Source: Octopus vulgaris
Taxonomy: Eukaryota
DNA length: 64,000 bases
Direction of reading: 5' to 3'
Assembly (NCBI GenBank): GCA_951406725.2
Contig: OX597814.1
Location: 47,120,001-47,184,000 of the forward strand
In this document: piece after piece, positions 1 through 64,000 of the stretch
How the letters are laid out: each line of letters starts with the position of its first letter
Numbering within the stretch: position 1 is the first letter of the stretch
The notes under the pieces: generated by a model
The model's database searches: none
What the model saw: the letters and a program-made list of their open reading frames with translations, nothing else
What the model was told of the DNA's origin: nothing
Translations under genes and position numbers: made by a program

Positions 1-39
1 CTCACCCAAATTGCAGGCCTTGTGCCTATAGTAGAAAGA

Positions 40-97
<58 letters not shown>

Positions 98-111
98 GTG
101 TTGTTGTTTAA

Positions 112-320
112 GGCGGTGAGCTGGCTGGATGGTTAGCACCTCAGGCCAAATGCATAGCGGCATTTCATCCGTCTTTACGTTCTGGGTTCAAATTCCGCCG
201 AAGTCGACTTTGCCTTTCATCTTTTCGGGGTCGATAAATTAAGTACCAGTTGAACACTGGGGTTGATGTAATCGACTCATCACCTCCCCAAAAATGGCTG
301 CCCTTGAGGCAAAATTTGAA
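112..320 (+). mobile_element. tRNA-derived SINE family A (representative copy)
   Basis: A/B-box-like head (GGTTCAAATTCC), core GCCTTTCATCC/TTTCGGGGTCGATAAATTAAGTACCAG, (TTA)n flanks; further copies near 13193, 22150, 22861, 25341 (+) and 4800, 17826, 18150, 24436 (-). Confidence 0.85.
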
Positions 321-1905
321 CCACTATTTGAACCAAAAATTAAACCATTATTATTATTATTCAACACTTGGTAGTTTCAGGAAGATTTCTACTACATACT
401 GCATCACCTGCTACTCTTTCGTGTTACTGGAAAATTCGTAGTACATTTTAAATATACGCAGGTGTATATAGAGTTAGCCGACTGGAGAGGGAATGGTGCA
501 AAAGCCTTGCAAATCTATTCATGCAGTTTTAACTCTCTGATAGATACCGATTGAAACCGTGCAGATATGAAGCTACTGCATCGAGCCATCTAAACTGCGT
601 CTGGATAGGGCATTTATAGAGAGGGCAAATGGGGTACAGAATGGTCACAGTGTCAACCTGACGACTACACTGACTACAAATTAGTGATCTGCACAGACGC
701 TCGAAGACTACAGTAACCGTACTATCGAATTAGTCTAGCGCTAGTTGAGGAGGCAATAATCAACGACTGGTAATGGTGAGCTCTGAAGAGGCAATTCGAA
801 TAGATTTTACAGGATTTAGCAAGGAAGTAACAATTGAGAGAAATTGATTTGAGGATAACTAATGCACAAATTAAGAGGCGATTAGGAAATGCATCTTGAT
901 TGATGCGCTAGCGACGCGAATAAACCTCAGTTATTTCTTCAATGCAAAACATGAAGTTTGTGCTGTCAGAGTAAATCGTGTGTTCTAAGTCACAAAGGGT
1001 CAACATAGCAGAGGTGCAGCGTGGCAACAAACCTACAATTGGGGTTGTAAGAGACCGGAAAGATAGTGAACCTAGGTAACTATCTCTGCGCCCTATCACA
1101 ATTCTCGGCAGAAGGCATGAAGTAAAGCGCAAAGCCAGTAATAGTAGCAGAGATACTGTTGCTCGTAAGTGATTGTGCAACGGGGGAAATCAGCTGTTAG
1201 GACAATTTACCCTACTAGTTTTATACTTTCATACAAGACTTGTCTGCCAGCATCTTAGCAGGCGTCAGTTGCAACTGGTATCAGTTGCATTGAATTCTCG
1301 GTTCAGTGAGAGGAGGATTGGTAGCGCCCTTAAAGAAGGGAATGGACTCTAGTACATAATTCTGCTGAAAGCCTGAGCTACACTGAGAGTAACAAAAGCG
1401 TTCTCTTTTCCCAGCAGAAAGAAAATAAAGCAATACTTTTCGTCACAACACACTAAAATAGCTTCCCAACAACAGATCTCTCTCCGAAATTTTTGATTAT
1501 TTTTTAATGCATTTGAAAAGTGGAATCTTCCCCGAAATATTATGGGGCCATTAATCAAGAAATATAAAGTAATACAATATCTTTTCTCTTTGTTTTCATT
1601 TATTGAAACCATTTATATACTTTATTTAATCCTACTTGATTCAATCAACAGAGACAGATTGTTCTCATTTCGACCCAGATGAGGACTAGTCCGAATAAAT
1701 CAGAATACAATAAAACATTCGAAATACGTGAGAGTGAAAATGTAAAAGAAATTATTTTTGCATATAGATTGAAATTGAATGAAACCTTTTAATGAATAGT
1801 ATTCCAGTAATATTTCCAGGACTGATTTTGAAAAAGATGGAAATTTAACAAACTGAATACATATTGGATTCTGTAGCGGATGTCTAAATACACACACACA
1901 CACAC

Positions 1906-1937
<32 letters not shown>

Positions 1938-2298
1938 TTATTACCTGTACCTCCGTTCATTTATTTGTTTATATGTGTGTGGAGGCGGGTGGTTTAGTGG
2001 TTAGGGTGTTGCACTCATGATCGTAATATTGTTGTTTCCATTCCTGGACCGGGTGATGTGTTGTGTTCTTGGGCATAACACTTCATTTCCCGTTGCTCCA
2101 TTCCAATCACCCGGCAAGATGAGTAATCTTGTCACGGCCCATCGTCCCGTCCAGGGTGGGGAATATATACACAACAGAATTCGGGAAACTGGCCGTATGA
2201 GCCTATGGCTCAGGAAGACCTTTCCTCCTTCATGTATGTATATATATATATATATAAACATACACACACATAGCTTACCAGTACTTCTGTTCGCTTGC

Positions 2299-2343
<45 letters not shown>

Positions 2344-2599
2344 TGTGTGTGTGTGTGTGTGTGTGTTTGGTGGCTAAACCAAATGGAAGCTGTAATAGAT
2401 TAAAATTTGTAATTTTAATCTATTACCTATACTTCCATTTATATTACCATTTCAACGGAGGGTGGTATAAATGAAAATAAAAAGATTTAAAACGTTTCTT
2501 GCGGCAGAATTCAGCGTTATAATTGAGGGAAGTAATGGAGAGAAGGGTGTAGCTATTACAACAGGATGTCGACTGTTTTAAAATCGAATTCATACACAT

Positions 2600-2960
2600 T
2601 GGGGTGTATATATTCTGATAGTCCAGAAACGTATAGTATGAGATACTGGATATGATAATCGACATAGCATGTGCCGATGACAACAGGATCAAAGAGAAAG
2701 AAGAAAAACTGAACAACTACGATGATTTGAAGTGAGAAATACGAAGGTTATGGTCAATGAGGAGAGTAGACGTGATACCAATAATAATTGGCGCACTTGG
2801 AAGTATCAGCACTCAACTACCAATATGGCTCAAAAAGATTGGTACAAATGTAAAGAGAGAACACCGACAAAAATCAGCATTGCTTGGAACTGCAAGAATT
2901 TTTTGCCGGGTTCTTGAAGCATGCCCAGTAAACAAGTGTCACCTGAGTCTACTGGCTCTG
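2600..2960 (+). mobile_element. R4/Dong-like LINE 3' fragment (restriction-like endonuclease)
   Basis: IIDIAC.DD.RIKEKEEK...YDDLK.EIRRLW...VIPIIIGALG...QKSALLGTARI. Confidence 0.8.
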
Positions 2961-3315
2961 GACAGCTGACACTTTCCATCATACCCAGCAAAATAAGCTG
3001 AAACTTTTCATCAAATGATGATGATGATGATGATGATGATGATGCACATTCCCGTCGAAGATGATGTATGAGTATTCAGCTTTTGCCGAACGACCTGCAC
3101 AGATGATTTGTTTGTAGTGATCAAATGTTCGTGCTGCACATAAGGTCACTCCCTCCATCAAATCGATATGTACCACGCGTCAGGTGTCGATGCGATTGCA
3201 GAGCGACGCGCAGTGAAGTTCTTTGCTCAAAAACACAACGCACCACTCGGTCTAGGAATTGAAACCACTGTCTCGCGATCGTAAGCACAACACCCAAACC
3301 ATTAGGCCATGCACC

Positions 3316-4168
3316 CAGCCCCTACATGGCAAATATTGGGTTAATCTAAACAGAAAAGAAACAGACGAAGCAAAATCCAAACTATGGCTGAGAAGCTCAG
3401 AACTCAGAGCAGAGACTGGAGGTTTTTTAATTGCAGCACAAAATCAAAGCCTTCCCACCAGAAATCACCAAAAACGTGTATGGAAAAGAAATACAAGTAA
3501 CTGCAGAATATGTGGTGATAGAGAAGAAACAATAAGCCATATTGTCTCTGGTTGCCCAGTCCTGGCTAAGAAAGAATATATTCACAGACACGAGTGAGTT
3601 GGGACCTATATACACTGGAAGCTATGCCAACACTATGGAATAACAAAAGAAAAAATATGGTATAGGTACACCCCATAAAAGGTCACAGAAAATGAGAAAG
3701 CAACCATACTCAGGAATATGCCAATGCACGGAGAAAATGAAATTTAGGCCAACAGGTCGGATATAGTGTCAGAGCTCACCAAGAAAAAAAATTGCTTTCT
3801 AATCGATGTATATATACCAATAGATGACAGTGTTTCTCTAAAAGAAACGGAAAAACTTTCAAAATACAAAGATCTGGAAATAGAGGAAACTCAAATGTGG
3901 AGGCTAAAAACAGAAACAATTCCTATTATAGTAGGCGCATTAGGCATGATATAAAAAAACATTCAGGCAAACACTTAACAAAAACACTAGAACTTACAAG
4001 TATATATAACATACTGAAAATAGCACTACTAGGCACTGCACACATTCTACGTAAAACACTTTCAAAACTGTGAAAATAAGAGCACAGCAAACCACAGCAC
4101 ATCCTCAAGGCACAGAGAGATACGTTCAGTAGTGCAATTAAAGCACGTGATAAAAATGAAACTTCTGG
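3316..4168 (+). mobile_element. R4/Dong-like LINE 3' portion ending in a (TAA)n tract
   Basis: PLHGKY...ETGGFLIAAQNQSLPTRN...CRICG..EETISHIVSGC zinc knuckle, then CFLIDV.IP...EKLSKYKDLEIE...IPIIVGALG; followed by (TAA)n at 4169-4229. Confidence 0.9.
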
Positions 4169-4229
<61 letters not shown>

Positions 4230-4230
<1 letters not shown>

Positions 4231-4793
4231 TGCCCTGATGCAGTGCCAGGCACTGGCTCTCGTATCTTCCCATTTTAATTGATTAGAAGTGTTATCATGT
4301 ATATATTTTGTCTTGGTATAAAAGATGAGCTACAGCAAAAATTCTGCTCAATACCACAGATTTGCTTGTCAGTTGTTTGACCGTAACTAGTTGAGTATGT
4401 CCTTTGGTGGCTGACGATATGCACATCTCTGATCACGAGCGGAAGCCGTTGGGGAGCACCGTAGCCATGTGTTGAGAAGAATTCTTTGGGGTTTGAATAA
4501 TTCTCCTCGGGAAACATAGGTGTTTCGTTCAACGTTCTGAAACAAACCTTATTGAGGACCTTTTGAGCAGGATAGGCTACTCGATATGAAGAAAATTTTA
4601 ACTGGGCCCCACCTGCAAAATCATGTGCTATTTATCTTATATGAGATCACAATATCGCGCGCATATGGTTGAGATGCATTTCCTGTGTACCTTTATCAGA
4701 CGGGTAGTCATGATGAGTATACCGGGCCTCGTATATTTGTACCTCAGTGTCACTTTGATGGCATGCACTCTTCTCTCACTCGATAATAATAAC
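4230..4793 (+). mobile_element. ~560-bp non-coding interspersed repeat associated with (TAA)n
   Basis: Second copy inverted at 14507-15035 and a fragment near 59670-59835; both long copies abut TAA tracts next to R4-like ends. Confidence 0.75.
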
Positions 4794-6175
4794 AATCTTT
4801 TCTACTATAGGCACAAGGCCTGAAATTTTTAGGGGAGGGGTTAGTCGATTACATTGACCCTAGTGCCCAGAAGAATGAAAGTCAAAGTTGATCTTGGCGA
4901 AATTTGAACATTTTCCAACGTTCTTCCAATTCACTCTACCCTCTCACAATAGCTAACCACAGCAACCTAAACTAATCACTCCATATACTAAATTTAACAA
5001 CAATACTATTCCATAATTCCTTGTGATTCAAAAGAAGTCATAGACTTCATGTTGATGCCAACACAAGGAAATTCCGTCTGCACAGATAATGCCATCACAT
5101 CTGTGTTCTTGTTCTCGTGCTTCTACCAATATGAAAAGGAACGTATCATCTTTTAATCCATGCATGTTCCTTCTATCAAAGTAATCTTCCTTCTCTCACC
5201 TATGTAATATATCTAGCCATTTATCTTCCTCTGTGTCGATTCATTCTTCTGTCACCTCAGTAATCATCTAACCATCTGTCTATCTTCCTTATGTTAACTT
5301 AGTCACCTTTCTAATCATTTATCTTCCTTCTTTCCCCGAAGTCATCTATAGTCATCTATCTTCCGTAACTTAAAACGTAAATGGGTCCTCCGCTCGTTTC
5401 GACGATGAGTTTTTCAATTGTTTGATCAATTGGGCTACCTACTTATTGAACAATAGAGCAAACGGTTTGGTATGCAACATATACTATAACCCTTAATGTA
5501 ATTCTGAAGTAGATTTCATATGACACAGTGTATGACAAAGCTGAACCTTTACACTGCCGATACAATCCACCCAACACTTGTCCTTGTTTCTGTTAGCCCA
5601 GTTTTACTCACAAGGCTTGGGTCAACCCAAAATCCACAGAGAGATCAACTCGGTAATGGCTATCTCTTTGTTCAAACATCTCCTTTCTGTCACGTAAATC
5701 ATCTGTCTGACTTCCTTCTACTAGCGGTTTTTTGCTGCAACTGTAAAGCTTGCAATCATGCAAGCCAAAGTTAAAGAGTGTTCTTTTTAGGACTGAAACT
5801 TCTTCCATGTAGAGATAGACGATGAAGCTGTGAGGATAATGCAAAAAGGCAATGACCGATAAATGTCGGCAATAACGTTGCTAACAAGGATGATAATATC
5901 AATGATGATGATTAAAACAGAATACAATAAAATTCCTGTTCTGAAAATAGCCTCCTCTGCTCTCAACGTTACTAAGATATCGAATTTTCAGTCGAATTAA
6001 GAAATTTTCTTTATGTTGTTCAAAATATGTGCAGATTCTAGTACCATTTGTCTAGCAGCAGCATCGACCCTAATCTAATCCGTTTTACAATCTTTAAAAA
6101 AGCTGTCTCGTCCACCTGATAAATATATCATCGAGTGAAAACTTTCTTAAAGATCACATTTCATATTTTAACCAG

Positions 6176-6288
6176 GTCCCGGTATGGCATTTATTGCTTA
6201 CCCTCAAGCCGTAGCAACCATGCCAGGAGCTCCGTTTTGGTCCATCCTCTTTTTCCTCATGTTGATTTTACTCGGAATGGACAGTCAG
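6176..6288 (+). CDS. SLC6 transporter internal exon (EL4-TM8), 113 bp
   Basis: ttttaaccAG acceptor, GTaaa donor; encodes (G)[37 protein letters not shown], the canonical SLC6 GPGLAFIAYP...GLDSQ block. I did not find upstream exons in this window. Confidence 0.96.
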
Positions 6289-7549
6289 GTAAAATTTTAT
6301 CTTCTTTTAACTAAAGTACAATCCACAATTTGCTAAAATGTTTTCTGGTACAAAAGTGTAATTTATTTCTTTTGATGTCTATCTTATATAATGTACTTTG
6401 GTAATAACGAGTCAATCACTTGTTCAAAGCATTTTCAACGGTGAACGTGACAAGGGCACAAGACACCTTTAAACCTCTTCAGTCTAACTAGTAGAAATTT
6501 AGACACAAATTAAATGATCACAGGTAAACTAATGGCATTCAATTACAAGATGATATTTGTTGTTGATAATGTCCATTTAATCGCTAAGATTCATGTTGGC
6601 AACGTTCTGTACATAACGCAAATTAGTTCAGCCGTGTAAAGTTGGTATGTTTGCTTTGATGTGTATTTCTAAATGTGCATGTGAGAAAGAGAAAGACAGT
6701 GAGAGAGAAGGGGATGAGAAAAGTGTGATTATATATGCACACATACACAAGCCTGCGCGTGTACTTATCAGCATTTTACAGCTGGTACTTTTGCTTTTTG
6801 TTGCGTGGGTCCAGATCAGCTGTCATCTAGTAGATCTACGCCGCGCAAGTAATCGGCCGAACAATTAGGCGGGACTTAATAAATTTATACTATGTATCCT
6901 ATTTATGAGAGCCATAATGCACACTCCGCTACGAAGTGCTTTATCGAATGAGACACAATTCTTCGTGCTAGACATGTGCTCTTCTAACTATCAAGTTTAT
7001 ATCTGTATGCCTGCAAATTCTGGTGGCGGGCACAACGGAGGTGGTTAATATGGACTCGTTTCAAATGCGACGGTTGCTCTAAATGTGTTTGTTAATAGTT
7101 CAACACGGTGGCATAGCATGAGGTGTGTTGTGTGTGCAGATCACGAAGAATGTTCACTTTATATACCTGTGTTTGCTGTAGTCGAAGCACAATGCGTTTA
7201 AGGAAAGGAGCATTCAATTTGGCTACATAGGGTGGCCAAATCCCACGCTACGCTACTGATTCTCTGCATCCCGGTACAGAGCTTGTAGCTAATGAGACGA
7301 TGGTGCTGTAATTTTTGTTTGTATTTCTTATGTATTTGTCTGAATGAGAGATGACCAAATGTATTCCAGCCATGACCATACCGTCTTTATTCTTTACGTA
7401 TAGAACCTAGAGTCACTTAATCAAACATGTTCTTTTCTAAGATGGGAGGGTGTGGATTTTCTAAGATGGAAGGCAGATTTTACCGCTATTTCTAATAAAC
7501 ATCACGTTTATATACATCACGTACAGAATCTCTCGTTAGGAGGGTATAT

Positions 7550-8280
7550 TAATATTCTGGTATTTTGTAGATTTTGGGGATGTTTATAGATAATTTCATG
7601 TTATGAACAGAGATTGTGAGGTTTGAGAATGTTTGCTACAGTTAACTGTGCCTCTCGAATATTTAGATGTCTTTTTTGTAGAGGGGGATTCATTTTTAGT
7701 GTTTTTATTTTGTTGAGAAAATAGATTTTCTATGTATGTGATCTGCGTGTCTTCAGGAGTATGTTATTTGTAGTATATTGTAGACATAAAGTTGAGATAG
7801 ATCTAACACAATCTATGATGGATCTAGATGGTCTGTTATTGTTTTGTTTTTGTTTTTTAGCTAAATGTAGTACATGCGGTATTTTAATTTATATTTTGAT
7901 ATATTCCATTTGTGCTATGAATGTTTTAGGTACCCCCCCCACTATTTTTGTCTTCTGTGTGAGGCATATTTTTTGGTTCTCTGGTACTACCGGAAAAAAG
8001 AAAGCTGGTGGGCTTGGCTGTTATTTTAAGTCTGTTGTTTTGAAACTAGGTTTCTAAGTGATTGGTGCTTCAATTAGTTGTGCAGCTGTATTTGTAGAAT
8101 TGTGGGTAGATGTCAATGTGTGTCATCTGCGTATTAGATCGTGTATATATTTTGAAGAAGTGTCAAGAGGTCATGTAGATACAGATTAAAAAGAGTCGAG
8201 CAGAAGGCGGATCCTTGGTGAACTCCATTTGGGAAATTTCAAATTCAGAATGTGTTGTTTTGGTTTTATGACTTGAGAGA
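7550..8280 (-). mobile_element. Decayed LINE RT fragment
   Basis: Minus strand: PNGVHQGSAFCSTLFNLYLHDL...YADDT. Confidence 0.7.
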
Positions 8281-8340
8281 TAAGCAATTCAAAGGAAGAA
8301 TAAATTAATAGCAACAGAAGCAGTATGAATACTAGAAGAT

Positions 8341-8520
8341 AATCTTTATCTCTAATTTAACGTGGAAGTTGAACACAGATTACTGCGTTATTTACCTTGA
8401 AAGGACCTCTAAATGAGGGGGCTTTTATGCACCATGAGTCAATATGAGAGGTCCTTTCAAGGTAAATAATACGTATTTTGTATTCTAACACAACTTTTAT
8501 GTTAAGTTGAAAAATAGATT
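8341..8520. repeat. Inverted repeat with perfect 23-bp inner arms
   Basis: TTATTTACCTTGAAAGGACCTCT (8388-8410) / AGAGGTCCTTTCAAGGTAAATAA (8447-8469), with degenerate outer extension. Confidence 0.85.
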
Positions 8521-9395
8521 GTTTTGATGTAAGGACGGTGAAAAGTGTAACGTTTCAAGCAGAATCCTTTGTCCAAGAAAAGTGTTTTCTTACGGGAGAT
8601 TGTTCCTCGCTTGCATTTCGTGTTGTTTCTTGAAATGTTCAATATTTTGTGTATAAAAGGCGAATAGAGACAAACGTTTTATGGATTATAGTGGTAGTTA
8701 GAAAGATGCGTATGAGGATGAAATCGTCACGTATCTCCTTTGTAAAGTTTCTGAGTGGTGTGTTGGTTGACTGTAGGGTTCTGAACGATGTTGCGATTTA
8801 TAGGGAAGAGTATGTCGATTATTAATGTCTCTAGAATGATAGGTTTATGTGGTACCACCCACCTTGGATGTTTGTTGGGATTTAGAATTTTAACCAACTT
8901 CTATATCCTAGGGATTTTATAGCGATGATACAAGTAGTTGTCTGCGTCTATTCTTCCAAACATTTGTTGAGCGACTGCATTGAGACTTGTACAGCAAGCA
9001 TTTGTATACATGAGTGTGTTTGCTTCTAAATTTAAGTTGTTTATAGTTGCAAAATAGTTTATCAAAAGAATTTCATTACTAAGTGTAATAAAACTCAATA
9101 CTGTTTATTTCAAAATATGAAAAGCGGACGATGATGGACAGTGTGATAATCCGGTATAGTTTCCAACAAATATTCGTTTTTGAAAATAGTAAATAAATTT
9201 CGTAGCAGTATAAAAAGTTTTATTTTTGTCGAAGCAGAACACCACTAGTTTCCTTTGATTCTGTTTTTATTTACTGAAAATAGGTCAACATGGAAAGTAC
9301 ATTTCTTTAAAGACGAGACACTTTTTCATGTTTTAAAACAAAACACTAAAATATTGGTTTATATGTGTTACATAGTTTTTGCTTTTTATTTTTAG

Positions 9396-9533
9396 TTCGT
9401 TGGAGTTGAAGCTGTGGTAACTCTTATTGTGGATCAGTTTCCCAAACAACTACGTCGAGGCTATCGCAAAGAAATATTCACTGGTTGTGTGTGCATAGCG
9501 TCCTTCTTTTTTGGATTGCCGATGTGTATGAAT
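9396..9533 (+). CDS. SLC6 transporter exon (TM8-TM9), 138 bp
   Basis: Poly-T tract + tAG acceptor, GTaagt donor; FVGVEAVVTLIVDQFPKQLRRGYRKEIFTGCVCIASFFFGLPMCMN, in phase with the previous exon; LRRGYRKEIF resembles the TauT/GAT loop. Confidence 0.96.
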
Positions 9534-10429
9534 GTAAGTATATTATCAGAAAAAAGATCTTTTGACATTTTTATATCAACTTTATTTATTTATCTATTTT
9601 TAAAGGATAAACAAAAAATTCTGGTATTCATTGTTCTGGAATGAACTATTTCAAAATTCGGAAGAGAAAGAACTACAAACTGGTAATGAAAACTAGATAG
9701 TCAACTTAAATCGCCTGGAGCTTAGCTCAGTTCGACTAAGAAAAGAGTATACCTAAAAATAACTAGAAATTTGTTGAGACTGCTTCAGAGATGTTATCAG
9801 TTATTTATATACTGTTTCGTTTCTTTAATTAATGTAACAAATACAATGATCTGCTTGATTAAGCTTTCCTATCTGTATACAATATTATATTTAATATTTG
9901 CATTCTTGTCTGTACAAAACAATATATACATAGTTTGTTTTGGGAAGATATACTCATTAGCTTGGGAAGTGATACGCAACATGGATGACCTCTGTAGCTA
10001 TCTCCGGGCTTACCATATTAATGAAAAGAAAATCACTATATTGATATATAATAATGTGCGCAAATAGGTGTCAACAATTATAATAACTGATGGAAATTAC
10101 CAAGAGAAGCTAAATACATAAAAGCTAACAGTCAAATTAGTGCTATACTTAATGTAGCGAGGAAAAAATCTAATTCATAATACTTATGCGATGAGGAGAA
10201 AACATTAGCTCAATAATTAATATTATTCACTTCACTCAATCCTTCCTTCCCAGAAGTCTAATTGTCTAGGCTTTTGAAAAAGGATTGAGGGGAGTCCACA
10301 CCTTCTCAGCAGGTATCAACGTGTATGAGGGTCTACGAAGACTATATATTTTTTTTAATATCCAAACATTTTCTTAAATCTCTTTATATAGATTGTGAAT
10401 TTTTTTTACTTGTTGAGTCTGGGGAAGAG

Positions 10430-11230
10430 GCATAATCTTTGGAGGCTCTCCGAAGCCGGTGATCTCGATGCCATCAATGTTCTCTTTAAACTGTTACAGG
10501 TCAATACCTGAAGGGAGAATATCCCACAGAACAAAAGTTCTGGAGAGAAAGGACTGGAAATAATTATTAGTGCTAGATCGAGGGTTTGGGTGCACCAAGA
10601 GTGACGAACGATGAGAAGCTGAATAGGTTAGGGGGTGTCTGAGTGAAGGAGGTACGATATCAGCTAGCTCGGAGGAACACAAGCCATTATAGTAACGAGA
10701 AAACGGATAGAGAAGAAACAGCACGCTTGTAAGCCAGTGGCTGGATTATGTCTGCAAGTGGTTGAAAACAAACTAAAAAAAGGGCTTTCTTTGGATGCCA
10801 TCCAAGATGTTTGAGTGCCGAGTAGTAGCAACACTGTTCTAGATGTAAGAGCAATATTCCACTGTGGGTTTCACTCAAGCCTGGTAGAATGTCAGCAGCT
10901 TTTGGAGCCTGAAATACTTTCGGGTCATGAAGTGAACAGCCAGCCATAGAAATGTCGTCCTCGTTATGCTAAGATTATGCTTTAACTGGGAGAGAACCTA
11001 GGTGACAGTAGGACCGAGCTTTTGAAGCGACTGTGAAGGTCTTAGCTGAGTGACGTTCATGTTTAGTGGGGCTGAGTGACGTTCAGTTTTCTTGATATGA
11101 ATAGTGCTTGAGGGTTTGTATTTTTCTGTTCAAAGAAACCCACTGAAGGATTCTCTCACGATCTTTGAGTATGGAATTAATACCGAATTGGCGTGTAGTG
11201 TCTAGGCTGTGTGGATGATGCATGGTTGGG
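10430..11230 (-). mobile_element. CR1/Jockey-group LINE 3' fragment
   Basis: QPLAYKRAVSSLSVF / RYYNGLCSSELADIVP...SFLSRTFVLWDILP, typical C-terminal motifs. Confidence 0.75.
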
Positions 11231-11400
11231 AAAAGTTAGGAAATTGCTAAGAATCACATTAATGCAAGGTTTTACTTTAATTCTATGAAATGCATTTCAT
11301 TGGTCCCTGGATTATATGCAGAATATACATACACATGCTGAGCATACACAGATGCACACATATAATGATATGTTCTCTTAAATAAACCTGTTATCCTGCG

Positions 11401-11402
<2 letters not shown>

Positions 11403-11494
<92 letters not shown>

Positions 11495-11500
11495 CATACA
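11403..11500. repeat. (TA)n microsatellite, representative of many
   Basis: Long pure TA run; similar TA, CA/TG, TTA, TGA, TACA and TAGA tracts throughout (e.g. 41-96, 19710-19915, 21625-21718, 37720-38070, 43805-43915, 52105-52338). Confidence 0.99.
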
Positions 11501-11502
11501 TA

Positions 11503-11665
11503 GGCGCATGAGTGGCTGTGTGGTAAGTAGCTTACTAACCAACCACATGGTTCCGGGTTCAGTCCCACTGCTTGGCATCTTGGGCAAGTGTCTTCTGCTA
11601 TAGCCCCAGGCCGACCAATGCCTTGTGAGTGGATTTGGTAGACGGAAACTGAAAGAAGCCTGTCG

Positions 11666-11721
<56 letters not shown>

Positions 11722-11903
11722 AGTCTGTGTTTGTCCCCCTAGCATTGCTTGATAACCGATGCTGGTGTGTTTACGTCCCCGTCACTTAGCGGTTCGGCAA
11801 AAGAGGTACTGGGCTTACAAAGAATAAGTCCCGGGGTCGATTTGCTCGACTAAAGGTGGTGCTCCAGCATGGCCGCAGTCAAATGACTGAAACAAGTAAA
11901 AGA
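11503..11903 (+). mobile_element. tRNA-derived SINE family B with internal (TA)n(TG)n
   Basis: Head GGCTGTGTGGTAAG...GGTTCAGTCCC, CORE-like CTTGGGCAAGTGTCTT, tail GGTGCTCCAGCATGGCCGCAGTCAAATGACTGAAAC. Confidence 0.85.
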
Positions 11904-12313
11904 GTATATATTATATTATATTATATTATATTATGTAATATTATATTATATATCAGATATTCAACTATATTGCATTGTGATTGTCTTGATAATTATTTAA
12001 AATACATATATTCGCATATTTGTTGGGTTTTCCCTCCTTTATTAAGTGTTTTTCGTCAGTATCACTAAGTGTGTGGTGAAAGGCTTTGCCATAATAGTAT
12101 CTAATACTATTACAAAATATTTCAAGCGTGAATGTGGCAATATGAGTACAGTTGAAATAGAGATCTTGATTCTACCATAACAGAACTGCTTCAGATAAAC
12201 TTGAACATTTCGAAAATCATTATTGTTTTACTTGATATTTGTATATATTATGTTATATCTAATACACGTACAAATTATTAAAAAAATGTTTTCTTTAATA
12301 TTTTCGCCTTCAG

Positions 12314-12413
12314 GGAGGGATGTATGTGTTCCAGATATTTGACTTTTATGCTGCGAGTCGTATAATCCTTCTTGTTGGGGGACTGGAATGTATAGCAATA
12401 GCTTGGATTTATG
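12314..12413 (+). CDS. SLC6 transporter exon (TM10), 100 bp
   Basis: ccttcAG acceptor, GTaagt donor; [33 protein letters not shown](G). Not in the ORF track. Confidence 0.96.
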
Positions 12414-13007
12414 GTAAGTAGTGTCAAAGCTAAATTCTCTTGTGATGCTCAGTTCCTATTCTGGGAGATAAAAAAACTACCAAATTCCACTCTTAAAATA
12501 TTAGTCAATTCAAAGCTTATGATTGAACACACTTGCCGAAGGTGTCGTTCATTGAGAAACAAATTTCTTTCATAACACCATTATAATTGCATCTATTTAT
12601 GCAACATTTTCACAAAATAGAGTAGCCTGCTTCAAAATATTTTATATTTTCCTCTGAATTTACAATTTCAAAAAAATGTGTACGTCACCGTTCCAAAAAC
12701 GAATTGAGCTTTTTTGTGTATTTTATTCAATGTAATTCTTGTATTTTATTGAATGTAATTCTTGTTCAATATTTAGTTCACTCCTCCAATCTTTCACAGA
12801 TGTAAGATTCTATGGAAATAGAAAGAATAGTTATACTGTCGTCATAGAAGAATATTTATTCTTAAATAAGTAGAGCGTAACGTGGCTCTGAATCACGTCT
12901 ACCATCTATATTATTACGTTCACTCCTCTTTGCGTAATTCTTTGTTTTGTTCTTATAAATTGAAAGCCATACTCAACGACGCGACGACATACTGTAGAAA
13001 TGAACCA

Positions 13008-13409
13008 CAGTAATCACTCGACTATCGCGGGTGTTACAAACCCCCCGCGATATGGGAAAATCCGCGAAGCAGAAACAGTTTTGTACTGCATATTTGCTTT
13101 TATTATTTTTATAATTTGTATATATTTTATTATAAATGAAAAACAACACCACAGAGGAATCGACGTAAGCTTAAATAATAAACCGTGATAGGAAGGCAGC
13201 GAGCTGGCACGCCGGGCGTAATGCTTAGCAGTGTTTCGTCTGTCTTTACGTTCTGAGTTCAAATTCCACTGAGGTTGACTTTGCCTTTCACCCTTTCAGG
13301 GTCGATAAATTAAGTAGCAGTTGCGTACTGGGGCCGATCTTATTGACTGCCCACCTCCCCCAGAATTTCGGGCATTGTGCCTAAACTGCGATATGGCGAG
13401 TGATTACTA
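13008..13409. mobile_element. pogo/Tigger-like MITE with nested SINE
   Basis: TIRs CAGTAATCACTCGACTATCGCGG / CTGCGATATGGCGAGTGATTACTA; SINE inserted at ~13193-13382. Confidence 0.7.
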
Positions 13410-14014
13410 TATTGACAAACTAAACTACTGGCCCAGTTTTCATTGGATGAGAGTGTTATCCAATATTTAAAAAAAAACAAAACTATTAACTGAGTTCAAA
13501 GCTTGCCGGGCCAATTTAGCCTTTCATCTTTCCGAGATCATAAATAAAGCACTAGTCAATTTAGTTGGCTCTATTCATCTTAGCTGATTAGAGGTATTGT
13601 ACTTGTTAAAATTCAATACCTTACAAAATGCTGTAAAAATTTTAATGTTAATCGTTCATGACAGAAAAAGATTAGTGAATGTTCAAGATGAGACTTACTA
13701 GATCTATTTCTTTAGAGATAGACTAAAATTTTTATGCAGGATTATATAATCCAATGAGTGCCTTCTTATTTAAGATATTCGTATTATATGACAGCAACTT
13801 GGTTGCTATTTCTAGCCTGTTGAGTGACTGCACTGAAGTTTTCTCGTTTGCTCCTGTGATAGAATGTAGTCAGCAGGAAATAATCAAGTTGATATGAAAC
13901 CTTACTAAGATTTTTACCTTTAATACACTAAAAACTGAAAACCATTCTCTCGAGAATATATTCAATATACTCAGTTGTAAATAACTACTTACCTAATTTT
14001 GATTAATTTTTCAG

Positions 14015-14115
14015 GTGTTAATCGATTTTATGACAATATTGAAATGATGGTAGGATACAAAATAGGACCATTCATGAAAGTCAGTTGGTTGATAACATCT
14101 CCAGTGTTTTGTTTA
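14015..14115 (+). CDS. SLC6 transporter exon (IL5-TM11), 101 bp
   Basis: tttttcAG acceptor, GTaagt donor; (G)VNRFYDNIEMMVGYKIGPFMKVSWLITSPVFCL; phase 1 matches the previous exon. Confidence 0.96.
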
Positions 14116-14193
14116 GTAAGTTCATTTTGTTTTCGAAAGTTGTTGCCAAAGAATGTAAAATTTCTGGAAATGTACGTTGAACTATTATTATTA

Positions 14194-14252
<59 letters not shown>

Positions 14253-14255
<3 letters not shown>

Positions 14256-14458
14256 TAGTTTTATTTTTACAGCGTGCTTTCACTTCAATACCGAGCGCAG
14301 TTCTGTGTGCCTTGGGTATGTGCGGTGATTTGTTGTGATGCTCTGATGGTTACTGTATTGAAAGTGTTTTGCGTAGGATGTGTGCAGTGCCCAGAAGTGC
14401 AATTTTCTCTATGTTATATGTGTTTGTAAGTCCTGGTTATATGTGTTTGTAAGTCCTG

Positions 14459-14460
<2 letters not shown>
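14253..14460 (-). mobile_element. Short 3' end of the same R4/Dong-like LINE
   Basis: Reverse complement resembles ~3985-4165; (TTA)n on both sides; small internal tandem duplication. Confidence 0.8.
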
Positions 14461-14506
<46 letters not shown>

Positions 14507-15035
14507 GAGTGAGTGAGAGAGCAGTGCACGTGATCAAAGTGACACTGGGGTAAAATATACGAAACCCAGTATACCCATCATGACTACCCGTCTGATAAGG
14601 GTACACCAGACACATGCATCACAACCATAAGTGCACGACATGGTGATCTCATATCAAGATAAACAGCACATGACCTTGCAGGTGGGGCCTAGTTAGAATT
14701 TTCTTCTGGTCGAGTAGCCCATCCCACTCAAAAGGTCCCTGAATAAGGATTGTTTCAGAATGTTGAACGAAACACCCATGTTTCCAAAGGTGAATTATCC
14801 AAACCTCCACGAATTCCTTTCAACACATGGCTATGATACTCCCCCACTACTTCTACTCGTGATCAGAGATGCACATATCATCAACCACTAAGGGACATGC
14901 TCAACCGGTTAAGATCAAACAACTGACAAGCAAATCTGTGGTACTGAGCAGAATATTTGCTGTAGCCCATCTTTTATACCAAGACAAAACAATGTACATG
15001 ATAACACTTCCAATCATTTATGATCAGAAGCCGTG
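14507..15035 (-). mobile_element. Second copy of the TAA-associated repeat
   Basis: Reverse complement of ~4260-4785, e.g. ctgataagggtacacca and gacaagcaaatctgtggta. Confidence 0.75.
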
Positions 15036-15067
15036 TATAATTATGTTTATTATTATTCAAACAAAAT

Positions 15068-15243
15068 GTTTAACCGAGGTAGACTTTGCCTTTCATCCTT
15101 TTTGAGGAACGATAAAATAAGTACCAATTGAACACTGAAATCGATATAATCGACTTACCTCTTCCCCCAAAATTGCTGGCCTTGTGCCAAAATTTGAAAA
15201 CATTATTATTATTATTATCATTATTATTATTATTATTATTATT

Positions 15244-15275
<32 letters not shown>

Positions 15276-15865
15276 TATTATTATTATTATTATTATTATT
15301 AAGGCAGTGAGTGGCAGAATCATTAGTACAACAGACGAAATACTTAGTGGTATTTCGCCCGTTACTACGTTCTGAGTTCAAATTCTGTCACGGTTGACTT
15401 TACCTTTCATCCTTTTGGGGTCGATAAAATAAGTACCAGTTGAACACTGGGGTTGATGTAATCGACTCATCCCCTCCCCCAAAATTGTTGCCCTTGTGGC
15501 AAAATTTGAAACCATTATTATTACTATTATCATCATTACTATTATTAAGACAGTGAGCTGGCAGAATCATTAGCACACCAAACAAAATTATTAGCAGCAT
15601 TTCATCTGCCTTTATGGTCTGAGTTCAAATTCTGCAGAGGTTGACTTTGCCTTTCATCTTGTCTGGATTAATAAAATAAGTACCAATTGAGCAGTGAGTC
15701 CATATAATCGACTTATCTCTTCTGAAATTGCTAGCCTTGTGCCAAAATCTAAAGCCATTATTATTATTATTATTATTACTAGTTAAGATGGCGAGATAGC
15801 AAAGTCGTTAGAGCATTGAACAAAATGCTTAGTGGCACCTATTTTGGTTCTTTACATTCTGAGTT
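15068..15865 (+). mobile_element. Head-to-tail array of family A SINEs separated by (TTA)/(TCA) tracts
   Basis: Four successive full or partial copies starting near 15068, 15302, 15548 and 15787. Confidence 0.85.
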
Positions 15866-15942
15866 TTTGGCAATTGACCTCTGTTTATTTGCTCTCTTTT
15901 CTAAACCTTTTCTTTCTATGCATTTTTAAAAGTTTGTTTTTA

Positions 15943-16358
15943 TAGGCGCAGGAGTGGCTGTGTGGTAAGTAGCTTGCTTACCAACCACATGGTCCCGGGT
16001 TCAGTCCCACTGCGTGGCACCTTGGGCAAGTGTCTTCTACTATAGCCTCGGGCCGACCAAAGCCTTGTGAGTGGATCTGGTAGACAGAAACTGAAAGAAG
16101 CCCGTTGTATATATGTATATATATATATGTGTGTGTGTGTGTTTGTGTGTCTGCGTTTGTCCTCCCAACATCGCTTGACAACCGATGCTGGTGTGTTTAC
16201 GTCCCCGTAGCTTAGCGGTTCGGCAAAAGACACCGATAGAATAAGTACTAGGCTTACAAAGAATAAGTCCTGGGGTCGATTTGCTTGACTAAAAGACGGT
16301 GCTCCAGCATGGCCACAGTCAAATGACTGAAAGAAGTAAAAGAGTAAAAGAGTAAAAT
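15943..16358 (+). mobile_element. SINE family B copy
   Basis: Collinear with 11503-11903. Confidence 0.85.
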
Positions 16359-16681
16359 AGTATGCTTGTATCAATGTATATTTGAGAATGATCATAGCTG
16401 TGGCTTTACAAGGTTAATTTTGTAACCATGTGGCTTTCAGTTCAATTCTACTGAGCTGTACATTAAACAAATGCCTTCATAGTATTTCATCGGCCAAAAC
16501 CTCACAAATATAAATTGATAGACAAAAACTAGAGATAGACCATCCCTGTCCTTGAGTGGTGAACTTAATCCAGTGCCAGTTTAATGCCACCATTTGTTCC
16601 GCAGAGACATTTATCAAAATTTATTCCATAGTGTCAGGATAATTTCTTGCTTTACTCCAACCCATTCTTTCTCTAAGTCGT

Positions 16682-16727
<46 letters not shown>

Positions 16728-16811
16728 CATACATACATTCATACATACAAACATACATACATACATACATACATACATACATACATACATAAATGTGTGT
16801 GTGTGTGTATG

Positions 16812-17147
16812 AAGGCACATGACTCAGTGGTTTGAGCGTCGAGCTTACAATCGTGAGGTTGTGAGCTCGAATCCCAAACCGGGCAGCATGTTGTGTTCTT
16901 GAGCAAGACATTTTATTTCACGTTACTCCAGTTCACTCAGCTGTAGAAATGAGTTGTGACGTCACAGGTGCCAAGCTGTATCAGCCTTTGCCTTTCCCTT
17001 GGATAACACTGGTGGCGTAGAGAGGGGTGGCCGGTATGCATAGATGACTGCTGGTCTTCCATGAACAACCTTGCCTGGACTTATGCCTGGGAGGGTAACT
17101 TTCTAGGTGCAATACCATGTCTGTGTCATGACCGAAGGGGGTCTCAG
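16812..17147 (+). mobile_element. tRNA-derived SINE family C
   Basis: Head GACTCAGTGGTTTGAGCGTC...GCTCGAATCCC, then GTGTTCTTGAGCAAGACA; related heads at ~1981-2220 (+) and ~3190-3310 (-). Confidence 0.7.
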
Positions 17148-17825
17148 ATATATATAACAATTGCAGCGTGGAAAGTGCGATGCAGCACGAAATTTTGTCA
17201 GTGAACAGGTCGCGGTCTCAAAGCGGCGAAAATATTTTGGCAAATTAAATTTGTGTGTTTCTTAAATGGCTTATAAACACCTTCCATGCTGCAGTTGTTT
17301 TCGTTCCAACACACAATCTCAGATCAGGTCACTTGCTATGCAAGTACATTTCTGTAATATATATATATATATATATATGTTTATAGAGTGTCTATTAAAG
17401 TGCATGACATATAATTATTGAGTTTGAAGTTCATATATAGAGATGCCCAGACAAAAATTTATCTGACTAAACAGACAATTCCAAATTAAAGATTTGTTGG
17501 CTATAATAGTACAGATAAGAACTACAAGACAGGAGGATATTGTTTTAAACTATTTATTTAAAACAGCTTTACACTGTTTCATTAAGAATTGTACAATGGT
17601 TGAGTAATAGTTAACCATATGCCTTCATATAGAAGTTTTATGAAAAGTGAAGAACTGTGTTTGAGGATATGTACTCTTATACCTCCATGGTACCCTCAAG
17701 CTAGGATTGAATAAATAACTCCAACAATCCATTTAAATGGCTACCAAATATTCCTTTGGATAAGTCTGTGGAAATTTCTCCCTCTAATTTGGATAAATTA
17801 AGTCAAACAAAAATGTACAACAATA

Positions 17826-18059
17826 GCTATTTCTTTACTACCCACAAGGGGCTAAACACAGAGGAGACAAACAAGGACAGACAAACGGATTAAGTCGATT
17901 ACATCGACCCCAGTGCATGACTGGTACTTAATTTATCGACCCCGAAAGGATGAAAGGGAAAGTCAACCTCGGCGGAATTTGAACTCAGAACGTAACGGCA
18001 GACGAAATACGGCTACGCATTTCACCCGACGTGCTAACAGCTCTGCCAGCTCGCCGCCT
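17826..18059 (-). mobile_element. Family A SINE, inverted
   Basis: ctggtacttaatttatcgaccccgaaaggatgaaagg...ctgccagctcgccgcc is the reverse complement of the family A core and head. Confidence 0.85.
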
Positions 18060-18591
18060 ACACATTGTTGGTGTCCATCAGTTGACTTTAAAGATGATGG
18101 ATATGGAAATTGTGAGGCTTGTGCTTTCCCTAACACATTAACTCTCAGAAGCTTTTTCAGTCTTCTATTATAACTCCATTCATGTCTAAGATACTCTGTG
18201 GGGACAATAAAAATAGACCTAATACTTAACTGGTACTTTGTTTCTTCAATCCTGGGAAGGAAGAAAAGTGAAGCTGACCTTTGCATAGTTTGAATTCAGA
18301 ACATAAAGTGCTGAAACTAAATACTACAAGCATATTGTTCAATTCTTTAACTATTCTGCCAACAGACTATTGAAGTGAAATTAAATAATTTCCACAAAGA
18401 ATCAAAACTAAAGTACTATCTTAGGGAGAAAACTAAAATGTTATTAATTTAGTATAAAGTAACCTTATAGGAAAAAATATATATGTTTAGCTTTGAAATA
18501 TCAAATATGCATTAAGATTATCTCTTCAATTATTTATCATACATTTTAGCCATTCATTTAAATAAAAAGTATTTTCTCTTTTGTTTTTCAG

Positions 18592-18768
18592 ACAATATTT
18601 ATAATGAGTGTAGTAAACTATACTGAACTCACATACAAAAGACCATCAGGGACCTATGTATATCCAGATTGGGCTGTTGGAATTGGCTGGACAATGGCTC
18701 TTGTCTCAGCCATTTTTATTCCAATTGTTGCCTTAGTTTTGGTTCTCAAGCAATCAAATGCAAAAGCG
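18592..18768 (+). CDS. SLC6 transporter exon (TM11 end-TM12), 177 bp
   Basis: ttgtttttcAG acceptor, GTaagt donor; TIFIMSVVNYTELTYKRPSGTYVYPDWAVGIGWTMALVSAIFIPIVALVLVLKQSNAKA contains the SLC6 YxYPxW..xIGW motif. Confidence 0.95.
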
Positions 18769-19444
18769 GTAAGTTGTAAAACATTTGCTACAAAATTTTA
18801 AGTAAAATGAAAATAAACCTGGAGGTGGGTTGATGAAATCTTCATCATCACCCTGAACATCATCATACACATTATTATCATCATAATCATCGTCAGCCTC
18901 ATCCTCATCATCATCATTATCATCAGCAGCAGCAGCAGCAGTAGCATTTACATTCTGTGCATTAGCTTAATTACTATTTATCACACTTGTTTGAACTGGA
19001 AAATCCAAACTATGAGTTTCTTTATTTTGTCCTGTTCAACTGCCAACATGTTTGTTCAGTAATGTCATTCTATTTGTGGCAAACACTTGTTATAGCTTCT
19101 AATATATTATCCTTGTGTTGTCATCAAATCCAGACACACACATTCAATGAAACAGTTTTTTTTTGTTTGTTTTTCATCTATTCTCTATATAAAACTCCTT
19201 TCATAATCCTTCATTACAAGCTAAATGTAACATTACAAATATAAGTCTACTATATTTCTCAATTTTTCTTTGAGACATGACTGGAAGCAAGAAAAATGTC
19301 AAAAGGAAACTGCAAGTCAGGAATGAGGTTACATAATAGTTGTTAGATTAATTCAATGGACTGCAGACTACATGATCATAAGTTCAAACCACAGAATCTC
19401 TACACAGGGCACATTCTGCAGCCTGATTCATTCTTCCTTGCTGG

Positions 19445-19483
<39 letters not shown>

Positions 19484-19706
19484 TAATATAAGGGTAAATA
19501 ATTATTAATTCAAAAAATTAATAATTATTACCAAGTAGTTTCGGTATGGAAATATAACCATTATCGATAGGAACAAAAAGTTCTTTATATACATATATAT
19601 ATAAATAAATAGGGTTAAGCAACAAGTTGCTTAGCCACATACCGAAAATTTAGAAATACCAGTCAAAAACCACTTATTCCTATTTACTACAAATATAGCT
19701 CCACAT

Positions 19707-19807
<101 letters not shown>

Positions 19808-19820
19808 TATTATCCTATAG

Positions 19821-19855
<35 letters not shown>

Positions 19856-19865
19856 ATATATATAT

Positions 19866-19918
<53 letters not shown>

Positions 19919-20086
19919 CTAGCTACATGGTTTCGGGTTCAGTCCCACTGCGTGGCACTTTGGGTAGGTGTCTTCTGCTATAGCCCCGAGCTGACCGAAG
20001 CTTTGTGATTGAATTCGGCAGGCGGAAGTTACTGCCATGTGTGTATATGTGCGTGTAGGTGCTTGTGCCTCTCCGATAGAGAGAGA

Positions 20087-20159
<73 letters not shown>

Positions 20160-21616
20160 ACAATTGATGAAGTAGATGGAAGATAGATTTGGTACTAGTA
20201 TTTATTCAGTATGACAATCGTTTCAACTCATCCTGAAACTGTCTGCTACAGGTAGGATTTTGTGCATCTAATAGTGTTGCATCAATCAGTACAGTTTCTG
20301 TCACATCAGGTACATGCATTAAGAAGGGAATGTCCTGCTAGATGTACTGAGATGTCCTTCGCATGTTGTTTGAGCCTGCTGTATCTTGATTATGACCAAC
20401 AACAGTTGTCCATGTAAAAGTTAAAGTAATAAAATATAGAGAATACAAGAAAGATTAGATTTAGTTTAACGGGGCAGGGTGCATTCCTGAACACACACTC
20501 ACAAGCGTACAGATAGACACACTCAAACACACATGCATTTACACACCTACACATTCACACTGTAAATTAAAAACACAGAATCATAGAAGAAAGAGGGTAA
20601 AACTGTCAGAAAAGGATTATATTAAGGTTAAGGGGCAGGAATCTACGTTTATTTGACATGGACACATATATAGGCATACAAACATACACACACGCACACA
20701 CACACGTGCACACACATGCACACACACATACACACACACGCACACACACATGCACGTGCACATACACATGTGCCACCTGTATGTGATTAATAGTGTCTGT
20801 TAGCTATTTGGATGTAGAATGCATGGCAGACTTATATCTTTGATCTGACATCCTACTGTGATGTAGGATTGGCCGTCATTTATGGATGACCACTCTCTAG
20901 GGGAACAGGAGGGTTATTAGCAGACATACACATACATACACCAGTATTTGTATATATACACACAGCCACACACTCATATGTGCCTATATTCAATTAGTGT
21001 GTATATATGTGCCTACATACATCAATACTTTCATGCTGCCATGCTTCAGTGACATACAGACTCATTCTGAAAGTAACATGTATAAACATACGACAGTCAC
21101 AATACACATTGCATAAAAAAACTTCCAGTGGTTACATAAATAAATAATTATAAAACAATCAACAATACACATTGTATAAAAAGGTGGAAGTTGTACAGGC
21201 TTACTTGCATGGTTGTGTAGACAGACAGACAGACAGACAATAATGACAATGCATATTATATATAAAATAAAATTGAAAACTGAATTGCATGGGTTGTACA
21301 TAAAATTGTCAACAATAATTTGTATTGATCGTGTGTATGTATACCAAAGCTGTGAACGTGCTTTACTCAACATACTAATTGATACATACTCAGTCCAAAA
21401 TATTACGTGTGTGTATTTGTATATATATATATATATATGTATGTATATATTTCGTTTTTGTATTTGGTAAATAACGGACAGAGTCAAGACTATTGAAAAG
21501 GTTGCAAGACGCAATGAAAATTTTAGGAAAATAAAAATAAGAAATAAGTGGAAATTTTACATTATAAGGCACTAAAAGAAAATTACTCTCCCCAGACACA
21601 ACAGTATATGTATGTG

Positions 21617-21721
<105 letters not shown>

Positions 21722-23261
21722 ATCACCATCATCATCATTTAACATCCGTTTTCCATGCTGGCCACCTCTTTTCTCTTCACATTGAAGTAATTAAATATAA
21801 TTATACTTTTGCAACCCAAAATTTATCAAGAATTTATTACATTTAATAGACAATGTAGAAGTTCAGTACTGTTCATGAAAATTTTAATACTCGTATTTAG
21901 TTAATTACACATTTAGTGAGAAATTACACATTTAGTGAGAATGTGCATTTATCAACTGAGTCAATAATTCCACAGTTGAATGCAATATTCACTTTGGTGA
22001 AATCGTTTGCACCAAAATTTGGACTTCTATTAAAAATCAATCCAAAAGGTAACATCTCATTCATGAAAAAGATGGAATTTTCAAATATAGAAAGAAATTA
22101 TTGCTTAATAATTCCAATATTAATGTATCGATATAATGTGATGAACTAAGGCAGCAAGCTGGCAGAAACGTTAGCATGCCAGGCAAAATGCTGAGTAGTA
22201 TTTTGTCCATCTATATATTCTGAGTTCAAATTCTGACAAAATTGACTTTGCATTCATTCTTTTGGATTTAATAAAGTGCCATTTGAATCCTGGGGTCAAT
22301 GCAATTGACTGCTCCTCCCCACAAATTGCTGACTTTCCATCAAAATTCAAAATCAATTTTAATAAAATATAATAATATAATCTTACTCATTTAGTAGGAA
22401 AAGACAGAACTGGCATAATTTTAATGTTATGCTGTTAAAACAGAGTAGACCCATACAGTTTGGATTTTTTTTAAACTATAAGTCAAATTTGGGGCATAAT
22501 CAATGGAATCAACTGGAGTATTTTTACAATAGTTCAAATTACCCCAATAAAAGAGTTCAAAGAGTCTTGTAGTGTTATCAACTATACCCAAAGAGTCTTG
22601 TGGTGTTATCAACTATGCCCATAAGTGATTTCTTGATAAACTTTTAAATTAATATCAACTATTACAGTTACTTAACTTCTGTCATTTAACATCCAGGGTC
22701 ACATTTTCTAATTCTTATAATATTTTAAAAATAGCTTAAGTTACGAAACTAGTTTAACAATATCTAACAATAAGCTGACTATATTAATGTACTAATTCTA
22801 CAAATGTTTAGTTTAAGCACTGCAATTACCATTACTATGTCAATTTTTCAATGTTATTAAGATGGCAAGCTGGCAGAAATACTTAGTAGTATTTCTTTCT
22901 GAGTTCAAATTCTGCCAAGGCCAACTTTGTCTTTCATCTTTTTGGGGTCGATAAATTAGGTACCAATTGCATACTGGGGTCGATCTAATCGACTGACCAA
23001 AATTTCGAGCCTTGTGTCCAGAGTAGAAACGAATTTTTCAATGTTACTAACATTAGTAATAATACAAAAATATAAGGTATTGAATTGTTAATATTTCTGC
23101 TGTTAATAATCTATGAATATTACAGACTCTATCAATTAATTTGGTCAAGGGGTGAGTCCCTATGCAGCTATTCAGCCTGCTAGAAATAGCAATGAAATTT
23201 TCTCAGATCACACACTACTGTTTTAAACAGGGCACGTAAACAATGTAATCTGAAATGCTCT

Positions 23262-23489
23262 TTAACCTTTTAGCATTTAAATCAGCCATATCTGGCCAAA
23301 GAGTTCTACTTGCTTTATGTTCAAACTAGCCAGATCTGACCTCCCACACCTACCCTACAATGTCATTCTAAAAATAAACAATTTCATCATCGAAATCTCA
23401 AAGCTACAAGATAATGCATGATTAATTCAAAACAACATGAATAAGTAAGCATTGCCTTTGACAGAATAATTTGAATGCTAAAGGGTTAA
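23262..23489 (+). mobile_element. TTAA-flanked piggyBac-like MITE, copy 1
   Basis: TTAA-CCTTTTAGCATT ... AATGCTAAAGGG-TTAA; homologues at 56334 and 61210. Confidence 0.85.
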
Positions 23490-24435
23490 ACTGGACAGTC
23501 ACAACTTGAAGCCTTTGATCATAGGCCTGTATGATCAAGGTTGATTTGAGTCTAAACAACAACTAGCTTGGCTATTTTTTTTACTACCAAACCTCTTATT
23601 ACAGACTTTATTTGCTAGTGTGATTAGTACCTTAGAGGTGTCCTAGAAACAAATGACAAATGAAAATTAAGCTCTTTGTACTAAAACTGTCATGTTTTAA
23701 ATAGCTGTTCAAATATAAACATCACCCATATTTACATGGGTGATGTTTATACACGCCAGAATATTGCTGGTCTATGTTTATTACTCCAGAAATTTTAGTT
23801 AACCACACAAGTTGGCTTGAAGTCTTTATTCTATAACTGGTAGATATAACTAGCAGTATTTATTAGATATAAATAATTTTCAAATTAAAAGGCATTTGAA
23901 TCTCAGTGTAAACAAACTCTTTTTACAATCCAAATCAAGTGTTAACTATATGGTTTACATTCAGTTCCTTAAGAACTATCATTTATGTGATTTACTTTGC
24001 TACTTTGTCTGTTAAATAGAAGAAAGAATTCATTTCTAGTAAGTATTAGCTTTAAAAACCTAACACTGGTCATTCATGTTTCTTGTATTCTAAAAATTCA
24101 ATCATTTGTTTCTTTTATTTACTTCTAAAAATTCTACAAAATTCTGTCTTAATTCTACCCAGTTTAACAATATCACTTTAAATTCTTTTCTTCCCATTCA
24201 TCCTGAATTATAGGTCATATATATTTATTTTTAGCTAGCACTTAGTTGAACTTCAGCAAATTATACCAAACTAAGAAACTAAATTACTTAGAAAAATTAC
24301 TCAGGAATTCCATCTGCATAAAGACCAATAGTCAAATTAATGTTACTCTTTACATCAGCAACATTAAAAACTAATTAATAATAATAATTCAATCTTCAAT
24401 AAATTCTATGCTTCACTGAAAAAGTCTAATGATAG

Positions 24436-24636
24436 TCTCAAATTTTAGCACAAGGCCAGCAATGTTGGGGTTAAGTTGATTACATTGATCCCAGTGCTTG
24501 CTTGGCATTTAATTTATTGACCCTAGAAGGATGAAAGGCATAGTCAATTTCAGCAGAATTTGAACTCAGAATGTAAAGATGGGTGAAATGCTGCTAAGTA
24601 TTTTGCCCAGCATGTTAATGATTTTGCCAGCTTGCC
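24436..24636 (-). mobile_element. Family A SINE, inverted, in the last SLC6 intron
   Basis: gaaggatgaaaggca...gaatttgaactcagaatgtaaag...tgccagcttgcc. Confidence 0.8.
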
Positions 24637-24885
24637 AATAATACTAAAATATGTTCAGAAGTGTTCCCTACACATGCTGGAATAATTAAAATAATATCCA
24701 TCATAGACTAATATTGTCTTTTCTTTAAGTCTTTTTATTTTATTCATTTCTAAATAGCTTTTTAATATTCCCTGCATTAAAAAAAGAAACACTCACTTGA
24801 TTTTACCAAATTAAATTCAGCTTTCCATTATTTTCTTCTTTATTTCTTGACTGCTGATTTCTGTTACTTTTCCTTTTCATTCCAG

Positions 24886-25041
24886 GGACTGAAGGCCCTT
24901 CTGGAGCCAAAAGGACTCAAAAGCCATCAACTCCGGCCTCAAGACTTTGATAAGTGTGCCAGTTATGATTTAGAATCGTTTCCAAATAAACCGCCTTCAT
25001 ATGTTTTTGCTATTTCTCATCCAGAGAACAAAGAAGCATAA
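24886..25041 (+). CDS. SLC6 transporter terminal coding exon (cytoplasmic C-tail)
   Basis: Strong pyrimidine tract + ccAG; phase 0; GLKALLEPKGLKSHQLRPQDFDKCASYDLESFPNKPPSYVFAISHPENKEA-stop. Confidence 0.85.
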   Translation, partial: GLKALLEPKGLKSHQLRPQDFDKCASYDLESFPNKPPSYVFAISHPENKEA

Positions 25042-27680
25042 TCAATTTTTTTTAATGACTCACTTAATTCTTATTCACAAAACATATATATTTTCTTCAT
25101 TAAAAACAAAATCAGTTTCACTATATTTTCAAAGTAATAAAAAAAAAACTCTTTTTGCTATTCATATATTTTAACTATTCAAAAAACTTTAAAAACGTTC
25201 TTATCCAGTTTTTAAAATGATTATACTGTAAATACAATCTTTCTGAGGGTTTGGCTTATATTTCATTTTCCAGAATTTTAACCCAAATTTTGTTTTAAAG
25301 GTCTGTTATTTTTAAACATTATCAATATTATTATTATTAAGGCAGTGAGCTGGCAGAAACATTAGCACACCGAGTGAAATGCTCAGTGGTATTTCCTCCA
25401 TCTTTATGTTCTGAGTTCAAACTCTGCCAAGGTTGACTTAGCCTTTCATCCTTTCATGGTTGATAAATTAAGTACCAGTGAAACACTGGGGTCGATGTGA
25501 TCAACTAGTCTCCTCCCACCAAATTTCAGGCCTTGTACTTTTAATAGAAAGGATTATTATTGTTATTATATGTTTTTTTTTAATATTTTAATGGTAAAAG
25601 TTTTTAATTTAACAAATCAGATTTCATCTCTTTTAGAAATTATTTTATTTAAACTATTTTCAGGACTATATAAGACACTTTTAAACTTTCCAATTGAATT
25701 TAATTTGTAGATAGTTTTTTAAAGGTGTTATATGTATGATAAACATCTCTTTTAAAAAAAAAACAAATATAGTTATCTTATTAGGTCATTTCAAATAGCT
25801 GCAGAAAGGTTTAACAGGCTATGACTAAATCTAACAATTAAATATTTTAATAGTCAACTACTCAGAGGCTACCGGCTTTGTCAGGCAAGACTGAATTATT
25901 TCCAGTCTTAGTACATATTCTCTTTTATAAGAATAATTATGACTGAACAGGAAACAAAACTAAGGACTGTCACTGAGTACAAGATTTACCATATAGAATG
26001 AGAAACTTCAATTTGAAACATTAATTCTTTTACTTTCTTTTCTTGTAACTTGGCTTTCGTTGTATTTTCTTTCAAAAACTTTTTTTTTCGCAAAGAACAG
26101 GTATTATAATGCAAAGCATGTAGAAACTCAATCCCTAAGAACATAAATCTTAACTACAATTAGTGCCAACCAACTTCTATTAATGTATTCCATTCTCCAA
26201 AAGTTTACACTTGGAATGATTTTTGTAAAAATAAATAAACACAAAACTTATTTTCTTCAAAAGATATTTATACTTTAATTAGTTATTTACCACTTGTAAT
26301 TAAGCCTATTCTTAATTTAACAAAAGTTTTCTATAAAGTCTTTAAGTTTGATTTTTAACTACCAGACTGCATTTAATTTACCCTAATTAGATTTTTTTTA
26401 AATAGAGACAAGGGTTCTATTCTTACAAATTTTGAAATCAAAGCATTTAGTATTGGTCTATTCTACAAATATGTAAAATGTGTTGAATCAAAGTTATTCT
26501 TTTCCAATATGCCCATGGCAGCCTCTAACATGCATATTTGACTATAGCAGACATTCTTCCACAATATTATTGAACGTATAATATTTAAACATACCTACTC
26601 TCCAGATATAAATTATATTCTAAGCAAATATATATAAAAAAAGAATAGAGAAAAGTAAATTTATATTTCACCTTTAATTACATCAATTATAATTATAAAC
26701 TTCAACAATAACATGCTACATGAAAATTCAATATTACTCTACATTATAACATAAATCTTGCTTCTGTCTATTCAAACAATAGTTGTAAATTTCGTATAGT
26801 AAATCTAGTGCAAAAGAAAAAAACACCTGCATAGTTAGCACCAAAACATTGTCATATGCTTTTGAAAAAATATCACATGGTTTATACTTTTGATAAAGTC
26901 TTTTGACCAAATTTCATATATCACAATATTTAACAATAAACAAGTAACATATCAGATTTCTTGAGTAACTTTTCAAATTAGTTGATCTCTGAGTGAAGCA
27001 ACTGACATTTTAAATCAGCCAGTTAATAAACAAAAATGAGTATCAACTGCAAGCTAAATTGCATATGTACATATTAACTACATGTAAATATTCACAAGAG
27101 CATGTCAAGCTCATGAAATGATTTTTGAGTGATAAGAATATTTGTAAATGTGTGTGTGCATGCTTATGTAAACTTAGAATTAGATTAAACATAAAATGGA
27201 TTGTGCTTCAGTTCAACAAATAATTTTTTCCTTCTTTGTTCATTTTAGTTAACTTTATTCATGAACCAATCCAAGTGTGCTAGTACTTGATTATGCAATA
27301 AATATTAAATTTGTTTTGGTTAAAGTTCCAGTTTCCATAAAATAGATTCTTTTATTTGTTCTAATGTTAAATGTCGATTGAAATAACTGATCATAACTTC
27401 TTATTTTATACTCAACTTAGGGTCTTGTGAATAATTCTCATTTGTAACCATCACTCTTACAAAAACCTAAGACTGTACTTTTTTTTATACTGCTATTGAT
27501 TTGTACTAACCACTTCACAGCACTTTGTGCACAAACACAGTAAAAACAATGATCTGTATTTTGGATTGCATTTTCCCTTTTGAGTGAGGCGGACCAATTG
27601 TTCTCAAATTTACTATACATCATACTTGTATACATTGTTTTGAATATTAAAAATAAATTCTAAATAAAATACAAAATGTA
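25042..27680 (+). other. Putative long AT-rich 3' UTR of the SLC6 gene
   Basis: Repeat-poor AT-rich stretch after the stop codon, ending near tandem AATAAA at 27652 and 27663; earlier AATAAA sites (e.g. ~25136) are alternatives. Confidence 0.45.
25341..25555 (+). mobile_element. Family A SINE in the putative 3' UTR
   Basis: ggcagtgagctggcagaaac...gcctttcatcctttcatggttgataaattaagtaccag...aatagaaaggattattatt. Confidence 0.85.
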
Positions 27681-28184
27681 ACAATGTTTGAAGGCTTTTG
27701 GCTTTTTTCAAAATTCAGTACCAGTAATGATTGATTTTTACTGCATTTTTACGACTAATTTTACCAAATTTACTAAAGTAGCATCTTTCTAACACACACA
27801 CTCACACACATATAGGTAATATATATATATTACCTTCGAAACACGCAGCTGAAGAAGGGGAATGTTCCTTGTGTTGTTTGTCGTAACCGTGGTCATTGCC
27901 AGTGTCACGTAAATAGCATGTAAAATGCACCCATTAGAAACCATGCCAAATCAAACTGGAGCCTGATGCAACTCACTTACTTACCAGTTCTAGTCAAACC
28001 CATGCCAGCATGGAAAGTATATGCTATAGGATGATGATGATGATGATGATACATATTTACATGCAGTTAAATATATGTCTGGTATTAGGGTGACCAATTA
28101 AAAGCTTCACGGATGGCTTGTCAGACTCAAATGGTGAATGGCATATATATACTTAATATACACATACATACATACATACATACA

Positions 28185-28215
<31 letters not shown>

Positions 28216-28608
28216 GTATATAAAGTATTATAAATGTGATTCTTCGAAGTAATTAACTGAGTTATAAGAATTCTGAGAAAAGGTTTTTACAAGCTTAGAA
28301 AAAAAAACCTCACATTTTCCTGGTTGTTCCATTTATCTTTGTACATATGTACAATTAATAGGTATAATTATTTAATTAATATGAAGCTTTCAGATAATAG
28401 AGGCTTGTTTGGCCTCAGTTATCTGAATATGATGAAAGAGGATAGTACAGAGTAGAGTATACTTGATAATAAGAGTAGCAACAATAATGACAAGTCAAGT
28501 TCATTTTTATATAAGATAGAAGAGAAAAAGTATGCCTATGACCTGGTTAGGGCTTCCATATTGTTGGCAAGGGATTAATTTGGTGATATTCACCTTGAGC
28601 ATCTATAG

Positions 28609-29677
28609 TAGTGGTTCTCAGCCACAGACCACATAGGATTTTATTGTTAAAATTTATGTGTAATAAATTGCTTATACTTGTACAATACACAAAATATTTA
28701 AATTACCCTGCACATGTAAGTGAAAGCAGGGTATTGTAATCACTTGTCTTTGTCTGTTTGTCTGTGTGTTTGCAAATTTACCGGAAAACTACTGAACGGA
28801 TTTTCACCACATTTGGCAGAAATATTCATTGGGTAAGTGGCTCGATATGATGAACCTTTGGTCTGATTATCTTTTAAAAAATAAATAAATTCATTTTTAA
28901 ATCGAACTCACAAATTTCTCGATAAGCAAGTGGTTATACTATTTTGTTCACTTTCTTTTTCATATGAATCGACTCTCGTCTGCATGTGTATAGATCATGG
29001 TGTACCTATGCGCATAGACACGATGGATATATACATACATAAATACATAGATATGCGACTCTGCATGTGTGATTGTGTGTGTGTGTGTGTGTGTACAATG
29101 ATAGATTCGAGGGTTTGGTTTATTTACGACTTGATTTCTTAATTTCACTAGAGTATAATGGTGATACATAAAAAAAAAATTTACAAAATCGAACTTACAG
29201 ATTTCCCGATAAGCAAGTAGTAATATTATTTTGTTCGCTTACTTTTTCGTCTGCATGTGTATAGATCATGATGCACCTTTGTGCATAGACATATGCAGGC
29301 ATATACATACATATGCAACTCTGTGTGTGTGTGTGTGTGTACTGTGATGGATTAGAGGGTTTCGTTTATTTACGAGTTGATTTCTTAATTTCACTGGAGT
29401 ATAAATACTTACAATGGTGATACTTAAAAAAATTAATTCAGTTCAATTAAAAAGCGTGGGTAAGCAACGCATTTGCGAAAAAGTTTATCTGCGCGCAGGG
29501 TATGCATCGCCCTTCCGATGCCTTTTTTTTTTCATTTTTTTTTTATGCAATTACTAAAATATTTAACAATAAAAATACAGTAGGATTTTTTTTTACACAT
29601 CAAATGGCTATGGAAGTTCAGTAGAGTAAGATATGAATCAAAGGTGTCCATAAGCAAAAAATAATCAAGAACCACTG
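28609..29677. mobile_element. hAT-type MITE interrupted by a Helentron derivative
   Basis: TIRs TAGTGGTTCTC / AAGAACCACTG; degenerate 8-bp TSD ATCTATAG (28601-28608) / ATCTATCA (29678-29685). Confidence 0.7.
28702..29530 (+). mobile_element. DINE-1/HINE-like non-autonomous Helentron with internal tandem repeats
   Basis: 5' palindrome TACCCTGC...GCAGGGTA, GTCT microsatellite, two ~250-bp tandem units, 3' subTIR GCAGGGTA, stem-loop GCATCG(cccttc)CGATGC, poly-T. Confidence 0.8.
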
Positions 29678-30427
29678 ATCTATCAGAAAAATGTGAGTTC
29701 GGGGGGAATTCCAGCCAGCTGGTAGAAAAGGTTGAGGGTTCTGTTTGGAAAATGAGATATAGAAAAAGTAATTCGAAGAAAGCAAGTAGAGCAGATATGT
29801 AACTATACAGTGTAGCAGAAGCCATTGCATAGCAGACAAAAGAGATGAAGAGAAGAAATAGTTCAGTTGTGAACTAGTGGTTAAAAGGTATTGGTGATTT
29901 AACCTCTGCAAATAAGACAAATGGCTTTCTTTTCTTGGATGTGGTGTAGGATGCATATGTGTATAAGAACAGCACAATCACGTAGATGTGAACCAAATAA
30001 AGCAACAACCACATGTTGTTGGATCCAAATAACATCTTCTTATGATTCTTTTTGCTTTCAGCTTGGAACAACCCACCTTTAGCTTAGATTCCCACTCAGA
30101 GAATTTCTTACATTGGATCAAATGAACTTTATTCAAGTGATTGTCTTTATCTTTAATATTTTCCTCTCGTTTGTCACTCTCTTAGTTGGAATCCTCAACA
30201 ATATATTCTCACTCTTCTTTAAAATCTTCTAATAAAATCATCAATTTCCTATCAGAGTCAATTTTCTAAATGAACAAAAATAGAAAGTGAAGAATTTATT
30301 TTGCTTCTCTTATGTAGTGTCAGGGAGAATGGACTGTTTTTAGAACACGTCTCATATATATATATAAAACTTAGATAAACTTATGTTTCGACCAGAGATT
30401 GGTCCAGGCCATGTCTAACTTAATATA

Positions 30428-31670
30428 CGAGGGGTGTATGAAAAGTCTTGAGCTTCAAAACAACAAAATATGGTACAAGACAGAAGTGATTTATTTTTCA
30501 ACATAGTCCCCCTCGATAGCTGAACACTTTCTCCAGCGATGCTGAAGCGCCATTATCTCGGCATAGAGGAACTCTTTTGTTTGAGACTCCAAGAAACTTA
30601 CTACAGCGTCTATGACGTCATTGTCACTACCAAAATGGCGACCAGCCAGGGTATCTTTCATTTTTGGGAATAGATGTAAGTCAGAGGGGGCTAAGTCTGG
30701 CGAATAGTGCGGATGGGGAACAAGTTCATATCCACAATCACGAACTGCTACCATGGCAATCACTGAGGTGTGGGCTGGAGCATTGTCGTGATGAAAAATG
30801 ACTCCTCTAGTGAGCATTCCCTGCCTTTATTCTTTGTTTGCTTCTCGGAGGCGTTTCAGTAGCTGAGAATAATACATCCCTGTCACGGTGTGATCCTTTT
30901 CAAGGTAATCGATCAGCAAGACAACTTGGGAACACCCCCCCACCAAAAAAAAACAACGGAAGCCAGGACCTTGCCAGCTGAAGGACTGACCCTGGCCTTC
31001 TTTGATTTCAGGCTGGTAATGATGAACCCAACTTTCGTCCATAGTAATGAAACGAGCAAGAAAGCTCTCTTCATCGGTTTCAAACACTTCCAGATTGCTC
31101 GAGGACAAAGTGCACCTGGCGCATTTCTGTTCAGGAGTCAAAAGGCGAGGGACCCACCTTGCAGAAACCTTTGAGAACCCAAGTTCTTTTGTCACAATGT
31201 TGTCTGCTCTCTCAGTTGAGATGCCCAGTCTCTTGGCTGCCCAACGACATGATATTCGACGATCTTGCATTATCATACCAAGAGCAAGGTCAATATTGTC
31301 CTCGGTGGTTGCAGTTGGAGGTCTTCCTGGTCTGGGATCATCTTCCACACTCTCTCTGCCACGCTGGAATTCGTTTACCCAGTGTTTGACTGTTGCGTAT
31401 GAAGGAGCATTGTCTGTTAAGGTTCTCGCCATATTTTTATGGATTTCAAATGAAGGTACTTTATGACAGCACGATTCTCAGTTTCCTCCATTTTCCTTGT
31501 AACCCCGACACTTGTTTATTCAAAAATCTGTAACAAAACAAAATTAAAATATCAGAATCATGAAAATGAGCACGAATACTCCGAAAAGACTGTACTTACC
31601 AGAAAAAATGTTTCAGCTACCTAGCAGCCCCGTTTCTAGGTTAAGCTCAAAACTTTTCATACACCCCCTC

Positions 31671-31671
<1 letters not shown>
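30428..31671 (-). mobile_element. Full-length mariner (DD34D) element with disrupted transposase
   Basis: TIRs CGAGGGGTGTATGAAAAGTCTTGAGCTT / AAGCTCAAAACTTTTCATACACCCCCTCG, TA on both sides; motifs WVPRLL, MDESWVHHY, HHDNAPAH, YSPDLAPSD; ATG at 31491, stop at 30491; frameshifts and internal deletions. Confidence 0.97.
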
Positions 31672-31719
<48 letters not shown>

Positions 31720-32829
31720 AAAAAGAAGTTTGAAAACGCCACTATATTAGATAAATTTTAATTTTCTTATGAATTTTACATGTTTCGGTTCTTGAAAAAC
31801 GAACCTTATCAAAAATATTATAAAAAGTGCAATGGAAAAGTTCATAATCGTTTCTTACTGGTCTCAATAGAATCCATGTTCTTGAAAAAACGAACATTAT
31901 CAAATATATTATAAAAAGTGTAATAGAAAAGTTCATAATCGTTTCTTACTGTTCTCAATAGAATCCATGTGGTGGTGTTTTGTCGGTAGTTGGTATAATC
32001 GCTATATTACTGTTGAGTGTAGTGAAGAAGTCCATTATTGTTTCTTGCTGGTATCAAAAGAAACCGCTTTTTTGTTACCTTGTGTTCCAATGGTAGCAAC
32101 AGTAGTGATTGTTGGTCGTAGTAGTAGTAACCTGTGGCTGTTACTGTTGGTCGTAATTTTGGCAACCTTGGTGGTGGTTGGGGTTGTAGCAGTTAAGCTG
32201 TGACCGTGGCAGCAGCAGTAGCAGTAGTAGAGGACTGTTGATCGTAGCAGCAATAGTGGTCGGTTCACTGGCACTGCTCACTGACGTCACATAATTCCAA
32301 ACCAATCAAAACCAAACTTCAACGAATACAAGGAAAAGACCCATAACTGTATCCTGTAAGGAAACCAACCAAGCAGAACGACAAGCTTGACCACGGAAGA
32401 AAAACGTCATCAATTTTTTAACGAATCAAAATCAGATCTGCTCGCAGAAAAATTTTTTTTTTATAAATTCATCTTTCCCTAAAACATACCACTGCAAGCG
32501 GGAGTGACTGTTTAAAGATCTGAGAAATTGTAATTCCCCCCACCTCCATCCTTTTTTTACTATTTTAATTCTCACACTGTGGCCATAGCAGCACCAGTAG
32601 AGGGCTGTTGATCGTAGCAGCAATAGTAGTGACCACGGTGGTTGTAGTAGTAGTGCAAGTGGAAGCAGTCGTAGTGGTCGTGGTGGTTGTGTTAGAATTT
32701 CATTTTTCCTTTTCGGAAGACCAATGTTTTGTTTTAATATTCCTGGTCCAGGGTGTTCAAACTTGGTCTAAATTTTTTGATGAAATAAAGTTCTTTATTT
32801 TGGCGTTGGGTGAAGGTTACGCTGTCACA

Positions 32830-34904
32830 TATATATATATAGTGAGAATTTACAAAAAAAAAAAAGACGAAGACAGGTGTGTAAACAACAAACAGATGTA
32901 TTAGTTTAACGTTTGGAAAGTGAGAAAGTCTTTTACGTTTCGAGCCTACGCTCTTCGACAGAAAGGAATACAGAAATAAACAAGGAGAGGAAATAGAAAA
33001 AAGGTTTAGTGGCTAGCGATTTGTCATGGCGAATGCCGGACAGATGGGTCACACAGTAGAGCTAGGAAGAAGAGGAGATAATAAAGTAGTGGTGATCCCA
33101 AAACGAAAGTGCACGTGCGTAAGTATGTGAGAGCAAGTATGTGCGCATGGAAGGAGGCTGATGACCTTGACGTGTGAGTGTGTGCATGTGTAGGTGTGTG
33201 GCTGATAGCGTAGGTGCTGGGAAGTGGTCAGTGCTAGTGTGTGCGGAGTGGTGTGATGTGGTATGGTGGTGTGTGGTGTGGTGGTGTTGGGGAGGCGAGA
33301 GTAGGGGGAGCGGGGCTAGTCTAAGGGATGGGGTGGTGGGTGGGATGTATTGGGATGGTGGGGTTCGAATGAGTAGGAGTGGGGTAATGAGGGGGGGGTG
33401 ACGATGAAGGGAGAGGATGAAAGGGAGAAGGTGGGTAGGAGTGAAGAGAGGAAGTAGGTGCCAGAGCAAGAGAAAAGAGGTGTATGGGAGGAAGTAGGTG
33501 TGAGAAGAAGATAGGAAAGTGGAGGAGGGTTAGATGAAGAAGGGAGGAGAGTTGAGCCCATGTGATGCAAAGGAGCGAAGAGAGAAAATTAATCCCTGCT
33601 CACGGCGAAGACGGGAGTCTGGATGGCCCCTATGCAAGGACAACCTGAACACAGACAGGTGTTGTAAAGAGTGACCGGTAGAGCGGAAATGGCGCGAGAC
33701 CGAGGTGTCGTTGCCAAGTCTGATGTCTCGGAAGTGTTCCGCGAACCGGCGTCCCGTTTGACTGATGTATAGAGGACAGAGAGAGCAGGAGATGCAGTAG
33801 ATGACGTTGCTAGAAATGCAGGTGAAGGAGTCAGTGATATGATAGGGTCGATAATGGGTGTCTGTGAGAAGGGTGGTGTTGGAGAGGTAAGAGCAAGTGC
33901 GGCAGCGTGGGCAGGAGCAAAGGAAGGGGCCGGATTGGGAGGTTGGGCTAGGGAAGAAGCAGTGGACCAAGAGGTCTCGTAGGTTGTGCGCTCGTTTGAA
34001 GGAGGGGAGGGGTCGGTTAGGGAAGATATGCGAGGCGCAGGGGTCGAACTGAAGTCGCCAGAAGGCTCAGAGAATGGTGCGTTGGAGAGATGGGTGGTGG
34101 AGTGGTAGGTGAGGGGAAACGGGAGACGGGTGACGGGGTGGTAGCGGGGGGGAGCAGATGCACGGTCAACGGAACCTGTTCTGGCAAGGTTGGTGTGGAA
34201 AGAGGTGAGGGGATATCCACGTAGGATGAAGGGGCTAGCCGTGAGTTGAGACTGAGACTCAAAGTCATGGTTGTCACTGCGTAGACGGAGGAATTGGGAA
34301 TAGGAGATGGAGAGCTTGGTGTGTTTAGGGTTGGAGGAGGAGAAGTTGAGGTATGAGTGTGAGTCTGTGTGTTTGTAGTGAATGGAGGTGGTGAGAGTGG
34401 AGTGATGAATGCTGACCGAAATGTCGAGAACGGCGACTGAGGTGTCGGAAATAGTGCAGAAGTGGAGGGCAGGATGGAAAGATTTGACAAAAGAGAGGAA
34501 GGAGTCTAGATGTTCACGGGAGAGTGAGGTCGCACCGATACAGTCGTCAATATAGTTCAGGAGTGGGACCAGTGAAACTTTAGAGTGTTTGGGCCTCAAC
34601 GTAGCCAACAAACAGGCTCGCATAGTTGGGGCACATTCTTGTTACCATGGCCTGCTGGTAAAAATCACCCGCGGACAAGAAGCAGTTAAGTGAGAGGACA
34701 AGTTCAGCCAGACGAAGGAGTGTGGATGTGTCAAGTTGGAGGTTGGGTCGAAGGTCAAGGAAATGTTGGAGTGCGCGCAGCCCCTCGTGGTGATGGATCA
34801 CCGTGTATAGAGTCTTGATGTCAAAAGTGAGGAGAAGTTTAGAGGGGCCAGGAGGGAAATTAAGAAATCAACTCGTAAATAAACGAAACCCTCTAATCCA
34901 TCAC

Positions 34905-34947
<43 letters not shown>

Positions 34948-35700
34948 TTGCATATGTATGTATGTATATGCCTGCATATGTTTATGCACAAAGGTGCATC
35001 ATGATCTATACACATGCAGACGAAAAAGTAAGCGAACAAAATAATATGACTACTTGCTTATCGGGAAATCTGTAAGTTCGATTTTGTAAATTTTTTTTTA
35101 TGTATCACCATTATACTCTAGTGAAATTAAGAATAGTTGGTGTCATGGATGTGAGGTTGGAGGGAAGCCACTAGGGGGGCAAGGACACGGTCAAGATATC
35201 TGGAGATGAGTTCGATGGGGCAGTTGCAGGCGGGGACGATGAGGCGGCCATGGGTTATTAAATTTCTGGAGTTTGGGGAAGAAGTCAATTCAAATAAACA
35301 AATAATATAAACAGACAAGATGACGTGCACAAAGAATGTAATAGTTTGAGAAAATGGATTTTTGGGACAGGGGAGTGCAAAGAAGGCCAGTGTATGTGCA
35401 GTAATATTTGTGTGCGTATGTGTTTGTCCGAGTGACGTACGTAATAGGTCAACGAACAGGTTAGTAGCTGGTGTTTGGTTCAGTCGAAGAAGGTGAAGGT
35501 TTGTGAGTGGGTGTGGCTGTGTATGTGTTTGCATGAGTGCGCGTGACATAGAGGAAATGTATGTGTGTGTGTACGTGCGCGCGCGTACGAGGGCAGTGTG
35601 TGCATATGAGTGTGTATGTATATATGTGCATATGAGTGTGTGTGAGGTCGTATGGGTGTAGGTATATGTACGTGTGTGGGTGCGTGATGTAACCGTGCGT
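32830..35700 (-). mobile_element. Penelope-like retroelement (Neptune-type), degenerate RT + GIY-YIG endonuclease
   Basis: Frameshifted RT fragments (ELISRYLDRVLAPLV; TFDIKTLYT; LRLAELVLSLNCF; YIDDCIG; VLDISV; SYSQFLRLR) and GIY-YIG domain 33530-33970 (CPRCRTC...FTCISSNVIYCISCSLCPLYISQTGRRFAEH...HGLN). Confidence 0.92.
32930..32965 (-). ncRNA. HHR-like motif in the PLE terminal repeat
   Basis: CTTT-CTGTCGA-A-GAGC(gtag)GCTC-GAAAC-GTA-AAAG: stems I and II pair; the core has one substitution versus CUGACGA; lies downstream of a GIY-YIG ORF. Confidence 0.65.
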
Positions 35701-36009
35701 GTGGTTTTTGTATGTGTGCGAGCTTACGTGTGTGCGAACTATATGTATGTGCGTATGAGTGCGTGTGTGCGTATGTGCGTATATATATATATATGCGTAT
35801 GAGTGTGCGTGTGGATGTGTGTGTGCGTGTGTGAGTGTGTATGTGTGTGTGTGTGGTGTGAGAGGTGTGTGGGGTGTGAGAGGGGAGACGACAAGTATGT
35901 GAGGGCGTTGGTGTTGCTGTTAGTATGTATATTTTTGTCTGAGTGCGTATGAGTGTGTATAAAGACGTCTATGTGACTGTGTATGTGTGACCGTGTGTGT
36001 GAGAGCGGC

Positions 36010-36075
<66 letters not shown>

Positions 36076-36157
36076 AGAGACAAAACCACTATTTTGCAAA
36101 ACAAACAAGGAAAGACTTAATCAATACATAAAATTTTAATAAATAGTCAAAAAACCG

Positions 36158-36198
36158 CCACTACAATCGTTTCGTCTTGATCGACAATCTTCAGGTGG
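36158..36198 (-). ncRNA. Mirror-image hammerhead ribozyme (2-nt shorter stem II)
   Basis: Minus strand reads CCAC-CTGAAGA-TTGTC(gatcaa)GAC-GAAAC(gatt)GTA-GTGG. Confidence 0.7.
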
Positions 36199-36239
36199 AC
36201 TTCAATAAGTCAGTATCATTGATACTGACTTATTGAAGT

Positions 36240-36282
36240 CCACCTGAAGATTGTCGATCAAGACAAGAAACGATTGTAGTGG
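36240..36282 (+). ncRNA. Minimal type I hammerhead ribozyme with intact core
   Basis: CCAC-CTGAAGA-TTGTC(gatcaa)GACAA-GAAAC(gatt)GTA-GTGG: stem I CCAC/GTGG, CUGANGA box, 5-bp stem II, GAAA box, short near-palindromic stem III; predicted cleavage after A36278. Confidence 0.85.
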
Positions 36283-37591
36283 CGGTTTTTTTGACTATTT
36301 ATTAAAATTTTATGTATTGATTAAGTCTTTCCTTGTTTGTTTTGCAAAATAGTGGTTTTGTCTCTAATAATATTTTATAATATTTTACTATAAAATTGGA
36401 TTTAATCCTAAATCTGATTTTTTTCCCTGTAAATTTGGATTTATTCCCTAATATTTATTATTATATATATATATATATATATAAAAAGAATTTCAAAAAT
36501 TCACTGCGATTCGTTTAGACTTTTTATTGTTACATTTTTAAAGACCTAACAGGTTTCACAGGTTTCTCTGATTTTCAAAAGTTGAGTTACAAAGACGTGG
36601 AGTTATGTCACAAGTGTCTTGCTTCTGATAGGAATTCAAAAATTCCTTTGTTTTTTTATAGAAACATTGCTCGATACGCTTTGATTGGCCGAGAATGATC
36701 ACGTGGTTAGGTTTAGAAAGTTTTTTTTCGTTCGTTCCCTGTTACGTCCATTCTTTAATGTCATGTGATAATGTTTGGTGCCTGCGGTTGAGTGAACATG
36801 TCTCGTGACAATCCCAAACAATTAGGGGTGTCAATTTTATCTGTCAAATGTGATAGAGAAAGATCATGTTATTAGCTTTAAAAATTTTTGTAGGTTCCCT
36901 GCTACGTCCGTGCGTAAATATCATGTGACTTCACTTTTTACTCCGAAAATTAAGGCTGATACAGTTAAGTGAACATGTCTAGCGACCATAGACTTACAAA
37001 TAAACAAAGACAATATATTCATATAAAAATAGCAACCAGTACTGAATAAACTTCAACAAACTACATTCACGAACAACTATTCGCGCACAAATTCATTCTA
37101 CTGTTTGACATGTTGAATTTATACAGGTACCAACCTAAACTTTGGACACAATTATGACTTTTCCCCGTATGGCACTAATACACAAATTTGATGCCTGCAT
37201 AGACATAAGCCAAAATTATTCAATTACTGGGCTCCATAGAAACAACTCCTGTCCATTCCACCACTTGACAGATGAAATTTAGAGACCCTGGTTTTGAGAC
37301 TTTGACTAAACATGTTCACTCAACCGTGTCAGCTTTAATTTTAGGCAAATACTAATTTGAGCTATGTTCTCTCAACAAACGCAAGATAATTTTTTAAAAT
37401 CAAAAAATCTGTGAAACCGGTTAAATCTTTAAATTTTTTTAAACAGAAAATCTAAATGAATCTCGGTATCTTTTCAATTTTTTTTTTCTCTATATTTCTA
37501 TCCGTGTGGAATAAAATAATTTTACGTCATATGTAAACAAACATAAATTTGTTTTTGAAGCACTGAAATATATTGTAGTACAAGTAGAAAG

Positions 37592-37675
37592 ATATATAGA
37601 ATGAAATCCTTACAGAGCAGAAAAATCTGGTTGCTGACAGATTTTTCTGCCCTGTAAGGATTTTATCCTATATAT
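37592..37675. repeat. 84-bp hairpin (38-bp arms, 8-nt loop)
   Basis: ATATATAGAATGAAATCCTTACAGAGCAGAAAAATCTG / CAGATTTTTCTGCCCTGTAAGGATTTTATCCTATATAT; about three mismatches. Confidence 0.9.
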
Positions 37676-37717
37676 GCTGTTCTATCAGTACTTACGCGTT
37701 GAAAAATACCTTTGTTT

Positions 37718-37826
<109 letters not shown>

Positions 37827-37929
37827 AATATATATATATATTTATATATATATATATAAAGTTGTGTGTGTTGAAAAATATATGCTGTTCTATCAGTACT
37901 TACGCGTTGAAAAATACCTTTGTTTATAC

Positions 37930-38005
<76 letters not shown>

Positions 38006-38007
38006 AT

Positions 38008-38038
<31 letters not shown>

Positions 38039-38060
38039 AATATATATATATATTTATATA

Positions 38061-38457
38061 TATATATATAAGAGTGAAGTTGTGTGTCTGTCCCCTTCGA
38101 TTTAGATTCGTAACTACTCCCACATTTTGCGGTGCAGTTTAACCAAAAGCGGGTATCTTATAGTCGTGATTCATATCGAGCCCTTCAGGGTATTAGCGCG
38201 CGTCTACGATGAGTCTACGATTTTAAAAAAATTTACCATCATATTTTTCCATTTTAATGCATTTTTTTCGCTTTTATATAAGGGAAGTAACTCTCTAAAA
38301 ATATCTACGATGTGTCAACGATTTAAAAAAAAAATTTACCTTAATTTTTTTTCAATTTTTAATGCATTTTTTTGCTATTTTTTGGCTATAACTCTCTAAA
38401 AATGCTTATATAGTTATTTCCCTTACAACGCCGAGCAACGCCGGGCGATACTGCTAG
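38061..38457 (+). mobile_element. Non-autonomous Helitron
   Basis: 3' end CCGAGCAACGCCGGG (imperfect hairpin)...CTAG|T; sits within (TA)n; same 3' end inverted at 43305. Confidence 0.8.
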
Positions 38458-40682
38458 TATATATATATACATATGAAATCATCGTTTTGCATCCAGTTTC
38501 CATGCTGCATGAGAGGGAGGGATTTTAAAAATTCATTAGTACTGTTCATCCCGGACAGGTCAGAGGACTCCATCTCACTAATGTGCTTTATTTCTAATTT
38601 GGTTTCTATTTCTGGATGTCCTTCCTAAGACCAATCACTTCACAGAGTGTACTGGATAGGTTTTTCCATGTCACCAGCACTGGAGAGATAGTCATGTGTT
38701 CAACATGTCGAGGGATCTCTGCTTCTTACCAACCTCTTTGAAAGGCATGAAGAATGAGTGATAGGGTACTCAGTATTCTATGATACGTACATGTTCTCAA
38801 CACAAAGTGGCTAAAAAAAAACAGGGTAATGATAAAAGTAGTGTGACCTTGGAAAGAGTGCGATATCAGAGACCCGGAATGAAAATATGAAGGCTTTTAG
38901 CGATCATGGTATATTACGTACATGATTTTACGAAACATATTCTAAAATTATTATTGCTCATATTCTGAATTCCTTCCATTTGTTTTTATGTATTTTCTCA
39001 TGTTTTGCTCGTCAATTTCGATCAGTTTTGTTTTTTTCGTGTCGATGCGTTCATTTTGTTTTTGACAGCCAATAAAAATGCGCAACAGTGGTATTAAGTT
39101 TCACCCACCACATTACACAGCCCCCTATCTAATATAGACTTTCTACTCACTTCCAGTTACACTCCTTCACTTACGTATATATCTATATTTTTCAAACTGG
39201 AATATTATATAACAATGCTTATCAACATTGCATACACACTTTCTTTCAAAGTTTTAAACCTCTCTTGACGAACCTTTTCCATTTAATTTTTTCACCCATC
39301 TTTTTCTTGTTTAAACTCTCTCACCCCTGTTTTCTCATAGAAAAATTATGTATATACTTGTTTACAATTACTTTTATTTTTAATTTTATTCTCGACTTAC
39401 TTCATCTATGCTTCTTAAATTCTAAAATGATTCTAGCCTGGGATTCTCGTTGGATGTAGATATTATGTTTGTAGCGAAATCTAGTGAACTTCCTCTCTCT
39501 ATTATATATATATACATACGTACGAATCTAGCAGGTAACAGCTAACCTTTGGGCCCTGTTTTGGACTCCATTGTGTCTCCCACTTTGATTGGTTGGTATT
39601 GGCGGAATTTGTCTCTTATTCTATCGCGCGCCAATATGCAATCTAACCAATCGCAGCCTCCAGTCTGTTTTAAACTGCATTTGAGCCTACCGTTAGCTAT
39701 AAAAACTCACCTCTTCCTAGCCTTGAGGTCTGTTGGTTCTAGACCTTCTAGGGTCTAACCACTGACCACATTACAGTGACCTCCATCTTCGTCGCCACCA
39801 TCATGTCTCTCACCAACGTCGTCAACAACATCTACACAGCACCAACACACTGCACAGGTTCTAACATATCGCTGTTCGTGAGCTTCTCACCAAGGTTAAG
39901 AGCACACATACAAACCACGCAGATGCATGTAGATATATGAATAAATGTCCACCAACCACTTCCATTTATCACTCAGCTTGCATGTGGCCGACATTAAAGA
40001 CATTTAAAGTCACCACCTTGATCCATGTATTTCTTTATATCGTGTTCCTGTCATATTACAGCCTTCATTCACATTAGATGGAATACAACCTATTCATCGA
40101 TATATCTATTTAACTTCATCAATACATAATGTTTCGTTTTTTTTTTCCATATTAGTGCATTCATTACTAATATGTAACGAAAGAATATTTTGGTTGGCTG
40201 ACAGAAGAACAAACTTCTGTGTGAAGTCCAAATACAGAAATACTGTGTTTGCAACGAACGATAGAAAAGAGATATTCGCACCAAGTGAATGTGTCACAGT
40301 AGCCGTAGAATTTCATAGCCAAGTGTGTGGTGGAAATTCTTGAAGTTGGCTTTAGCCGTGTCACGACCACCAATCAGTTACCAGATAAACGATCTATATA
40401 TACCTCATGGTTTTCGAAAGAAAAGGCGCCAAAGACAAGATCGTTAATGCAATTTCAATTTGTTGTTTATCCAAAAATGGTCGTTTACAATGACTGCTAT
40501 TCTAACTAGTTAAACATCTGTTGGTTCTATTGTTTTTTGTTCCCTTTTTTCTTTTTCGTTGATGAACTAGCTATTGTGGGGAAACAAGTTCGTCAGCTGG
40601 AGGAGGTGTCCTCCTGGGGCTACAAACTACAGTAGCATCCACCCTTAGGGGTTAGCCATATTTAAATGGCAAATATACGTCA

Positions 40683-41000
40683 CTATATAATATAAAATCC
40701 GTTCTGTCTGTCTGTCTGTGTGTCTTCTGGGGTCTCGGGCATCCTCTATCCGATTGCGCTCAAATTTGATATGTAGATACCGACGGTATCAGGGCGTGTA
40801 TAAGTCTTGAAAAAATTACAAAAATCGATTCCAGGTGCGAATGCGATCGATAGAGCCGTGGGAACGTGCATTTGTACGCGCAATACATCAGCTGCTGCGA
40901 TCGATACTACGCGTACGCGAGAAAAATGCACGTGCAGTTTGCGCAAAAAATGCCGGCTGGCTTGAAATAATGCCACAAAATGCAGTATATTTAAGAGACC
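40683..41000 (+). mobile_element. Helitron-like 5' fragment
   Basis: CTATATAATATAAAA, (GTCT)n, CCGATT...CAAATTTG core; no 3' CTAG found. Confidence 0.5.
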
Positions 41001-41059
41001 AAAAAAGTATATATATATATATTCATTTCTGTTCAATAACCATCTCCACAAGTATAGGT

Positions 41060-41560
41060 GGTACAATTACCTCATTTCGAATATGCTCTTGTAATGATAT
41101 CCCTGGCATGGATCTATCCATAGCCCTTTGCATCGTAGCCAATCGATGTTCTCTCTTCGTAGTGGCTCGCATCTCACTTGCATATAAGAGCGGATGTAGG
41201 ATGGTGCTATCGAAGAGACTAACACGTAGGCTTTTGTCCATCTTTGCTTTAAGTACATCTTTTATTGGGCTAAATCCCTTCCCGTCCTGCCCTTATTCTC
41301 CTCGAGATTTCAGCAGCTGTATCTCGGCACATATTCACTGTGTTCCAAGTAAACAGTGTGTGCCCTTCAACCTCCCCGATTTCATCGGTTCCTACCTCTA
41401 TTTGGCCCCGTGGCACGTTTTCGGACTGCATGTATTTTGTTTTCGTTGAAGGTATGTTGCTGAACTATAGGTGTCATGCTCTGTCAGCATGGTCTGCGGC
41501 TGACCTGTGGTTTCGGCGATGAGTATGATGTCATCTGCAAATAGAAAGTGTGTATGTTCA
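41060..41560 (-). mobile_element. RTE-like LINE fragment
   Basis: LFADDI at ~41530-41545 and LFDSTILHPLLYASE...QRAMDRSMPGISLQEHIRNE. Confidence 0.75.
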
Positions 41561-41609
41561 CGCCACCTGTCCAGACAATGTCTCTAATGACCATTTCTAT
41601 GTGTGGGTA

Positions 41610-42205
41610 TGTGGGTATATGTGCATATCTACGATGAAATTATGACAATGCTGTGGTCACCAAGCAGTGTAAAATTTACAATGGAACTCGAGGCGATCCA
41701 GCGAAGCTACACAAGGAAGATCGATACAATGCGATTGAATGATCGATACATTGAGTTTGGAAGAATTAAGACTCTACTCTCTGGAGCGAAGGCAGGAAAG
41801 ATACGCAGTAATACACATGTGAAAAACCCTAGAAAACCTTATGCTGAACTTTGGCATTGTCCCTTACAGGACGGGGCACTACTGCATGGTACCAAAGGTC
41901 CCAACATTGCCATCAGGATACAGGACCAGATACTGCAACAGCTTGGGTTTCAAAGGCTCAGCTCTTCAATGTCTTCCCACAAAGCCTGAGAGACTTGCAT
42001 GGCATGGATGTTGGCTTTTTCAGAACAAAACCAGATCTCCTTCTGTCAAGAGTTCCGGATGAATCTAAAAACACAGATGAGAATAGCAACGTCAAAGTAC
42101 CTCATCTACCAAATGTCACATATCAGAGAGTTGAAGTGAAGCAAAGTAAACGGCAGTGCCCCAGCATGGCCACAGTCCTTGGATTGAAACTTAGAGAATA
42201 TATTA
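41610..42205 (+). mobile_element. CR1/L2-like LINE 3' end
   Basis: WSP...ELEAIQRSYTRKI, LYSLERR, LFNVFPQSLRDL...PDE; tail CCCCAGCATGGCCACAGTC. Confidence 0.8.
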
Positions 42206-42264
42206 AAAAAGATAATATATATATATATATATATATGAATTAATAAATAATTTATATATATATA

Positions 42265-45043
<2,779 letters not shown>

Positions 45044-45546
45044 TATATACACTTTGTATGTATACATTATATATACATATTTATATATAGAACACACATA
45101 AATTAACCCAATAAATATCTGATTCATAATACTTGTTCTCATGATTGTGTGATTGTGGTGGCGATGATAGTTCTCTCTGTGAATGGAGACAGACGTAGAG
45201 AGAGAGAGAGAGAGAGTGTGTGACAGCGCTGGCGAAGGAGGCAGAGGAAAGATAGTAGAGGCTGTGAAACGACGTTATAGAAAGTGAAAGGAAGGGAGGA
45301 AAGAGAGAGAGATGGAGAAAGACAGGCAGATAAAAGAATAAGAGGAGACTTGTCAAAGTGTGCGTTTTTCGCCCTAGTAACCACACCTTTTCAGATAGGG
45401 ATTTCTAACCTAGCCCACTCTCATCCTCACCTCATTTTACATGTCCCTGTAAATTTTGGAGTCAATCCAATGCCAAAACCAGACAAACTTTTCGCATTTC
45501 AGAATTATAATATAGAGATATATATACATATATGTTGTTGTTGTTG

Positions 45547-45594
<48 letters not shown>

Positions 45595-46049
45595 CGGAGT
45601 AAGCCGGTTATCCTGGGTTTCTTGCTCATAAGGGGTTTAACTTTACAGCGTATCTTCAGACCCCAAATACAGCTGACCTGAGACCATTAAAATATGGGAA
45701 GGGGAAGCCTCGTTTTTAAGGGTAAAACCCTAGGTTATCAACTCCCTTTGCTATTGTCCATCGTTCTCCGGCTGCGCTGCCATCTTACAGTCACCAAAAC
45801 ACCACCGAAGGTAAACGATTGTCTCCCTTTGGCTTTGGCTATTGGTTTGCAGCTGTGGTGCCATCATACAGATTCCAAAAAACCAGCAGGAGTTTTCTAA
45901 GGTGCAGGCATGGTTCGAAAATCTCCATCCTGGAGTTCAGGATGCCCCATGGCACAAGAAAGTCTTTAAGGATCCTCGTGCATCTGGCAATGCATAACTT
46001 GCACCATCTCATCCCATTCATGTAGGGCCTGGCTTCTCAAGTATTTTCC

Positions 46050-46640
46050 ATGTGATCAAGTATGGAATCTTCATTAGTGTACAGGGAAAACTTGGAAAAA
46101 ATGTATTTATTGGCTAATCCGAGAGGAACACTTTTGACAAAATCATTAAGAAGTTTCTCATGGTGGATAAAATGTTTGTGCTTACAGTTCAAAGATACAA
46201 TGACTTAAGAGTAAGGACAGTACAGGGAGCTGGTTAAATGTGAGGTAGCATCTAGAAAGATAGCTTTGTTTATGTTGCTTTTTATGGTAATGGTAATAAG
46301 TAATATGTATTTCTTGAAGAAAAGAGGTAGACTTTTATCTAATTCTGTCTGTCGTTTGAGAATTACTGATATTCAGAGGAAACAAAAAAGCAAAACTAAA
46401 ATGCATAAATTCTCAATATGTTGGAACTTGGTTTTAATGGTGTGCAGTAAGATCACTCATTTTATCTGTATCATTAGTTGCTATTAGATTGAATAGAGTG
46501 TTTGGACACTTCTTGATTTTCATAAAATCATTCAAATTCATGGTAGTTTAACGTGCATATTGCATGTGTATTTTGAAGTTGGCAGTGTTGGAAACTGATT
46601 TTGAGAAACTAAGCATATTACTGAATAGAGGCTATTTGAT
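46050..46640 (-). mobile_element. Highly decayed PLE RT fragment
   Basis: Minus-strand peptide ITIKSNINKAIFLDATSHLTSSLYCPY resembles the PLE RT ITIE.N...V.FLDVT.DL....Y.PY block; many stops. Confidence 0.45.
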
Positions 46641-47067
46641 CCTCAAATAGTAATCCTCTGTGTGTGTGTGTGCATGTGTATACAAGCATGGAAAAAGTGA
46701 GCATTAAAGGATCATGATGAAATATGTATGTATATATGTGTGTTTATTATATATATGTGTGTGTATATATATATATATCATCATCATCGTTTAACGTCCG
46801 CTTTCCATGCTAGCATGGGTTGGACAGTTCAACTGGGGTCTGGAAAGCCAGGAGGCTGCACCAGGCCCAGTCTGATTTGGCAGTGTTTCTACAGCTGGAT
46901 ACCCTTCCTAATGCCAACCACTCCGTGAGTGTAGTGGGTGCTTTTTACGTGCCACCGGCATGGTGCCAGGTGAGGCTGGCAACAGCCAAGATTGGTTGGT
47001 GCTTTTTACATACATACATATATATATGTATGCATATACATATATATGTAATATATGTATGTATGTA

Positions 47068-47144
<77 letters not shown>

Positions 47145-47557
47145 GTATATGTATGTATATATATATTTATTTAATAGAGTTGGAAAGAATCGTATTTGTT
47201 TCAGTAATTAGTCTTAATTTAGTACTATTTAAAGTTAAATATCATGTTGCTTTAATAGTTTTTTCATTTTGTTTTTGCTTCTCTTTTCTTCTTTGCATTA
47301 TCTTCCTTATTCTACTATTCCTTTCTAAATTACCAGAGTAGTCAGTAATATAACAGAGACAGAGTATAAATAATTGCTCTCAGTATAGTAACAATGGAGC
47401 ACTTGTTTGTTATCTCTTTTTACCAGTCTTATTATAGCTACTATTTGTGGTTATTATTCTCCAAACAACACGCCTTTTTCTTTGGCATTAGTATTCTTAA
47501 AATCGAATACTTGGCATAACATGTGGTATATTACTTCTTTAGCATTCCTACATATAT

Positions 47558-47599
<42 letters not shown>

Positions 47600-47607
<8 letters not shown>

Positions 47608-48986
47608 AATCCAAACGGGAAACAAAAAAACAACAACAAGGGAACAATTACAGTATTATTATTAATAGGCGCTCAGGAAATGGAAGCAGGGAGGTATGAC
47701 GTTTCGAGCGGAGCTCTTCGTCGGAAACATAAAGAAGGAAGAGAGAGGAAAGAAAGATCCCGGAGCGGGCAACGGAGATAGAGAAAAAAACGGCTGGTGT
47801 TAGCAGTAGCACATGGTGAAAGGCGGATGTTTACGATAACAAGAGCAAAGTGGGTTTTTAAAGGCAAAAGAGTGGAGACAAGGTTGGTAACGCAACAGAT
47901 GTGTGTGTATGTGTGAGTGTGTGCGTGTGCGTGTGTGTATGTGTGTGTGTGAGGCGAGGTAAAAAAACAAAAAATATATGTATGTGTTAGTGTGTGCGTC
48001 TGTGTGTAGGCGTGTGAGGTAGGGCGAGACGGTGGTCAGCATAGCAGCAGCATAGCAGACAAAGGTCAGTAGTGAGAAAAGGGAGGAAGGAGGAAGGGAG
48101 GGAGGGGAAGGGGTGGGGGCGTATGTAGCGTGCCAGCGTGTGTTGAGTAGTAGTGTGTGTGTGTGTCCAGTGTCGTGGTAGTATTAGTGGCGAGTAGATT
48201 GAATGTGTGTAAGAGTGATGTATATGTTTAAGCAATGTGTGTATATGTGTGCGCGTGTGTGTAACGAAAAAAGGGGGGGGTTTAGGAAAAGGACTCCAGC
48301 GGAGGGGAAGATGGAAGAGTGGTCCCGCGGAGACGGGCGTGGGAAAACCCAACGACAAGCGACATCCCAGGAACGGGCGGGAGGTCTCGTCGGGTCCAAG
48401 GGCGAGGTGCATGCGGGCGCATGCGTGCGCGAACCGGCGCAAACGCGTGTGTGCGCGAGCCTGCGAGTGTGCGCGTACGTATGTGTGCGTGTGGATGTGT
48501 GAGTGTGTCTGTGTGTATGTCTGGGTGGCAGTGTGTCCGATGAATGTATGTGAGTATGTGTGTATATATGTGTGTGCATAGATGTATGTCCGTGTGTGTG
48601 TGTGTGTGTGTATGTGTGTATGAGTGTGTATGTATGTACGTGTGGGTGTGGGGAAGTGTGTGTATGTGCATGTGTGTGCGCGAACATACAGGTGTGTGAG
48701 TGAGTGCGTGTGTGTGTATGTATGTGTGAGTGTGTATGTATGTGTGTGTAGGATGCATGTATGTGTATGGGTGTATGTATGCGTGTGTGTATGTATGTAT
48801 GTGTACGTGCGTGTGTGTGTGTGTATGCGTGTAGGTGTGCGCGTGTGCATGCGTGCATGTATGTGCGTATGTGTGTGTGTGTGCATGTGTGTGGGTATAT
48901 ATGTGTGTGCGTATATGTGTGTGTATGTGCGTACATGTGTGTGTGTGTGCATGTGTGTGTGTAGGTGTGTAGGCGTGTGTGTATAG

Positions 48987-48990
<4 letters not shown>
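47600..48990 (-). mobile_element. Non-autonomous PLE-like element with (CA)-rich body
   Basis: Flanked by (TA)n; terminus similar in layout to 32830-33100, including the HHR-like motif; the interior is degenerate CA/TG microsatellite. Confidence 0.55.
47694..47728 (-). ncRNA. HHR-like motif in a PLE-type terminus
   Basis: GTTT-CCGACGA-A-GAGC(tcc)GCTC-GAAAC-GTC-ATAC; same layout as 32930-32965. Confidence 0.6.
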
Positions 48991-49075
<85 letters not shown>

Positions 49076-50584
49076 CACACACACACACACATATGTGTAT
49101 ATAGATATATGTATGTATGTGTGTATACATGTATCTGAATATAAGCAGCAAGCAGCCTAAGTAAGGTTAACATATCAACTTTAAGTGATTACATATACAT
49201 TTCACTTATGCTTTTACAGCCAGATACCTTTTATACATTTAGCTAATCAGCTCTTAGGTTCTTAGCAGGCTGATAACAAATTATATTTTATTCTCTCTAT
49301 AAATACAAAAGTATATTACACTTTTTCTAAGGAAACAAATACAATAAATGAACTTACTTCAATCAATGATAAAAACTAGATCATAGCTTTCATTTGTAGA
49401 GTCCACTGAAAGGGGAAAAAAAGGGGTAAAAATGGTTTATTCTGATAATGTTCATTTCTTACAATAGCACCAAGTTAAAAAAATTATTGGGGAAGAGTAG
49501 AGAAAATTGAATTGACTTTATGTAAACCACTAACACTTATTTTCTTAAAATCTGGAGTTATAAAAATACAAGCTGACCGTGGTAGATTTTGAACCTAGAA
49601 TACCAAAATATTTCAGGTTAAATACCAGAGGTATTTAACCTGAAAGTTCATTGCCTTTAGCCCAAATGATAACAACAAAAAGTATAATAAAAATATTTCA
49701 CAAAATATCAGGTGATGTAAAACTTGATATACTACTAATTCAAGAACACAATTCAATAGATATAATAAATCACTGTCAAAATTTAAACATATGATACTAA
49801 TAGGTTTAATGCTTTCATTGTTGAATATTTATCGAAATCTTTTATAAAGATTATTACTCTATGATATGGTTTAGAAATACATGAAACTTTTGTAATGCTG
49901 TGACTGTTGAAAAGTCTACCTAATGATTTTACAGACCAATTTAATTCCCCCCAGACTACTACTAATGCCTTTTAATCCATTACCAGAATACCTCAACATT
50001 GCTGAAGTATTCTGCAGAAGGATTAAAAGGGATCTTGACTTTATTGGCTCCAGTAATTGAGCCAATAAACACAACAAGCATTTTTGTATAATTGGTCTAA
50101 AATAATCATCATCATCATTTAACGTCCATCTTCCATGCTAGTGTGGGTGGGACAATTCCATAAGAGCCAGTCAGACCAAAGCCTGCACCAGATTTCTGTG
50201 GCTGTTTTGGCAGGATTTTTACAGCTGGATGCCTTTTGCCCCAACTTTCTCTCACTCTTTCTTCCTGTTTCTTGATGGACTGGCATCCTGTCCAGCCGGG
50301 GGAAACACATACGCCATAGAAACCGGGAAACTGGGCCCATGAGCCTGACTAGGCTTGAAAAGGGCGCATATAAATAAATAAAAAATACTGTTAAGTGGTT
50401 GACATTAAGAAGGGCATCCAATTGTAGAAACCATTCCGCAACCGATAGTTAGACTCTGTACAGCTCCCTGACAACCAGCTCCATGTGAAACCATCCAACC
50501 CAGTATAGAGAGCAAACGTTAAACAATGATGATTGGAAATTTTTTTTTATCTCACAACAATTGTTTCATAACTGAAAACATTCT

Positions 50585-50975
50585 TTATTCTTTTCTTTTA
50601 TTTGTTTCAGTCATTTGACTGTGGCCATGCTGGAGCACCACATTTTTTTAGTTGAACAAATTGACCCCTTGATTTATTCTTTGTAAGCCTAGTACTTATT
50701 CTATTGGTCTCTTTTGCCAAACCACTAAGTTATGGGGAAGTAAACACACCAACATTGGTTCTCAAGCGATGGTGGGGGGACAAACACAGACACACAAACA
50801 GATACACGCACACACACACATATATATACGATGGGCTTCTTTCAGTTTCTGTCTACCAAATCCACTCACAAGGTTTTGGTCGGCCCAAGGCTATAGTAAA
50901 AGACACTTGCCCAAGGTGCAGCACAGTGGGACTGAACCTAGAAACATGTGGTTGGTAAACAAGCCACTCCTACAC
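50585..50975 (-). mobile_element. SINE family B copy, inverted
   Basis: gtttcagtcatttgactgtggccatgctggagcacc ... gtgggactgaacc. Confidence 0.85.
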
Positions 50976-51316
50976 CTACGCAAAGATAATTTATTTTATA
51001 TTTTATAAGTAAATTACTTATATGTCTGTATTAATATAAACAATTTTTTAAACCAATACGGATATTAAACCTGCTCATCGGGTGAGAGAAAAGAATCCAT
51101 GTTACACTCTTTATTATTTTCTCTTTTATTGTATTATATATTCTATATGTTTTGTAGAACGATACATTAAGGAGCTTTTTTATAAGTACCACTGGATTAG
51201 TTGAATAAATATATTATAAATTAAATAGATATATATATATACTTATAAATATATATGTGCATATATGTGTGTGTGCATTTGTGTATAGAGTGTTAGGTGT
51301 GGTGTACAGATATTGA

Positions 51317-51627
51317 ATATTGAGAAGAAAGGTCGCCAGATTTTTGGAAAAAATTTTATTTATTTATTCATTATTATTATTATTAACGCTTTCGTTCATT
51401 TCCCAAACTTGTCAAAATGCTTTTTATGTGACCCTGGCACCTGAAAGAACAAGTCTGCATGTGTGGAAGACAGTGGTTTTACTTAACTTGACGTGTCTTA
51501 TCAAGTACAGCAAATCTCCACATCTCAAATTCCATTTGACAAGTCCGAGAAACAAATGAAAGCACATATAATAATGAATAAGTAAAAAGATTTTTTCCAA
51601 AATTCTAGCAACTTTTTTTCTCAATAT
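51317..51627. repeat. Diverged foldback element, ~100-bp arms
   Basis: The arms give parallel pseudo-ORFs on opposite strands (RRKVARFLEKI / RKKVARILEKI); adjacent to (TA)n. Confidence 0.8.
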
Positions 51628-51649
51628 ATATATATATATACATATATAA

Positions 51650-52128
51650 GGGAAATCGAAGTCGAAATCAAACTCGGTGACTGGCATCCATTGCTAGTGG
51701 AGCGCTAAGAATACCATATGAGTGAGATCGTTGCCTGAGCAATAAACTGGCCTTCGTGCTGGTGGCACATTAAGCACACCATTCGAGCATGATCGTTACC
51801 GTGTTGCCTAACTAGCACTTGTGCTGGTGGCACGTGAAACATTCGAGCAAGGACATCGCCAGTGCTGCTGGACTGGCTCCTGTGCAGGTGGCACATAAAA
51901 AGCACCGTTTGGACGTGGCCATTGCCAGTACTGCCTGACTGGCCCTCGTGCCGGTGGCATGTGAAAGCACCCACTACACTCTCAGAGTGGTTGGCGCTAG
52001 GAAGAACATCCAGCTGTAGAAACTGCCAGATCAGATTGGAGTCTGGTTTGCCAGACCTCAGTCAAATCATCCAACCCATGCTAGCATGGAAAGTGGACGT
52101 TAAATGATGATGATGATGATGATGATGA
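51650..52128 (+). mobile_element. Non-autonomous retroposon with RTE-like tail and internal subrepeats
   Basis: Four GGTGGCAC/T-containing subrepeats about 60 bp apart; tail ACCCATGCTAGCATGGAAAGTGGACGTTAAA(TGA)n; related tails at ~27990 (+), 46780, 50110 and 63890 (-). Confidence 0.7.
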
Positions 52129-52146
52129 TATATGTATGTATGTATA

Positions 52147-52180
<34 letters not shown>

Positions 52181-52226
52181 GATGAATGTATATATATATA
52201 TACATACATACATACATATATATATG

Positions 52227-52259
<33 letters not shown>

Positions 52260-52274
52260 ATATATATATGTATG

Positions 52275-52324
<50 letters not shown>

Positions 52325-52852
52325 TATACACACACACATGTAAATATATATGAACATGCAATATATCAAGATTCACTTAAATAAGTACTCAAAGGTAGGC
52401 ACTGGGTTAGGTTAGAATAAAATGCATACACAGTAATTATAAGTAATTATAGACAAATACAAGCATCAGTACAGAAGTTCTGGTAGAAGTATATTCAAGT
52501 TATGTATGTAATTAATTGAACCCAACAAAGTAAATCATCAGCTCTTGAGCTATTCAGAAACTCATTTTATTAAATATACAGTCTATTATATACTTCAGAA
52601 CATGAGTAGGGCAGGTTACAAGATAGGTGAATTATAAATAAATAAGTAACAAATGATGAAAGTGTGTCAATTCATTATAACCGTTTCTCATTATAACTGT
52701 TTCTCAGATGATTACATGAGTTTTACAATCAAGGACATTTAAAGGATTTTTAAATCCACAACACATACATATTTTGTGATTCCACAATCAATGCTAACCA
52801 AAGATTCTATGGCAAGTGTCAATCATGGAATTACCAAATATGTTTTTTCATT

Positions 52853-54299
52853 GCAGAGATGCTCAAAATATCTGGTAGTGTCGGCTATAGCCTAGTCACC
52901 CGTTTAGTTAATCAGGTGATACATGAAGGAGTCATACCCAATGACTGGTGTAGCAGCATAATAGTCAACTGCTACAAAGGTAAAGGTGACGCCCTAGATA
53001 CAAATAATTACAGAGGTATCAAGCTGTTGGATCAGGTAATGAAGGTTATGGAGAGGGTCATAGCCCAACTAATTAGAGAGAGTTAGTTTAGATGAGATGC
53101 AGTTTGGGTTCGTGCCAGGGAAAAGTACCACTGATGCTATATTCCTGGTAAGGCAGCTACAGGAGAAATACCTAGCCAAAGATAAGCCCCTGTACCTGGC
53201 TTTTGTTGACATGGAGAAAGCCTTCAACAGGGTCCCCCGATCCCTTATCAGGTGGTCAATGAGGAAACTAGGGATAGATGAATGGTTAGTGAGAGCTGTG
53301 CGAGCCATGTACAGGGACGCTGCTAGTAAGGTGAGGGTTGGCAACGAGTACAGTGAAGAATTCCGGGTAGAGGTAGGGGTCCACCAAGGCTCAGTCCTCA
53401 GCCCCCTCCTATTTATCATAGTCCTCCAGGCAATAACGGAGGAATTCAAGACAGGATGCCCCTGGGAACTCCTCTATGCTGATGACCTTGCTCTAATTGC
53501 TGAGTCACTATCAGAACTGGAGGAGAAGTTTCAGGTGTGGAAGCAAGGATTAGAATCGAAGGGCCTTAGAGTCAACCTAGCTAAAACCAAAGTCTTAATA
53601 AGTAGGAAGGCAGGCAAACCACAAATCCCTTCAGATAGTTGGCCCTGCTCGATCTGTAGAAAGGGCGTAGGTAGAAACTCTATAAGATGTACCCAGTGTA
53701 AGCTATGGACACATAAGAGGTGCAGCAATATCAAAGGAAGGCTAACTGGGAGGATAGTTTTTGTATGTGGCAGATGCTCAGGAGCAATAAACACTGAAAA
53801 TGCACAGAGAACAACTTATGCTACATTCCAGGGAGAAAAACTAGAAGTAGTTGATAGCTTCCATTACCAAGGTGGCCAAGTCAGTAGCAGGGGAGGGTGC
53901 ACTGAAAGTGTAGCTGCTAGAATAAGAATAGCCTGGGCAAAGTTCAGAGAGCTCTTACCTCTGCTGGTGACAAAGGGCCTCTCGCTCAGAGTAAAAGGTA
54001 GACTGTATGATGCATGTGTACTAACAGCCATGCTAAATGGCAGTGAAACATAGGCCGTGACTGCTGAGGACATGCGTAAGCTCACAAGGAATGAAGCCAC
54101 TATGCTCTGATGGATGTGTAATGTCAGTGGGCATACTCAACAGAGTGTAAGTACTTTGAGAGAAAAGTTGGACCTAAGAAGCATCAAATGTGGTGTGCAA
54201 GATAGATGACTGTGCTGGTATGGTCATGTGGCAAGAATGGATGTGGATAGCTGTGTGAAAAAGTGCCACACCCTAGCGGTTGAGGGAATCTGTGGAAAG
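52853..54299 (+). mobile_element. RTE-clade LINE fragment (RT with embedded Cys/His finger)
   Basis: ORFs 52859-53086 and 53097-54053: NYRGIKLL, QFGF, AFVDMEKAF, GVHQGSVLSPLLF, LLYADDL; premature stops; truncated at both ends. Confidence 0.95.
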
Positions 54300-54329
54300 T
54301 TTGAGATATACTCTAGGAATTTCTCAAAT

Positions 54330-54730
54330 AAATCACAATTTTTGGATCTCCCATACCATATAAACTTGCAGAGATATGAGTCAACCATAGAACAGTGAGT
54401 TCCACAGCATTGTTATTTCCATGTTTTTCACCAGCCCATGTGCTTTTTTCTACTTGTTGCATGTTCATGTCATCTTCTGAGTTAATAAAGTCAATGCTGA
54501 AGTTCACTGTTCTGTGTCAAAAATTATAACCATCAATTTCATGAATGTGAGAGAGGCCCTCCACATGTCACTTAAAATTGTGGTTCCAAGAAGGACCAAC
54601 TGATGTATGCCTTCCTTGAGTGTGTCGCAATTCCAGCATGCATTGCATAAAGAAAAACATGTCTGGTCTTGCTACACACTCCTCCAAAAACCCACTGCTC
54701 AGGTAGCAAGTACCCGTCCTCTAACAGGCT
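54330..54730 (-). mobile_element. Merlin (IS1595/ISXO2-like) transposase remnant
   Basis: EQWVFGGVC..TRHVFL, then after frameshifts GTTILSDMWRA and HRTVNFSIDFIN...QQVE..W, matching the ISXO2 pattern WVFGG / TI.SD.W..Y / H.TVNHS..F. Confidence 0.75.
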
Positions 54731-56333
54731 GAGTAACAATAGAGTTTCTTTGTTGTTGAACAAGGCTGATCACAAACAACAACTGAATCATTATAACTAA
54801 CTTTTGAGTTAATTAAATTATTGTAACTAACTTCTGAGTTAAATTTTTCTAGAATCTTTTAACAATACATTCTCTGTTGAAAACCAGTGATTTATTTATT
54901 GTACAGGCTTTACAAGATTGAATTTTCTATAAATTTTCTCACATCAATAATAATTATATTTTGTATTTCATTTGATGTTTTTTTGTATGGTAGTTACCAT
55001 ACTTCTCAAGAGATATTTTTATTTTCCAATTGAAACACTTTCAAGGGGTCAATTTATACAATCTTCCCATGGAACAGTTTTTGTGACATGATAATACTAT
55101 TGTGAAAAGTAAGATTACTTAGAAACTTATTTCTACAAAAGAGTTTTTTTTTTCTTTCTCTTTGTTTCTCTCCTGTTATGATGGTGTTTATTAAGTTTTA
55201 CTTGATTTAAAGGTTACAGCATGTCTAATATAAATAAAAATAAAGCAAATTCAATTTCAGTTTATTTAACTAGTTTCTCTGTTGGCTGATGAAATGTCAT
55301 TAAAACAAGCCTTATGACAGGGAGAAGGATCTTTAAATAAAAACTAACACCAGCAAGATATTTTTTGAGATTTGTTTCAATTTGGCATGTCTAATCCAGA
55401 ATAAGAGCATTAAATAACAACAAAAACTGAGAACAATCAATTCTAAATTCTAAATGCACTTGTCATTTGAACAAGTGTTACAGAACACTAGACTTTATAT
55501 TTAAGTACAATAAATTAAATCCCATCATAAATATGTGTTTTAGTTTTGTCACCTAATAGCTATAACTAATGCTCCACTTTTTAATTGACATCCTCATAAA
55601 ATATGAACCCAATTTAAAGATGTTTGTAATTTCAGGATACACATTCCGTTATAATTACAGAGTATACACCCATTGGATTATTGGGTGTTCTCTAGCAAAA
55701 ATAGTATCAGAGACCAGCTGTATGACTCAGGTCTCCTAAATAAAGATTTAATTCTTATCTGAGTAAACATCCACAAAGGCAATATTCTCCCATAGGATTT
55801 ATAAATATAAAAGACAGGATATATTTTAATGTTTACTAGATGAATATATTTTCTTCTTTTTTTTTTTTTCAGTTTTGTTAAACATTCAGAGATACCCCTT
55901 CATTATGAATTAACTTCCATCATAATATGACCAATTTTTTATTAGAATTAATGATGCTATTTTATCAACTACATGAGATAATTTTTAAATGTTAATTTGA
56001 CTCAGAGTTTATAAAGTAACCTTATACAGTACAGAGGCTAGAGAATCATTAAAAATTTTAGAGAACTGTTATCTCTTGTTCAGAAATACTGAAAGTCAGA
56101 CTATTTTAGGAACATGTTACAAGTATAGCTTTATACACAAAGTGTACCAGCATGTTTTCATCTCTTCTAAATAGTACTGTAAGTAAAAAAAAAAAATGGA
56201 GAACTACCAGTTCTATCACGAGTATAGATGCCCTGTGGTCTTCCTATACCAAATAAAACATCATAAGAATTGTTATCAGCTAATGATTACTATATAAGTA
56301 AGGGTATGGTGGGTCTAAATTATTAAGATTGCC

Positions 56334-56542
56334 TTAACCCTTTAACATTTAAACCGACCATATCCAGCCAAAATATTCCACCTGTTTTATGTTCAACTGG
56401 CCATATCTGGCCCTTACACCAATCTTACAATATCATTCTAAAAATTAACAGTTACCTCATCAAAATCTCAAAGCTACAAAATAATGTATGATTAATTCAA
56501 AATTATACTTTTGACAGAATAATTTGAGTGCTAAAAGGTTAA
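56334..56542 (+). mobile_element. TTAA-flanked piggyBac-like MITE, copy 2
   Basis: TTAA-CCCTTTAACATT ... AGTGCTAAAAGG-TTAA; interior collinear with copy 1. Confidence 0.85.
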
Positions 56543-57494
56543 AGCACCCCGCCTCTATTATCTTCAATAAGATGAGTGCTTAATTATTACTGTAAACAAA
56601 ATATTCTACCAATATCATTCACAGGATGTAAGCCAGTTAGGAAGTCTGCATGGCAACAGCCAAAATTCCATCAAACCGCACCCTATTCACATCTGCCAGT
56701 TTTAAGTTAGGGCCTGAGTGGAAATTTACTTAAGATACGGTTATTTGTGCGTATGTGTTTTGTGTATATGTGTTTATGTATGTCAGATTGCTTCTCAGCA
56801 TTAGAGGTAACATGCAACCTGCTGCATGGTCTGGTCAGTAGCAACTAAACTGGTAACCCCACCAAACTTGCTTGGTAAAGATACTGATTTTGGATACCCT
56901 GCAGGTTGAAAAGCAAAGGACAGATGAATTCAGAAGAGGCAATTATCATCCAATAATATGTGTTATGTATGTTAAGTGTGTGTGTGGTTAGTGGCATGTT
57001 CACATTTCATTCAAATTGAGCCATGGAAGAAATAAATAACCTTTATCTCCGCAGCTTCAAAAGTTTAGGCAGCTGGTCAACTGTAAGTGAAAACATATTA
57101 TCATGCTGGGTTAGAAGTCATAATGTAGGGTAAACATCTGAAATGATATTTTATAGTCTTGATACACATCAAGTTAGAACAGTTAAATCTGGAGATCCAC
57201 TCAGTCATTCTGGTAATCTTCTACATTGTTATACAAGCTCAATTACATAGATGTATCTTGTTGCTGGCATCCTGTGTAAGAACAACAGAGTGTGTAATGT
57301 GTATGCAACTCTTTCTCAATGTCAAAAAAATCTTAAGTTTGTCTAGCATCTGCTTTAGCCATGAATTTTAACAGGCACTCTGTCATATATGCCTGTGTCC
57401 ACTTTTATCTTTGTAAATTTCCTATAGAATTGAAAGCCAGCACTGCAAGTTAGAATGTTTCATATATGAATACATCTATGTAAGAAATGCAATC

Positions 57495-57730
57495 AAAGAT
57501 AGAAAAAATAGGTGATGAGTGTATATACATATTTCAAGATCTATTGCTCTTTCATCAGCACAACATCAACTTAAACACCCACTATGTTTAGTGGTATAAT
57601 ACAAGCAATGTGATCATGGATATTTAAGCAATGTGATCATGGATAGTCGATGGTTTGGAAGTGGTGTAAATGAAAGAGCAATAACTCTTGGAATATACAT
57701 ATTCACTTGTTACCTATTTTTTCTATCTTT
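57495..57730. repeat. Diverged foldback element, ~65-bp arms
   Basis: AAAGATAGAAAAAATAGGT...TATTGCTCTTTCAT / ATGAAAGAGCAATA...ACCTATTTTTTCTATCTTT. Confidence 0.8.
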
Positions 57731-59949
57731 AGGAAATCTATAGGGGTAAACTTAAAAGTTAATACACTTCACTGCTAACATAAGGCATGACATATATTGA
57801 CTTGTAAACCTTTAATATACTTGGTAATACATTATGGTAGCAAAACGAAATTCTGTGTCCTTGCCAGCAATTAATATTTGTCTGTATTTGTTCTATGCCA
57901 AGCCTACCTTACTATCTCTCACTTTATATCCTCCCCAACACCTTTCACTTTGCATCTTCCCTCCATGACTCCCAACTTGTCATCCCAGCCTCTCCATCAT
58001 TGGTGCAGACTGTATCTTCATCATCTACTTCACCGACTCCTTTATTCTTCACTTAGTCTCACATATAAGAGGCTGCACTGGGCCATGTTCACCCCACCCA
58101 ATACACTCTACCATCACCTTGTTCTCCTACCAACTTGCACGCTCTCTTTCAGGTCACCTCTATTACCACCCAACACCTAGTCTTGCCTTTACCTCAGTAA
58201 CCACCCTTACAACTCTGGAGTACCCTTCACCTTCTTTTTCTCTCACTGCTTTCCCTGCATTCATCCACTGCCTTCTCTACCCCTTTCTCTCCTCAGCAGC
58301 CACTCCCCTTTCCCTATCTGGAATGCTTTCTCTGAATTCACATTCTGCTCCTCCCCCTGCTTCTATGGTACCTTGCAACTTCCCTTTCCTCATTGTTTCC
58401 ACTGCACTCACCCACAGCCCTGCTCTAATTTTCTCCATATTCAACCCCCAGTTTCTCTAATTCTTCAACACCCTCCACCACCTTGCTCTACACCTCACCC
58501 ACTCTGCTATACAATCCACCTCACCACATTTTCACTCTTTTCCTCCATCATTGGGTCAATGTCCAGTTTCATACTTGCATTGGTCAACAAGACAGATTTC
58601 ATACAGCCACATGCCCTTCTTATCAGCAACCCTTACTTGTTTTCAAGCAAAGTAATTTTTTGCCCTTGGCCAGATACATTTCCACAGAAAACTGGAAATG
58701 ACCCAATTAGTATGATGGCAATATTCATTTACAAATATCTTCTGATATCAAACCAAGGGGACACAAACAGTCACACACACATACGATGGACTCCTTTCAG
58801 TTCCCATCTACCAAATCCACTCACAAGGCTTTGGTTGACCCAGGGTCATAGTAGAAGACACTTGCCCAAAATACTGTGCAGTGAGCCTTCAAACTAAGTG
58901 TTTGGGAAGTAAACTGCTTAACCATACAGCCATGCCTTCTTTTCTCGCTAACCCCTAACACTAATTCTTTCCTTTTCTCATGTTTCCTGTTCCCACCCCA
59001 CTGAATAGTGTCTGGCTGTTACTCTCTCCACTATAAATCTGCTCTTCACATCTTACTTTGCTCTTCCCAATTAATCCTCCTAGAATAATCACACCCTCTC
59101 CTATTTTTATTCAGTTATAAGTTCTACTTTGAGTCCTTAGTTTTACAAGTTGAAAGGTAACTTCATTAGTACTGGTGACATGAAAAAATATCCAGTACAC
59201 TCTGTAAAGTAGTTGGCACAAGAAGAGCATCCAGCTATAGAAACTATTCCAAAACACACCATGGGACATGATACAGACTCACAAGATCCAGTGAACTAAA
59301 GATGAATGTTAGATAATGATGATAATGTTTTGTGTATATATATACACACACACAGATGAGGAATGGCCCAAATGCAGAAATAAATATAACTTGTTTAAGT
59401 GATATAAGTTGTTCAAATTACACATGTTAGTAGAGTGACGTTTCTTCATGTTTTACTTCAAACAAAGAAAATAATATTGTATAATAAAATTTTTATTTAT
59501 TTTTGTTTTTGGTCTATGTTATTTTCAATATATATCTATCAAGAAATCAAAGGAAATGACAGCTATTCCCTGCAAACTTTGCTTTTGTGATCTGGACATC
59601 AATGTTTTGAAACTGACCTATTTTCCATTACATTTCAGAGAGATTTAGCACTGATTTGCTGAAGAATAAATATCATGATAGCACATATTTTGTTTAATAT
59701 CATAGATTTGCTTGTCAATTGCTTGACCATGTCGCTTAGTAGCTGACAATAAGTGCATCTCTGATAATGAGCAGGAGCAGTGGGAGAACATCATAGCCAT
59801 GTGTAGAGAGGGATTCTTTGGGGATTGAATAAATGTAACAAAAGCAAAGTTTAAAGGAAATATTAACCATTTTTCATACTTTCTAAGGGTAAGCAAATAG
59901 GAAATAACAGTTGCTACCCGAGGACAAAAATCATGTTACACAGTGTAAT

Positions 59950-60910
59950 GGGTTCCATACAAAAGCAATTTGCTATCCTTGAGTTATTGTCAAAAGAGAG
60001 GTTCCACATCCACTGAAGGCTACAGGTTGTTTACAGTGATGATACCACAAGAGCAATGTACACAGATGGATGAGGAATTTAAAAAAAAGAAAAACCAGAC
60101 AGACCATGTAGTTGGAGGCTATGAACTGTGACCACTAACAAGAATCATCAGTAAGTGGATGAACTGATTCATGCATACAGATGAGTCACAATCCATGAGC
60201 TTGCTTTACAACTGGACTGTGGTCACAATGAATTATAGAAGATATTTGAAGACCTTGGTTATAGGAAAGAGTGTGAAAAAAGTGGGTACCTTGAGACATG
60301 ATTTGAAGGAGAGAAGAATAGGAGTCGTCTCTGATCTGCTGAAAATGTTTGAAGCCAATGAAGACCCATTTTTTTTTTCCTGAACCAGTGACAGGGAATG
60401 AAACATGACCACATTTTATGGTTCCAAACAAAGTCTCAGTTCATGAAATAGTATCAAACCTCTTCTCCAAGGCCTAAGAAGTTCAAGAGCCAGTGACCGA
60501 CACAGAAAGTTATGGTGACTGTTTATTGGGATAACAAAGGAGTCATTCTCCTTCATTCTCTGGAATGTGGTTGAATTATGAAAAGCAAGTAGTATGTTGA
60601 AACACTCAAAATGTTTAGAGAAATCATTAGGAGGGAGAGACCAAACAAGAATCTGAAAACAAATCCACATTCACTTTGTCAATGTATGACCACAAGCATC
60701 TTCAGTACCTAATCAGACAATTGGCAAACTGGGTTGGTCAGTAGTCCTTCATCCACCATATAACCCCCTGATCTGGTATGCTCTGACTTGCACCAGTTTG
60801 GTTCAATGAAAGACAATATTCAGAAACAATGACTTGATAACAGAGATGAGGAGAAAGTAGGTGTAAAGAAGGGGGTACAACGGCACACTTGAAAAACAGG
60901 AAGAGTTAGT
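59950..60910 (+). mobile_element. Old mariner transposase remnant
   Basis: Decayed motifs DLGYRK, KWVP, VTGNET, HPPY(N)PDL..SD.H.FG.MK spread across frames. Confidence 0.65.
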
Positions 60911-60985
60911 AATGATGATGTGGAATGGTGGAGTAACTCTTCCTGTTTTTCAAGTGTGCTGTTGTAACCCCTTCTTCACACCTAC
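60857..60985. repeat. Inverted repeat, ~52-bp arms, ~25-bp spacer
   Basis: GTAGGTGTAAAGAAGGGGGTACAACGGCACACTTGAAAAACAGGAAGAGTTA versus its near-exact reverse complement ending CACACCTAC. Confidence 0.9.
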
Positions 60986-61209
60986 ATGGGTTGGTTCAAC
61001 AGGAGCTGCCTGGCCTGAGGTCTGCATCTAGCTCCACTGTCTGCTTTGACATGGTTTCTATGGGTGGTGCCCACCACTTTACATAGTGTACTAAGTGCAT
61101 TTTACATAGCACCAGTGGGGTCATCAAGTAACTTGCAAGACACCCTCAACTAAGCAACTGGGAGGGTAGTAATATTGATGGTGATGGCTTTGAGCAAGGT
61201 GATGAGAGA

Positions 61210-61436
61210 TTAACCATTTAGCATTCACATTCTTCAGTCAAATGTAATGCTTATTCCTTCATATTGTTTTGAATTAATCATGCATTATTTTGTAGGTAGG
61301 AGATTTTGATGATGTAATTATTTATTTTTAGAATAACATTGTAGGATAAGTGTGAGAAGCCAGATCTGACCAGTCTGAACATAAAACAGATAGAACATTT
61401 TGGTTGGATAAGGCCGGTTTGAATTCTAAAAGGTTA
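61210..61436 (-). mobile_element. TTAA-flanked piggyBac-like MITE, copy 3 (inverted)
   Basis: TTAA-CCATTTAGCATTC ... GAATTCTAAAAGG-TTAG; interior is the reverse complement of copy 1. Confidence 0.8.
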
Positions 61437-61754
61437 GACAATGACAGTAGGACAAAAACAGATGTCTTACAGTAGAAGAGATAGAAGGTTAACCCCAGTT
61501 GGAAAAGAGAGAGAGGAGAGAGAAAGAGAAAATGATGGCAAAAGATATACACATGTGCACCTTGAATGACCTGTGTCATTTAATAGTTATACCCATTTTC
61601 ACATTAATTTCAGGACAAAACTCATATATGCTTATTAGATTTTAAAATGTTGTTGTAAGTAATATAAATATAATGAAAAATATCAAAGAAAATTTTAACA
61701 AAAAGCAATTTTATTAAATGACTTAATCACAATAATTTAATAAAAAATAATAGA

Positions 61755-61901
61755 TTAATGCTGGATGTCATCACTCCATTTATTATCTTCAATACGATGG
61801 TAGCTATCATAGTCAATGCCAGGAATTATGGGGAATATTTTCTCAGTAGGTTCTTTAAGTATCAGGTTATTTTGTTGTACTGCTGTTAAAAAGGCTTGAA
61901 G
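61755..61901 (-). CDS. Terminal coding exon of an unidentified convergent gene
   Basis: Minus strand: ttgttttcttcttcAG acceptor, then open frame LQAFLTAVQQNNLILKEPTEKIFPIIPGIDYDSYHRIEDNKWSDDIQH-TAA, with AATAAA 40 nt downstream (61710-61715). Unique, non-repetitive sequence. Confidence 0.75.
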   Translation of the reverse strand, partial: LQAFLTAVQQNNLILKEPTEKIFPIIPGIDYDSYHRIEDNKWSDDIQH

Positions 61902-62199
61902 CTGAAGAAGAAAACAATACATTTTAATCTGGTGCTTGACTCACTGAGTCATCAAGCTGTAAAGTTTTACAAACTGAGACAATTCAGACAAAAATTTCCA
62001 TGAGAAAATACATTCATTTTTATACATTTATGCATGTTCTTTTTTTAATTACACACAAACTATAAGGAGGTAGAAAATGTAAAAGATATCACCTTCCGAA
62101 AAGAAAGAAAGAAAAGAAAAGAAAGAATGAATGAATGAAAGGAAGAGGGGGAAGGGGAGAGTGAGTGTGTGTGTGTGTGTGTGTATTTTTATAAATAAA

Positions 62200-62760
62200 G
62201 ACGTGGCTGTATGGTAAGAAGTTTGCTTCCCAACCACATGGTTTCAGGTTGAGTTCCACTGCATGGCACCTTGATTAAGTGCCTTCAATTCCAACCCTGA
62301 GATGACCAAAGCCTTGTGGGTGGATTTGGTAGATAGAAACTGAAAAGAGTCTGTAGAGTGGCTGTGTGGTAAATAGCTTGCTAACCAACCACATGGTTCT
62401 GGGTTCAGTCCCACTGCATAGCATCTTGGGCGAGTGTCTTCTGCTATAGCCCTGGGCCGACCAATGCCTTGTGAGTGGATTTGGTAGACGGAAACTGAAA
62501 GAAGCCTGTCGTATATATATGTATATATATATATGTATATGTATGTATGTGTGTATATGTTTGTGTTTGTCCCCCTAGCATTGCTTGACAACCGATGCTG
62601 GTGTGATTACGTTCCCGTCACTTAGCGGTTTGGCAAAAGAGACCGATAGAATAAGAACTGGGCTTACAAAGAATAAGTCCCAGGGTCGATTTGCTTGACT
62701 AAAGGAGGTGCTCCAGCATGGCCGCAGTCAAATGACTGAAACAAGTAAAATAGTAAAGAG
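62200..62760 (+). mobile_element. SINE family B: partial copy followed by a full copy
   Basis: Two successive GTGGCTGT(A/G)TGGTAA heads near 62202 and 62358; full tail at 62700-62760. Confidence 0.85.
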
Positions 62761-62792
<32 letters not shown>

Positions 62793-63055
62793 TGTGTTTG
62801 AGCATGTTTGTGCATGTTACTATATCCTTGTCTTGACATCATGTAATAATTGTAAATAAGTGTCACCATCATGCAGTATCCTTTGTTTCCAATATTCTGT
62901 GAAAATCTGTCCAGTGATGGGAAAATATTACCTTACTTCGGAACAGATGAGGATTAGTAACAGGAAGGGCATCTGGCCATAGAAAAATCTGCTTCAATAA
63001 ATTTCAATGCAGCTCATGCAAGTATGGAGTCAAATGACTGAAACAAGTAAATTAG

Positions 63056-63099
<44 letters not shown>

Positions 63100-64000
63100 C
63101 ATTTAGGAAGGGTGTGTGTGTGTGTGTATAGGATAATTATTTGGACTTCGGGTATATGCTGATTAGACCACTTCCATCTTATGCCAGTGTAGCCAACACA
63201 CTACAGGCAACAACAACATGCCAGGCAATTCTCAGTATATGTAGTAGCATATCTTATTTACATCAGATACCTGACAAGACACAGCCTGCAATAATGGCTG
63301 CAACACAACTAGATGTACTATATTCCACCCACAAGGGACAGATGCAAGATGAGTTAAAAACGGCTGTTGTGCTGAATAAAGATTCTTGCTAAATCCATTT
63401 TCTGTTTCCCTCATTCATTATATGTGTGTGTGTATGTGTTTGCTTCTGCATATCTTCACACTGATCCTGTATGGGCAGTGGCCCAATGCACAGAGATGTA
63501 GATCAAAGTACCTACTTGTAAAGTTAGGGTTAGCTTCAGAAAGGGCATCCAGCTACAGAATACTGCCGCAAGAAGTTTCCGCCAACTTATAACAGTATGG
63601 AAAAGTGGACATACAAACAATGACTGAATCATGTATACAAATGGTGTTTATTTTGAAGTGTTTTCCTTTCATTAGTAGGCTCCTTTGATTTGCAATCACA
63701 GGGAAAATGTGTGCAGGTACATGTATGTATAGTTATCCCACATGTGTCTCTAGAAGTCAGTTAGAAATACATTGAATTATAGCTGAGATAGAACTCCACG
63801 ATTCACAATCTCTGGTACTACTCAAGTGCAGACTAGATTTTAAAAATCTTTTACATTCATTTCTAAATGCCATATAAAAATGATCATCATCATCATCATC
63901 GTTTAACGTCCGTTCTCCATGCTAGCATGGGTTGGACGGTTCGACCGGGGATCTGGGAAGCCAGAAGGCTGCACCAGGCGCCAGTCTGATCTGGCAGTGT

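Follow-up and report, generated by a model that had tools for sequence, protein, structure and literature searches.

The palindrome and its setting

In a stretch of 64,000 nucleotides of Octopus vulgaris DNA (hereafter the window), a head-to-head palindrome centred on T36219 lies within a (TA)n microsatellite and comprises two opposed copies of sequence from a Penelope-like element (PLE). A first-pass annotation had described arms of about 150 bp with a spacer at 36219 and two small indels, embedded in (TA)n and free of ORFs, and these features were borne out. Self-BLAST of the window (E 1.9e-148) returned arms of ~153 bp, the innermost 45 bp perfect, the left arm lacking 2 nt at one point and 1 nt at another, and found no further copy of the palindrome in the window; (TA)n adjoins it at either end, and no ORF of at least 150 aa in the window overlaps it. 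The span originally assigned, 36068..36463, requires amendment: the palindrome within it is real, but 36377-36461, the last 85 nt of the feature then noted, is a non-palindromic PLE "tail" present on the right arm only. Features of the locus are collected in Table 1.

Table 1. Features of the palindromic locus, in window coordinates.
Feature	Position	Strand	Basis or remark
(TA)n target microsatellite, left flank	36010..36068	.	(TA)n is the target reported for Hydra PLEs (PMC8557442)
Short arm: spliced leader copy, outer end at the family's tail-less end	36069..36218	-	125/131 short ends within 8 nt
Damaged hammerhead, stem II 3' strand short by 2 nt	36158..36198	-	Alignment, descriptor scan
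Left-arm exon 1 / exon 2 splice junction	36206..36207	-	Comparison with parent
Apex: arm-arm junction at the presumed former RNA 5' end	36214..36224	.	Unique among 66 apices
Long arm, shared part: spliced leader copy (remaining exon 1 + exon 2)	36220..36376	+	
Right-arm exon 1 / exon 2 splice junction	36231..36232	+	Parent has a 1,816-nt GT-AG intron here
Intact minimal type I hammerhead, self-complementary stem III (dimer type)	36240..36282	+	Predicted cut after A36278
PLE "tail", ~85 nt, one arm only	36377..36461	+	Parent counterpart ends 55 nt before ATG
(TA)n, right flank	36462..36483	.	

A descriptor scan of both window strands upheld the complete type I hammerhead proposed for the right arm, in which the core (CUGANGA, GAAA, UH) and stems I-III are all present, and gave one further match, weak and unrelated, at 57558. 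The same ribozyme had been ascribed to the left arm; that copy escapes the descriptor, having lost 2 nt from the 3' strand of stem II beside GAAA, which leaves a stem II of 3 bp with 2 nt unpaired. The suggestion that this is a minimal, dimer-type hammerhead agrees with its predicted folding: in co-folding, two molecules of the right-arm sequence form a double hammerhead through ACGAUUGU at -21.4 kcal/mol (monomer MFE -6.5), and each of the three stem III variants seen (ACAAUUGU, ACGAUCGU and ACGAUUGU) is self-complementary. Pair 10.1-11.1 is U-A here, not G-C, and is A-U or mismatched in relatives. The Rfam hammerhead scan that had been proposed as a check returned no match in the window at the gathering score and none (0/18) at E<=10, and the Rfam miRNA matches at the palindrome reflect the hairpin alone. 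Across subfamilies and a sister family the hammerhead core and stems are nearly invariant while loop II varies; with the self-complementary stem III, this conservation points to selection in the parent element. Covariation amounted to a single compensatory change, not above shuffles (112/500).

Other remnants were recognized elsewhere in the window. Immediately to the left, at 32842-36009 (-), a decayed second PLE with RT and GIY-YIG fragments occupies the same (TA)n tract, and near 32935-32975 its terminal repeat bears a hammerhead-like motif with the variant core CUGUCGA; this neighbour was rejected as the palindrome's parent, its protein match not being significant. Pfam searches of 82 of 101 candidate frames identified exons of an SLC6/SNF sodium:neurotransmitter symporter (PF00209) at 9396-9641 and 18562-18798 (+), both matching near the C-terminal end of the profile, together with a mariner-like transposase remnant at 30494-31477 (-), a LINE RT fragment (RVT_1 with a PHD-like finger) at 53073-54050 (+) and a zf-RVT fragment at 3256-3594 (+). 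At 37602-38070 a short unique segment occurs twice, 208 bp apart, amid long (TA)n tracts.

The parent element and the leader copies

A 5,996-bp tandem unit carrying an 838-aa RT/GIY-YIG ORF was reached through paired copies of the core at a spacing of 6 kb, and the palindrome arms match its leader; the proposed origin in a PLE terminal repeat is substantiated. Queried against its own genome, the arm gave at least 65 matches from the 40 scored of 986 first-look candidates, many in opposed pairs, and 454 exact copies of its 42-nt core were counted. At eight loci the frame remains open over 838-852 aa, with 98-100% identity across the first 400 aa, indicating that the family is young. In a survey of sequencing runs, 13 of 24 rows contained half or more of the query words; no RNA run was listed as containing them, and since the family is multicopy, such matches are informative neither on this locus nor on expression.

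The parent ORF has RT motifs (YRDD) and an EN signature (VVYK...VYIG) in common with seven aligned relatives, and its named relatives come from octopods. Pfam gave no RT or EN match on the parent ORF (one relative had a weak RVT_1 match), and a PDB search of the ORF gave none. In coding content, a single ORF with RT and C-terminal GIY-YIG EN, and in architecture, with partial-tandem pLTRs, an inverted truncated copy and a tail at one end, the unit corresponds to an EN+ PLE. The alignment further displays the motifs of the Hydra clade (DKT; KWK, of RWK type; a CxCX5C linker; CxxC/CxH; no CCHH), and insertion in (TA)n and possession of a hammerhead are traits of that clade as well. On its motifs, target and hammerhead we place the parent as a young, 6.0-kb Hydra-clade PLE. 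Residues ~500-605 of the parent ORF (L048:711-3227) form an asparagine-rich insert between thumb and EN; an Asn-rich ORF insert has been described for Pen2a of A. vaga (PMC3846280).

Comparison with the parent revealed the nature of the arms. In the parent a GTAAGT donor closes exon 1 and, 1,816 nt on, a TTTTAG acceptor precedes exon 2; the palindrome arms read exon 1 straight into exon 2, with the intron precisely absent. Genome-wide, 491 spliced and 445 unspliced junctions were counted, with no control match for either, and at least 76 tight spliced palindromes (3-15 nt between anchors; control 2) rule out a one-off inversion among ordinary single pLTRs, the refutation that the first-pass annotation had envisaged for itself. 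At their inner ends, 158 of 160 spliced arms terminate at, or no more than 12 nt downstream of, one A within TCACTTC, which we take to be initiator-like from the initiator consensus, so that the stop point of the arms probably represents the start of transcription. Five of the six arms reaching that A show an additional G at a position occupied by C in the parent, suggestive of a copied cap. Leaders attached to ORFs, on the other hand, were unspliced in 20 cases (16 scored by script, four older variants by eye), spliced in none and uninformative in 10, among the 30 fetched of 42 matches.

The arrangement recurs in a sister Hydra family, which yielded 122 spliced-type matches, many of them tight palindromes. 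Its GT-AG intron of 1,116-1,117 nt is whole in two of 12 fetched loci, and the acceptor was seen in nine of the 12. This family (L090:2891-3266; L224-L260) has a canonical CUGAUGA core and an intron of its own, and its spliced palindromes have the same two outer ends as those of the parent family. At another locus (L068) one arm keeps bases from the start of the intron before exon 2, the donor apparently lying a few bases inside the intron, and appears to be a retro-copy of an alternative splice form.

When the 5' ends of 70 unspliced arms were traced, 26 passed upstream of the start site, two ended within 15 nt of it and 41 stopped in the "intron"; since many of these stops reflect subfamily indels and not true ends, the tracing is qualitative only. 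Unspliced arms that run past the start site are as expected for tandem or circular templates.

Cleavage at the hammerhead left little trace among the copies. Nine arms start at the cut site, all nine true junctions on inspection, compared with six that start one base upstream, eight one base downstream, and 10 and 15 uninspected matches at two control positions; there is no excess at the cut site over the controls, and the RNA copied was thus mostly uncleaved. At one locus (L201/L202) both arms begin at the cut site, and one ORF-bearing copy (L206, identical with L049) begins within one base of it; these are possible rare copies of cleaved RNA, and are suggestive only.

Paired outer ends, splice state and apices

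The 154 loci fetched comprise 120 head-to-head pairs and 34 solo loci, the latter including 12 spliced short copies. All but two of the pairs (118/120) combine one tailed with one tail-less end, the others (L058, L158) having two tails. As to splice state, 74 pairs are spliced in both arms, 26 are unspliced in both and none is mixed, while in 20 one arm falls short of the junction. Because the fetched loci had been picked partly for being pairs, the test was repeated on complete match lists, an unbiased set of 75 spliced and 100 unspliced junctions drawn from contigs 1 and 2 and from the initial 64 Mb of contig 3. In this set 44 of 45 neighbours within 20 kb are head-to-head, the single tandem pair being a 6-kb autonomous unit, and the 44 divide into 18 spliced/spliced and 26 unspliced/unspliced, with no mixed pair (p about 1e-12).

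Outer ends are similarly constrained. Short ends coincide at one point in 89 of 131 cases and fall within 8 nt in 125, and 114 of 131 long ends lie at three points blurred by AT-rich sequence. Where one arm of a pair is truncated, it is the long arm in 13 and the short arm in five (p=0.10). At two loci (L027, L038) the long arm, being nothing but tail, has no overlap with the short arm; neither can therefore have served as template for the other, and each came separately from RNA.

The two arms of a pair also tend to share sequence variants. Over 109 pairs, four subfamily variants agreed versus disagreed between arms in ratios of 50 to 1, 6 to 0, 14 to 4 and 58 to 6, and 13 rare variants were common to both arms, against a shuffle mean of 0.29 (maximum 6); a further 160 rare variants were confined to one arm.

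Apices, by contrast with outer ends, are varied: 66 loci display 30 kinds. The window's apex is unique among them and contains one private base change mirrored across both arms. The commonest kind, a loop-less AATT overlap, accounts for 14 of the 66 loci and spans six haplotypes; a 4-bp hairpin at the RNA 5' end accounts for the second commonest (9/66); and 20 of the 66 are perfect palindromes without a loop. Such variety implies that each palindrome was likely made anew at insertion, not copied from a palindromic master. Two loci (L019 and L071) contain foreign DNA between the arms, ~660 and ~130 bp respectively, as if captured in end joining. Small deletions are about fourfold denser in tight-palindrome arms than in solo or distant arms (2.9 vs 0.7 per kb; 22/150 vs 7/107 arms, p=0.047), and in view of this excess the 2-nt loss in the window's left arm may be either a hairpin-related mutation or an assembly error.

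Formation of the palindromes and comparison with known systems

The parent element, the precise loss of its intron, the fixed and paired long and short outer ends, and the single start-site position of the 5' ends are established features of this family. We consider it probable that the arms are intron-less leader copies and that the palindrome results, likely in one event, from priming by both (TA)n strands, the template for both likely being one spliced sense RNA; the two priming sites would likely be fixed, about 85 nt apart on that RNA. The mRNA would begin at the initiator TCACTTC and be capped and spliced, and the RT/EN protein would bind it just beyond the leader, near the ORF start. 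After EN had cut both strands, one cut end would prime at the short site and its partner at the long site, with the tail as the interval separating them. Both cDNAs would pass the uncleaved hammerhead as far as the cap, the first being displaced by the second; joining of the two identical 3' ends through short self-complementarity (AATT, AT) or repair would then generate varied apices. Because copying would start near the 5' end of the ORF, spliced mRNA would offer only 170-250 nt of leader to copy, and the product would be a tiny promoterless palindrome. Without upstream-of-start sequence, intron or ORF start, leader arms are probably inert and the palindrome a dead product. Unspliced read-through RNA, tandem or circular, would give long, intron-retaining, ORF-bearing copies by the same reaction.

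This twin-priming model draws on the genomic copies of the family and its sister and on in vitro analogy to an anole PLE, whose protein cuts and extends both target strands, begins reverse transcription at two internal sites bounding the tail, requires RNA from the ORF's beginning and remains active when the hammerhead is dead (PMC11167929). Spliced and unspliced RNAs and a promoter in the pLTR have been reported for Penelope (PMC2377424), with an intron that overlaps the promoter in D. virilis (PMC8557442), and tandem or circular PLE templates have been proposed (PMC4209133). We lean, by a modest degree, toward the broader proposition that fixed-site twin copying is a record of Penelope integration at large, in which spliced mRNA would give dead leaders and unspliced tandem or circular RNA complete elements.

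Several observations temper these proposals. That a single RNA served both arms is inferred from their agreement, which could also arise by gene conversion, by assembly homogenization or from sources active at different times, and compartments keeping spliced and unspliced RNPs apart could mimic one template. The pairing of long with short ends is broken by the two long+long pairs and by one short+short pair in the sister family, and the excess of truncated long arms that twin priming leads one to expect is weak. The second commonest apex fits snap-back of one cDNA equally well, and the window's mirrored base change fits either snap-back or later conversion.

Among alternatives, dual priming with a separate RNA template for each subunit of a protein dimer is unlikely, though it agrees with the predicted dimer of the PLE protein (PMC11167929), dispenses with strand displacement and would accommodate the 160 rare variants found on a single arm; by itself it yields neither the long+short pairing, nor the lack of mixed splice states among the 44 unbiased pairs, nor the 13 shared rare variants. 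A single cDNA that folds back at the RNA 5' end and is itself copied, the hairpin then being cut and joined, would explain the apices with the 4-bp hairpin, the rare variants common to both arms and the mirrored change in the window. We regard it too as improbable, given the 20 loop-less perfect apices, the long foreign fillers at two loci, the 13 pairs in which the long arm is the truncated one, the two loci whose arms have no sequence in common and the existence of solo short copies.

The first-pass annotation had interpreted the locus as a protein-free "ribozyme foldback" element, spreading as a unit, with a ribozyme switched off in a read-through duplex and freed in a transcript begun near the apex. 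The abundance of tight palindromes, the recurrence of one apex at 14 loci and the very stable fold of the whole palindrome (-252 kcal/mol) speak for such an element, yet we find it very improbable. The arms are intron-less cDNA from the mRNA leader of an autonomous element; apices differ from locus to locus, the commonest spanning six haplotypes, so that the single apex and lineage characteristic of a MITE-like family were not seen among the 66 apices compared. The same end rule governs multi-kb unspliced pairs, both the promoter region and the ORF-start sequence are gone, and ends are not in excess at the cut site. A switch is further opposed by its parts: one strand has a single sense ribozyme, which would need a partner in trans, and the left ribozyme is damaged. 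Nor is the apex a likely origin of transcripts; as a former RNA 5' end it would have no evident promoter nearby, the upstream-of-start sequence and the whole intron being missing.

Self-priming on an antisense template, published to explain head-to-head palindromes and intron retention jointly (PMC3846280), would cover the ORF copies that keep the intron and the 26 pairs unspliced in both arms, but an antisense transcript could neither lose a sense GT-AG intron nor end where sense transcription starts and bear an extra G there, and with 74 of 120 pairs spliced in both arms the model is hard to hold for the spliced class; we give it very little credence here. An assembly or long-read fold-back artefact, which the small-deletion excess might suggest, is equally hard to credit, since it would mirror the flanks and both ends, whereas the flanks are in fact dissimilar and, over many loci in two families, a long end at one fixed site is matched with a short end at another, and since the excess touches the left arm's 2-nt loss rather than the palindrome.

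The locus is real and, in kind, a variation on known PLE anatomy, not a new ribozyme switch. As a switch or host regulator it is probably ordinary; its value lies in what its family reveals of PLE integration. The family provides hundreds of natural integration products marked for strand and RNA processing, which record that sense, spliced RNA was reverse-transcribed, that two known start sites act as an obligate pair and that arms are alike in splice state; it also leads to sharp predictions that can be put to the in vitro PLE system already established and, being young with intact ORFs, material for tests. If the model is true, one mechanism would cover head-to-head repeats, the one-sided tail and the puzzle of intron retention, and spliced leader palindromes would be a general, overlooked product of PLEs.

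In L1 twin priming, two target ends prime on one RNA to give an inversion, with a variable second site and with cDNAs that represent separate portions of the RNA; the octopus family has two fixed sites, and its cDNAs are in most cases fully overlapping. In the literature searched, neither spliced cap-to-tail palindromes nor a strict pairing rule had been described, although older PLE papers or supplements may list this family or intron-less solo pLTRs. Already known are inverted 5'-truncated copies and the one-sided tail (PMC8557442) and back-to-back hammerheads (PMC4209133); PMC12910113 contributes nothing beyond these.

The Penelope elements of Adineta vaga (Arkhipova et al. 2013, PMC3846280) likewise form head-to-head pLTRs with a palindromic junction and an optional tail on one side, and their ORFs likewise contain Asn-rich inserts. 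They are of low copy, and were read as evidence of antisense self-priming and intron retention, with a sense alternative left open; the spliced sense arms and strict pairing described here argue against that reading. Non-LTR retrozymes (bioRxiv 10.64898/2026.07.22.740005) resemble the palindromes in being short, protein-free and PLE-derived with a type I hammerhead, and differ in their head-to-tail arrays; neighbours here are overwhelmingly head-to-head, with no short head-to-tail spliced pair among the 45. The ribozyme itself matches the minimal PLE hammerheads of Cervera and de la Pena (2014, PMC4209133) in its type I form, short palindromic helix III and dimer type, departing from them in having U-A at 10.1-11.1 in place of the conserved G-C; that account mentions dual hammerheads of Schistosoma on opposite strands, 100-700 bp apart, only in passing, and notes that the end of the D. 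virilis intron adjoins helix I.

With Poseidon_Ac (PAc) of Anolis (Frangieh et al. 2024, PMC11167929) the octopus family has in common an AT-rich target and, by our model, two internal RT starts bounding the tail, cutting and extension of both strands and a dispensable hammerhead. PAc differs in being an in vitro system from another clade with both start sites within the ORF, and in the parts of that report available to us the two sites are not connected with the arms of a single insertion, nor are spliced copies reported. The closest correspondence is with the C-terminal EN+ PLEs of the Hydra clade, which are reported to insert in (TA)n (Craig et al. 2021, PMC8557442): alike are DKT, the RWK-type motif (KWK here), the CxCX5C linker, CxxC and CxH in EN, the lack of CCHH, the hammerhead, the (TA)n target, the inverted 5'-truncated copy and the one-end tail. 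Set apart from described members, generally under 3 kb, the octopus unit reaches 6.0 kb, with a 1.8-kb intron in its 5' UTR, an Asn-rich insert and a tail of ~85 nt, against the 30-40 nt described for PLEs; and about half of its junctions are spliced leader copies.
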